From: Camelus dromedarius
Lineage: Eukaryota
DNA length: 64,000 nucleotides
Direction: 5' to 3'
NCBI RefSeq assembly: GCF_036321535.1
Contig: NC_087436.1
Coordinates: forward strand, 76,076,001-76,140,000
Under the pieces are notes generated by a model. It did not search any database, was not told the origin of the DNA, and saw only the letters and a list, made by a program, of their open reading frames with translations. The translations under genes and the position numbers were made by a program. Positions 1-64,000 of the stretch are shown here, piece after piece; position 1 is the stretch's first letter, and every line of letters starts with the position of its first letter.

Positions 1-790
1 GTAAGAGTATTTCAGGTGACATGCTTGGGAGCCCGAGGACAAGGGAGAGCACGGCACACTGAAATGACCCAAGGACATTCAGAAGAGCACGATCGTAGAG
101 TGTGATATGGGAACATCGGGAATTGACTCTGGAGAGGTCAGCGGGAATCAGGTCAGCCAGGGCTTGTAGCTCACGTTAAAGGTCCTGGAAGCCATTGACG
201 GATTTGTGCAGGAGAGTAACCTGGTCAGGTGTTTGTTTTAGAGGGATTTCCAGTCATTGTGGGAAGTGCCTTGTGGGAAATCAGAGAGCAGAGTGGAGAA
301 ACATAAGTTCAGACACTGGGAAAAACCAGTGTGCAGGCTGTGGGATAGTCAAGGCGAGATGTGACAGTGCTTTGAATGGGCATAGTAGCTGCATAGATGG
401 AGAAGTGGATGGACTACAGGGATGTTTAGAGGGTAAGATCTGCAGGATTACGTTGTTCATTGGTGGAGGAGTTAAAGGTGAGGGCTAAAGAGGTATTAAG
501 GATGACTTCTTGGGTGGTACTTGGGCACCCAGGTGGAAGGTACGGCCATTGTCTGAGACAGAGAACATGGGAGGAGGATTGGGTTGCGAGGGGCCTCCGA
601 TGACTGTCAGTTTAGCCTGGGCCATGTTGAGCATGAGGTGCCTGTGGGAGAAGCAAGTGGTTCTGTCCAGTAAGCAGCTGGATGTATAAGTATAAAAGGT
701 AGAACTGGCTGGAGAAGGGAGTGTGCAGTCCAGAGCAGGCACATGGCAGCTGAAGCCACAGGAGTGGATAAGATGGACAGCTCGTGTATA
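1..790 (-). mobile_element. LINE-2 (L2) fragment, antisense
   Basis: Purine-rich L2 antisense motifs, e.g. 'ggaagccattgacggattt...gtgtttgttttagag', 'aaggatgacttc', 'gggccatgttgagcatgaggtgcctgtggga...tccagtaagcagctggatgtata'. Confidence 0.8.
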
Positions 791-1998
791 TGAAGGGACA
801 AGACAGTTTTTAGTGACTTCAGTAATGAAAAGCAATATTAGCTGTTTCAATAAAGCTTTAGCGTTTTCTGTGCTTTAGTATGAACAAAAGATTTCTGAAC
901 TCATTACTTAATGCAGCTGCAACCCATCAGTTTCCTTTATTGCCTCTGGATGGCTGAGGTCTTTTTTGACCATTCCCATTCTGGTAAGAAGGGCCCCTTT
1001 CAAATCTGAGACAAACTAAAAAGTGCTGTGACTAAATTTTATGTTTTATCATCATAAGACAATGATTAGTAAGTATTTATTGGTTCCACCATGGGTGCGG
1101 ATATAAGAGCACTTATCAGGAGGTAGGCTTCTTGCCCTTTGGCTATTAATCTTAAATAGGCACATCCGTCATGGAAACTCTCAGTGAAGATTTATCAGCA
1201 AGAAGATAGAAAATCATGCAATGCAGAGTCATATTTCTCCCCACCTACCCACTCCAATGTCGCAAAGGCTGGCCTTGCCCCAGAATTCAAATGTGCTTCT
1301 GCACAACGGACAGCAATACGTGTGTGGTGTGCTGGTCAAAGTTAAACAACTGGCTCTCTGGGAAAAGGAAAGAAAAAAGGTCTTGATTTTGTAGCATTAC
1401 TGATTTCTGTGCTGTCAACTTTCCTATGTTGGCCAGTGTCAAGCTTCCATCCTGTGCTCCCTGACCACAGAGCTGGGAGGAGATGTTGTAAAACCAGCCC
1501 TTGCCAGCTGGTGAAGGCCTGGAGCCCCACACCCTCTTCATATTTTTGCAGACATTTCAGTCAGCTTCAACCAGGCAGACAGTATTTTGCAAGAGGTATT
1601 ACATTTTGTTATAGTTTCCACAAAAAATAATATTTGATCTTATTTGCTACCAGGTATGTTGGGAGTGGTCCCTGGACAAGTGGCAGGTACTTCCAAGAGA
1701 GTGTATGTGAAATCAAGGAGGATGATAGTTGTGGAAGGAAGGAGGACCGAAAGAGGAGGGACTAAGTATGGAGATCAAGAGACAGGAGGACACTACAGTT
1801 TTTCCCTTGGCTTTGTTCGTAGTGCCTTGCATTGCACCGGTGGGTGGGTGCTGGGGTTGTCCCTCCTCTCAGCGGTGGGTTAACTGTGGCAGGGCTGTGG
1901 AGGCTGCAGAGCAGCAAGGGGCCAGGCTGTTCTGCTGCAGGAACACCTGCCCCACCCTCAGCACATGGTATGCAGCACTCAGAACTCAGGGCATTTGT

Positions 1999-2152
1999 AC
2001 CTCTTGGGTGATGGAAATGGTAGCTATCTTGATTGTGGTGGTGGTTTCATGGGTATATACGATTATCAAAATTCATCAAATTGTACATCTGAAATATGTG
2101 TAGTATACTGTACAGGAATCATATCACAATAAAAGTGTTAAAAAAAAAAGAA
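1999..2152 (+). mobile_element. 5'-truncated old L1 (L1MB/L1MC-like) 3' end with poly(A) and TSD
   Basis: 'ggtgatggaaatg..tatcttgattgtggtggtggtttcatgggtatatac..aaaattcatcaaattgtaca' then AATAAA and A-tail; flanked by agaactcagggcat[t/c]tgt at 1981-1998 and 2153-2170. Confidence 0.85.
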
Positions 2153-2221
2153 AGAACTCAGGGCATCTGTCCAAACTGCTACGTACTAGCAAGTGTTGAG
2201 GCTTCAACAATCAGTGTTTTT

Positions 2222-2281
2222 GTTGTTGTTTTTGTTTTATTATTATTATTTTTAAATTGAGGTATAAGTGACAAACAGCTG
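2222..2281 (-). mobile_element. Ultra-short L1 3' terminus
   Basis: T-rich tail then 'ttttaaattgaggtataagtgaca'; flanked by tca[g/a]tgttttt at 2211-2221 and 2282-2292. Confidence 0.5.
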
Positions 2282-3149
2282 TCAATGTTTTTTGAATCTG
2301 CAGGTTTTGACTTTCAAAATCTCAAGTTGTCTAGAATTCTCACTTAACCTTTTCCTTTCTGGACACGGAGGTTTGGAATCACGTGAAAAGCTACAAAGCA
2401 CCCCACGCCAATCCACACCATACCTCCCTTGACAGAAAACAAAGAAAAACCCATTTCAACTTAAAGCATCTTCAGGAAATAATTTTTAACTCTTATATTT
2501 AAGTTAAAAATACCCAAAAAAGTTTTGATTTGAAGTCTCCTGAATAAATATTGTGAGGAGCTGAATAGCTTTTTAAAATGAGCTTCAGTTTGAGATACTA
2601 TGTAGGACTTCACATCCATGTTCTTCAAGCAGTAATCCACATAAGGCTGTACTGAAACAATCTAGCTGCAAATTCTAAAAACAGTTTGTAAACAAATTCC
2701 AAAAGACCTTTTGTTTTTGGGTCAGTGCATTTTCAAATACACAAAAAGAAAAGAGAGAAAATAGTTATTTGCTTTGCTTAGTGAAAATTTTTTTTGTACC
2801 CGAATAGTCTTTGGATTATTGTTTTTTTTAAATGTTGTTCTCTTTTACAGCCGAAATTCCCCAATAAGAGTTCTTGCCTGTTCAAGGTTTATGTGTGGAG
2901 TCCTGAGTGTCTGTTTACATACATATGAATCTCTTGTGTTTGAATATAATACACAAATAGATGCCAAACAGAATATGCTCAGGGGTCATAGCTAAGAATT
3001 GATTAAACAACACACTGAAGAGGGATGTGTGATGTTTTCCTTCTTCTCGTCCCTCCGTCTCTCTCTCTCTCTTCCTACTGCTCTTTCTCCCCACACCTCA
3101 CCCTCACCACTGGTCCTGCCCTGCCCACTAAAGCCTCTGTACCTTCCTG

Positions 3150-3560
3150 CTTGTAATTTGTCGCTAATCAGCTGTCACTGTCATAGCCATGATGAGAGGT
3201 TCATCTCTGGCTGAGGGTAATGGCCTTAAAAGTCACAGAGTCAATGTCAATGGGATCGCTCCAATTCAATCACTGAGCTGAATGAGGGATGGCACCTGCT
3301 GACATTAGCACTCATTTTGAGCTCAAGCATCTGGGCCCCAGTAAATAACCATCAGTGGGTGGGTCTGGGGGACAGGTCATTAGCCCCACGAAAAATAAAT
3401 ATCGCTTCCCTTGATGGCTGCAAGTAATTTAGCTCAGACGAGGAAATTTCACCCTAGATTAAGTATGATGAGCCAATATCAGTCAGAGGAGGCCAAACAG
3501 TGAGAGCTTGATGAGATAGAGGGAAATTTATATTCAGCTGGCTGCATGTGAGATGAGCTC
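3150..3560. promoter_or_regulatory. Candidate conserved non-coding element / enhancer
   Basis: Repeat-free; clustered TAAT, TGACA/TGTCA, CAGCTG and CACCTG motifs; function inferred only. Confidence 0.4.
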
Positions 3561-4569
3561 AAAGAAACGACTTACCCTTCCGGCCCGTCTTCCTGTGCAC
3601 ACTCGGTGGTGGGTTTAGCTCGTTGCTTGCCTTTTCTTGTTTAATTTTTGGGGGAGGGTGTTTGAGGTAGAGATCAGAGGATAGACTAAGGTAAAGAAGG
3701 GGGACAGGATTCAAATTTTCCCCCCTTTGCATCTGTGATTTTGTCCTCTAGCGTGTAATGTCACAGTGTAGACCTTTTGCCAGCACTTGGCTGGTGGAAG
3801 GGCTTCGCCATGCCTGCCGGCTCTCACATGCAGACCTCCCCTCCTGAGACAGCAGACTCAGCTTTAATTGTTTTGGAGGCCCCGGAGGCTCCTTTCCAAC
3901 ACGAGTAAATAAGCCGGAGAGGGAGGTAAAGTAGGACTAGGTCCCTCCTCTTTGATTCTTGAGAAGGAAGAGCTTCCACACTCGATTCACAAGAACAGCT
4001 TTTTATTTGTCCTACTGACATGATCCATCAAATCTAGAAAGGTTATTAATAGAAGGTCCTGATGAGAAGCAGTTTAGCTCACTTTAGAATCCTATTTTAG
4101 ATCTGTAGGGATCTGTGTCCCACCCTCTACCTCACCGAACTGGAGGTACCTGGAAGCTGGGTGGATCAGCTGGAAACTGGAGACAGTATTATTTCTTTTG
4201 CTGCCCTCGTTGATAAAAAACCTTGGAAGGGTTTCAGTAGGCATAGACATTAAACCCTAAACCATTTTCTAAGTCATGTGCATACCTGATAATTAGCCAG
4301 ACATTCTATAGCATTTTTTAAAAGCGAGATTTTGTTACCTGACTTGTGTGTATTTGAATTTTGTCCTTAGAGTTTGGGAAGCAACTTCATTACAGAGAAA
4401 TGGGTCATAGCAGCAGCAGCCATGAAGGAAGACAGTAAAGCATGGGTGCAGGGAGAGTAAAAGCGGAATCTGGGACAAAGGCATGCGGTGCAGATGAGCT
4501 CTCACGTGGAGGGGTGGGATCAGTCAAGACTTCTGCAAAAGCTCTCACTCTTGTAAGAGCTCAATAAGT

Positions 4570-5064
4570 GTTTCTTTTTTTATTGAAATATAGTCAGTTT
4601 ATAATGTGTCAATTCCTGGTGTACAGCATAATGTTTCAGCCATACATATGCATACATATGTACGCATTTCATATCCTTTTCATATCCATTTTCATATCCT
4701 TTTTCATTATACATTACTACAAGATATTGAATACAGTTCCCTGTGCTACACAGAAGAAACTTGTTTATCTATTTTATATATAGTAGTTAGTATCTGCAAA
4801 TCTCAAACTCTCAATTTATCTCTTCCCATCCTCTTTCCCCCAGTAACCATAAGTTCATTTACTATGTCTGTGAATCTGTTTCTGTTTGGTAGATAAATTC
4901 ATTAGTGTCTTTTTTGTTTGTTTAGATTCCACATATGAGTATATCATATGGTATTTTTCTTTCTGGCTTACTTCACTTAGAATGATGATCTCCAGGTCCA
5001 TCCATGTTGCTGCAAATAGCATTATTTTATTTTTTATGGCTGAGTACTACTCCATTGTATAAAT
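4570..5064 (-). mobile_element. Lineage-specific (cetartiodactyl/camelid-type) L1 3' end
   Basis: 'ttttttattgaaatatagtcagtttataatgtgtcaattcctggtgtacagcat...cagttccctgtgctac...ctccaggtccatccatgttgctgcaaat' (3'UTR plus ORF2 C-terminus). Confidence 0.9.
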
Positions 5065-5254
5065 TTTCTTGATGGAATTCACAGAGACCTGCTGTGATAA
5101 CTAAATGCATCTCATCTATGAACCATGGTGCCTTGTTTATTCAGAACAATGATTACAATTATAAAGAAAGATATTTGGCTATTTATTCTTGACTGACGTG
5201 AGTGCTCAATGAGTATGTGATGAATGAAAGTTAAACAACTATTTGCTTCAAGTC

Positions 5255-5366
5255 TCCCCTAATAGATTGTAAACTCCATAAAGCAAAGCCTGTCTGTGTC
5301 TTTGGCTGCTATATTCCTGTACTGCCATGCAATAGGCACTCAGTAAATATTTGACAGATGAATAAA
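5255..5366 (+). mobile_element. L2 3' end
   Basis: 'tagattgtaaactcc...ataggcactcagtaaatatttgacagatgaataaa'. Confidence 0.7.
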
Positions 5367-7009
5367 ACTTTTGTTGAGTACTTCTTATATGGGTCAGGCA
5401 TTGCGTGAGGGACTAAAATGTATGGTATATACAAGATGGAGTTTATTATTTAATTGAAGAAAAAAGATATCCATATATAAGAAGTTAAAAAAAGAAGAAA
5501 GAAGTGCATGCCATACACACATGTCCATTTTCTAGACTATAATCTGATGTTGCTTCTATATTTACCAAAATGTGAAATGAACTAAAGAAGGGAGTGCCAT
5601 TGTACAACTGAGATTCTTGAAGAATTCCTATAGGAAAGAAAATGTATGCCTTGATCTATGGGAATTCGAGTACAGTGATTTTATGTTTGGGTCTCACTAG
5701 GTAAATGCCCCCAGAATATGTTCTTGTTGAACATGCAAGACTATTAAAGCTCTTCTGCCCCTTTAGCTGGTAGCATTTTTTTCAAAGTGAGTTGAGATTC
5801 ACAACTTTGTGATAGATGTAGGGAAGGTATTTTGTCAATTGTACAGATGAGAGAAGTAGAGGAGTTGAAGATTTGCTCGATACTGCAGACAAAGCTGAAA
5901 ATAGATCGCAAGTCTTTATCATTAAATAAGTAATGGGATAAGGAGGGCAACAAAAGTGTCAAAGTCTTTAATTTATTCACACAGTACTTATTACCATTGT
6001 CCTCACTAAAAGACCCTTGTGGACAGAAACAAAATCAAATTAATAAATAATTATGTTATTATGGATACGTTTATATCAAGAAAAAATTACTAATTGTCCA
6101 ATATTTTCTGGAACCACAGTGGATGAAGTTTTCTGAGTCATGTTATTTTAACATACTAGCTATGCTTCTGACAGGCTAAGTAAAGAGGTAATTAAAACAA
6201 TTACTGCTATACTCCCTATTTCAATGATCTGAAACCAAAGAAAAATTTTTCTCCACAGAATCTTTGGTATAAGAAAATTATATTACTTATAGTTTTAGTT
6301 TTGAAGAAAATTAGATGACTCAGATTCTATACTCATTTTCATTGTTTTGAAAAAAAATAATTTTTAGAGTTGGTATTTTTAACATGTGAAATTCAATATA
6401 TCTATAAATTAAAACAATACTAATTTTAGGAATTAAATTATTTTCTTGCTATTGGACAGAGTATTCCCATGATGAAAATTCTGATTGATAATATTTATCT
6501 TAAAAATATTTGTCTTATCTTAATATTTTAGAAGATGAATATGTGTAGATGCATATGTTTTATTTATCAAAGTGGAAACTGTTTCAGAATCAAATGCTGA
6601 TGTTTGTGTGAATAATAGCGTTGTCTGTTTCCTCTGATTATTCTCTCTCATTCTAAGAAATTATAGTCTAAGTTTTGCTGTCTTTCTATATAGTACGCCC
6701 TGAAGTGAAATCTCTAGAGGCCCAGGGGTTTGATTTCTTGAAAATTTATGTTTAGCTTTTAATACTTTGCATAATCACAACATAATTTAGCCTTACTTGG
6801 TAGCTGAAAAGTGATTTTTCTCATTTGGTTTTCTTATTTTGAAGTTTTGTTTCTAAAAAGTGAAAGGTAGTAGAACCGAAGGTTTAAAGCTGCTGACAGA
6901 TATACATGCGAAATTTGGGACTCAGATTTGGGCACTTTGGTACATAGACCAGTGTTTTAGCTAAAACTGATCAGAGTTATTTATATGAATGAATTAAAAC
7001 CAAGTGCTG

Positions 7010-7060
7010 AGTGTGTATGTGTGTGTGTGTGTGTCTATGTGTGTGTGTGTATGTGTGTAT
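7010..7060. repeat. Imperfect (TG)n microsatellite
   Basis: Directly visible TG repeat with interruptions. Confidence 0.95.
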
Positions 7061-7399
7061 GGTAGACGGAGGAAAGAGGAATGGGAAATTAATTGGTTCT
7101 TCCTTCAAATTCTGCACATTTCCATCAGCCTTCCTCATTGTCACCATATTCTTCTGCCCATTTTCTCCTGGGAGAGAAAGATTTGGGGATGGGTGGGAAA
7201 ACACAAGGAAGAGGAGAAAAGAAAAAAAGTGGATGACGTGAAAGAAGAAAAATCAGAATTAAGTATATGTTTACATATGTAACACATGTAAATATACAAT
7301 ACATTTTAAAAACAACAACAAACCAACCTGGTACAAAGGATCCTATAGGGAATAGGATTTCTCTGTCCTAGAGGCCAAGGAGCTAAATGCTAAGAACTT

Positions 7400-7577
7400 A
7401 ACATAATTATTCTATGTACTATTCACAATGATAATTTATTATTCCCACATTATAAATTAGACAAGTGAGGCTCAAGGAAGTTAAATAAATTGTTCAAGAT
7501 CACACAATATTAAAAGGCCATGTCATACTAGGAACCCAGGTCTCTCTGATTCCCAAGCCCTGCTTTTAGCCACTGTA
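7400..7577 (-). mobile_element. MIR SINE
   Basis: 'attattcccacatt..gtgaggctcaaggaagttaaataa..caagatcacaca..gaacccaggtctctctgattcc'. Confidence 0.8.
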
Positions 7578-10500
7578 TTTAAGAAATGCTTGTTCGATTG
7601 ACTTGAATGTATAGAGGTGCAGATTTTGCTTTACGATATTTGGTGTATGTGGCCACCTATAATGTAGAGAATGGCTGAATATGTGTGTCAGAATGACTGC
7701 GAATACTTAGACTTCATTTTAGGTCTCATCATCGGAAAGAGAGGTGATTTTTGTTTGTTTTTGCAGGAAAAGTAGAAGAATATATTATGTTTTGAGAGTC
7801 TGGCAGAGAAGTTGGTGCAAATGGTGACTGTCGTGATCTCAAACGATATGAAACAACACCATCATGGCGGAGGTGAAGGCTTTCCCCCTTAGTCTTAGGT
7901 AGTAAGGGACTCCTGTTTTCCTTCTCTTTGAGGAAATGCACACCCTGTTTCTAAAGTTAAAAATTGAAGATGAGAATGCAGTAGCACTGAGTTCTGTAGA
8001 GCTTACAAAACTGTGGCCACCAGAGATTATTTAGGATTTCTGGATTCTCCATGCTCCCTGTGCTTCTCCTTTTCACTCCTACTCTGGCATTTAGGATATG
8101 ATGCTTTTGTTTCTGATTAGTCACCATGGAAGAAGGAGTAACACTCACTTTGCTAGTCATTAACAGGAATTAATAGGAGACAATAAATGTCACATTCCAT
8201 GGTTACAGTGAACTTTAGGGATAAATTGTGTATTAAAAAATTCCATCTTTCTTCTCTTCCCCCTTAGCATAGAGACCTGAGAATTCTTTACTTTGTAAGT
8301 TTGAAAATAAACACTAGATGTTTGTCAGTCAACATTTGTAAGCGCACACATACACCCACCCACACCCACCCAATCACAGCAGCCCTTTGTCCTTCAGATT
8401 CACTTTACAGGACAGAGCTCATTAAATTTTCAGAGCTTGTATATCTTTCCTTAATCAGGTAGACAGGATTGCTATGATGTGGTGATGATATGGTGGACAG
8501 GATCAGGGTCAGAGCCAAGTAAACCTGCAGATAATTGGACTAAATTGGGAATTTTAGTACTATAGGTTTTAGTAGTAAATTTGTTTCCTAAAAAGTTATA
8601 TTTAAAAAGTTTTTCAACTTAAACCCCTTACTAAATCCATTGGGGGTGGTTTCCTATTAAAAATTGCCCCCCCCCAACCAGTATCTAAATATCAAAATTT
8701 TAAAGGGTATAATCTCTAAATCCATTTGTTTTAGAAGTACCATTTCCATTTAATTTGAGTTTCTTTCAGTGGAACATTATTTAAATATGATGATGCTGCT
8801 GGTGAGGAAGATGATGGTGGTAGTGGTGGTGAAGAAGATTAATAGTATTAAAATAAGGTTCATCAACAGGAGAGTTTTATTAATGATCACTGTAGCAATT
8901 TTGTTATAATAAGTTTTTGAAACGAAATTTTGGGGGTGTAGAATCTAAAAGACTTTATCAAAAGGAAAATACTAAAATTGTTAAATTTTTATATTTTTTA
9001 CATTCTTCTTTTTATTTGGAAGTCTTATTTCCATTGTCCCTCCTGTTCTGTAATAGTTGACATTTGTTATGACTTGATATCTGTCTGCAATGTTTGTGCA
9101 TGAGAAAAGAATGAACAATTGAGAAAGTCATCTCGATTAAGAGGTTGATGATGAATTGATTGCCATTACACAGGTATTGTGTGCATTCTACCAGTTGACA
9201 TTTTGAACTTCTCCCCTGATGCAGGTTTCCTTCTCTCATCTAAGAAACAGATCAAAAGCAGGCATTCCCAATTAAGCCTGGTGAGGTCCTATAGCTCCTA
9301 ATTACAGGCTAACTTACTGTGTCTAACTGTAACAGACATTTTGCTAGCAAATTGCTTTGAACACCCAAGTATGCCCAATAAAGCAAATAGGAAAATATTA
9401 GAATTGCTAGTGAAAGTGTTCAGTGTGTTGAATTTTACTGCTGGATAGTTTATAGTAATATCGTAGTCACCAACTTTTCTCTTGCTTTTCTTTTTAAAGG
9501 ATGTTGTAATTAACAGCAAGACTATGAATTAAAAGTCATAGGAAGGAAAAGAACAATGACTCTTGTCAATTAAAGGACTTGGAAGAATTTGCAGGAATAC
9601 TGTAGGAGGGAATTCAAGTTTGAGGTGATTAAAATGTTGTGGGAGGAGATTGATAACATAAAAAAAAGCTCACAAATTGAACAAAATTGTATAATGAGAG
9701 ATGGTTGCAAAGAATGGATTGGAGATTGTGTAAATAAGAAAAAAAAGTCTTATTTTACTTTTTGAGACTCTTCTTTCCGTTGTAGGTTTTTTTTTTTTCC
9801 GTTTAAATTTAATGTTGATGATGAGCCAAACGATTCAGATTTATATCATTGTAATACTGATATAATGGCAAAATGTGATGTGTGGAATGCAGAGCATATA
9901 AATGAACTGCATTCTCGTTTTATTTTTAGACAATTTACAGAGACATGGGTGAAGCAGTTGATAAACTAGAGAATGGCTGTTGTTTAGTCATCTATTGTGC
10001 AATGGATCTTTTCTCTGTTAAATGTTTTCATTAACAACTTTTTTCCTGAGTTCTCTTTACACTTCTTAAGATTAGGGATACCAGATTATTATCCACTGCA
10101 GACATCCTTGGCAAGTTAATATTCATTGGATTCTAACTCTAGAGATGGGGTTAAATTCTTTCTTTTGTGTTTTTGGTTCAAAACTTGTCCAACAGACTCT
10201 TGGGAGTCAACCTGAGAGGAGTTCATCAGTAGATTCACTCTTAAACGTATGACATCTTTGTTGTGCATAACTTTTTGAACCTGCATCCTTTGGCTCAAAT
10301 TATTTAAAGTTAACCCAGCATTCACTGAGCACTTGTTCCTTCTCTTTCTGTTCTTTAATTTACAAGGCAGTGTATATAGTCCTTCATGGTTTACCAGGAA
10401 TATGGTGTCTGTATAGCTCTTTACAGTTTCCAAGGAATTTTTTTGTCCATATTATCTCACATTGTCACTGGTTTTATGTATACATGGATGAATAACAAGA

Positions 10501-10749
10501 TTCCTGAAGATGCTTCCAATCAAATTGAAAAGGCAAACCTAAACATAATTGACTTATTACTCCATTATGGAACTTCAAAGTAACCCTAAGTAGAGATTTG
10601 AAAAAAAGATATAGTAAAGTATAAAAACATATCAAAGTCCACACTTGTTTAAGTAGAAATATGTGGACTCACTTTTAGATATTTGGAAATTTTAATCTAA
10701 AGTGCTTTTTATTTTAGAATTTCTAGATAAGATACTTTGTATTAATAAT

Positions 10750-11080
10750 GGAGATAATAATACCTAACACTTATAAAACATGTAATACTTTCTGAGGAGC
10801 TTTTAAATCTTGGATTTCATTTTATCCTCATTAATTTGATAATCTACTGTGGTTCTTTTCTGTCCATTGATTTCATTACAATTGCTACACAGCAAAAAGA
10901 GAAATGGAATCACACTATATTAGATCTTAAAGGAAATATAAAGATAATCTAATCTAATGCCTTTATTTTAAAAATGAAACTCAGTCCAAGGTTAAGTGAC
11001 ACATTTTAGGTCACATTGCTAGTTAGAGCCAAATCTCCTGACATTAAATCAATCACATTTTCTACCAAATCATACTGCTT
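10750..11080 (-). mobile_element. Degraded MIR fragments
   Basis: 'ataataatacctaacactta..atttcattttatcctca' and 'ttattttaaaaatgaaactcagtccaaggttaagtgac..ggtcaca'. Confidence 0.6.
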
Positions 11081-13619
11081 ATGTCCAGCATGGGTTTTTC
11101 AAGCCTTGTGTCTATGTAAGAACATAGATGTAGATACTGAAATATTTCTGATCCATGGTTACCCATATGGTATTCTCATCTGTCAAGAACACGAACAAAG
11201 TTTATTGTAGAGTCTCATTGTAATCTTCAAAAGGTAAATATAGGCCGAGCTCTTTCTCAGGGGTAAGGTGGGGGCACCTGGGCTCAGATCTCACATGAAA
11301 GTCCCCAATTTCAACTCTTCTAGATCAGTTGTGTATAGTCTCAGAGATGTGCTGACAGGCTTTGAAGGCTGTTCACCTTAAACCATAGCCTTTTGTCTCA
11401 TGACCAGACCTTAATACCTATACTGCCCTATGTATTTTTAAATCCTGTAATTATCTTTTGACTAACAGTCATATTACACTATATGCTTTTTGCTAAATGT
11501 GGCAGTCAAGTATGAGCATTTTATATGTATGCTAAAATTCTATCTTTTGACTTTTCTTTTTTTAATCTCTAAAAGCTCTTAGATCCTCAGTAAGATATGG
11601 CACAGACTGTTTTAAACTTTCAGAATCCATTTATTTTGCATTTAACTTCTCTTATATCCTGATATAGGATTATATGTAAGTTGATCTGAACTGTTTTTTT
11701 TGTGTTAAGAGTGAGTTCTCAATATGTTCTGCCTAAACATATCGTCAGTAAAACAGGTTATAGTGTTACTAGCTATGTTGAGAAGTGTCTTACTTAATTT
11801 TAAAGTTTCTTCCTTTGGTGAGATTCAGTCCAATTTTTCAGGGTATGGAACTGAATCAGTGGTCACCTACTTGGAGCCTTTGTGATTTTATAGATTTAAG
11901 TGATATGTTCTCTATGCTTTAGTTACAGAATGGAATATGCCAGTGCCCTTGGCCCTTTAAGTGTCCATCCCTGAAGCTTTAAAAATATTATTAGGTTTAC
12001 TTTAATGTTTTTTGATCTACAGCCACAAACGTGTCCCAGAAATGAGCACACTATGGCTGCAAAGAAGAGTGGTTTTTGTTAATTATCTTTTTCCATTGTG
12101 TGAAAGTAAATCAACCTTGTTTTGGAGATAATCAAAAACAATTTTAGAAGTTTAAAAAGAGAAAAATTCTTCTCAGAAGTCAAGTGTTTGAGTTGCAAAG
12201 TTGACATAATCATAAAAATAAGACACAGATGTTACAAAAATATGCAAGGTAAAACATAAAAGTTGTCTTCCATTCCCCAATATGACTTTTCATCATCAGT
12301 AACTTGGTGGGTCTCTTCCCACATTTTTTTCTACTTCATATAAAGATTTCATATAAAGACTTGATAAGTCTTAGCATTGTCATACTTATTTGAAAGTGGT
12401 CTTGCATAATGCAAGATTTCATTGCTTTTTCTTCCTGATTTGTATTCTGTAATTTCTTCCTTCTAAACAGCCTTTGAAATCGCTGACTACGATACCAATG
12501 ATGGAAGCAGCAGTAATATAGTAGAAATAGCCCCAAATCATCCCCCCCAAATCCCAGATTCTGGCAATTAGTAGCCTCTCTAGTGGCATGACTTTGAGCA
12601 AATTATTTAAATTCCTTTTGTTCATTTCTGAATTTTTTTTTGTAATTCTATTATTCTTTTACCAAATAAATAGCATTTCTATGTGGATTTTCTTTTAGAA
12701 AGAAATTAAAGTACTTAATAAATAACTAAGGATGCAAAATTCAGGGAATTTTTACCTAAAAGAATCACATGGCAAAAAATAAATGAATAATTTCTAATGG
12801 GAAGAAGAGTTCAGTATTGACTATATTTTGGTATAAAGTAGACAGCTTTATATTATGATCCAGTGTAATACCCAGAATCATTAAACCATGATCTTAGCTT
12901 TTGATATACTTTAGCTTTCAAAAGAAAAGGAAAAAAAAGTTGCAGGAGATAAACTAGGCAAAATGGGAGAAATTTCATTATGACGGAATTCATTTTGCTT
13001 ATGTTCTTGTCTGTATTGTGCCTCTCTTTGCAAAGCCATTACATAAACTCTAAAGGACTTAGATTATAAATTCGACTTATATTTAGAATTCATCCATGAT
13101 ATGAATATAAAGTCTCAGTGTATTTTATATTGCTGGTGTTAGAAAATGAAATCAAGAAGCAGAAAATGTCTGCAAATCTGAGGTTGAGTGATATGTCCAA
13201 AGACTTCTAGGTAATGAAAAAGACAGATATGCTTTATCTAGTAAGCAGACATTCCCATCAGTACTTTACTGAAATGTGAAGATGGAAACTATATTATTTA
13301 CTCTAAAATTTCTTCAGAGACAGTGTTACAATCTTCTTTAGAGGCAAGTATCAATCTTGATGTCTTTCAGGTTGAAATAGAACATTTCCAATGTATTTTT
13401 TGGATATTAAAACTGGGCTGATAGAAACGTGAATGATTCCATGATGTGTGGCAAGGCAGTCTATCTTTATGGGTAGAAGAATAGCCTTGGAGAGTTGGGT
13501 TTTATTCTCCCTTCTGTCATGCTCCAGTTGTACAACTGTGATAGTTGATACACTGTCCTTGGGTTTTCCTTAACCAGTTTAAAGCAAAAAAACCCATGTA
13601 GGCACATAGATACCTGCTG

Positions 13620-14358
13620 GGGACATTCAGTGATGTATTACAATACAGTTCTGATGCTAACTTTGTGTAGTTAGCACTACAGGTTTAAGGGCATGATCCT
13701 ACCCTCCCTTCAGATGCCAGCTGAAAATTTGGGGGTCCCCAGGCCACCTGCACATCTGAACAACTGGTTACAAATCTGGGGCATTCCCACACCTCCTCCC
13801 TCAGATTCAATAATTTGCTAGAGTAACTCCCAGAACTCAAGAAAGAACTATACTTACCATTAAATTTTATTTTCAAGAATCTAAATCAGGACCAGCCAAA
13901 TGTAGAGACACATAGGGCTGGCTCTGGGAGGGTCCTGAATGCAGAATTTCCATGCTCTTTCCCCACGAGATCAGGGTGCATCAAACTCCTGCCACATCAA
14001 TGCATTCATCAACCAGAAAGGTCCCTCAAGCTTTGGTGCCCATAGATTTTATTGGAGGTTTCATTATGTAGGCATGGCTGATTGAACAACTGTCCATATA
14101 ACTGAACTCAATCTCCAGACCCCAGAATTTGGGAAGTCAGGCGTCTATCACACATCAAAGCCCCAATCCTCTAATAACATAGTCAGCCTTCATCCTCAAG
14201 CTACCTAGGGTCCTATCATGAGTCACTTAATTAGCATAAACTCAAATATGAGTCAAAAAGTGCCTGAATTACAAAGACACTCTTTTTTCTCAGGAAATTC
14301 CAAGGATTTAGAGTCTCCCTTCCAGGAACAAGGACAAATGCTGATCAGATTCTTGGTC
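13620..14358 (-). mobile_element. MER21-family LTR (solo)
   Basis: 'gggtccccaggccacctgcacatctga..tacaaatctgggg..ttcaataatttgctaga..cagaactca..cagccaaatg..tcaggaaattccaaggattta' resembles recalled MER21 consensus. Confidence 0.8.
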
Positions 14359-15021
14359 TAAAAAGTTAGTAGTTATTTCAATGATGTATGCACCATAAAC
14401 TAGTCATAAAGTCAGACCTTGGTTGTCTTGTGACTCCCCTCTCTTCTGATCTATTCTTTTCCTTTCCTAATCTGGTGGAGTATGAAATAATGTTCTAATG
14501 ATGGTAATTTTTTTTCTGGGAAACTATGTGAATCAGGATGGATTCTTATTTCTAGGCAAGGTCTAAAAGGATTGGGACTGAGAATAACATCTGATTTTAA
14601 TATATATTAAAAATACATCTCTTCTTGCTGGTCTTATGCTTCTCAATATTCACTGACTCCAAATGCATAATTGTGTGATTGTTACTGCAAATCGTAGCAA
14701 AATGGTCAGTGATCAGAGCGATCTCATTTGGCACCTGTTCTTAGGATGAGAGAGGTTTGGAAATAATAGGCCCATCATTTTCATTTTTAAAGTATATCAG
14801 AGGAACAGGCTGATGAAATCCAACAATTACCTGTAGTTTGGTCCCAGCGCCACCAGTGTGGCCTGTAGTATAGGATAACATTAAAAAATTTACTGACCAA
14901 TTTGATTGACTGTTGAGTTAGTTCTGATTGGCTCCCATGATCTGATTCATTTCACTAAATTTTTGTTGCCTCACGATTAGTTATTATTGTTCCTTTTTCA
15001 GAGAAACTTAAAAGAGGCAAC

Positions 15022-15245
15022 AGTTGGTGGGGGAGGGATAAATTAGGAATTTGGGATTAACAGATACACATTACTATATACAAAATAGATTAAAAAAAAA
15101 CAAGGACCTACTGTATAGCACAGGGAACTATATTCGATATCTAATAATAATCTATAATGGAAAATAATCTGAAAAGGAATATATATACATACATGCTGTG
15201 TACCTTGAGACATTGTAAGTCAGCTATACTTCAATAGAGAAAGAA
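15022..15245 (+). mobile_element. Cetartiodactyl-type L1 3' end
   Basis: 'gggagggataaattaggaatttgggattaacagatacac..caaggacctactgtatagcacagggaactatatt..ctatacttcaata'. Confidence 0.9.
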
Positions 15246-16393
15246 AGGGAACACTATAGGAATGTCTAAAAATCCTAATTTCTCATAGAATTTTTTAACC
15301 TTAATGGGACCAAATTAAGATTTAAAAATATGCAAAAAGCATTTTCTGTTTTTGAAAACCATTTCCTAACCACGTGTCTTCTCTTGGTGGTGGTTGAATG
15401 GTAATAATGTATGCCTTTATGGTGTGTGGAGTTCTTAGAAGTCTGACATGTGCCGCATGCTGAGGGTTATTCTTGGTGAAAATTCATCAGTCTTGATGTT
15501 AGTCACAGAGTGTGTTTAATGCACTGCTTATGAAAACCTTTTTTTAGACTGGACAACAAATAGTAGGCATCTATTACCCATCTAGAGCTTGTTAGGAGAA
15601 TTGAGGGCAGAGAGAGAGAGGCTATATACTGGAATGATGTATTTGTTGCCAGGAAGCAGCTATTGTTTAGAATCATGGTTTATTTTGGCCAAGAAATTTC
15701 AATAAATCTCAAGGAGAAAAAGAGCATAGAGAAAATACACAGTTATCTTAAGTTTTGAGAACTGACTGATTCTTAAGATTCACTTTCGGTTGTGGGAAAG
15801 AAATTAACATTCAGGTTGGAAAACGAGACTAAATATAACAATTTAGGGGGGAGTAGAGACCTGCATTTATTTTGTGTTTGGTGGCTATATTACTCAACAC
15901 TGTGAGCATATTTTTTTGTATGAAAATGAATGTTTCTTTTGTGGGAGGGTGCCATTTTATGTGGTGTTGAAATTACTCCCCTACACACTGTATTTTATCT
16001 CGGGAAGTGATTGGTGTCAAAAGTATTGCTTGTATTAAGATATATGTGCAGAGTGGAGGTTGTTCAGTAATATATAGTGCCCTGATGGTTTATGTTGATG
16101 GTGCACTGGCACAATTTACATCTGCCATTCTTTTTTACCTTGAACTATAAGGTGCAATCACTTCTAGATTTATATTTGTAAGACTTTTAACTATTTAACG
16201 AGTTATTTTCAACCAATTCACACATATTTATCATATTCTATTTCTGTCTGAGTTGAAAATCAATGTAAAACATTGCTTGTGAGAATGTTGAATGAGTAAG
16301 AAGCTCTTTGACAAGCAGCATTGATGATGCCAGTTGTAACAAAAACAATTACTATTATTTTTAACAGCTTCCATGTACACGGTGCCCTTTTGA

Positions 16394-16600
16394 AGCAGGC
16401 TGGTGTAGTGATTTAGCACTGACCCTCTGGAGTCAGACTGCCCAGGTTTGAATCTAAGATCTGCTAGGTGTGTGACCTTGGCCAAGTTGTTTAACGCTTT
16501 TGTGCCTCAGTTTCCTAAATTTTTTAATGGAGAAAAGAATAAAAGGATTGTTTTGAGGATTACATAAGATAATATACAGAAAATTCATGGAATAGTAAAC
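16394..16600 (+). mobile_element. MIR SINE
   Basis: 'ctctggagtcagactgcccaggtttgaatc..tgtgtgaccttggccaagtt..gtgcctcagtttcct'. Confidence 0.9.
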
Positions 16601-16614
16601 TCTTACTTTACATG

Positions 16615-16800
16615 ATGCTTTACAGTATCTCTAGTCTTTACAACAACTCTGACAAGTTATCTTCCTTTGCAGATTATACATATGAAACTGAGTGAGACTC
16701 AGAGAACTTAAATGACTTGCCTTGAGCGCAGATTAGGGATTGAAATGTTAGGTGTGTGGTTTCCATTCTCTGGTTCACCTCACTAAATTTTGTTGCCTCA
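16615..16800 (-). mobile_element. MIR SINE
   Basis: 'tgaaactgag..agagaacttaaatgacttgccttgag..gggattgaaat'. Confidence 0.65.
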
Positions 16801-17504
16801 GAATTCAAGCTATCATTCTTCCTTTTTTTAGTGGAAACTTCTAAAAAGGGAATGCTGCAGGAATATCTACGTCCTAATTTTTCATACAATATTTTAAAAT
16901 TTTAATCGAACCAACTATCATATAGTGTGCAGAACGAAACCACTATCCAAGCTGCAGGTACGTGTTTTGAGGGATGGAGGGTTAGTATTATCACTGAGTC
17001 ATAAGTATACAATTTATGCAGTGGGTTAAATTGGAATTTTTTTTTAATTTTGAGAACTTTGGAGGAATTTTTTAAGCATGGATGTTGCATTCAAACACAC
17101 ACACTCTACAGCCAGTTTTAATTACATGAACACTGATTATCTGATCCGAGTGCTACCCCAGTGAATCTTACTTTAAATTCTCATTAATATAAATACCTAT
17201 TTTGCTTAATTAAGTAATTTATGAAGATTATGAAAAAAGTATCAATCTATTTTTAACTGTTGTTAAAATTATCTTTATTACAAAAATTTAACGTATAATA
17301 GTATTGCAGAATATTTGGAAGACAGAGGAAGAAATCATTTATAAGCCAACAACCCTAATACAGTTAGTAAATACAATTGTCTTTTAAATTTTTTTTAGCA
17401 TTTTCTTATGCAAATCTACTTAATGGAGTTAAAATGACAATGTGCACAATTTGTTCCCTATTTTTATAGTTATGAAAAGCATTTTATAAACTACTACATT
17501 GCCT

Positions 17505-17872
17505 TTTTTTAAAAACCTGAGGTGTAGGTAATTGACAATATTATATTAGTTTCAGATGTACAACATAGTGATTCAAAATTTTTATCGATTAGACTCCATT
17601 TAAAGTTATTATGAAATATTGGCTATTTTCCCTGTGTTGTACAATATATCCTTGTAACTTATTTGTTTTATACATAGTAGTTTGTACCTCTTAATCCTCT
17701 ACTTACATCTTACCTCACCCCTCTCCCCACTGGTTACCACTAGTTTGTTCTCTACATCTGTGCATTTGGTTTTGTTGTTGTTGTTAATTTCACTAGTTTG
17801 TTTTATTTTTTTAGATTCCACGTATAAGTGCTAATATTATTTGTCTTTCTCTGTCTGACATATTACACTCAG
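17505..17872 (-). mobile_element. Cetartiodactyl-type L1 3' end
   Basis: 'attatattagtttcagatgtacaacatagtgattca..ttggctattttccctgtgttgtacaatatatccttg..agattccacgtataagtg'. Confidence 0.85.
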
Positions 17873-18379
17873 TTTCTCTCTTTTAAGCTATTCCTCATAC
17901 TCTCAAGATGCTTAGTGAAAAAGCCATTGGAATATAAATGCTGTTCCTTACAGCCTTGTACCTCTCTTGCCATCTAGTTGAGCACTGTGTGTATTGTAGA
18001 GGGTTAGTAGTTTGTTGAATGTTTCTGTCAAGATTACCTCTGTATCTAAAATACCCCTGTTGTGGTAGTGGGGGCAGAAACCCAATGGGATTAAAAGAAT
18101 TGGGTATAAAAAAGGAAGCTTACGTTTGTGTCTAGAGAGCCAGGTCAACGTTTAACCTTATCATGTGTATTTCTCAGTTTGGTGATGGTCTCCTGCTCAC
18201 CCAGCACATGAGCCAGTGTCCTGGGAATTATCCCTGACTCGTCCCTATTCCCACACCCTTTTAGTGATTGAGTCTAATCCTTTAACTCTTAAACTGTTCT
18301 CCCATTTGTTCTTTTTCCTCATTCCCATTGCTTTTTCAATTTTTACACATTTGGAACCACAATGATTTTTCTGTTTTTG

Positions 18380-19560
18380 TGGATAAGAATTTATTCATAT
18401 TATTGAATATCCTTCAAAACATAATTTTTTGTGTCTGTGTGCTGCTCTTTTATATGGTTCTACCCAACTAATTTTTTTCTTTTATTTTTGTTTAGATTAT
18501 TTCTCATATTTTGGTTTTTATCAACAACATTTCTACACAGATTCTTATTTAGAAACATATCTGGCCATTTCCTTGGGCTAGATTTCTAGAAATACAATTC
18601 CTGAACACAAGTTCTCGAAATATTTTAAAGGCTCTAGAAACATAATAGTCTGTTTCTTTTCAGAAAGATTACCAATTTATTTTCCTATCAGTAATGTGAT
18701 AGAATCTGTCCCATTAGAGCATTGATTATTATTATCTGAAACAATTTTGTCAGTTCAATAGATAGAAATGGTATGATTTTATTTCATTTGGTGATTTTAA
18801 ATGCTAATGAGGTAGAACATGTTTTTACATGTATGTGACTTGCGTCTCTAATTTTTGTAGTGTGTGATGTTTGAGTAGACATTTTACATTTTAATGTGGT
18901 AAAATCTATTTTTCCATCATGTTTTTTTCACTGGCTTTATACTGATAAAATACTTCCATAAGTTAAATATTTATCTCTATTTTCTTCCTGTTTAGAACAT
19001 TTGAAAAATCATTTCACTTTTAAATTCATCTGAAATACATTTTGTTGTGCTTTGTACAATGAATATCCAATTTAATTTTTTCAAATATATAATAATTTTT
19101 TTCTCTGATTATTTATTGTTTCCTTTACTATATATGTCACAGTCTGTTTCATGGCCAATTAATTAGTTCCATGATATGTCCACTGATTTTTTATACAGGT
19201 TCTTGATTTGTTTTAAATACTGAAGTTTTAAATGACATTTTGATATTTTATGAAGTGAGTGCCCCTTCATTGTTTTTATTTTTCAAAATGCCTTTTGTGT
19301 TTGTGTAGTCTGCTCATCCAGAGGAATTTTAGAACAGTTTTATTATGTTTTTTATTTCAAAATATCCTGCTGGAAGTAACTCACAGATTTAAAGTATTTT
19401 GTGTCTCTTCATTTAGTTAGATCTTATTTCACATTTTTAGTAAAGTTGTCTAGTTTTAGTCATATAAGTCCCATACATTTTTGTCATAGTTATTTGTAAG
19501 CAATTTGTATTCTTGATTACAGATCTGAATGGGATTTTTTTCCTGTGATATCTTCCAGTA
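18380..19560 (-). mobile_element. Very old L1M (L1ME-like) fragments
   Basis: T-rich degraded L1 antisense motifs ('atttccttgggctagatttctagaaat', 'taatgaggtagaacatgttttt', 'gaatgggatttttttcc'). Confidence 0.6.
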
Positions 19561-19619
19561 ATCTTCCAGCTTGCTTTACTGGTATGCATCTTTTAAATAG
19601 TTTTCCCATAGTTGTTTTT

Positions 19620-19693
19620 CCTTTCTTTTTTTTTTTTTTATTTTTATTGGAGTATGGTCAGCTTACAATGTTGTGTCAGTTTCTCGTGTACAG
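19620..19693 (-). mobile_element. ~75 bp young L1 3' terminus with TSD
   Basis: Poly-T then 'tttattggagtatggtcagcttacaatgttgtgtcagtttctcgtgtacag'; cat[a/g]gttgttttt at 19607-19619 and 19694-19706. Confidence 0.75.
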
Positions 19694-19734
19694 CATGGTT
19701 GTTTTTAATAGTTCCCACTGTCAATTTTGGCACC

Positions 19735-19995
19735 AGAGGGAGCTGTGGTGTAGTGGAAAGAGACCTCGTCAGTGAGACGGCTTGACTCTGAGTCCTGGCT
19801 CTGTAAATTATTTCCCCTGTAGCCTTGGCCAAATCATCTATAAAATGGGAAAATTCCTCCCACCTCTCACAGGGTGTTGGGAAAATTTGTTCAGAAGCAT
19901 TAATGTACATGAGCCACTTGGCAAATGATCTGGAGGGACTGAGACTGGGAACTCTTGGGGGCAAGTAGGCACTCACATTATAATGTAGGCAGCTG
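19735..19995 (+). mobile_element. MIR SINE
   Basis: 'gtggtgtagtggaaagag..gagtcctggctctg..ccttggccaa..catctataaaatggg..acctctcacagggtgttg'. Confidence 0.8.
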
Positions 19996-20159
19996 ATTAC
20001 CTAGGAGTGGGGCAGCACTTAAGGGGAAAATATGGTCTTATCTCAATAAGAAAAAAAAAAATCAATATCAATATTTCTAGGATTTGATATTAAAGTCAGC
20101 TTCTGATTTTTTATGCATTATAAATATCACATGAATTGAGAAGGGTAGATTATCAAAAT

Positions 20160-20330
20160 GGCAGCATAGTATTGTGGAACAACTAGTGATACAGAAACCA
20201 GGGAACATGGGTTCTAGTCCCCACTGTGCCACTTTGTCAGATGATCCTGAGTGGTTCAATCTCTCAGGACCTAAGTCTGCTAATATGTAAAACAGAGATT
20301 CAAGTGTGGCTCAAGACCCTCCAGACAAAG
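20160..20330 (+). mobile_element. MIR/MIR3 SINE
   Basis: 'ggcagcatagtattgtggaac..atgggttctagtccccactgtgccact..aatctctcaggacctaagt'. Confidence 0.65.
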
Positions 20331-21564
20331 ATTGTTCCTGCAAATGAAATTTAGGGTTCTAGGTGGAATGCCTGATTTATTCTGCATGTGCTTGATGTTC
20401 TATAGAGGGGGTTCCAGTGGCTTGGGTAGATATATGACACCTGATTTAGGTGGTTTCCTGCACTCTCTAAAGTTAGATAGATCAAAAACCATGGATCCTC
20501 CAGAAAAGCAGGAAAGACTTTTTTAATAACAATGGTAAAAATGCTGCAATTTTTAAAAAAAAATTCAAATATATTTTTTTTAAAAATCCGCAAACTATTC
20601 ATGTCCTTTTTTTAGACTATTAAATTGTTGACAGACTCTTAACTAGAGCCTTGGGAGGAACAATGCTGTAACCCAATCAATAACATCCAAGAATCCAGGA
20701 TCATGTTGGATATTATCACTCATTACCATTGTAAGAAAAGGATGATTAAACTAATAGTTACTGAGAGACATTTCTGGTGACAGGAGGCAATGATGAAAAT
20801 AAACTGACTTCAATATACATTTAGAATCGGGAATAATGAGACGTGGCAGGAAGCCAATAAATGAACATGGCCCTCCGCTCTGATCAATGAATTACTTTCC
20901 CCTCTCTCCCTCCTCTTGAGAGCAACACACGAACCTTAATGAAAAATCAATAGCCCTCTGTAATTCAAAACTGGAATCAATCGTTTGACCTGACTTTTCT
21001 TTTTTTCTTTTTTTACCTTCCTAAGAGAATCAACCTAAGACAGAGTTCAGTTGTAAAGAGCAGTTCTTCAAAAAGCCTACAGAAGAAACCTGACATCAGT
21101 CCACAGCAGTTTATGCCTGCCACAGACAGGGCTTTCCTTCCTTGGCATCGCAAGAAGTGCTGGGACTTCAGATTTACTTTCCCTGTTGGTTCTTCCTTTT
21201 AATCCCTATCTTTAAAATTGTATGCAACCATCATTAGTTTTGTTTTCTTAATGGTTTTAATGCTCTGAATGCTGCCAAAGTTTACAACATAGGCTTATAG
21301 CTCAGGATGCTGTCATTGGACCCATCTGGGATCAAATGGGAACCAATTTTTCCAGCAGCCCTCTGTGAATACCTTCTCCAGCATCCATTAGCTGTTAAGT
21401 CTGGGCTCAAAACAAGTCAGGGCCCAGGTACCCTTGCTCTAAAAGCAATTAGTACAGGCTGAAAGGAAATTGGGATGTAGATTTTAAATTGTGTTTTCTG
21501 CTTTTCACTTCAAATTGATCATAATACAGGACAGAGTTTCTGAGGGTCTCTCTTAGTCCATATG

Positions 21565-21757
21565 CAGTGATATGCTGGTAAATCTTCAAGAGCTGGCCAC
21601 TCCTCTTGGGAACAGCCCTTCATTGTAGGGTGTGCTAATTTCTTTGGTGTAAATACCCACACCATGGCTGATTGCAAGCCACGAATGTGACTGTCACTGA
21701 ACATGGGGTTGGGAGGAGACATGCACAAAGGTGTGAGCTGGTCCCAGGACAGTGCTG
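21565..21757 (+). mobile_element. MER63-like hAT (Blackjack) DNA transposon MITE
   Basis: Starts 'cagtgatatgctggtaaat', internal 'tggtgtaaatacccacaccatggctgattgcaagc..gtcactgaac', ends in degenerate TIR 'ccaggacagtgctg'. Confidence 0.75.
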
Positions 21758-21929
21758 TGACTATATGGCACCTTTGCACAAATTAGAACACAGCAGCCAC
21801 TCTGGGCAGATGTAGCATGGCTTAGTGAGCGGTCTGGGGGTTGGAATTCGTCCTCACGTCTCCTCTCGGCCAAGCATGGAAGTGCAGTGTGTGCAGTGTA
21901 TTAACTTGCACGGCCAAGCATGAGCTCTG

Positions 21930-22105
21930 GGAGTTCTCACCTTGGGGGTCCGTAAACTCTGAGGGCCTGTGGATGGGCTCCTTCCTATACAGTCAGGGGT
22001 GTGTGTGTGTGTGTTTGTGTGTGTGTGTTCATCTTTATCTAGGGAAAGGATCCATAGCTTTCATCAGATTTTCAAGAGTTCCTAATTCAAAAAGTTAAAT
22101 CCTTA
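21930..22105. mobile_element. hAT-Charlie-type MITE with internal (TG)n
   Basis: 'gttctcaccttgggggtccgt..gatccatagctttcatcagattttcaag..aaaaagttaa'; reverse-orientation relative of the element at ~30050. Confidence 0.55.
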
Positions 22106-23069
22106 AAAAAATTCTAATTGCACTGATAGAAATCTGGGGGTTTTGGAACTACTTTTAAATGCGACTTCTAAGGATATGGAGCCGCAAGATCTTGTAAGAG
22201 TCCTGACTTTGCAGCTTTCTAGGAAGAATGACAGAATAATTTTGCAGCTGGAGGCAAAAATAGAATTTTGATTGGTCTAGGTATTTTGAATACCTCATAG
22301 ATTTATGCAATATTAACATTCTGCATAATGATGCAGTCAGAAGGCAACAGGATTTGGTTTTCCTGCATTCATCACATGCCAATCTCAACAATAGATGTTA
22401 AGAAAATAGAGGAGTATTCATCTCTTTCTGTCCTTTGTTAGTGGCACAGAGCACTTCAAGAATTACTGAATCACTGATTCCTTTTCTCTTGCCCTGGGGC
22501 TGGACTTACACCCAATTTATGGTCATTTTACTCAGGCTCATCCTGCACAGTTTCCAGTGTTTGGAGAATGTTTCTCATGGCAGCATCTAATATCTATGGC
22601 TGCTGTTTGAGGGCGAGGAGTGATTAAGGGAAAACACTGACCTCCTCCATTTCAGTGGTTGAGGCTGTGTAATCCAGTTACAGCCTAAGATTATGGCATA
22701 TATAAAGGTTAAAAAAAATGTGTCCTGGTTTCACATTTTCATTTAATCATTCAATGATGAAGCTGCTAGAGCAGGTCCCTTTACCATTATTTTGTAGGGA
22801 TTCAGAGGGTTTAAGAACATGCCCACGGAAACTGAAAATTAGAAGCAGAATCAGGTCCAAAATCCAACTCTTCAAATTTTGTCTCTTGCTCTTTGCACCA
22901 CTCCTGTTGTCACATCGTTGTCATTACTCCTGCTTGTTCCAAGAGTTGAAGGTTCAAGCATTCAAGTGGACCTGTCCAGCCGAGGGTGTGCTGAAGGTAA
23001 ACTTCAGGACTGGTGGTTGGACTGCTGGTTAGTATTCCTGATGACATTTCTTAAGGGAGCGTCTATTAT

Positions 23070-23260
23070 GAGTAAGAACTTTGGAGAAACACAAACCTGA
23101 GGTGGAATCCTGGCTCTGCCTTTCACTGGTCTTCCGTAAAATAGGGGCAGTAGAACTTGGCTCAAGATTGTTGTGAGGATTAATTACACACAGCGCCTAT
23201 TCCATGCTTGAAAGGCACATAATAAACATTCACTAAATGGTAACTGTATTAATTGTTAAT
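23070..23260 (+). mobile_element. MIR SINE
   Basis: 'actttggag..gaatcctggctctgcc..gtaaaataggg..gattgttgtgaggattaa..cactaaatggtaactgtatt'. Confidence 0.75.
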
Positions 23261-24304
23261 ACTCTCCTCAACATTCTGATTCGTTTACCACAGAAAATCA
23301 CTATCTAGAAGTTCAAGGTCTTCATTTGAGTTTTATTTGCAAATGCCTGCACTAAGATATATATAAAAGGTTCTAAATGGGGTCACATGGCCTATCAAGC
23401 CTTTGTTTCTAGTCTTTGAATACTGGAGGAGGCTACCCAAAGGGGGCTAATGTATCAAAGAAAAAAATTAAGGAAAGAAAAAAAAAATAGAACAAACCCT
23501 CATCTCCTTCAAACCACAAAACTCTCAGGCATCTATGCTAAGATGTTTGACGGTCTTCATTTCCAGCTCCACCTAAGTCCAAAAAACAGACTGGCATTTC
23601 TGCTCATTTTTGTGGGCTACCCCTCCAAGCATTCACCAAGTGCCATATCATTACAGGATATTTCTGTTCCCAGTTAGTATGTCCACATTATCACTGAGTT
23701 ACAAGCACTTTCTCTTGTCACAAACATCCTGCTGCTACCATCAGTGAAAATCTATTCTTCTTATCTTCTATGTTTTTCCCATGAATGTGTGGAAGGTTTC
23801 TCCTCTGCTGGACAGATCCCTTCTGCTTCTGTGCCCCTGCTTCTGTTGTATCATCTGTTTGCTCAATGTCTGGGCTGCTGGCAAGAAAGCAGGCTCCATT
23901 CGCTGGCATGAAGCTAAGCCCACCCCACTGTTGCCAAGTGACCATGCATCACTACGCTTGTATTTTAGGTTTCCGGATGTCTTATCCCTTGACATCTTAA
24001 GTCCAAGCGGGGAGGAGCAGTATTTGAAATGTTCGGGATGCTGGGGCAGATGGATGCATTCCTGGAAGGGAGGCCCTAGGCGCTGGCACAGACAGACCGA
24101 ATCTGCAGTCTTTTCTCCTCCACCAAGGTCATTGCGGGAGTTCAATTGGCATCAACCGCCCCCTTTGCGCTTTCCTTCCAAAAAAACCTGTTCCAGTTAT
24201 CAAATAGACTTCCTTTAATTCCTCCAGATAATTTTTTCAGATTTTCCCATTGCTTTATAAAAGCAGACTTAACCCTCCTGTTTTTTTTAATGAGTGTTTT
24301 AAAG

Positions 24305-24415
24305 CTTTCTTATTCCTCTCCCTCTTTTCCCCTTCCTTCCTTCCCTTCTCTCTCTCTTTCTCTTCTTTCCTTCCTCTTCCCTACTTCCTTCTTTCTTTCT
24401 CTTTCCCTCTCTCTG
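24305..24415. repeat. CT-rich polypyrimidine low-complexity tract
   Basis: ~110 bp nearly all C/T. Confidence 0.9.
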
Positions 24416-24434
24416 TAGGGTTATCTTTATTTGT

Positions 24435-24668
24435 AAATTTTAGTTTAAGACTATGGACTTTGGAGCCAGACCACCTGGTTTTGAATTCCAGCTCTGCCAC
24501 TTATCAGCTGTATGTTGTAGGGCAAGTTATTTAACCTCTCTGTGACTCAGTTTACTCATCAGTAAAATCTGGATAATAATACAACTTAATTTATAGGGTA
24601 TTCTGATTAAGTGAGTTAATATATGCATGACTGTCACATAGTGAGTCAGAAGTGTTGACTATTACTCA
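24435..24668 (+). mobile_element. MIR SINE
   Basis: 'ggactttggagccagacc..ttgaattccagctctgccactta..gggcaagttatttaacctctctgtg.ctcagttt'. Confidence 0.9.
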
Positions 24669-27124
24669 TTCATTCATTTATTTATTATTTTACAATCCAG
24701 TTTTGTACCACATTGACTAGAGACATTTTAGGATGTACCATGATGAGTCTGAAACTTAGAAATGAGAAATATAATGCATTAAATACAATAAATAAATACA
24801 ATGCATTAAAAAAATTTCTGTGAACATTCACCCTATAAAGAAAAAATATAGAGAAAATAAAGAAAAATATTTAAAGTAAAAGGCATTTGCCCGAACATAC
24901 TTTGATGTTGCCATTTTTAGGAGTGAGAAAACACAATTATCCAACCCTGAAAACTGTTGGCTTTGGTTGCATGCACCAAATTAAAATATGTAGGTAACTA
25001 AATACAACCGGAGGTTTTCATTTCAATCTGCTATATGCATTTTTTGGGTTTTAGTCCCAGCTGTTCCATGTATATTTAGTTAAATAATGTAGCTCTATAA
25101 GAACAAGTGTTATGACTATTTTTAAAGGCACATTGTTTTAATTAACTGCACATAGATGTTTTATTTTATTCTGGATAGAAAGTACTCAGACTCAGGGACC
25201 ATTCTGCATGGCTACCTCCAGAACATGTGAGCACCACTGGATGCCAGAAAGTGGATTTTCTCTCAGGCTTTCTTTGTCAATGGCTCAAAGACAAAGTGGT
25301 TGGTAAGCCCTTGAATGCAGGTCATTTTTCTAATGATACTAGTGCTCTTTTTCCCCTTTCTTTGTACCATCATGTAGGTCTTCTTGGTATTATAACCAAT
25401 AGCTCTTTTGCATTCCAGACAGTTGCTCCCCACAGGTAGGAGCTTTATAAACATTGTTTGATGGTATTTCTCTATCCTTAACATCTTAACTCATCAGTGT
25501 CCTGGCTATAAAATTGAGGTGGTATACCTATTCTTCCTGCCTCACAAATTTGTTAGGGCATAACAAACCATCTGTCATATGTTTAAAAAATTCTTAGGGT
25601 TTTTTTTTAGAGGATACTTTCAAATGCTATTTGTCACCATACATAGATTTCTAGGTAAGGTCCATTTTTGTTAATATGCTGGGAGAAATGCATATTTAGA
25701 TTCAAAATCGAATTATCAAGTGGAATATAAACAGAGAGAACATCAAAGAGTGTTTTTAATACTTCGGCATTTTCACATGAATTTTTGCCATTCAGTTTCC
25801 TTTTCGTGGCTATAAGCTGATTTTCCTCCCCTGTTAAGAACAAATGCCCTTTATTTTAATCAGTTTCTACTTGCTGACAGCTTTCTTTTTATATGAATTT
25901 CAAGTGTACTATGTTATGTGGAGTTCCTGGTTGCCAAACTGTGCCCATGTAAAATCATATTGGTCCTGTCAACTGATAGACATAACTTACAAAAAGAAAC
26001 TCTGGTTTGGAAAGCTCAAAAGCTGAAAGTTGGCTATCAGTAAAATTTCATTTGCTTCCAAGTCTGAATTCTGTTTTATATAGAAAAATTAAAGTTATGA
26101 TTTCTGTTAAAAATTTTTTTTATGGGTACCAAAACATACACTGCAGGCTTCATTAACATGCTGCTCCAAAGAGTAAAATTCCCAATGCCATTTGGGAACT
26201 GGGAATGGGGAAAGGGAGAAGACTAGATGGCCCGGGACATGGGTATCAAGTGGAACAATTAAACCACCCGGAGAACTACAGACATGGAAACGGGACAAGG
26301 GGTCTTTCATTGCCAGTTTGCTGATTAAAATCTGGGCTGAGTCAGAAGTGATCTCAAGCCATTAACATCGTACCCTTGGCCAAGGGCCTATTAAGAATAA
26401 AATAAGTATGAAATAGGCTTGTTCAGCTCCCCAGGGCCACGGCCCATTCAGGTATTTCTCAATGCTGCACTCATTAGCAGTGCCTTTGGAGATAGGAACT
26501 CAGGCAAGCCTGGTTCTGACCATCCTCTTTAATTCTGAATGGACTGAGTTGGCAGGGTGAGCCTTGTCTCTTGCTTCTATTGACACTCACGTCAATGGAG
26601 GGTCCCAACGTCTAGCTTGTCAATCCATCACCTGTGGGGAGCACCATAAAATAAACAGTATGTCCTTAGCAAGGCAGTTGACCTTTTGTGAACTGGAATG
26701 ACAGTGTGCCTGCAATTGGCAGCTGAGGTCTGGGGCAAAGGGGTAACAAAGGTCTCATTAATATACTAGATTTGGGTAACAATCGCTATGAGTGTTATGG
26801 AGACAAAGGGAAGGAAACCAGCCTACGCTGGAATCTCAGAAGGTTGGAGCTGTTGAATGGTTGTAAAAGCAAGGCCCATTTTGTAAGCTTGCATGCGTTG
26901 GGTTACTTGTGTGTGATATTTATGTATACACATATGTGTCCTATATGAGTAAAACACTATTCTTCTATGATATGGATATTTTACAAAAGTGTGACTATAC
27001 TGAGGCTGATTCCACAAGCTCTGATCAAAGGTCTCATCCTTTTATGATCCTGTCTTCTATAAAGCTGTGGGAGGTACAGTATTAGTTAAAACCATCTCTG
27101 CCTGAGTTGAGATTTTTGGTACTT

Positions 27125-27320
27125 GGAGGGCTGGTTGGTGGAATGGAAAGAGCTCTGAACTGGTTAGCAGAGCACTTTTCTGTTAGACTCAGCTGTCCCA
27201 CCCAAAAAACTGTGTAGCAGGAGGAAGCTTCTAAACGTCTCTGGGCTTCCTTTGTGTACAGGCAAATCAGAAGATTAGATAGATGATCTTTGGTCTTCCT
27301 TTCTAAAATTCTTGCCTCTC
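27125..27320 (+). mobile_element. MIR/MIR3 SINE
   Basis: 'ggtggaatggaaagagctctgaactgg..tctctgggcttcc..attagatagatgatcttt..tctaaaattct'. Confidence 0.6.
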
Positions 27321-30045
27321 GAATAATTGTTTTGGTGGGAATGTTGGTGACAACCTTTACTTTGGTTTTTACTGAGTTGGTGTAATTTCTGACAGCCTTT
27401 CTTTGTCTTCCCCTACCCAGGAAATCCTCTCACTTTTATTCCTTTGAGTTTTTTTTTTTAAGAAAGGAGAACTGAGGAAAGTGGTAAAAAGAGGTGAGAG
27501 AGAAGCAGAGTGCTGGCCAGGGTGCCAAGCTGATGTTTCCTGTACCCAGCCAGCGCGCTGCCCCGCAGTGCCTGCCTGGCAGCCAGACCGCCAGACCCGG
27601 GCACCTCTCAACCTGGGCGAACGCAGTGCGTCACAGTCAGAGAACAGCCCAGGGTTATAGCTTCACTTTATTTGTTAAACCAAAGGAGATAATTAAAGGA
27701 GCTATAAAAATTTCCTCCAGAGCCTGTACTTGATCTGCACACTGGCTTGGTTTATTAATTGATACAGATTCCTGGTTCACTTCACCCTGTGCCCGTCGTT
27801 GACCAATGATCTGTGTGGTCAGGGTCTGTGACTGCAGTGGTCTGGGGGCCTGGCTGCACACTATGTGAGGTATGGCTCGTCTTTCCTAGAGAGTCAGTCA
27901 CTGTGGCCAAAGACACGAATCCAGATATTCAGGTCACGCAGGAGAGAACAAGGGAGGGAGCCAGTGTCACTGATCCTGCCTAATGTCCCTCTCTTTCACT
28001 CCTTCTTTTCTTCTTCATGTTCATGTTTTCCTGGTACATTTTATTCCCCCATTTTCTTCTCCCCCGTTCCCTTAAGTAGAGGTGACACAGATCAATACCT
28101 TTGATGGAAAGTAATAATCAGGCCTATTAAGTGACAAAGGTTTACTCTGTAACAGCTGTGCTGGCGGGAGAGGAGAGCTTGTCTGACTAATGAATCATGA
28201 AACAATCAGGCAGTAGCCATTTGTGTTTAGATCTGTAAATATGGTGTGGTTCAAGTGCCAGACCATTGCCGGCGCTCCAGCTGGGGGCACAGATGGTCCG
28301 CATTCAGAGCAGCACGAGTGTGAAGAAAGGGTTTTTTCCCTTTCTCTGTCCCACACTGCACCTCTCTGAGCCTCCCCTTAGCTCTGTGCAAGAGGAACTT
28401 CAGAGAAAGAAAGGAGATGCCTTTCAGGGGAGGACACACCTCCAATGTACATTTCAGCGTAGGTTAGTTACCAAGTACTAGGAGTTCCTAAGTGCTCCAC
28501 CCAGAGAGGGGGAATATGCTAATGGAAAATGTCACTATTTTGTATTCCCCTAAGAAGACTTGATCTGTATGTGACTTTAAATGTCTGTTTGATTTGTCTT
28601 CACAAAATATACTCCTTTATACTTTTCTTATCCACTACTGTACTTGACCTCCTGTTTTGTTCTTAGCTGTGAACTGAACACGTTGAGAGAAAAATATATA
28701 TTCTAAGGTGAGAAGCTCACATTCGTATACAAAGCTAAAATTGTTCTAAAACTATGCTAATGACGTCTGTTTGGATTCTGTTTCTCTTAGTTCTTGAAGT
28801 CAGGGTCTTCATCAAGAGACCAAAATTCCAAGCGCTAGTCATCCTGATCTTAATCAAGTATGGTTTTGTAGGGTTTTTGATTACTGTTGTTTACTTTAGC
28901 CAAGAAAGCTTTATTTTCATTGGAGAGACTGAGCCTCCATTTGGAAAAATCAACATGTGAAGTTATTATTGGTTGAATTGTCTATTTATCTGTTCATCTA
29001 TTTGATGAACCCATTTTTAATTATTTGATCTTGTAATTTCTTTTAGTGCTCTCAAAGATTTGTTACTTAGTATCTTCTGGTGAGTTCCTAGTAGAACTTG
29101 CATTGTGGCATCCTTTCAACCATGGGAAACATTTTTTCCCCACCTTTAAAATATGTAATGAAAAATAGTCAGTAGGGAGAAAATTTTATAAATGTTTAGA
29201 CATAGTTAGGAAAGACAGATATTTAAAAACGTATGCTAGAATTTACATTTTCCCCTTAAATTTGGCCTCTTTTGGGGGAGGCGCATTTTCTTTTGCTTCT
29301 TTCTGGTTGGAGAAATTTACAAAGATCTTTTTCAAGATGAAACTATTGAAATACATGCTATAAACTTTTAAACTGAAGTGCTAAACTTTAGGTTTGTCTT
29401 TGGAATTATAGACATTTATGAAATATTTATGGGAGTACTGAGTTGTGATAAAATAGGTCGAGTGCAATCTCCAAATGGCTGCCTGGGGCTGGCTGACTGT
29501 TCCCTAAGGGTGGACTGGTAGGAAGATGACTTAGATTTGGTTTCAGGTTGCTGGTAATTTCAGTTTATTATTGAACCAGGAAAGAAGCAGTGCAAAGGGA
29601 ACAATGAGATTAGGTGTATGAGTGTCTGAAATTGGGTCCCCTTGGTCTCCCCATTTTCTCCAGAGGTATGCCCAGGGTTTGGTGGTCAAGGCCACCTGGT
29701 GGAGGCAGGAACTCAGCAGGACATGCTCACTGCCATCTCTAATGCTTAGAATGTCACCATTCCAAGATCAATGTCATTGTCATCTAAGGAAAATCTTGCC
29801 ATGCTACAGCTAAATGTTTTCATATACTAACTGCTTCTCTGTCGAGCCTGTAGCAGGTCTGGCCACAGCATAATACAAATCCACCCTGGAAAATAATGAT
29901 GAGGGGACGGTGACTTGCCCATTACGGGTTCAGCTCAACACTTGCCCCGTCCACCCCAGACATTGAAAGTACAATACCATTTCAATAGCACCTATGTAGA
30001 GATGCAGCCTCTGGATGTTTTCAGTTGACTAATTGATCTGGCTCA

Positions 30046-30230
30046 GTCAGCAATACTTAAAAATTTGAGGCCACAAATCTTTGAGAATCTGGTGGGAGAC
30101 ATGGACCCTCTGTTTAGAAGAGTGCTTGCTCTGATATTTGCATACATAACATTTCACCACCCGGTTTAAGTGGTTTCAGGGATCTCTCAGAGCCCAGCAG
30201 AGCAGAGGTCTCCAGGTCAAGGTCTCCTGC
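30046..30230. mobile_element. hAT-Charlie-type MITE
   Basis: 'ctttgagaatctggtgggagacatggaccctct..tttgcatac..ttcagggatctctcagagccc..ccaggtcaaggtctcctg'. Confidence 0.55.
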
Positions 30231-30569
30231 TTCTCTTGTTTCCTTAGCAGCTTGATCAGTAGAGCCTCATCTTGGATCCTTTAGCTCCATCTCAAAATCA
30301 AGCCACTACCTTGTTCTCTGTAGTACCTGACTCCCAATTGTATTTCTATCTCTCTAATTTCTTCTAATCAACTTTTATTTTCTAACTTCAGTTTTGACTG
30401 TAATATAATATCATTAGTGACCAACTCACTCTTTTCTGTCTGCTAATCTTGTAATATATTTGTTTCTCCAGATTTGTTTTGCCTTTTTTTTTTTTTTGAG
30501 TTTTCTATGTTTCCATCAAAAAGATGATTTTTATTATACTTGGCACATGTTAGATACTTAAAAATATTA

Positions 30570-30725
30570 ATAGTAATAATATTTGTTAGCTATTACCGAG
30601 AACCTGCTAGGCATTGTACTGGGTGCTCTCTGACCCCTATTGCTAGTCATCATAGCAACCCTGCAAGGCAGGTTTTATCCCATTGAATTGATAAGGAACT
30701 TGAGGATTCTGGAGATTAAGAACTA
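30570..30725 (-). mobile_element. MIR SINE
   Basis: 'ctaggcattgtactgggtgct..caaccctgcaaggcagg..atcccatt..gataaggaacttgagg'. Confidence 0.8.
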
Positions 30726-30949
30726 AATATATTTTTCCCTTAAGCTGATTTTTTAATTTCTTCCTTGAATAAATTTTTAAAAATAGGAAACGTTATCTCA
30801 CTCCTGGAAGTGCAAAACAAAAATAACCAATTTAATTGCCAAAAGATAACTGTAAAATAAATACACAGTACATAAATATTTTTCAGAATCAGTATGCCAC
30901 CAAAAATCATCTACTGTACACCTTGTGACATCTCATTGCTCTTATGCCA

Positions 30950-31997
30950 TGCTCTTTTCTTGAATTAGTGCTGGTTTTCCTTTTTATCCTTCCCTCTCTT
31001 TCCTCTTTTCTTCCCATCTTAATTATTCCCCTGTTCTGTCTCCTATCTCTCACCAGCTTGTCTCTCTGAGGCCTTGGAGTCCATCTTCATCAAATGGAAC
31101 ATCTGCTCTAGCCTTTCACCCTGAATCACCAGACTCTTTTAGGTCAAGAAACCCAAACATGTATTCCCTGTCCATGGTGTCTCTTCATTGCAGATACTCA
31201 CAATGGAAAAGTATTATCCTTGCCATTTTCACACCAGCTCCAGGAAGATGAGGAAGGATGGCTCTGTGTAACTCACAGGTAGCATCCAGGTATGGAGGCT
31301 TCTGCTACCTGAGGTTTTAGGGTCATTGACTTAAGAGCCAGAGTGTCCGACAAATCCTATCTGCTTCCTCTTCCAGACTTGAAACAGTCAAGTTCTGTCC
31401 TCAGCCCTCCTTTCCACTCATTATATCCTTTTTCTTGAGGTAGTCTCAGGCAGTCCCATGATTTTAAAAACATTTTAAAATATATTGTCTCTCAGACTTA
31501 TATTTCTGACCTGGATTTCTTCCTGTCTCTACTCTTGTACCATTTCTTTCATGCAACAAAATTATTTTTCTCAAGTGGAAATAAGATTATATTACTTGCT
31601 ACCTAAATGCATCCAGTGAATTTTTTTATTACTAAAAAAAAAAAAAAAAAAAAACCCCACACTTATTAACATATAGGGGACACGAGACCCTATGTGTTCC
31701 AGACCTTCCTACTTCCCTGATGTCACCTCCCTCTACGTCTGCCTCGTCTATGAAGCTGCAGCCATCCTTACCACCCACTGCAGTCCCAATTTCCCTTCTC
31801 TGTTTTTTCCCAAGGTACTTACCACGATATCACCAATTCAATATTTTCCTGTTTAGTGTCTATTTACCTTAAATAGAATGTCATTCAGTAATGACAGTGG
31901 CATTTTACTTGTTTTATTCACTGGTGTATCTTCAGTGCCTAGAAAAATGCCTGGCATAGAGTAGATGTTCAAAAAATGTTGTGAAATGAATGAATGT
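30950..31997 (+). mobile_element. L2 fragment(s) ending in an L2a-type 3' tail
   Basis: Pyrimidine-rich L2 body; ends 'ttcactggtgtatcttcagtgcctagaaaaatgcctggcatagagtagatgttcaaaaaatgttgtgaaatgaatgaatg'. Confidence 0.8.
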
Positions 31998-34068
31998 TAA
32001 TATTAGCAGACAGAAGATGGTGAGGTGGCATTCCATTTCCTTTTAAGAAATACCATTTATTTTCTCCACTTGCATAGGCTAGGTCAAGGTCCAGATACAC
32101 TCTCCTTATTTCTCACATTGCAGCAAGATCCATAACTCTTTTTCATCCCCATCTCTGCATTTCACTTGTGCTATTGATGAATAAAGTGATAGTGTATTTG
32201 AATTAGGTCATTCACAGTGGGGACTAATGTGCTTCTCCAGGTCTTCCTTCTTTTTTCTTTAAAAATTATTTTATTATGATTTTATGATAAAAGAACACAT
32301 ATCCATCATTAAAAACCTAAATAGTTTAGAGTTATATAACATAGCTGTCCTCCTCTGACTACATTTTGGCAAAAAAAAAAGAAAAAAAAAAGAAAAAGAA
32401 AAAAACCAATGACCACTGTTAAGAAGTTGTTCTATAGCCTTCTCAGATCTTGTTTCTTCTTTATAAACTATTGATTATTTTATTAAACATTCACGTTAAG
32501 CAGAGAAAAGCTTGCTTTGGGGAAATGCCAAAAGTTAATAAAAGAACTACCTTATCCTTGACTCTGGGAAATCTAAAACTTAAGTATGGAGATAGGGCAA
32601 ATATATATGGAAAAGAATACTTCTGAAAAAATACACAGGCAATTACTAATTAATTCTGTGAAAATGAGAAACATAAGTGCTAGAGGACAAAGAGCCATAG
32701 AGCAAATGTGGCCAAATGAGATGAATCGAGGAGGAGTGCCTGCTGGTCCCAAACGATGTCAAAATGGAACCAAGCAATTCTTTCTCTTTCTGTATTGCTT
32801 TTCTTCCCAAATGGTTTAAAACAACCCCCTAGCCCCAAAGAGAAAAAGTGTACTTAAAAGATATTCTTTGCAAATATATATATAGAGAGAGAGTTAAAAA
32901 AAAAAAAAAGGTTATTCCTCCTTAAAGAAATGGCCACCATTGTTTCAAGCTGTAAAATCTCTAGAATAACTATGCATTTCTGTGACACAAATGAATACAC
33001 TGATATAAGTCTATGTGTAAAAGATGAATGAAATTCTTGCTAGTCCTATGTAACTGGAAAGGAAAAAAGAAATCCTTTTGGGTGGCATGGGTGAGGATTT
33101 GCTTGCGTGTAGATTATAATTTAAAATTGACTTCTGAATTTGTTAAGCCTTTTGACCTGTATTCAGAACACTTAGAGAGGGCTCATGCCAGCAAGTGACA
33201 ATACTGTATTTATCAGCAGCCACCTGCAGGGCTTTAGTCTCCAGCTGCTGCTTTTTTTTTTCAATCCATTGAAACTTTTTATTTAAAATGGCTGTAGACC
33301 AAATAGCATTGACTGAGAAAAGAAAGCAAAAGGGTAGCATTTCCCTAAAAGCATTATTTTATTGGGACAAAAGGGCAAGGTTTTCTGAATCAACCTTAAG
33401 AAGTACAGATATTGAACATGTTAACAATACTAGTGTTCTTCCGAAAAAAACCCACATTACACCCCACCTCACTGGGTCTATTGATTGGAATGTCTTGCAA
33501 ATGAAAGGAAATAAAGGAACTCAAACTGCTTCTTCTAACTAGGTGCCATCAATAATGCCCACATGGGCGAGCATTCCCTGATTTAAGACCTTGTCTCCTT
33601 CATGCATCCACTTAAAGCTCTTTGGATAGAGGAAAAACTCCCCCGCCCCAAACAGAATGTTAGATTAAGAAAGATTCGTCCTGTTCTGCTGCCCTGTTTC
33701 TTTCCCTGCAAGCTTCCTTGGGGTTCTCTCTCATTAGCATCCTTCCTCTTGATCATTTGTAGTATTTGAGTTGCTGACGTACATTTGCACTTCTAAACTT
33801 AGATCCTGTGCACGTGTATTTACATATAATAGGAGCTTTGTTCTAATTTTTAAATGGGAAAATTTTTTGCTTTTTGAAGCCATCTTCTTAGGAAGAACAA
33901 TCAGGAGAACACAGCTGGCTTTTGGAAATTGAGTTTCTCCTGAACATTTCCTGCTATTATCTTGACAATCTTACTATTATCAAAGCATTTGAATATTAGG
34001 TATGACGATGAACACTCACCGCAGGGAAGAGAGGAGCAAGGCCATAAGTGGGAGGGGGCCACTAACAA

Positions 34069-34087
34069 TTGTGCCCCCTGTTGCAGC
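34069..34087 (-). promoter_or_regulatory. Candidate CTCF site
   Basis: Minus strand GCTGCAACAGGGGGCACAA resembles CTCF core CCASYAGRKGGCRS. Confidence 0.4.
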
Positions 34088-36257
34088 CATAATAATTTAA
34101 TATTCTCATACTGGGAGGCTCCATTTTACTTGGCCTGTATTGAGCTACTCCGTGTATTGTTTCCCTTTGGCCAAACCATCAGGGTTGTCCCTTGAACAGC
34201 CTGTAAGACTTCAAATAAAGGATCATGCTGATAATGGCCTAAGGGCAGGATTTTTGTTTTGCATGGGAGTCAGTAATTTAACTGTTACACAGAGGAAGGC
34301 TTCTGGGTTTTGTACAGAATTTATTTCAAGACTGTATTTAAACCTGTTGGTAGATCAATAGTTTTTCTTCTTATTGACTATTTGTCTCTGCCTGAAAAAT
34401 AGGGATGACACCTCCACTAAACGATAGAGACTGGATATATTGGAGTTGCCACATGGTGATACCCCGTTCTGTTTGTTTTGTACTTTGTGGCTGGATACAT
34501 TTTTTTTTTCCAGTGGATTTAACTTTCTCATTTAAATTTCTGCTCAATATCAGGTAGGATCTGAAGCTGTCATGTGAAAGATGCTAAGTAGAAGAGACAG
34601 ATTATTCTTTCTTGTAATTCCTACCCTTGTATTTTGCCTGGTGTCAATGCAGAGGCTAACCTTGCTGAAGTCTTTAAGATATTATCATTTGAAAACAGGC
34701 TCCTGAGCCCAGCTGTATCTCAGCATAGTGTGGTACAGAACGTAATAGAAGGAGGGTTTGTTTTAGTCTCTATCACGTGAAAGACTTTGTTATATTTTTA
34801 TACCATAACACCACACTATAACAAACATTTGGAGGATAGTTGTTACAGTGAGCCCCAGAGTATTTCTGAGGGAGAAAAGGAAAAAAAGAGATTAATACAT
34901 TTTCTTCTTTGTAAAACTGATTTAGACTGTGAAATGGGGCTTATCCAAGGTTATGGATGTAGCAGAGTGTAGTGTTAAATTAGGATGACCTGACCACCAT
35001 GTAGTTTTTGATTATCATGGGTTGTCTCCAAGACCTACTTTTAAAAAGAATGAGAAATATTAGTAGAGCTGTTAAGGATTTGGTCCTTTGTTTTTATTCA
35101 TTTTGATCCAAACTGTGGGAAGCTCTCACCAAAAAAAAAAAAAAAAATGCCTGGCTTAAAATACCACATCACCATGGGAAAGTAGATATTTCAATTACTT
35201 ATTTTTTTTCAGTTGCTGAATTTATTTTAGGAATTTGAAGGCTTTATTACCTGTTCATAAAAGGATAGCTTTCTTTTGACCACACCCTAGAGTAGAGTTT
35301 AGCCAGTGCTGAGTTCCTTAAGAAATGTCAGGTTGTGGTTTGAGATGTCCCTTTAAGAATCCCATGACCACAAGGATCTTATCTTTTGTTCTGGAGTCCT
35401 GTGACCTCATGCATGAAGGTCAGAGGGCATTGTGGTATTCTGTGCCACAAACTTCTGTTCATTTGCATTTGTACTTAGGATAGTGAAAAGAGTTATCATT
35501 ACCTACCAACCTTCATCTCCAAGTGAGGTTGATAGAGCATTTAAACATGAATTATTATTACTGGTATATTTACGCTGAGTCCCCATGGAGAACAAAGCTT
35601 CCTGACTAATAATGTGACCATTATCATGATGACAAAGAGTGTAGTTTAGGTTAAGGAGCAGACCATCAAGGGTAACACCCTACTCTTTCCTTGTATGTAT
35701 GTACGTATGTGTATAAAGTATGGGATGAGCAAAAAACAACTGAAGAAGAGCTTAAGGGAAATTCGTCCTTTTCAGGAAGAGCTATAAATGCTGAGATAGA
35801 CATGTGTCTAGATATCTACATCTATGAACACTCAGAGATATTTAATTATCAGTTTTAATAATGAGATGTGAAATAGACACATAGACTATTCCATGTGATG
35901 TTTGCATTTTTAACTTTTAAAGACACAGTGTTCTAGACTTGGGTCTGAGGGAAGTAAGAAGGAAGGGAAAAAAAAAACAGATGCAGAGAGACATTAATAG
36001 TTGAATTAATTTAGACTCAAGATAATTTAAAGGTTCTAGTAGAGAATTCAGTTGGGGAAAATATAAGATAAAATTTCTATAAGTTACATTTGCTAAGTCC
36101 TTGGTGGTAAGTATATTAAAATTGTCACCTAATGATTGATGCTGAATATGTGCAGCTGGGCCGCTGGTTTCTCCCGAGGAGCTCACATTTTCCTTAAAAT
36201 CTCACTTGGCATCATCGTATTTCACAGGGCTAACTTGGCACAGACGTTACAGCTAAA

Positions 36258-36618
36258 GGAGGCAGAGTGGCATATTCTCTGGGGGTGTGGACTCTGGAGC
36301 TGACTGCCCTGGACTCGGTCCCAGCTCCACCAATTACTAGTTGTGACAGAGAGCAAGTTATATATCCCTGTGCCTTGGTGACTTTATTTTTAAAATAATG
36401 CTGTTATGAAGATTAAGTAAGTTGGTATGTGTAGGGTGTTGCAGTGCATGGCATATGGTCAATTGTTTTCTCTCTCTCTGCCTCAGTTTCCTGTTGTAGA
36501 GATAGTAATCGTACTTCTCCCATAGGGCCGTTGTTTGTATTTAATGAATTAATGTTTTGTATGTAAAATGCTTAGAACAGTGCCTGGCACTGTGTCAATT
36601 TTAGCAATTGTTATTATT
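36258..36618 (+). mobile_element. Two adjacent MIR SINEs
   Basis: 'gtggactctggagctgactgcc..cccagctccaccaattactagttgtgac' and a second core 'tctctgcctcagtttcct..cttagaacagtgcctggcac'. Confidence 0.8.
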
Positions 36619-37311
36619 CTACAGAATAAAGATCAGATTTTCTGAACTCTAATTCAGTTCTTTTAGAAAACATACATATAGCTGACTTCATGAGGAATAT
36701 TGTTCCCTTCACATTCAATTCTTTAAAAGAAAAATCAAAAGAGCCAGTCAGAAATTCTGGCGCACGATCACACTTGTATCTAAGGATTTTCTAATCCTCT
36801 GTTGGAAGTCACGTAAGGGTAGAAGAATTAATTTCCATGAAAATAACGATTAATATCATTAGGAACCCACTCCCAAATTATTTTATCTTAAGTATTTTTT
36901 TATTCAAAAAAATTTGAGTTTCAGAAAATGAAAAAGTAAATTGTGAGGACTCTCCTTTTACCTCCGGTAAATGACCTTTTTGAGAGCACTTTGTCCACTT
37001 TGAGAAGTGACTGACGTTAATTTTCTATGAATAAACTCTGCGTACATTCTGGTGCACCTGGTGACAAGCAATGATCTGAAGAGCATGCAGTTGTTAGACT
37101 TTTTTTGGCATGGAAATGCCCAATTTGAAGCCTTCAGACTTCGAGCCTTATAAATAAACTTCTAATTATATTCATTCATTCATTTATCCATTCATTCAAC
37201 AAACAATATTAGGATACCTACGTGTCTGGCACTGGGCTCGGTGTTGGGCACCTTTAAAAGAACATGTGCTTTTTTTTTTTTTTTTAAGGAACAATCTGTA
37301 TGACTCTGCTT

Positions 37312-37554
37312 CAGTGTTTTCCCTACTGTGGGTTGTGACCTATTAATAGGTTATAAGATAAATTTAATGGATTGTGACCAGAATTTTTTAAAAAAATGAA
37401 GTACAATTGAAAATAGCAGTGTACCACACATAATACAGTTTCCTGAAACTTTAAAAATATCTCTGTTTCAGGCTCTATCTGTAAAACACATATATTTGTC
37501 ACTATGTAAAATATATTATTTTAGATCATTTCCAAAAAAGTTTGAAAAGCCCTG
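37312..37554. mobile_element. hAT-Charlie MITE (MER112/MER113-like)
   Basis: TIR-like ends 'cagtgttttccctact' / 'agtttgaaaagccctg'; internal 'tgggttgtgacctatta..atttaatggattgtgaccag'. Confidence 0.6.
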
Positions 37555-37559
37555 TACTC

Positions 37560-38100
37560 AGCAGTAATCTGCATCTCACTGCCCTGCACCCCTCCTCCCC
37601 GACCTTCTCTCTTGTTCACTCTGCTTCAAACTGGCCCCTTTGCTTTCTCTTCTACTTGCCAAGAAACGTGCTCTCCTCTCAGGATCTTTGCTTGTGTGAT
37701 CAGCTCTCCTTTAAAAGCAATTCCCTCCAATGAATTTCCTTTAGGTCTCTGCTCAGATATCACCTTCTCAGGGATGTCTTGTCTTGACTGTTCTGTATAA
37801 AACAGCTCACCGTGCTCCCCATTCTCTCACCTCACAATCTTCTCTTTATTCAGCCTTTATTTATTTTTAGAGACTAGAGCTTAAATAGGCTTCGATATGT
37901 TATCACGGCCTGACGTAATTTGTTGTTGTTTTTGTCATTACTTGTTTCTTGTCTTTTTCTCCCCATCAGAATGAACACACCATGAGTTCAGGACTTGGTT
38001 TTGTTCCCCACTCTATCATGGTGCCTCTAACAGTGCCTGGCATGTGGTAAATGCTTAAAAAAAATTGTTGAATAGCTAAAAGAAAGAACAAACAAATGAT
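37560..38100 (+). mobile_element. L2 3' region
   Basis: 'tctctgctcagatatcaccttctcagggatg..cagtgcctggcatgtggtaaatgctta..tgttgaat'. Confidence 0.85.
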
Positions 38101-38149
38101 GGAATTAAGGGTTATGTTGGTCTTACTTTACTGCATATAAATGATGTTG

Positions 38150-38650
38150 GAAGGACAACTAATGTAAGTTTCTGACACGGTCCCCAAAGATTTGGACTCT
38201 CCCTAGCTTTCTAGTTTTATCAGTTGCCTTTTCTTTGCCTTTCTCATCTCCATGATTTTGATTGCTGTGCTCTGACAACTTGGAGATCCCAGTGGTTCTG
38301 TGAATACACACAACTGTCGCACACCTGTGCCCTTGCTCACGCTATTCCCTTTGCCTGAAGTGCCCTTCCCCCAACTCTTGCTTCTTCACCTGCGTAACTG
38401 TGCTGGCCCTTTAGGATTTGGTTTGGAATCTGTGTTTCCTTAGAAATCTTCCAGGATCTCCCTGGCTGGGGAAGATGCTCCTTCTCTGTGCTTTAATGTC
38501 ACTGTGTCAATTTTAAATATCTATTTCTGTGACTTCTTCCTTAGGAGCTACATGAGAGCAGAAGTGACCCATTCACATTTTTGTATTCCTAGAATTTCCC
38601 ATAGTGCCTGGCATGCAATAAGAACTCAATAAATGTTTGTTTAACTAAAA
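38150..38650 (+). mobile_element. Second L2 3' region
   Basis: 'ccttgctcacgctattccctttgcctgaagtgccct..catagtgcctggcatgcaataagaactcaataaatgtttg'. Confidence 0.85.
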
Positions 38651-41194
38651 GGACGTATGTTTGAATTTTTAGACAGTTTGTTTAATTGATCTGAACGGTA
38701 TTTCCTTGAAACTGACAATGAACCTATATTCAGCCTGTTTTATACGATCTTTAACCCATTAACAAAGGAAGATATTTTCATGGATATTTTGTTGTTTTTC
38801 ATTTGTCAAAAGCAAGCATGTCTTTAAAGTTGCTGTGAGTGAGGCGTGGATGAAGGAAGGATGGAAAAGCACAGGTGCAAACTGTACCCTCCACCATGTT
38901 TTTCTGTTGCATATCTCATTTGCCTTGTGATGTTTTTTCAATGGGTGGGTTCTTCTTGGTTTTGCTTCTTCTTCGTCTTCTACTTCCTGAGAACTGACTC
39001 CTAGAGATAAGAAAGGGATTTGAGTAAAATGTGAAGTTGTCTTTTTAGATCCTGGGAATACCCTGGTGAAAGATGCAGCCAAAATGAAGATTTTGGAGTA
39101 TGTGTGGTTTTCATTTATATTTGATGCTTTGGTTTCCTTTTGCTGTGGATAATTGAGAGTTGGCTGAACATGTCAACTGCCCAACTAAATATAACCTTCT
39201 GAGGAAAATTTATTCTTTGCACTCCTTTGCTTTTTTATTGTGATGAAAAGAGGAAAAAAAAAAAAAAAAAAAACCAGAGACTCAACGGGCTGTAACTTTA
39301 ATAGGTCATTCCAGCCAGTGCTTACCTTCACAAAATTCTGATAATACAGGGAAGACAATACAGTGATCAAAAGCAGTGATGAGATTTTTTAGCAGCATTA
39401 ACCGTCATGACCTAGCAAAATGAAAGAAAATGGTTTAACAGAACTGTCAGCTTCAATATAGCTAATAAAGGCATGGATAAATGTTTATTACATACCGGAG
39501 ACAGATCATTTCTGTACAGAAATTGAGGATGACCTTTACTGATAACTCTTATCTGCCTGATATCCTGAGAGAGAGGGAGAGGGAGAGGGGAGAAAAGCAT
39601 ATTTGCTGATATTTATGAAAGGAGAAATTATCATGTGCAAATAAAACATTTTAGCAATGATTATCTCAAGTCACCCTCTTGCCCTCTCTTCTACCCCTGC
39701 AGACATCCCTCACGGAGGTATAATATAGATTCCTCTCTAGGAGACCAAATGTGCCTGAAAGTTGCATTGGTAAATTCAGGGAAATTCTACTTAAACTCAC
39801 CATGTCTTAAAAAGCAAAGAATAGGAACACATGGCTAGGAATACTTATATCAATAACGTTGACTCTTAATTTCTTCTAAGACATTACAAAGATGTTGCAA
39901 TTATTTGACAACCCTTTTAATAAAATGCTCTCAACTGTAACTAGAAATTTCAGAGAGTCTGTAATAAACAATCCTTGTCCATTCTGTCATGATAAATAAA
40001 TTAGCTAATATTCATAACATGTTTAGAATTTTTGAAAGACATCGATGCCTAAATATCGTTACTTACTGATACTAATATTTTTGTTCTTCTTATGAAACTG
40101 CTGGAGGTGGTGATGGTGCAGAAAATGATAGAGGCTTTTTATTTTTATTCATTTATTTTTTTTCTCTTTTATTCCAAAGGGATATTTCCTGGTACCTTCA
40201 TTAAAAGTGTTTACAATTTAAGTTGAGTTGTCATCAAAAATATAAGTCAACAGTTGATGTGATAATTTGGGTAATTTAGGGAAGAAAAAGTAGATTTACC
40301 TGAAATATTTAAACCTTAAGCTTGTTTTTTTGTTTGTTTGTCTGAAGACACATGTCAAATCTTATTACATTGTTCCTAGAATAGTTCTGTGTATCTGGTG
40401 GCTGCCCAGTATATTTTAATTAATGACAGTATTTTGGAAATCTTAGACACTTTCCTGCATATTCTTATTTTGACATATGTTTATATACAGGGATAGCTTC
40501 CCTCTAAACTTAAAATTTTCTTCAGAAGGTATAAAACCCAGTATGCATAGGCATAGTAGATTCAAAGTAGAAAAAGCAGGCTAGTATGAATTCATTTGAC
40601 ATTGAAATTGACAATTTTTATTTTTAAATTAAATTTGATTTAGTAATAGAGGTGGAATTGGAAACCTCTTATTTCCTTAGCTCTATGGCTTAATTAAATG
40701 TCTTTTTTCTCCTCTCTCTCACTTATTTTTTCTTTCTATTCTTTTAAACAAGCCTACAGGCAACTGTTTTGCACACCCAATATGCAGAAGCTCTGCCAAA
40801 AGGGCCGGTTGTGTTTAGGAGCCATCCAGGGCGCTTTGCGGTGCTTTGCGCTTAGAGGAAGGAAGTGCCTCCCCTCTCTCTCCCTTTCTCTCTCTCTTTT
40901 GCAGCTGCAGCTGTCAGGCACTCCCTTGGCCCATTTCGGCTGCTCTGAGCCACTGACTCTGCCACTATTAAGACAGAATGAATTTTCCACAATGTCATAG
41001 GGGGCTTGTTTGGCATTTAATATGGAATATAGACTCTACTGAGGCTGAAAAAGACAAACAAAATCTTGCAGATGAGGTAAAACAACAGTTTGTGCCTTGT
41101 CATAAACATGTCATTTTGTGCCTCTGACCCAGTCTCCACACCAAGCTTTCTTCTCAGCACCATGTCTCTGTTGACATACAGGAACTGTTGGTGA

Positions 41195-41196
<2 letters not shown>

Positions 41197-41266
<70 letters not shown>
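41197..41266. repeat. Compound microsatellite (CA)21(GA)14
   Basis: Counted directly from sequence. Confidence 0.95.
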
Positions 41267-41271
<5 letters not shown>

Positions 41272-41829
41272 GAGAGTGAGTGAAAGCATCAGAGCAGACA
41301 CGGAAATCTGTCACCTCTCTTTGATCCTTATAGCTGAATTAATTTAGAAATTATAAGTTTGCAAATGCATGATAGAAACAAGGAAATGGAAAGAAGTCTT
41401 TATTTGTTTACAATTTTAAACTGTCATTTGTTGGAACTATGGAACTAAAAAGAACAGTAAAGTTGTAATTTGATGAAGCTGCACTTTGATGACGAATAAT
41501 TAGATATTGACTGTAAAAGTTTCTCATCAGAATAACATCTCTTTTATAGTTTTCTGTGCTGTTCAGATTTGGTGTCTATTACAAGTTACAGCAGGAATAC
41601 GAATGACTTTTCAGTGCTTATGTGAAAATTGTGAAAGCCTTGAAAATCTATCTGGATTCATTAATTTCTGAATTTTTTTTCCAATGAATGATTATAAATA
41701 CTTTGTCAGGACAGGTTAGTCAACCATACACATGTCTGACAACAGACTCACTGATTCTGGTGCCATGTTTATGGTAAGTATTAACCAAAAAGCCTATCTG
41801 CTACATGTCCTGGATAATACAGTCTTTAT

Positions 41830-42052
41830 GATTTTACTTTACCAGCATCATATGTAGCCCTTTATTACAGGCTGTTTTAAATACATATAGCAACTCATTT
41901 AATCTTAAAGTCATCCTATTTTACAAGGGGAAACGGGGCACAGAGAATTCGTTCAAGGTTATGTAGCTAGTTAAGAGGTGGGGCCAGCGTTTGCCCCAAG
42001 GAAGTCTGACCCCAGGGCTCTTCTTGTTTATCATTGTGCTTCACTGCCTCTT
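41830..42052 (-). mobile_element. MIR SINE
   Basis: 'ctcatttaatctt..cctattttacaaggggaaacggggcacagaga..caaggttatgtagctagt..gtctgaccccagggc'. Confidence 0.8.
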
Positions 42053-42544
42053 AGTCCTGAGGGATTGAATTGGGGCAGTTAACTACTGGAGTCCAATTGG
42101 CTGTAAGAGGTGTGGTCTGAGTACCAATGTTGTAAATTGAACTAAGGGATTAGGAAACATTAACTAACTGGCTTTTATTCTTCTAAATCTTGAAGGAGAA
42201 AAAGAAGGCAAACCTACATTATATAGGTTTACATTTACCTGTGCTTGTGGTGGTGAGGTGGGGTGAAAATGCTCTTCTCCTACCCCAGCTCTCTTCCAAC
42301 TCCTCTCTCCATTTCTTGTATTGACTTTTGCCTTTTCTGCCAGATGTTTCAGGCTCTCAGCATTCACGGGGTGCTTCATTGCACAGGACACAGTCCTGTC
42401 CCTCTCAGTGCTCGCAGCCTACTTGAGGAGATAGATTTGTGTCCTGCCCAGGGTGCTGGGGAAGCAGACAGAGGGGACATCACACACTGGCTGCGACCAG
42501 GAAGGGTGCTTGGTGAAATCTTTTGAGTAAAAGGAAGAGAAAAA

Positions 42545-43402
42545 CTACTTTATAATCAGAAAAAGTAATTTCTAATTATGAAAGTAATTCTTCAGTATAA
42601 AAAATTTCAGAAGTGTTGGAAAAGTGAGAAGAAAAAAACAGTCACCTTTAAGTGAAATATTAACACAGAAAGAATTACGTAAAATCTGGGTATACGTCAA
42701 GCCTTATTTTTTTGCCCCAGGCATATATCTTTGTAAATTTGGAATCATACTGAATACAATATTCATTATAGTATTTGAATATTTTCATGAACTTATGTTC
42801 TTCTGCAGCATAACTTCTCTGGGTCTGCAAGTATTTATCATATTAGTGTACTGTAATCTTTTTTTGGATATCTAGGTTGTTTCCACGTATTCACTAGTAT
42901 AAACACAGGATAATGAATATCCCTAAACAAAATTTTGTGCAAGAGCTAGAAGAATATGAAATTATTTATATTTTGTGGTTCATGTTGCTCAATTGCCATC
43001 TTTTAAGAATATGTCTTTATATATTTCCACCAGCAGAGTATAAAATTTAGTACACTCTTACCAATACTAATGTTATTATTTAAAATTTTTTCCATTGTGA
43101 TAGGAGACAAATATTACCCAATTGGAAAAGACAATATTGTCAATTTGATGTTCTAATTATTTCATTCATCAGTAATGAGTTTGAACATTTTTATATTTTT
43201 TGTCTACTTGAATTTTTTTTTTGAATGAGTAGAATATTCTCTTTCATCCTCTCTGTGAATGTTTTTGTTAATTTGTAAAAGCTAAGTAATACATTAACCC
43301 TTTACTCATCATATGTGCTGGAATAGTTCTTAAATGTTACTTTCCTTTAAATTTTATTTAGATAACTTTGACATGTAGAAGTTTTCAGTTTTCTCTTGGT
43401 CA
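42545..43402 (-). mobile_element. Old L1M (L1ME-like) 3' region, interrupted by the LTR
   Basis: 'ttggatatctaggttgtttcca..ataatgaatatcc..ttccaccagcagagtata..gagtttgaacattttt'. Confidence 0.7.
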
Positions 43403-43817
43403 TGTGAACAAAAAATACTGCAAACTGTATCAGTAAACAAAGGATACTGAAACCATCAAGTCATCAGCGGCTGCCGCCACCCCTCAGTGAAGACAAGCCT
43501 GCAGCCCAGCCTCTGCAGCCACTCACAATGGTGCACCCTGAGGGGACTCAGAATAAGAAAGGACAGGATACTGGCCCTAGATAGCTAGGTGCTTGTCAAA
43601 GGAATGAATTCAATGAGCCCAAATGTTTGCTTCCTCCCATACATAGAAAAGCACTGAATTCTTTTTTTTTTTAAAGAGGAAAATTAACTAATTTTATTGC
43701 ACTTGAAAAAAGCCTTCCAAGTGTTGGTTGCATCTACTAATTCTTCAGAATTCTAGGAGCTGGTGAGTGAGTTTATTAAAAAAGGGCAAGCACTTGAAAT
43801 TCGGAGCCATTGCATTT

Positions 43818-43973
43818 TTTAATACATGTACTGCTTTTTTTTTCCCTAGGGGGCAGGTAACTAAGTTTATCTATCTATTTATTTATTTAAATGGAGGCAC
43901 TAGGGACTGAACCCGGGACCCCAGGCACGCAAAACACACACTCCCCCACTGAGCCATTCCCTTCCCTGCCCTA
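43818..43973 (-). mobile_element. Camelid Vic-1-type tRNA-derived SINE with 14-bp TSD
   Basis: 'gggggcaggtaactaagtttat..aatggaggcactagggactgaacccgggacc..ccactgagccattcc'; exact TSD gagccattgcattt at 43804-43817 and 43974-43987. Confidence 0.85.
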
Positions 43974-44044
43974 GAGCCATTGCATTTAAATCCTGGTCCG
44001 ACCACTTGTCAGTTGGGTAACTTTGGGCAATAAGAGTGGCTCCT

Positions 44045-44515
44045 ATTTTCTGAGTGCGTTCTTTGGACCAGGCACGTTAAACACATGATCTCATTTAATC
44101 TTCATAATAAGCATGAAGTGGATATTATTCCCAATTATCATCTCCATTTTACAAATAGAGAAATGAAGGCTGAGAGAAATTATTTGTTCAGGGTTGGATA
44201 CATGATAAATGACAGAAAAGTAATGTGAATGAGGTCTGCGTGGCTCCAGAGTTCTTAAATGTGGTGCCATACCTCCTCCAAGTTATAATGTACCTAAGGT
44301 ATTAAATCTTTATGAGCTTCGTTCGGTTTCATCATCTGTAAAGCACCTAATAGTCATGACTAACATTCCTGAGTGCTTACTGTCTTCCAGGCATTTTCTA
44401 AATGCCGACATACCTTATCTCATTTAATTCTCACAGAGTTCTAATGAATAGGAACTACTTTTATCCCCATTTTACAGGAGACACTGAGGCATAGCGGTGT
44501 TAAGAAACTGACCTG
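44045..44515 (-). mobile_element. Two antisense MIRs (plus sense MIR pieces) inside the retroposed segment
   Basis: 'atctcatttaatcttc..ctccattttacaaatagagaaatgaaggctgagaga' and 'atctcatttaattctcac..atccccattttacaggagacactgaggcatag..gttaag'. Confidence 0.85.
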
Positions 44516-44518
44516 GCA

Positions 44519-44542
44519 AGGAGGGTATAGCTCAGTGGTAGA
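44519..44542 (+). mobile_element. 5' head fragment of a Vic-1-type SINE
   Basis: 'ggagggtatagctcagtggtaga' (tRNA A-box-like head), cut off at the insertion boundary. Confidence 0.65.
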
Positions 44543-44764
44543 CCCTGAAAGCACTAAATTTTTTAACGTGAGATGCCTGGTTTTCTTTAGATAACAAGTA
44601 ATCTTTTATTGTTCCAAATACCTGGTCTTTGTTGTAAAGCTCCTATTTATCCTAGCTCCTCCCCTACCCCTTCGGAGCAGTCCCTCAGCGTGATCTGAGA
44701 GGCTGTCCTCCTGGCTTGAGTCCTCCCGCCAAATAAAACATAACTCTCAACTTTTGGTATCATC

Positions 44765-47700
44765 ATATTTATTTAGCCATTCTAGTGAGTGTTCAGTGTT
44801 AACTTCATTCTGGTTTTAATTTGTATTTCTCTGATAATTAAAGAGGTTGAGTACTTTTAAATCAACTTTTCCAAGACACAATTGGTATAATAAGTTATAC
44901 ATATTGCAAGTGTACAATTTGATAGGTTTTAAGATACGTATACATTTGTGAAACCGTCATGTAATCAAGATAATGCACTATCCATATCCAAAGAGTTTCA
45001 TTGTGCCCTTTTGAAATTCCTCTTTTCCCCTCCCAACCTCCATCTATTTTCTGTTATTATAAGTAGTTTGAAAATTCTAGAATTTTATATATGAAGGATC
45101 ATATATTATGTACTCTTATTTGTCATCTTTCACTTAGCACAATTATTTTAATTTTTATCAAGGATGTTGTGTATATAGTAGTTCATGCTTTTTATTGTTG
45201 AGTAGCATTCCACCATATGGATATACCAAATGTACATTCCATTCACCTGTTGATTGGCATCTGGACTGTTTCTACTTTTTAGTTATACAAATAAAATTGC
45301 TATGAACATTCGTGTTTAAATTTTTGAATAGACATATGCTTTCATTTTGGTAAATACATAGGAGCAGAATGGCTAGGTTATGAGTCAGGTATATGTTTAA
45401 CTTTTTAAAAACTGCAAACAAGTTTTCCAAAGTGGTTACTATTGTACATTCCCATTAACAGTAAATGAAAATTCCAATTGCTTTGCTTCCTCACCAACCT
45501 TTGAAAAGGTTAATCTCTTTAATTTTAGCATTCAAATAGATGTCGAGTGGTATCATATGTTTGTTTTGCTTTGCATTTCCCTACTGATTAATGATATTGA
45601 GCATCTTTTTTTAATCTAAGGTGTCAAATCCACTAGAATAAAGTTGTTTACTGTTCCCTTATTGTCCTTTTAATATGTACAGAATCTGTAGTGAAGTTGC
45701 CTCTGTTATTCCTGGCATTAGCTATCTGTGTTATCTCTTTTTTTGTTCCCCGTTAGTCTTGTTAGAGATTTATTAATTTTATTGGTCTTCCTAAAGAAGC
45801 ACTTTGAAAAGCATTGATTTTTTCAATTGATTTTCTGTTTTCTATTCAATTCATATTTGCTCTGATTTTTATTATTTTATTTCTTTTAATTACTTTGGGT
45901 TTAATTGTTTTTCCTTTTCTAAGGAACGTGGGGTTATTGATTTAAGACCTATTTTAATAGAGACATTTAGTGCTATATATTTCCCTCCAAGTACTGCCTT
46001 AAAAACATCCCATAGATTTTGATATGTTGTATTTTTCATTCTCATTCAATTCAAAATACTTTATAATTTCTCTTTTGACTTCTTCTTTGACCCATGAAGT
46101 TTGTTATTTGAGAGTTCTTCAGATACTTTTATACATTTCCAGTTTAATCTGTTTGTGGTCAGATAGTCCGTATACCTTATAAGACTTGAAATCCTTTAAA
46201 TTTATTAGACTTGTTTTATGACCCAGAATACAGTTCTGTCTTGGTAAATGGTCATGTGCACTTGAAAAGAATGCATATTCTGCTATTGTTGGTGGAATTC
46301 TTTATTAATGCCAAGTATACCAATTTTGTTGTTAGTGTTGTTTGTCTTTTATGTCTTTAATGATTTTCTGTCTACTTGTTCTATCAATTATTGGGAGAGG
46401 AGAGTTGAAATCTCCTCCTAAGTGTAGATTTATCTATTTTCCTTCCAGTTCTGTCAATTTCTGTGTTTGAAACTCTGTTATTAGGTTAATAAATGGTTAG
46501 AATTGGTATGTCCTTTGGTGAATTGACTTCATTATCCTTGTAGAGTGATCCGTTTTATCCCTAGTGATATTGTTTACTCAGAAATTTACTTTAATATTAA
46601 TGGAGCCACTTCAGTGTGCCTTTGATTAGTGTTATCCTGGTATATTTTTTCTCATCTTTTTACCTTTAATCTAGTGTGTCTTTATATATAAACAGTGTTT
46701 CTTGTGGGAAGCATTTTGTTGGATCTTTTTCTATCTAATCTGCTAATCTTTGCTTTTGGGACATTTAGGTCCTAGGTCATTTACATTGGTATGTTTAGGT
46801 TTAGTTCTGCTATCTTGCTTTTTTGTTTGTTATTTGTTCCCTTTTCCCTTCTCGTCTGCTTTCTTTTGCATTAATAGAGATTTTTTTCAATGATTTAATT
46901 TTATCACCTTTGTTTTATTGTTACTTATAATTTTTTGATGTGTTATTTTAGTAGTTGCTTTGGTGTTCATAGTATAATTTTTAGCTTATCTCAGTCTGTC
47001 TTCAAGTGTTATGATTTACTTCATGTTTAGTGCAAGTAATGTTTAGTACTAGTACTTTTGGATAACTTTTTTTTTTTTTCTTAACTATGTCTTAAAGCTC
47101 ACTATTCTCTTCTCTGGCAATATGTACCCTGTTAATCCCATCAGTTGTATTTTCATTTAAGACCTTGCTTTCAACTCTAGAAATACAATTTGGTCCTTTT
47201 AAAGAATATATTGTTCATATCTCTGCTTAAATGTTAGTTTTTTCTCTAGCTTCTTGAACATATTGAATACAGTTAGAATAACTTTAATATACTTGTATAT
47301 GCTATCATCTGTGTCATATTTGTTTTGCATTGACTTTATTGACTTTTCTCATTGTGATCATTTATTTGTATGCCTTTTAATTTTTAATTTGATACCAGAC
47401 ATTGTAAATTTTAACTTGTTGGATCCTGGAAGTTTTGCAATCCTGTAAATATTTCTAAATATTTATGTATTTATGTTGTGGTACTTGGAAACAGCTTGAT
47501 TCTTTCAGTTCTTGCTTTTAAGCTTTGTTAAACACGACCATAACACTATTTAATCAATGGCTAATTTACCCCAGTACTGCGGGAAAACACTTCTGAACGC
47601 TCTACCAAATCTCCATGAAGTGTGAGCCTTTACAATCTGTCTGATAAGAACAAACAAGTCTGGCTCTGGGTGTGCTCTGGGCAGTGTCTTTTCTAATGCT

Positions 47701-50700
47701 TCTTGATGTCTTCTCTCCAGTTTTTAGTAGTTTCTTCTCATAAATCCTGAATACTCAGAGAAGACCTTCTTCAGATCTCTAGAATTCTCTGTCTTCTCAG
47801 TTCTCTTCTCTTTGGTACTGTGTCCTACAAAGTCTGGCAGTCTTGACTGTCACAGACTTACAACATTTTCTTCAACTCAGGGAGACTTTTGCATTCCATC
47901 TAATTTCTCCTGTTATACACCATGGCCTGGACATTTTCTCCAAGTGGTATGTTGAAGCCATCGTAGGAGTAATCTTGTTAGGTTAGCTGATCTCTCATTG
48001 CTTGATTTCCAATGTCTTGAGAACCATTGTTTCACATACTTATCCAGTATTTTAGTTTTTCAGGCAGGAGGAAAAATCTTTTTTTCTGAAACTCCATCTT
48101 GGCCAGAAGCATAAGTTCTGTTGAGCATCTTTTCATGTCCTTATTAGTCATTCATATATTTACTTTATTAAATGTCTTGTCAATTTTTTGCCCCTTTAAA
48201 AAATTGGATAATTCATTTCCCTAGTATTGTGTTGTAAGGATTCTTTTTTATATTTTGGAAAACTTTTAATGCCAAAAGTTTTAATATTGATGAAGTCCAG
48301 TTTATCAAGTTTTTCTTCAATAATGCTTTATGTTCTAAGAAAATCTGACCATAAAGGTCATGGAGATTTTCTCCTATGTTTTGTTTTGAAGTTTTATTCC
48401 ATTAACTTTTATGTTTAAGTTTAAAATACATTTTAGGTTAAAATTTGTGTGGCAGAGTAGATGAGGTTCACTTTTAAACCTTTTGATAGTAAGCTGTTCC
48501 AACAGTATTTGTTGAATGAACTGTCCCTTTCCATCAAAGTACTTAGACACTGGGCTTGAAAATTAATTCAGGTGTGGTTCTTTTTCCAAGCTAACTATTC
48601 TATTCCATTGTACATTTTGTCAGTATCACTGTATTAATTCTTGATAGCTTTACAGTGAATCTTGAAATAAGGTAGTGTATATCTTTCACCTTTGTTCTTT
48701 TTCAAAGTCGTGTTTAGTGTTCTAGGTTCTTTGTGTTTTTATAATTTTTAGAATAAATTTGTAAATGTCCACAAAATAGGCATGATGGGATTTTTATCTG
48801 GGATTCTGTCAAATGTCTAGATCATCTTAAATATTGAATCTTAAATATTGAATCTTCAATCCGTGATCATAGTATATGAAACCACCTTTAAAATTTTTCT
48901 TTAATTTTTCATTAATTTCTTTCAGCAATATTTTTTGTTGTTGTCACTCTACAAGTAATTCATATATTTTGTTAAATTTATCATTAAGTAATTCATATTT
49001 TAATGCTATTATAAGTAGAATTTTAAAAGTTATATTTTCCAGTGGTTTGCTCCAAGTATTTAGATATACAGATGATTTTTGTATACAGACATTCTATATT
49101 GTGGCTGTTAAAATCATGTATTAGTTCTATTTTTTTTTTTTTTTTTTTTTTAGATTCTGTAGGGTTGTCTATGTACAGACAGTTTTACTTCTTCCTTTCC
49201 ACTCTGCATGCTTTTGTGTTGTTTTATTTTGTTTTCTTATGTCATTGCACTGGGTAGAGTAGGGGAATTATTAAGTAGGAGTAGTGAGAGGATATTCTTG
49301 CTTTGCTTCCTATTTTAGGGAGAAAGTGTTCAAGCTTTCTCCATTATGATATTACTTACAGGCTTTTTTTTTTCATAGGTATCCTTTATCAGGTTGAAGA
49401 AGGTTCTTTTATTTCCAATTTGTTGATAATTTTTAACATGATTGTGTATACAATTTTGTCAAATGAACTTTCTGTATCTATTGAGATGACTATTATTTTT
49501 CTCCTTAATACCCTAGTTTGATTAAGTAAATTGATTAATTTTCAAATGTTAAACCAACCATACATTCTTTGGGTATACCCTACATGGTCATTATGCATTA
49601 ACTTTTACAATGTTGCTGGATTTCATTTGTTAATACTATGATTTTTTTCTTTTTGCATCTGTGTTCATGAGAGTTACTGGTCTCTGAGTTGTCTTATTTT
49701 TGTAATGTCTTTGGTTTGGTATCAAGGTAATGCTTGCCATTTAAAGTGAGTTTGGTAGTGTTCCCTCCTCTTTATGTTCTAAAATATTTTCTGTAGCATT
49801 AGAATGATTCCTTCCTTAACCGTTTGCTAAATTTCAGCTAGAAAGCTATTTGGGCTTGTGGTTTTGCTTTTCTTTGTGAGAAAATTTTTGTTTACAAATT
49901 TAATTACCTTACTACATCTAGGGCTGTTTTGTGCACTGTTGGTAATTTCTGTCTTTCAAGTAGTTTGTTCTTTTCACATAAATTGTTGAATTTACTTGTT
50001 TGCTCTTTCTCTCTTCTTTTTTCCTTGATTAGTCTAGTTAGAGGTTTTTCCATTTTTTTTTGGAGAACTAGCTTTTTTTTTTTTATTTGTCTCTATTTTT
50101 AGTTATATGTTAACTGATTTAGCATATCAGTATTATTTCTTTTATTTTACATTTTTATACTTAATATTCTATTTGATTTTAGCTTCATAAAGTGGAACTT
50201 CATATCACTTATTTTAGGCTCTTCTTTTTCAACATGAATATTTAAATCAAACCAATAAATTTCCTTTAAGCTCAGCTTTCATTACATCCCACAAATTTTG
50301 ATGTGTTGTATATTTTTTTCTATGAGGTCAAATAGTTTTTAATTTCACTTTTTGTGTTTTCACTTGATCTATGTGTTCTTCAGAAGAGTGTTGTTTAATT
50401 TCTAACTATTTGGGCATTTCCAGATATTTTTAAATTGATTTCTAGTTTAATACCATTATGATCAGAATATAAGCTCTATATAATGTTAATCCTTTTAAGT
50501 TTATTTAAGCTTGCTTTGTTGGAATGAGTTCTATAATGTCAGTTATGTCAGGTAGGTTAATTTTGCCATTCAAGTTTTGTCTGTCCTCATTTTTTGTGTC
50601 TTTGTATTCTATTGATTTGTTGAAGTGTTGAAATCTCCAACTGTCTTTTTGGATTTGTCTCTTTTTCTTTTTAGTTCTTTCAACTTTTGCTTTAAGTATT

Positions 50701-52150
50701 TTGAAGTACTATTATTTAGAGTTTACACATTAAATATTGCTCTTTTTTCTTAGCTAATTGACACTTGTCACTTGGAAAAGTCTATTTTATTTTCTGTTAT
50801 ATCCTTCTCCTGAAGTGTACTTTTCCTGATTCTGCTATAGCTGCTTCAGTTTTCTTTTAGTGTGTGCATGTTTTTTGTTCTTCCATTCTTTTACTTTTAA
50901 TCTGTGTCTTTATATTGTAAGTTCACTTTTTGGTGAATAGTCTATGATTCAGTCATGATTTTTTGTTCAGTTTGAAAAATCTTTGCTTTTTTACTGGAAA
51001 TTTTAGACAGTTTATATGTAGCATGATTATTAACATGGTTGAGGTTAGTTTTACCATTATCCTATTTGTTTTCTTTTTGTCTTTGTATTCTCTTTTCCTC
51101 TTTCTTCTTTTTCTGTTTCCATTTGAATTTGTTTAATTGAATATTTTGTAGTGTTTGTTTTTAGATACATTTTTGTATTAGCAACCTATGTTTTATTTCA
51201 CTTAGTTTGTGCATTATTTACCTTATAATCTATTTTCAAAAATATTATATCATTTTATGCATACTGTAATAATTTTGGAGCTATATACTTCCATTTCATG
51301 CTTCAATCCATTGTTACATTGTTGTGATAATTTTTCCCATATTACATACCTCAAAATACTATTACTATTATTTTAAAATATTTTCTTATTTCTTAAAGAA
51401 ACCTCAAAAATGACTAAAATATTTGTTAGATTTACCACATATTTATGATATTGGCATGCATAGATTTCTTGTGTATGTTGAACTTGCCATGTGTTTTTAT
51501 CTTTCTTTAGCCTGAAGAATTACTTTAACATTTCTTTAATGGAAGTCTGATACAAAAAATTATCTGAGGTTTGTTTTTCCCTAAAATATACTACTTTTGC
51601 CTTTTAAAAAATGTTATTTACTTATTTATTTACTTATTTATTTAATTGAAGTATATTTGATGTACACTATTATATAAGTTACAGGCGTATAACATAGTGA
51701 TTCACAATTTTTAAAGGTTATACTCCATTGATAACTATTATAAAATATTGGCTATATTCCCTGTGTTGTACAATATATCCTCATAGCTTTATTTTTTATC
51801 CTCTTTTTTGAAGATGCTATTCCCAGATATAGAATTCTAATTTTACTATTTTTTTCTTTCAGAACTTTAAAAATGTCATTGAATTGTCTTTTGGCTTACC
51901 TTGTTTTTGACATTTGAAGTTATTCTTATCTTTGTTCCCCTGTTTTATGTAATGTGTCCTTTTTCACTGGCTATATTTATAATTGTCTCTTAGTTTTCAG
52001 CAATTTAATTGTGATATGCCTTGATGTTTTATTTGTGTTTATTCTGCTTGTGTTTAATTTAATCTCTTAGAATGGAAGATTTATAATTTTCATCAAATTT
52101 TGAATAATTTTGACCATTATTTCTTCAAATATTTTATCCACTCTATCCTG
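44765..52150 (-). mobile_element. Nested block of old L1M elements (3'UTR, degraded ORF2/ORF1 and 5'UTR pieces)
   Basis: Continuous T-rich L1 antisense motifs ('gagtagcattccaccatatggatatacca', 'cacttgaaaagaatgcatattctgc', 'tttggtatcaaggtaatgct', 'attatttcttcaaatatt'); no intact ORFs. Confidence 0.9.
51615..51800 (-). mobile_element. Younger cetartiodactyl-type L1 3' end nested in old L1
   Basis: (TTTA)n-like tail then 'ttgaagtatatttgatgtacactattatataagttacaggcgtataacatagtgattcacaa..ttggctatattccctgtgttgtacaatatatcc'. Confidence 0.85.
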
Positions 52151-52329
52151 ACGGTTGCTAGATTAGTCCCAAAGAAATATGTATGATACATTGTGATACA
52201 TTACTTACTGTGAGAAATAATAATAGCAAGACAACTCCAATTTTAACATTGCTTTATAATTTTACTAATGGCTTTTACCTACATTTAGTATATTATTTAA
52301 ACAATTATGAAATTAGTCTATTTACTTTA

Positions 52330-52880
52330 TTATCTCATAATGTAATTGAAGGTGATAGACACAAAGACAATATCTATAATATGTATAATATGTTGTGATA
52401 AGTAATTGCAGTGGAGGCTTGCATTCTTCACTACAGGAAATCAAAAAAAAAAGAAAAGAAACAAAAAAAGAACTATCTGCCCTTTATCGGGATGGCTAGT
52501 GAGACAAAGATGATGACATTTCAGCTGGGTATTAAAGAGTAACTATAACCATACCAGCTAGAGACAAAGGGGAAATAAATATGTCCTATAGAGAAAAGAG
52601 CATTTGAAAATGAGGGGAGGATTAAACAAACTTTGTTCTTTGAATAACAATGAGCCATGTGTTGTGGCAGAAGCTGCAGTGAAAGGGCTTGTGAGGAAGA
52701 GGTGTTAAACAGATAGGTTTAGATTTAGGCTTCAGATTGTGAAGATCCTTAGTGCTATGTTAACAGGTTTAGATTTTGAAATAGAGGTAGTATATTGTGC
52801 TTCCTTTCTATGGTGATTTCTAAAGATATCAAGGGAATGGTGATTTGATCAAAGCTAATGTATGAATGGCATTTCTAGCA
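52330..52880 (-). mobile_element. Degraded L2
   Basis: 'gatgacatttcagctgggtattaaag', 'cagattgtgaagatccttagtgctatgttaacaggtttagattt'. Confidence 0.6.
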
Positions 52881-55800
52881 ACTTTGATGCTGAAATAGTC
52901 ATAGGAGTTTTTTGCTACCAACTTTCCAAATCTGTCTCAATATTTATACAAACAAATAACTATACAGTAAGCTGTTAGTTGCACACTTTTACAGTCCTCT
53001 AGGTGAGAAACTGTGACAGATAAACTAGAAAACTGCCTTCATCTTACTCAAATGGGACGGAACTCTTTCCTGGTTTTTTGAATTTGGAATGTTGGAAATG
53101 CTGGTGACTTTTTTTAGTTCAGTGATTTAATTGACTAAGCTAGAGAGGAAATATCTAAAACTGACGTGGAGACTTGCCAGAAGATTAGCTAGGGAAATAT
53201 TAGATTTCCCAAATTTAGTCTCTATCCCTTTAAAACAGATAATTTAGAGGAGAATAAAAAAATCTTGAAAATTAATGGCAATTTTGAAATAGAATATTTT
53301 GTCAAAATCAAATTCATTTCATTAAATGCTTGAGAAGAATGCAATGAGTAAATGAGGTATGAATAACTGTAAGATGGGACAATTACCACCTCAGAAACAA
53401 TATATTTGTAAAGTTAATTCCTCTTGAACATGAACAATCCCCTTACACTTGACCCCTTTCTATTGCCTCTTCCATGCTTGAACTCTCCTTGAACTTTGAA
53501 GATCCATCTTGAGAGTATGATACGGCCATCTCTTTTGCATCTGGTTATTTTAGCTCCAATTTGCAGCCCTAAAATGGCAATTATGGTGATATATTGCTCA
53601 AGTCACCCGACATGGATTAGTATCGGGATCAGCACATTTATGCACAGGAGTAGTGAATGGAGACTGCAGCTATGATTTTAAATGACTTGATTAATTCTGA
53701 AACAACATTTCAGAGTCCATTAGGTCCAGCAGGTGTTGGGGTGCAGACTGCCTTTTCCCTAAGCAGCATATTCGATTAAAGTGCCAAAGTATTTTGGATT
53801 CAGATACTATTTTTCCCAGAACAGTTTCCTTTCATTCTGTTAAATCCCCTTAGCACTCACCACTCCTGAAAGAGATCCTCTTCCTGTTCTCCCTCTGCCC
53901 AAGTTCTCTTGTGTCAGTTACTGACCTGCCAGCCCTGTTTGAACAACTTGAACAATGTGTTCTGTTCTTGTTCAAGAGGGCATTTACATGACTGAACTGT
54001 TGCTAAAAGCCCCTGCTGACTTAGGTCAAAATAAGGCCAATTGTGCTGTTTATCCTAAGGGCCATTTCATCAGCAACTCATGTCAAGGTTAGAAATGTGT
54101 CTGGTTAATGCTTTGGTTCAATGCTTTCTTTTACTACAAAATATACATGTACATGGCATTATGCATCTCCCTTCTGCCCTCCATCCCATCTGGATGTCAC
54201 TGCTTTAATAAAAACATGTAGGGCTGGGTTTTTCATTTCAGTTCTTTGAGGTTTCAAATTCCTAGATTCTTTGTTGATTTTTGTGGATTCTAAGGTATTT
54301 TTCTTTGAAAAATTCTGGCAATGGGCCTTTCATGCTCCATTACCTCCAGTTCTTTTGTTTACAACATAAAGAACATTTCAATGGGTCTGTGGTACAACAG
54401 TTGTAGAATAATCTCAAAACGTGGCACAATGACTTGTTCTGTCATCTGTTCTCCTAGCACAATGTACCTGTCTCTGTTATAGCATACATTGTCATGAGTT
54501 CTAACTGTTTGTGTATTACTGCATTTGTCCTCCTTAGGAGTTACATCTTATTCTTCTCTTTTTGCCTCAATTGCATATTTATCCATCCATTGATCCATCC
54601 ATCTATCCATTCATTCTTCAATCCTAACACATTTAGAGCCTTCCATCATTATTATTATTGTTTTCATTGTTGTTGTTATTTGCTAAACCATGTGCTGGAT
54701 ACTTAATAAATATTTTTAATTACATTGAATTAATATGCTCTTGGCAGCCAAACAAAGAACAAATCATACAGTTTTAATCACTTACAATTAATGCTGCCCT
54801 TATTAGTATGTACAATAATGAGAATATAATAAATATACAAAAATTGTGTAGGAATAGGAGGCAGGACACTTGATACTAGTATCAGCTTGCTACTGGTAGA
54901 GAAAATTTAAGAAGTCACATAATCTCTGTGAATTTTTTCAGTGTTAAAATATAGATAAACTACTTGCCTTTCTCAATTCATGGTGCTGTTGAAAGGGTTG
55001 AATAAAAGAATACGAGTGAAAATATTTTGAAAACCATCCCAAAATACTATTTGATATGATGGTTAAGTATATGGTTATGTTTCAGATGTGGTGTGCCTGG
55101 GAATAATGTCTCCCATACCGAGAGAAATAATGTTCATTATAAGGCTAGCATAAATAAACTGATGAGATTATTCTGCTGTCCACAGCCACAAATTATAAAT
55201 TTTTCTATATATTTAATGTACTGGCCAATAAGAATTTCCTTCACAAGAAATGGATACCAAGTGTAGCAATAACAGTTCAAATTTTTCTGTTTTATTAAAA
55301 GGAACACAGTATAAAAATAGAATACAGATTATTTTAATGTTGAAAACTTGGAGGCTGATTTACCTATTAATTTTTTGTATTGGTCTTAAAATCATTATAA
55401 TTTCAAAGGATAGCCTATAATTATAATTCTTTAATGCACGAGGTTAAAATTTGAGATTTTTTCTATTCTGTTCATCCCTTTCTTCTTGCAGATTTTGAAA
55501 CAACTGAGAGATGGGACATGGGATTCAGACACATAGAAATCCTTCTTATTCGTAATAGCTGAATTAGTGAATATTACTTTAGATTTATGGCCAGAGAGGG
55601 CTTGCTAATATATCATCTGATTTTAACCTTTCTCTTCTCAGAACTATATGCTCCCCTTGCAAAGGTAGGTCTAGAGCTGCTAAGCTATCACATGGGAGAA
55701 GAGGCCCAGAAGCTTGCATCCTGCAGTCAAATAGGCTCTGAAAGAGATGGACGCAGAAGATGCTGAGCCAAATGGACTCAATTACTTCTCCCAAATTTAT

Positions 55801-56579
55801 CAATTAGATCAATCACTCTTCCCATAGAGGAGTGAGTTGAAGGAGAGCTTGAATACTTCTTCCATGGTTTGCTCCCTGGGGAATAGAGTGAAAATGTCCT
55901 CTTCTAGATGGAAACAAGAGAAGTAGTAAGTGTCTTCCATACATCATTACTATCTGTTACCCACTGATCGAATTCCACCGCAGCAGAAATTCAGGCTATG
56001 CCAGTAGGGACTGTCAACATCTACTGGACTTTCCAAGAAAGGGAAGAAAGCTTCTGCCCCTTTATACCTTTTCTGCCATCCCTAAAACATTGCCCTATCT
56101 TTGCTTTTTAAAAATCTAGCCAAGAGTTTGGTTTTCTTGTTTAAAAACAAAACAAGTCATTTCCTTAACATATAGTAGTCCTTAATATATAATAATCTAT
56201 CTTTCACTTCAGGAAGTTGGACTTGTTAGTTGCCAAGATTTCTTTCTGTTGAAAATATTTAGTAAGTCAATAATACAGTGTTTATGTAGGGAAATCATGA
56301 AGTTGCTCAAAAGCTGATTTTACTCTCTTCAGTCAGGCTTTTTTCCTTCTTTCATTCTGGAAAACTAAAGTTGTTGGTTTTGAATGGTAGATGATCAGGT
56401 ACTTAAAATTTCTTAGTAGATGTCAATAGTAAATTGGTCAATTACTGTTGAAATGAATGAAAAGTACCAAAAGATTATTTTTGTGCATGATATTTTACAA
56501 ATGTCATCATTTCAGCATTGTTTTACTTTTTTAGGCAATACTTTCTTAGGCGGGAAAAATAAAGAATAATTGAATTTCA

Positions 56580-57010
56580 CATACCTTGGCTGAATACCTA
56601 TTGTGTGCAAGGCATTGTGCTAAATGCTACGGAAAATACAAAAAGACTAAAATGTGAATGGCTCCTACCTACCATTATGAACAATTCCATCTATAAGCAT
56701 TTATAATCTAGTAGAAATATACTGAAATAAATCCCAGTAGGCCAAAGACCTAATAATACAGGGTTCAAAACAAAACAGAACAAACTGTAAACTGCCTGGA
56801 TTAAAAATAATGGAAAAGAAACTCTAATGCTAAAGACGTATTCCAGCTGGTGGGAGGTGTATCAGAACAGATTGAATCACAGAAGCCACAAGAGGATTAT
56901 ACAGCTGGACCAAAGCACAAGGCCCTAAGTGGGAGCTTTGAATTGCTCAGTCTTTCAGTTTGAATAGATGATATCGGGCAGAAGCTTTTCAGGCCTTGGA
57001 AGACTGTGGG
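56580..57010 (-). mobile_element. Degraded L2 3' region
   Basis: 'tgaatacctattgtgtgcaaggcattgtgctaaatgct..ttataatctagtag'. Confidence 0.55.
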
Positions 57011-57419
57011 AGGAAAGAGGAAGATAAATATCTTATCCCTGAGCTTTAAAATTAGAACAATGGGCTACTCTTACTGAAACTGAATTGAGAAGATCAAACT
57101 TTTCCAAACAGCCAAGAAAATATGTAACTTATACCTTGACATCTTAATGCCATAGAGTGTTCACAGATGAAATCACTTTATAGAATAGTACTCTGTCATT
57201 TCTTGACTTTTCTTCAAGTTTCTTTAAACAAGGTTAATTAAAGTTCATGAAATTAAAGTTCACATCATATTACTAGTTAAGAGACACATATGTAAGCCCT
57301 ACTGAAAATACCAATCAGGACTCGAGTCTGCCTTGAAGATGACAGAGGAGTAAATAAAGGCATGTTAAGCTTTTTATTTGTTTACTCACTTCACAAACTT
57401 TCTTAGCTCCCAACTCATC

Positions 57420-57800
57420 ATAGAGTTACAGAATTCTTAAAGTCTGAAGTATTTAAAAAAATCATCTAAGAATAATCTCTCACCCATTTCAGTAACACCT
57501 TCTCCTGAAGCATCTCTCATAGATGGTCATCGGGTGTACATCACCTCCTGAGCAAGCCACAGTTTGGGAGTTTTAGTGATTCAAAGTTCTTTTTTTAGGT
57601 TGAGACAAAATCTCCTACTTGACAACTTTCACCCATTTAATCCCATTTCTGACCTTTAGATAAACACAGGGTAAATCTACATCCCCCATCTGTAAATGAC
57701 CTTCAAATGTTTGAATGTAACTCTAATCTCTTCCCTTAGTATTTCCTTTGAGCCAGTCATATTTGGGTCTTTCAGTTATTCTTTGTGTGACTTCTTTTTC
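57420..57800 (-). mobile_element. L3/CR1 LINE fragment
   Basis: 'agatggtcatc..aaagttctttt..gttgagacaaaatct..caactttcacccatt..ccttcaaatgtttgaa' resembles CR1/L3 antisense 3' region. Confidence 0.65.
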
Positions 57801-58284
57801 AGGAGGGCATTTTGGGAATAATATTTCTCCATGCTTTTTATTTCATTACCATTTAAATTACCACATCCATCCCTTCTCCCCTTTGTTTTAGACCTTTCCC
57901 ACATTTTCTTTCCCATACAAAATTATTGCAGGGTGACTTGGAGACATAAATAAGTCCTGGGCTTTGCATGAGCAGATATTCATACAGTTCTAATAGTCTG
58001 AAAGGGACTCAAAGGGGAAAGCTGTTTGCTTGCAAAGAGGGCTGCTCTGCAGACCACTGCTGTGTGCAAGTTGCTCACCAGTCAACTTTTGACTGGGCAA
58101 GAAAACCTGGAGTCCATTTGCTTAGCATTTAGTAGTGAATTACCATGAAACAACTAATCTTACTATGTTCTACATGGCCATATACATATACCTCAGACCA
58201 CAGACAGATTTTTGTTCTCAATCGTTTGAAAATATTTGTTCCTGCTTTGACTCATAAAAAGTAGACATAAGGTCTGAGGTATAC

Positions 58285-58782
58285 TCATTTTGCCCACCCA
58301 ATACCCCCCCAACCTTTGGCAACCATTAATCTGTTCTCTGTATCTTTCTTGTGTGTGTGTAGGATTTCATATATAAATGAGATCATATGATATTTGTCTT
58401 TCTTTGTCTGACTTATTTCATTTAGCATAATGTCCTCAAGGTCCATCCATGTTGTTGCAAATGGTAAGATTTCATTCTTTTTAATGGCTGAATAATATAC
58501 CATTGTATATAGATACTACGTTTTCTTTATTCATTCATCATTTGATATACACTTAGATTGCTTCTGCATCTTCACTATTGTAAATAATGCTGCAGTGAAC
58601 ATGGGGGTGCATATAACTTTTTGAGTTAATGTTCTTGTTTTCTTTGGAAAAATACCCAGAAGTGGAACTGCCAGATTGTATGGTTACTCTATTTTTAATT
58701 TTTAAAGGAATCTCCATACTCTTTTTCATAGTGGCTGTACCAATTTACATTCCCACCAACAGTGCACAAGGGTTCCCTTGTT
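58285..58782 (-). mobile_element. L1 (L1MA/MB-like) fragment encoding the ORF2 C-terminus
   Basis: ORF 58285-58503 translates to YYSAIKKNEILPFATTWMDLEDIMLNEISQTKKDKYHMIS, the typical L1 ORF2p C-terminal motif. Confidence 0.95.
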
Positions 58783-61324
58783 TACATGTTTCTCGAATTG
58801 GTATTGCCTAAGAGTTGAAGTGCAGGTATCAACTATTATCCAGAAATAGCCATTTTGTTGATTTTGAAGGAACCTAAACTTTGACTGTGGTTGTTTTCGC
58901 ATTCAAAACTGCATTTCCCTGTGAGTTTTAAATCATAGCAGGTTATTCAGGCAGAAAGAAAAAAATAAACTATGTCCTGAAAGCCTAGCTTTAAGTTAAG
59001 GAGAAGAATATGAAAAAAGGTGACTGGGTATTCTGAACAGGTAGGGAGACTAACATATGCGTTAGGGTGATGCAGGATTGATGACAAAGGTGTATGGCGG
59101 ACTGTGAATTCACGTGAGGAACATGAGGAAGAAGGTGTTGCACAGGTGACTGTGTCTTAGATGGCCATCCCTTATTAGAAGTTTTGTAGTTGACACTTCT
59201 CCCAAACAACAGTGACTTGTTAACATGTTTGGCCTGAGAAAATGGGTAGCCAAAACTTTACACCCTTCCAGAGACCAGAAAGTAGACAGACTTCATCTTA
59301 CCTCTATGTACCACAGAGGGACCCTCTTTTCAAGTCCACACTGCACTCCTCTGGAGCCTCCCCCACCATTCTTCCCCCACCTCCAAACCTTTGAAACACT
59401 AGCCTAACTCTAGTTGTGTCTGTAATGAATGAAGAGGAGTGGCAACATCCCATTCCCAGTCACAGACCTGAAAATTCCATTGAAATATTTCCTCTGAAGC
59501 AGAATGTGACCTCAGGTACACAGCATCCTTTGTTCACATTTCTCACTCTGCTCCCCACTAATGTGGTGGATTTTATCACTAGAAGCTTAAGATGTACAAA
59601 AGAGAGCACAGGGATATACAAATCTTTGTTTTATTAACACTGTAAATTCCATTTTCTCAGAATGGCCAATTTTTCCCTGCCTAGCAGCAAAAAGACAGTT
59701 AAAGGGACTTTTGGTGACATTCCCTTTGTTTAATGAAGCTTGGAGTTATGGGCAAGTGCCTTGAACTGCCGTTATTATCTGCATGACTGAATAAGGGCTG
59801 AGGGTCCAGATCTGTGCAAAGAGTTTTATTGCAAATAGGCACATTGATCATTCATAATCAGACCTACCAGGTCAGCAGAGCTGAGACTCCAGCAAGCCCT
59901 GAAAAAGCTGACCAAGGGAGCACTGGTGCTCATAGGTTAATGTAATATTCAAGCACAATGAGATCTTTCCTTTTTTATATGCTTGTCTCTTGGCGTTCTT
60001 CTGACAAAGTGGGAATGAGAACCCAAACTCATTTGAACTATGTCCCAGATAACCAATCACCAAGTCATCTTCTGTTCATCTGAGGGCTCTGCAAGTTTCC
60101 AGAGCCTGGCTTCTTGCAGAGTGTGTTCCTTCACTGTAGAGGTTTGTGCTGCGGATTGCCCATTACCATACTATTTAGGGTATTATGGAGCTGCTTCATG
60201 TAAATACATTGCCTTCTGATTTCCAATATTTACTCACATAAGCGATCACTTTCAGGAGGGAGCATTTCAAAGAGATCACTTTTGAAGATTTAGAGTGAAT
60301 GTCAAATCATGTGTTTGTTTCTTTGGCTAGTAAGCCGGTAAAATATATTACTTTTGAACATGTGAATATCCTATTTAAAAATTCAGCTTTAGGTAAGTTA
60401 TTGTACTTGTGAAAATGTGATGAGCATATTAGTGTCATGATCAGTCAGAGGAATTTATCTAACAGCAGTGTCTTTGTGTATTGGATTGCCAACCCAACAA
60501 CACAGGGGCGACTGAAAAGGTGAGTGCCTTCTCCCAGGTTACAAATTTGGAAGAAACAGAAGCACATGCATTTCAGATTTTATGCCTCCCATTTCTGCTC
60601 AAAAGAGTAGCAAAGCTAAGGAGGTATTTATCACTAAAAGGCACAAAAAGTAGTGGCAGGGATTTAAAATTTGAGCTGAGTATGAAGTTAAAGAGGAGGA
60701 TTTTGAGATTTTCAGATTAATAACACATTATCAAACTTAATTTGATGTCCTGTGTTCCTACAGAAAAATGATGCCACTAGCCCATTGTGGATTGGATATG
60801 CTTTGTGAATTATTTTTATATTAATGATGAATTTGCAATGATATATCCATACATGATCCCTCAATTGACCTTGTGACCAATGACAAGCATGTATCAGGTA
60901 GCGGCTGGCAAAGGGGTAAGGTTTCCTGAGCCATCTGAAGATGAACTCATGAGTTTGTTAGTATAATTTCCTAATGGGCTATGCTAATTGAATTCAGAAT
61001 GGACTAAAGGGTTAAGAAGGAAAGTGTGATAGATTTGATAATCACTTTTTCAGAGACTTGATTCAGGCAATTATTGAAATTCAACTCAGGCCATGATTCT
61101 TCTATTATATATGAAGAAACAAGGAAAAATTTTTAATCTAAAACAACCAAATAGACACATTTATATATGAAAGTATTTTTAGATTTTTCCCCTATATTAT
61201 CAAATAAACTCAAGATCATCTGAAAATAGTAGTCCAACAAACTTTATCATTGGTTTGTGTTTAGTCAAATACTTAGTTGATATTTAGGTTGTAGTCATTT
61301 GATTTAAGCCATTAATTGGAGGAA

Positions 61325-61505
61325 GTTGAATCATAGAATTTTAGAAATAAAAAGGACTATATGGTTTAATCACTCACTTTATAACTAAGTAAGCTTGAGG
61401 TTCAGGAAAAGTTCATGATTATCGTGAGGCATTAAACTGGAGACTCAGAGATTTAAGCCTCAGGAGTCCTAATTTCTAGTTCAGTGTTCTTTACCTTACA
61501 CTCTC
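61325..61505 (-). mobile_element. MIR SINE
   Basis: 'atcatagaattttagaa..cttgaggttcagg..ttaagcctcaggagtcctaatttctagttcagtgttcttt'. Confidence 0.6.
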
Positions 61506-61704
61506 TAATAATTTATATTCTTTAGTTTTGCACACATGAGTATTCATTTCTGGTGTCAAAAAAAAAAAAACTGAAGAATACAATCATTCTGGTAATCACA
61601 GTAATTTTGTGATTAGGGGCCCCTACTGTATTTTCTATGTCTTGTCATTTATTTGGCTAGTAAGCTTTTACAATATATTTTTCAATATATTCAGTATATA
61701 CTGT

Positions 61705-62528
61705 GTCCTTTTAAAACTGTTTTATTTGGAAATTATTTCACACTCATAGAAAAGCTGCAAGAAAAGCAAAATAAACTCCCATGTATCCTTTCCCCAACTT
61801 CCACAAATATAAACATTTTATCATATTTCCCTATTTCTCTGTTATATGTCATTATTATTTATTTCTGAACTATTTGAAATTGCTCCTGATATAGCCCCTT
61901 AACATTTCAGTGTATATTTCCTAAAGACAAGGGCATTTCCACATGTGACCACAGTATAATCTTCAAAAATCAGGAAATTAGCTTTAATATAATTCTACCG
62001 TCTAATCCACAGACCCGATTCAAATTTCACCTTTTGTTCCAATTAGATCCTTTAGAGATTCAAGATCCAATTGAGAATCATGTATTGTAGTTAGTTTTCA
62101 TGTCTCTTAAGTCTCCTCCAGTCCTGAACAGTTCCTTAGTCTTTCATTGTCTTTTATGAACTTGACGTGTTTGAAAAGTATGGGCCAGTTACTTTGTAGA
62201 ATGCCCCATCCCCCATTTAGGTTAGTTTGAGATTTGTTTATGATTAAATTTATTAAACAGGTTATGAGTATTAAGAAGGAATACAACAGAAATGATGTGT
62301 ATTTTTTCAGCATCTAACACCAAGAAGTATACTCTGCTAAGATTTTCCATTACTGGTGATGCCCATTTTTGAGTACTTGATTAAAGTGTTCTCTGCCAAG
62401 CTTTTCCACTGTAAAAATATTTTGTACTTATTAAAAAGTAAGTAATTAGTGAGTATTTGTAATGAAAATCTGGCTTTCATCAACCACAATATACGTATTT
62501 ATTTGCTTAATCCCTTTATGTGTACCAG
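61705..62528 (-). mobile_element. L1MC-like 3' end
   Basis: 'ttttatttggaaattatttcacactcatagaaaagctgcaa..tcagtgtatatttcctaaagacaagggcatt..ggccagttactttgtagaatg'. Confidence 0.85.
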
Positions 62529-62811
62529 TATCAGAGACACGTAAGCCATCTCCTTGCCCCTGACACCATGGGCCCCAACCAAATGTGATTTCTTCTTAGT
62601 CCTGGTCCCAGAGAATATACTAGTCAAAGTCCCTGAACATGCCAGGAGAATCCCCAGCTGGAATGTCTTGCCCCCGACAACCCCCTCCCCCGCAATTCCC
62701 ATCAACTTTTGCAAAATTCTGGTGGAGTCCATGGCCAAGTCTTCTCACGTCTTGACCCTGGCTCAATGCAGTGTGTATACCAGATGAATTCTTGTCCAAA
62801 AAACTCATCCT

Positions 62812-64000
62812 AGCAATATATATTTATAACTAATCCAAGTCTACTTTCATATAAAACTATACCACCTCACAGGTAGTGTGAGTACTTTATAACAAAATAA
62901 TCTTAATTTCTCCCTCCCATCCCCTGTATCATTCATTCATTTCACTTATACATATATATCTATGTATGTAAACATACATAATAGAATAGATTGTTACTAT
63001 GATTAGTTTGAACAAACTGTTGTCTGTTAGATAAATTAAGAATTAGAAAATAAAAGTTTTTAATTTACCTTCACTTATTCTTTCTCTGATGCTCTTATTT
63101 TTCTTTATGTAGTTTCAAGTTTCTGATTTATATAATTTTTCTTCTCCCTAAAAGACTTCTTTTAACATTTACGTAGTTTCAAGTTTCTGATTGATAGTAC
63201 TGTAAATAGGCATATTTGTAATGAGGTGGTGAAGTATGGGAGAGGGGACGTGTTATATAGTCCTATGATTAGGTCTTGGTCCTTTAGTGATCCTGTACCT
63301 CTAGACTGTGACACTTCACAAATTCTTCTCACTCCCCACCACCAAAACCTCAGGTGAGACAGCACGGCAAGACTGGACTGGAGTTGAGTATTTCACTTCC
63401 CCGAGGTCAGTTAGGCTCTGATAAAACCCCAGCTGATTGGGCTCTGGTTACCTAGTTTCTCCTGAGGTCAGGACTTGTTATTAAAAAGAAAAAAAGAACA
63501 GAGTGTTCTGACTTCAAAATGGTTCCTTTTCCACTCTTCCTGCTGGAAGTTCAGGATTTTTTTCCCCATTATTTACTTTGAGGACCTGGTAAGATTCTTG
63601 TAGGTAAAATTCACAAAGTGTGCCCCACTCTGAAACCACAGGGTCCTCTGGAGTTTTTAATCCGAGTTTACAGCAATTTGTCAATTACAGTTCAGGTTTT
63701 CCTACTCCAGCCCTGATTCCTGTGGTTTCAGCTCAGGGGTTTCTGCTCCTGTAAACTGTGATTGTATTTGCTTTTTGGAGTCTCTAGTTTGGGGGCCAGT
63801 GGTTTGCCCTGTGACCTCACTTCTTTTACAGACCTGAGAAGAGTTGCTGACTTTTCGGTTTGTTTAGCTTTTAACTTGTTAGGACAGAGTGGTGACTTCC
63901 AAGTTTCTTGGAAATGGGACTGAAAACTAGAAGTATCTATTTAGGCCTTTAAAAATTTCTCTCAGCAATGTCCTATAGTTTTCAGTGGGTAGGTCTTGCA
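62812..64000 (-). mobile_element. L1MD/MC-like 5' region (inter-ORF segment joined to 5'UTR)
   Basis: 'tttaccttcacttattc..aaagacttcttttaacattt' then 'tatagtcctatgattaggtct..gagtatttcacttcccc..gccctgtgacctcacttct..agaagagttgctga'. Confidence 0.75.

What the first reader, a model, noticed from the sequence alone, without database searches (positions are those of the whole stretch)
43648..44564. Age paradox: a polyadenylated piece of foreign genomic/UTR sequence carrying ancient MIRs was retroposed into a young LTR
Seen: the LTR (43403-44757) is interrupted by ~885 bp flanked by a 13-17 bp duplication (aaagcactgaattcttt / aaagcactaaattttttaac). The insert has a T11 run at its left end and a minus-strand AATAAA 20 nt from it, and the restored target ends in YTTT/AA. 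The insert holds no recognisable L1 sequence, only unique DNA, several MIR pieces, a full SINE and a truncated SINE head. Established: TSD, poly(A) and a TTTT/AA-like site are L1 target-primed reverse transcription hallmarks, and MIRs stopped moving long before lineage-specific LTRs. Inference: the MIRs were carried in as passengers of a host RNA (3'UTR or lncRNA) or an orphan 3' transduction, so a source locus should exist elsewhere.
Basis: partly seen in the sequence, partly recalled or inferred. Interest (0 to 1): 0.75.

Follow-up and report, generated by a model that had tools for sequence, protein, structure and literature searches.

The report
L1-made host RNA copy in LTR
An 880-base piece of ordinary non-coding DNA carrying old repeats was most likely copied from a polyadenylated RNA and pasted by the LINE-1 machinery into a retroviral LTR remnant; this is a known kind of genomic accident, and its source was not found.

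Summary
The anatomy is real. An 883-nt block (43665-44547) lies between two 17-nt direct repeats (15 of 17 identical). It starts with a T11 run, has a minus-strand AATAAA 20 nt from that run, and the right repeat ends TTTT|AA. All three hallmarks point the same way, as expected of a minus-strand LINE-1 target-primed insertion. Two MIR-like pieces are well supported and two weakly. A full SINE has its own 14/14 duplication, and a SINE head is cut off at the 5' junction.

There is no paradox: old repeats rode in as passengers. This matches class 1 templated sequence insertions, orphan transductions and UTR-only retrocopies.

The decisive tests could not be run: no genome was held, no read-level view was obtained, and no outside copy of the LTR or of the source was found. 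So contiguity of the LTR halves, the LTR's 'youth' and the source locus rest on recall or inference. RNA-run hits do not show expression. The scan noted the same kind of event on other DNA (e1-7856071).

L1-mediated insertion about 0.8 overall; new member of a known kind; interest 0.25.

The parts
43403..43647 (+). Left part of a solo LTR-like element (U3 side); starts with TG
   Evidence: GC 0.48 against 0.24-0.29 in the left flank. ERV1-type identity is recalled, not tested.
43648..43664 (+). Left copy of the 17-nt target-site duplication
   Evidence: 15/17 to the right copy
43662..43672 (-). T11 run, read as the remains of the poly(A) tail (8 nt beyond the duplication)
   Evidence: Non-templated origin is inferred.
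43673..43774 (-). Unique 3' end of the insert
   Evidence: No credible match elsewhere in the window
43693..43698 (-). AATAAA poly(A) signal 20 nt from the tail (a second one at 43772-43777)
   Evidence: chance level
43775..44035 (+). MIR-like piece split by the SINE (weak)
   Evidence: 51/71, z 5.2 against 1 of 8 reference copies
43804..43987 (-). Full tRNA-type SINE (43818-43973) with its own 14/14 duplication at 43804-43817 and 43974-43987
   Evidence: Vic-1 name is recalled.
44036..44270 (-). MIR-like old repeat, near full length
   Evidence: 112/154, z 8.5; hits 4 of 9 reference copies
44290..44350 (+). Short MIR-core-like piece (weak)
   Evidence: 31/43, z 4.6 against 1 of 9 reference copies
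44365..44514 (-). MIR-like old repeat
   Evidence: 73/101, z 9.6; hits 4 of 9 copies; 80/115 to the piece at 44036-44270
44515..44542 (+). SINE head with A box only, cut off at the insert's 5' junction
44543..44547 (.). Five extra bases (CCCTG) at the 5' junction, origin unresolved
44548..44564 (+). Right copy of the duplication, followed by AAC (TTTT|AA endonuclease-type site)
44565..44762 (+). Right part of the LTR-like element: TATA-like TATTTAT 44644-44650, AATAAA 44732-44737; right end uncertain (44753-44762)
   Evidence: L1-like sequence resumes near 44756 (73/99 to 45508-45609, z 8.4).

Best explanation
In a germ-line cell of the (probably camelid) ancestor, LINE-1 ORF2p nicked the plus strand of a solo LTR at YTTT|AA. 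The freed T-rich end primed reverse transcription on the poly(A) tail of a host Pol II RNA, picked up in trans: the end of a 3' UTR or lncRNA, or an intronic/intergenic RNA cut at a cryptic AATAAA. Copying stopped after about 875 nt, inside an antisense SINE. A second nick 17 nt away gave the duplication. The MIR-like pieces, and at least the truncated SINE, were already in the source and came as passengers. The insert splits the LTR about 80 nt upstream of its TATA-like box and most likely does nothing. Shown: duplication, T run, signal, target motif, their shared polarity, repeat content. Inferred: RNA intermediate, non-templated tail, source locus, trans rather than cis, contiguity of the LTR halves.
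For: A 15/17 duplication with no rival partner in the window, at both boundaries between LTR-like and MIR/SINE DNA. Only 1 of 49 long T/A runs has a 15/17 duplicate plus the endonuclease-type dinucleotide. AATAAA lies 20 nt from the tail, on the tail's strand. The SINE head ends 5 nt from the right copy, as a 5' truncation would leave it. These are the three features defining class 1 insertions, which include polyadenylated intronic or intergenic fragments moved in trans (PMC5110952, parts 1-3 of 4 read). In 1,019 human genomes 216 of 292 polymorphic processed pseudogenes were monoexonic, against 48 orphan transductions (PMC12350158, passages).
Against: No source locus was seen: none in the window, no genome held, and a protein search on a frame across the right junction found nothing. 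The tail is only 8 nt beyond the duplication, shorter than the 10-40 A of PMC5110952. The poly(A) signal alone is weak: 6 of the 48 other runs have one. Contiguity of the LTR halves was not tested, because no other copy was found. Trans and cis cannot be told apart here.
Confidence: 0.55

Rival explanations
1. Orphan 3' transduction: a full-length L1 read through its own poly(A) signal, ended at this AATAAA, and the copy was truncated before any L1 sequence was reached. Same enzyme and same hallmarks, but in cis.
For: All hallmarks above. MIR-dense content fits intronic or intergenic DNA (MIRs are 1.55-1.76% of camelid genomes, PMC8605555 passages). No match to the L1-like fragments of the window apart from an AT-rich 30-mer.
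Against: Orphans were rarer than monoexonic retrocopies in human data (48 against 216). It needs at least 875 nt of read-through and an L1 next to the source, neither seen.
Confidence: 0.25
2. DNA-level or repair-type templated insertion (break repair, template switching) that copied a genomic segment ending in a genomic A/T run, with the poly(A) signal there by chance.
For: Short tail. A signal near a run is not rare (7 of 49). Five unexplained bases at the 5' junction, and TAGA occurs both at the end of the SINE head and just before the left copy.
Against: Class 2 insertions lack duplications, tails and signals. It would need a 17-nt duplication, the TTTT|AA site and the signal to share one polarity by chance.
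Confidence: 0.1
3. No insertion: the MIR-rich block is native, and two separate LTR fragments (or a local rearrangement or mis-assembly) flank it, sharing a 17-nt overlap.
For: Contiguity is untested. The element has no clean outer duplication. The L1-like flanks could not be shown to be one interrupted element (inconclusive).
Against: The two parts share nothing on the same strand except the 17-mer (z -0.2 without it), and their motifs lie in LTR order. The 17-mer abuts a T run with a signal. By recall only, the two parts are consecutive in an LTR family also present in ruminants.
Confidence: 0.07

Closest known systems
Class 1 templated sequence insertion (Onozawa and Aplan, PMC5110952)
   Same: Duplication of at least 5 bp, TTTT/A target, poly(A) 10-30 nt after an AATAAA, non-L1 intronic or intergenic content moved by ORF2p
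   Different: Defined there as human polymorphisms with a mapped donor and 10-40 A. Here the tail is 8-11 nt, the duplication has drifted, the donor is unknown and polymorphism is untested.
Orphan L1 3' transduction (as classed in PMC12350158)
   Same: Poly(A)-tailed insert of non-exonic DNA with no retroelement body
   Different: No source L1 or source locus shown here
5'-truncated, monoexonic processed pseudogene (UTR-only retrocopy)
   Same: 5' truncation, tail, duplication, endonuclease site (hallmarks as in PMC12016303, passages)
   Different: No parent exon identified; no coding remnant evident (longest minus-strand frame inside the insert 63 aa); content is repeat-rich
Nested-TE chronology (Giordano et al., PMC1914374)
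   Different: The MIRs here did not transpose; they were carried, so the rule is not broken

Membership tests
Class 1 templated sequence insertion / L1 TPRT product | Target-site duplication of at least 5 bp | tested here: met
   17 nt, 15/17
Class 1 templated sequence insertion / L1 TPRT product | Insertion at 5'-TTTT/A-like site | tested here: met
   Right copy ends TTTT, left copy CTTT, followed by AAC
Class 1 templated sequence insertion / L1 TPRT product | AATAAA 10-30 nt upstream of the tail | tested here: met
   20 nt; 6 of 48 other runs also have one
Class 1 templated sequence insertion / L1 TPRT product | Non-templated tail of 10-40 A | tested here: inconclusive
   Run of 11, 8 beyond the duplication; needs the source to show it is non-templated
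Class 1 templated sequence insertion / L1 TPRT product | Intact donor locus elsewhere in the genome | not testable with these tools
   No genome; none in the window; no read-level view obtained
Class 1 templated sequence insertion / L1 TPRT product | Polymorphic (empty allele exists) | not testable with these tools
   One search shows the insert's words in genome-sized runs of three organism labels but says nothing about junctions
Orphan 3' transduction | No L1 sequence in the insert | tested here: inconclusive
   No match to in-window L1-like pieces beyond an AT-rich 30-mer; no L1 library available
Orphan 3' transduction | Source lies downstream of a full-length L1 | not testable with these tools
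   Source not found
Processed pseudogene | Aligns to annotated exon(s) of a parent gene | not testable with these tools
   No camelid annotation at hand; frame search empty
Solo ERV LTR | TG...CA ends with a 4-6 bp duplication | tested here: inconclusive
   TG at 43403; 6 candidate end/duplication pairs, none with both TG and CA
Solo ERV LTR | TATA-like box followed by a poly(A) signal near the 3' end | tested here: met
   TATTTAT 44644-44650, AATAAA 44732-44737
Solo ERV LTR | Both parts match consecutive positions of one multi-copy family | not testable with these tools
   No other copy found; resemblance is recalled
MIR | About 65-75% identity to other dispersed copies of the same old repeat | tested here: met
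   Two pieces at 72-73% to the copy near 24450; two weaker pieces
MIR | Match to the MIR consensus | not testable with these tools
   No repeat library; the name is recalled
Vic-1 (camelid simple tRNA SINE) | A and B boxes, A-rich tail, own duplication | tested here: met
   (full copy); the head has the A box only
Vic-1 (camelid simple tRNA SINE) | Match to the Vic-1 consensus | not testable with these tools
   SINEBase passage names vic-1 as a simple SINE of camels but no sequence was compared

The most novel reading that the evidence does not exclude
The insert is one copy of an undescribed camelid non-autonomous retroposon built from MIR-rich host DNA, re-mobilised many times and seeding fossil MIRs into younger DNA; here it replaced the upstream enhancer region of an LTR whose TATA-bearing half could still fire in reproductive tissue. 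Nothing seen excludes this, because copy number could not be counted.
Probability: 0.05. Interest if true: 0.6.

Novelty: new member of a known kind. Interest (0 to 1): 0.25.

Why it matters
As a single event it matters little: L1 has been copying non-coding RNA ends into mammalian genomes throughout their history. It has three modest uses. It could be a presence/absence marker for camelid phylogeny. It is a clean example of why an old repeat inside a younger one need not break nesting-based dating. Once the source is found, it would record a germ-line poly(A) site or an active L1 of the camelid ancestor. It would matter more only if the block proved multi-copy or altered the LTR's promoter activity.

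Tried and rejected
Whole genome: none held.

Paralog in the window: none. Rfam: 0 matches in the window.

Other copies of the LTR by short motif: 7 of 7 viral hits and 21 of 21 metagenome hits were chance; none matched beyond 28 nt or matched the right part. A second motif gave 0 in genome contigs and 0 in viral contigs. Plasmids gave no match. The scan's own index gave 0 look-alikes. A full-text search for the two motifs gave 0 papers.

Spurious-frame searches, hoping for translations of other copies: 1 hit among 1.84 billion representatives, a 566-aa repeat protein unrelated to the window; 1 candidate and 0 hits for a frame across the right junction.

RNA holders as proof of expression: rejected. 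Of 4 rows on record as RNA the shares were 0.89, 0.75, 0.24 and 0.00; three guessed-RNA rows had 0.65, 0.53 and 0.06. The four highest hold 787-984 million letters of contigs, against about 2,000 million for the genome-sized runs, so intronic RNA or DNA carry-over explains them, and a 939-million-letter run of the same study held none. Contigs give no strand or end.

Pol III read-through from the internal SINE as the source: rejected, because the SINE has its own duplication and 560 nt of insert lie upstream of it.

Twin priming or a template switch for the SINE head: not supported; the head follows the MIR-like piece directly and is antisense to the insert (inference).

Inverted similarity between the LTR parts: depends on scoring (z 5.6 or 2.5; 3 of 1260 window tiles score as high); not used.

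A z 5.1 hit of the unique end near 12500 was a heavily gapped AT-rich alignment, so z near 5 under this scoring is weak, also for the two small MIR pieces.

Contiguity of the L1-like flanks: inconclusive.

Full report
Verdict. That is a known class of event. The source locus and the empty LTR were not seen, so the mechanism is inferred from local hallmarks.

Setting. The window is AT-rich mammalian non-coding DNA (GC 0.26-0.47 per 2 kb) with no Rfam match. I saw no obvious coding exon on reading all of it (one search lists 14 stop-to-stop frames of 100 aa or more, none followed up). No genome is held. That it is a camelid rests on unchecked notes of this scan for the same genome and on a recalled SINE resemblance.

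The duplication. AAAGCACTGAATTCTTT at 43648-43664 and AAAGCACTAAATTTTTT at 44548-44564 match at 15 of 17. Each is the other's only partner at that level in 64 kb on both strands; one further 14/17 match to the left copy lies on the minus strand. Random 17-mers have a 15/17 partner within 2 kb in 8 of 3000 trials. Near long T or A runs loose duplicates are common: 14 of 49 runs at 14/17 within 6 kb, 5 of 49 at 15/17. Only this run has 15/17 together with the endonuclease-type dinucleotide.

Tail, signal and target. The T run is 11 nt, 8 of them beyond the duplication. TTTATT lies 20 nt from it, and the right copy ends TTTT followed by AAC. A signal that close is modest evidence alone: 7 of 49 runs, this one included, and 4.7% of random positions. 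The weight comes from polarity. A plus-strand nick at YTTT|AA priming on a poly(A) tail gives exactly duplication, T run, antisense insert, duplication, AA. The mechanism is as described in PMC12016303 (passages).

Content of the insert. Two pieces (44036-44270 and 44365-44515) each align with 4 of 9 old repeat copies chosen by eye elsewhere in the window, best 112/154 (z 8.5) and 73/101 (z 9.6), and with each other at 80/115. Two smaller pieces reach only z 4.6 and 5.2 against one copy each; a control segment reached z 5.1 by a gappy AT-rich alignment, so these two are weak. The name MIR is recalled. A full SINE on the minus strand has a 14/14 duplication and A- and B-box-like motifs; it may have arrived before or after the insertion. 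A second SINE is reduced to a 28-nt head that matches the first at 21 of 25 columns (0 of 1000 shuffles) and stops 5 nt before the right duplication. The simplest reading is that reverse transcription ended inside a SINE already present in the source. If that SINE is Vic-1, which SINEBase lists as a SINE of camels (passage), the event is camelid-specific; this is inference.

The host element. The flanking parts stand out in GC (0.48 and 0.45 against 0.24-0.29 in the left flank), start with TG at 43403 and carry a TATA-like box and AATAAA in LTR order. They share no same-strand similarity beyond the 17-mer. The right end is unclear: 6 candidate end pairs, none with both TG and CA, and L1-like sequence resumes near 44756. 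From recall only, both parts resemble consecutive portions of an ERV1-type LTR family also found in ruminants. I found no outside copy to test this. 'Young' is not shown: the left part has 2 CpG (o/e 0.14), the right 4 (0.45), window 0.18.

Distribution and age. Of 24 runs listed, 20 hold the insert or part of it and 18 hold half or more of its 88 sampled words. Fourteen genome-sized rows of three organism labels hold 0.83-0.98; they come from 8 studies, 7 after leaving out the possible source. So the sequence is not private to one assembly, but word shares cannot tell this copy from a near-identical source, nor show junctions. Expected shares are 0.91 at 0.3% divergence, 0.39 at 3% and 0.08 at 8%. 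The duplication differs at 2 of 17 sites (95% interval 1.5-36%), compatible with an old event but not a date. The RNA rows do not show expression (see Tried and rejected). No read-level view was obtained, which leaves the empty site, the junctions and the source open.

Mechanism and odds. L1-mediated insertion about 0.8 in all: trans-mobilised host RNA end 0.55, orphan 3' transduction 0.25. Repair-type DNA insertion 0.10; no insertion or mis-assembly 0.07. The split between the first two is soft. Human data give 216 monoexonic of 292 processed pseudogenes against 48 orphans, and that paper calls any insert that aligns outside exons an orphan (passages), while the repeat-dense content leans to non-exonic DNA (inference).

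Comparison with what is known. PMC5110952 (parts 1-3 of 4 read) defines class 1 templated insertions by the same three features and names polyadenylated intronic or intergenic fragments as templates. It works like one: three features met, the tail inconclusive, donor and polymorphism untestable, so membership is probable, not shown. PMC1914374 (passages) gives the rule that old elements do not insert into new ones; passengers do not break it. PMC8605555 and PMC6726744 (passages) describe camelid repeats without this locus in the passages seen. Nine searches of the held library listed no paper on this locus; the library lacks most subscription papers and I read no supplements, where repeat tables could bear on the LTR family. 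The scan holds an unchecked note of the same kind of event in another genome (e1-7856071) and none near this place.

Scores. New member of a known kind; interest 0.25. Boldest open reading: a multi-copy camelid retroposon made of MIR-rich host DNA that rewired an LTR promoter, probability 0.05, interest 0.6 if true.

Noticed in passing
window 43494-43599 and 44632-44718: Weak inverted similarity between the two LTR parts; z 5.6 or 2.5 depending on scoring, 3 of 1260 tiles as high. Possibly an intrinsic imperfect inverted repeat of the LTR.
   Followed up: partly
window 44751-44762: The LTR's right end has no clean CA plus duplication and runs into L1-like DNA; the last LTR bases may have been deleted.
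   Followed up: partly
window 44539-44547 and 43644-43647: TAGA ends the SINE head and also precedes the left duplication; five extra bases separate it from the right copy. It may be junction microhomology or chance.
   Followed up: no
window 1-64000: Only two SINE-head matches of this type were seen in 64 kb and both lie inside the 883-nt insert (4 matches, two others look like chance), which fits DNA brought from a more SINE-rich region.
   Followed up: partly
window 1-64000: Scan notes place casein 6.4 Mb and SLC4A4 5.5 Mb before the window; PMC6726744 maps casein to camelid chromosome 2. From recalled synteny the window could lie in a large FRAS1 intron; untested.
   Followed up: no
window 63092-63122 and 63170-63195: A short direct duplication (gtagtttcaagtttctgatt) about 78 nt apart at an L1-like to MER-like boundary, seen on reading.
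   Followed up: no
window 14930-15005 and 16765-16840: Similar stretches around 'cactaaattttgttgcctca' occur twice about 1.8 kb apart, the first interrupted by an L1 3' end; possibly an old local duplication.
   Followed up: no
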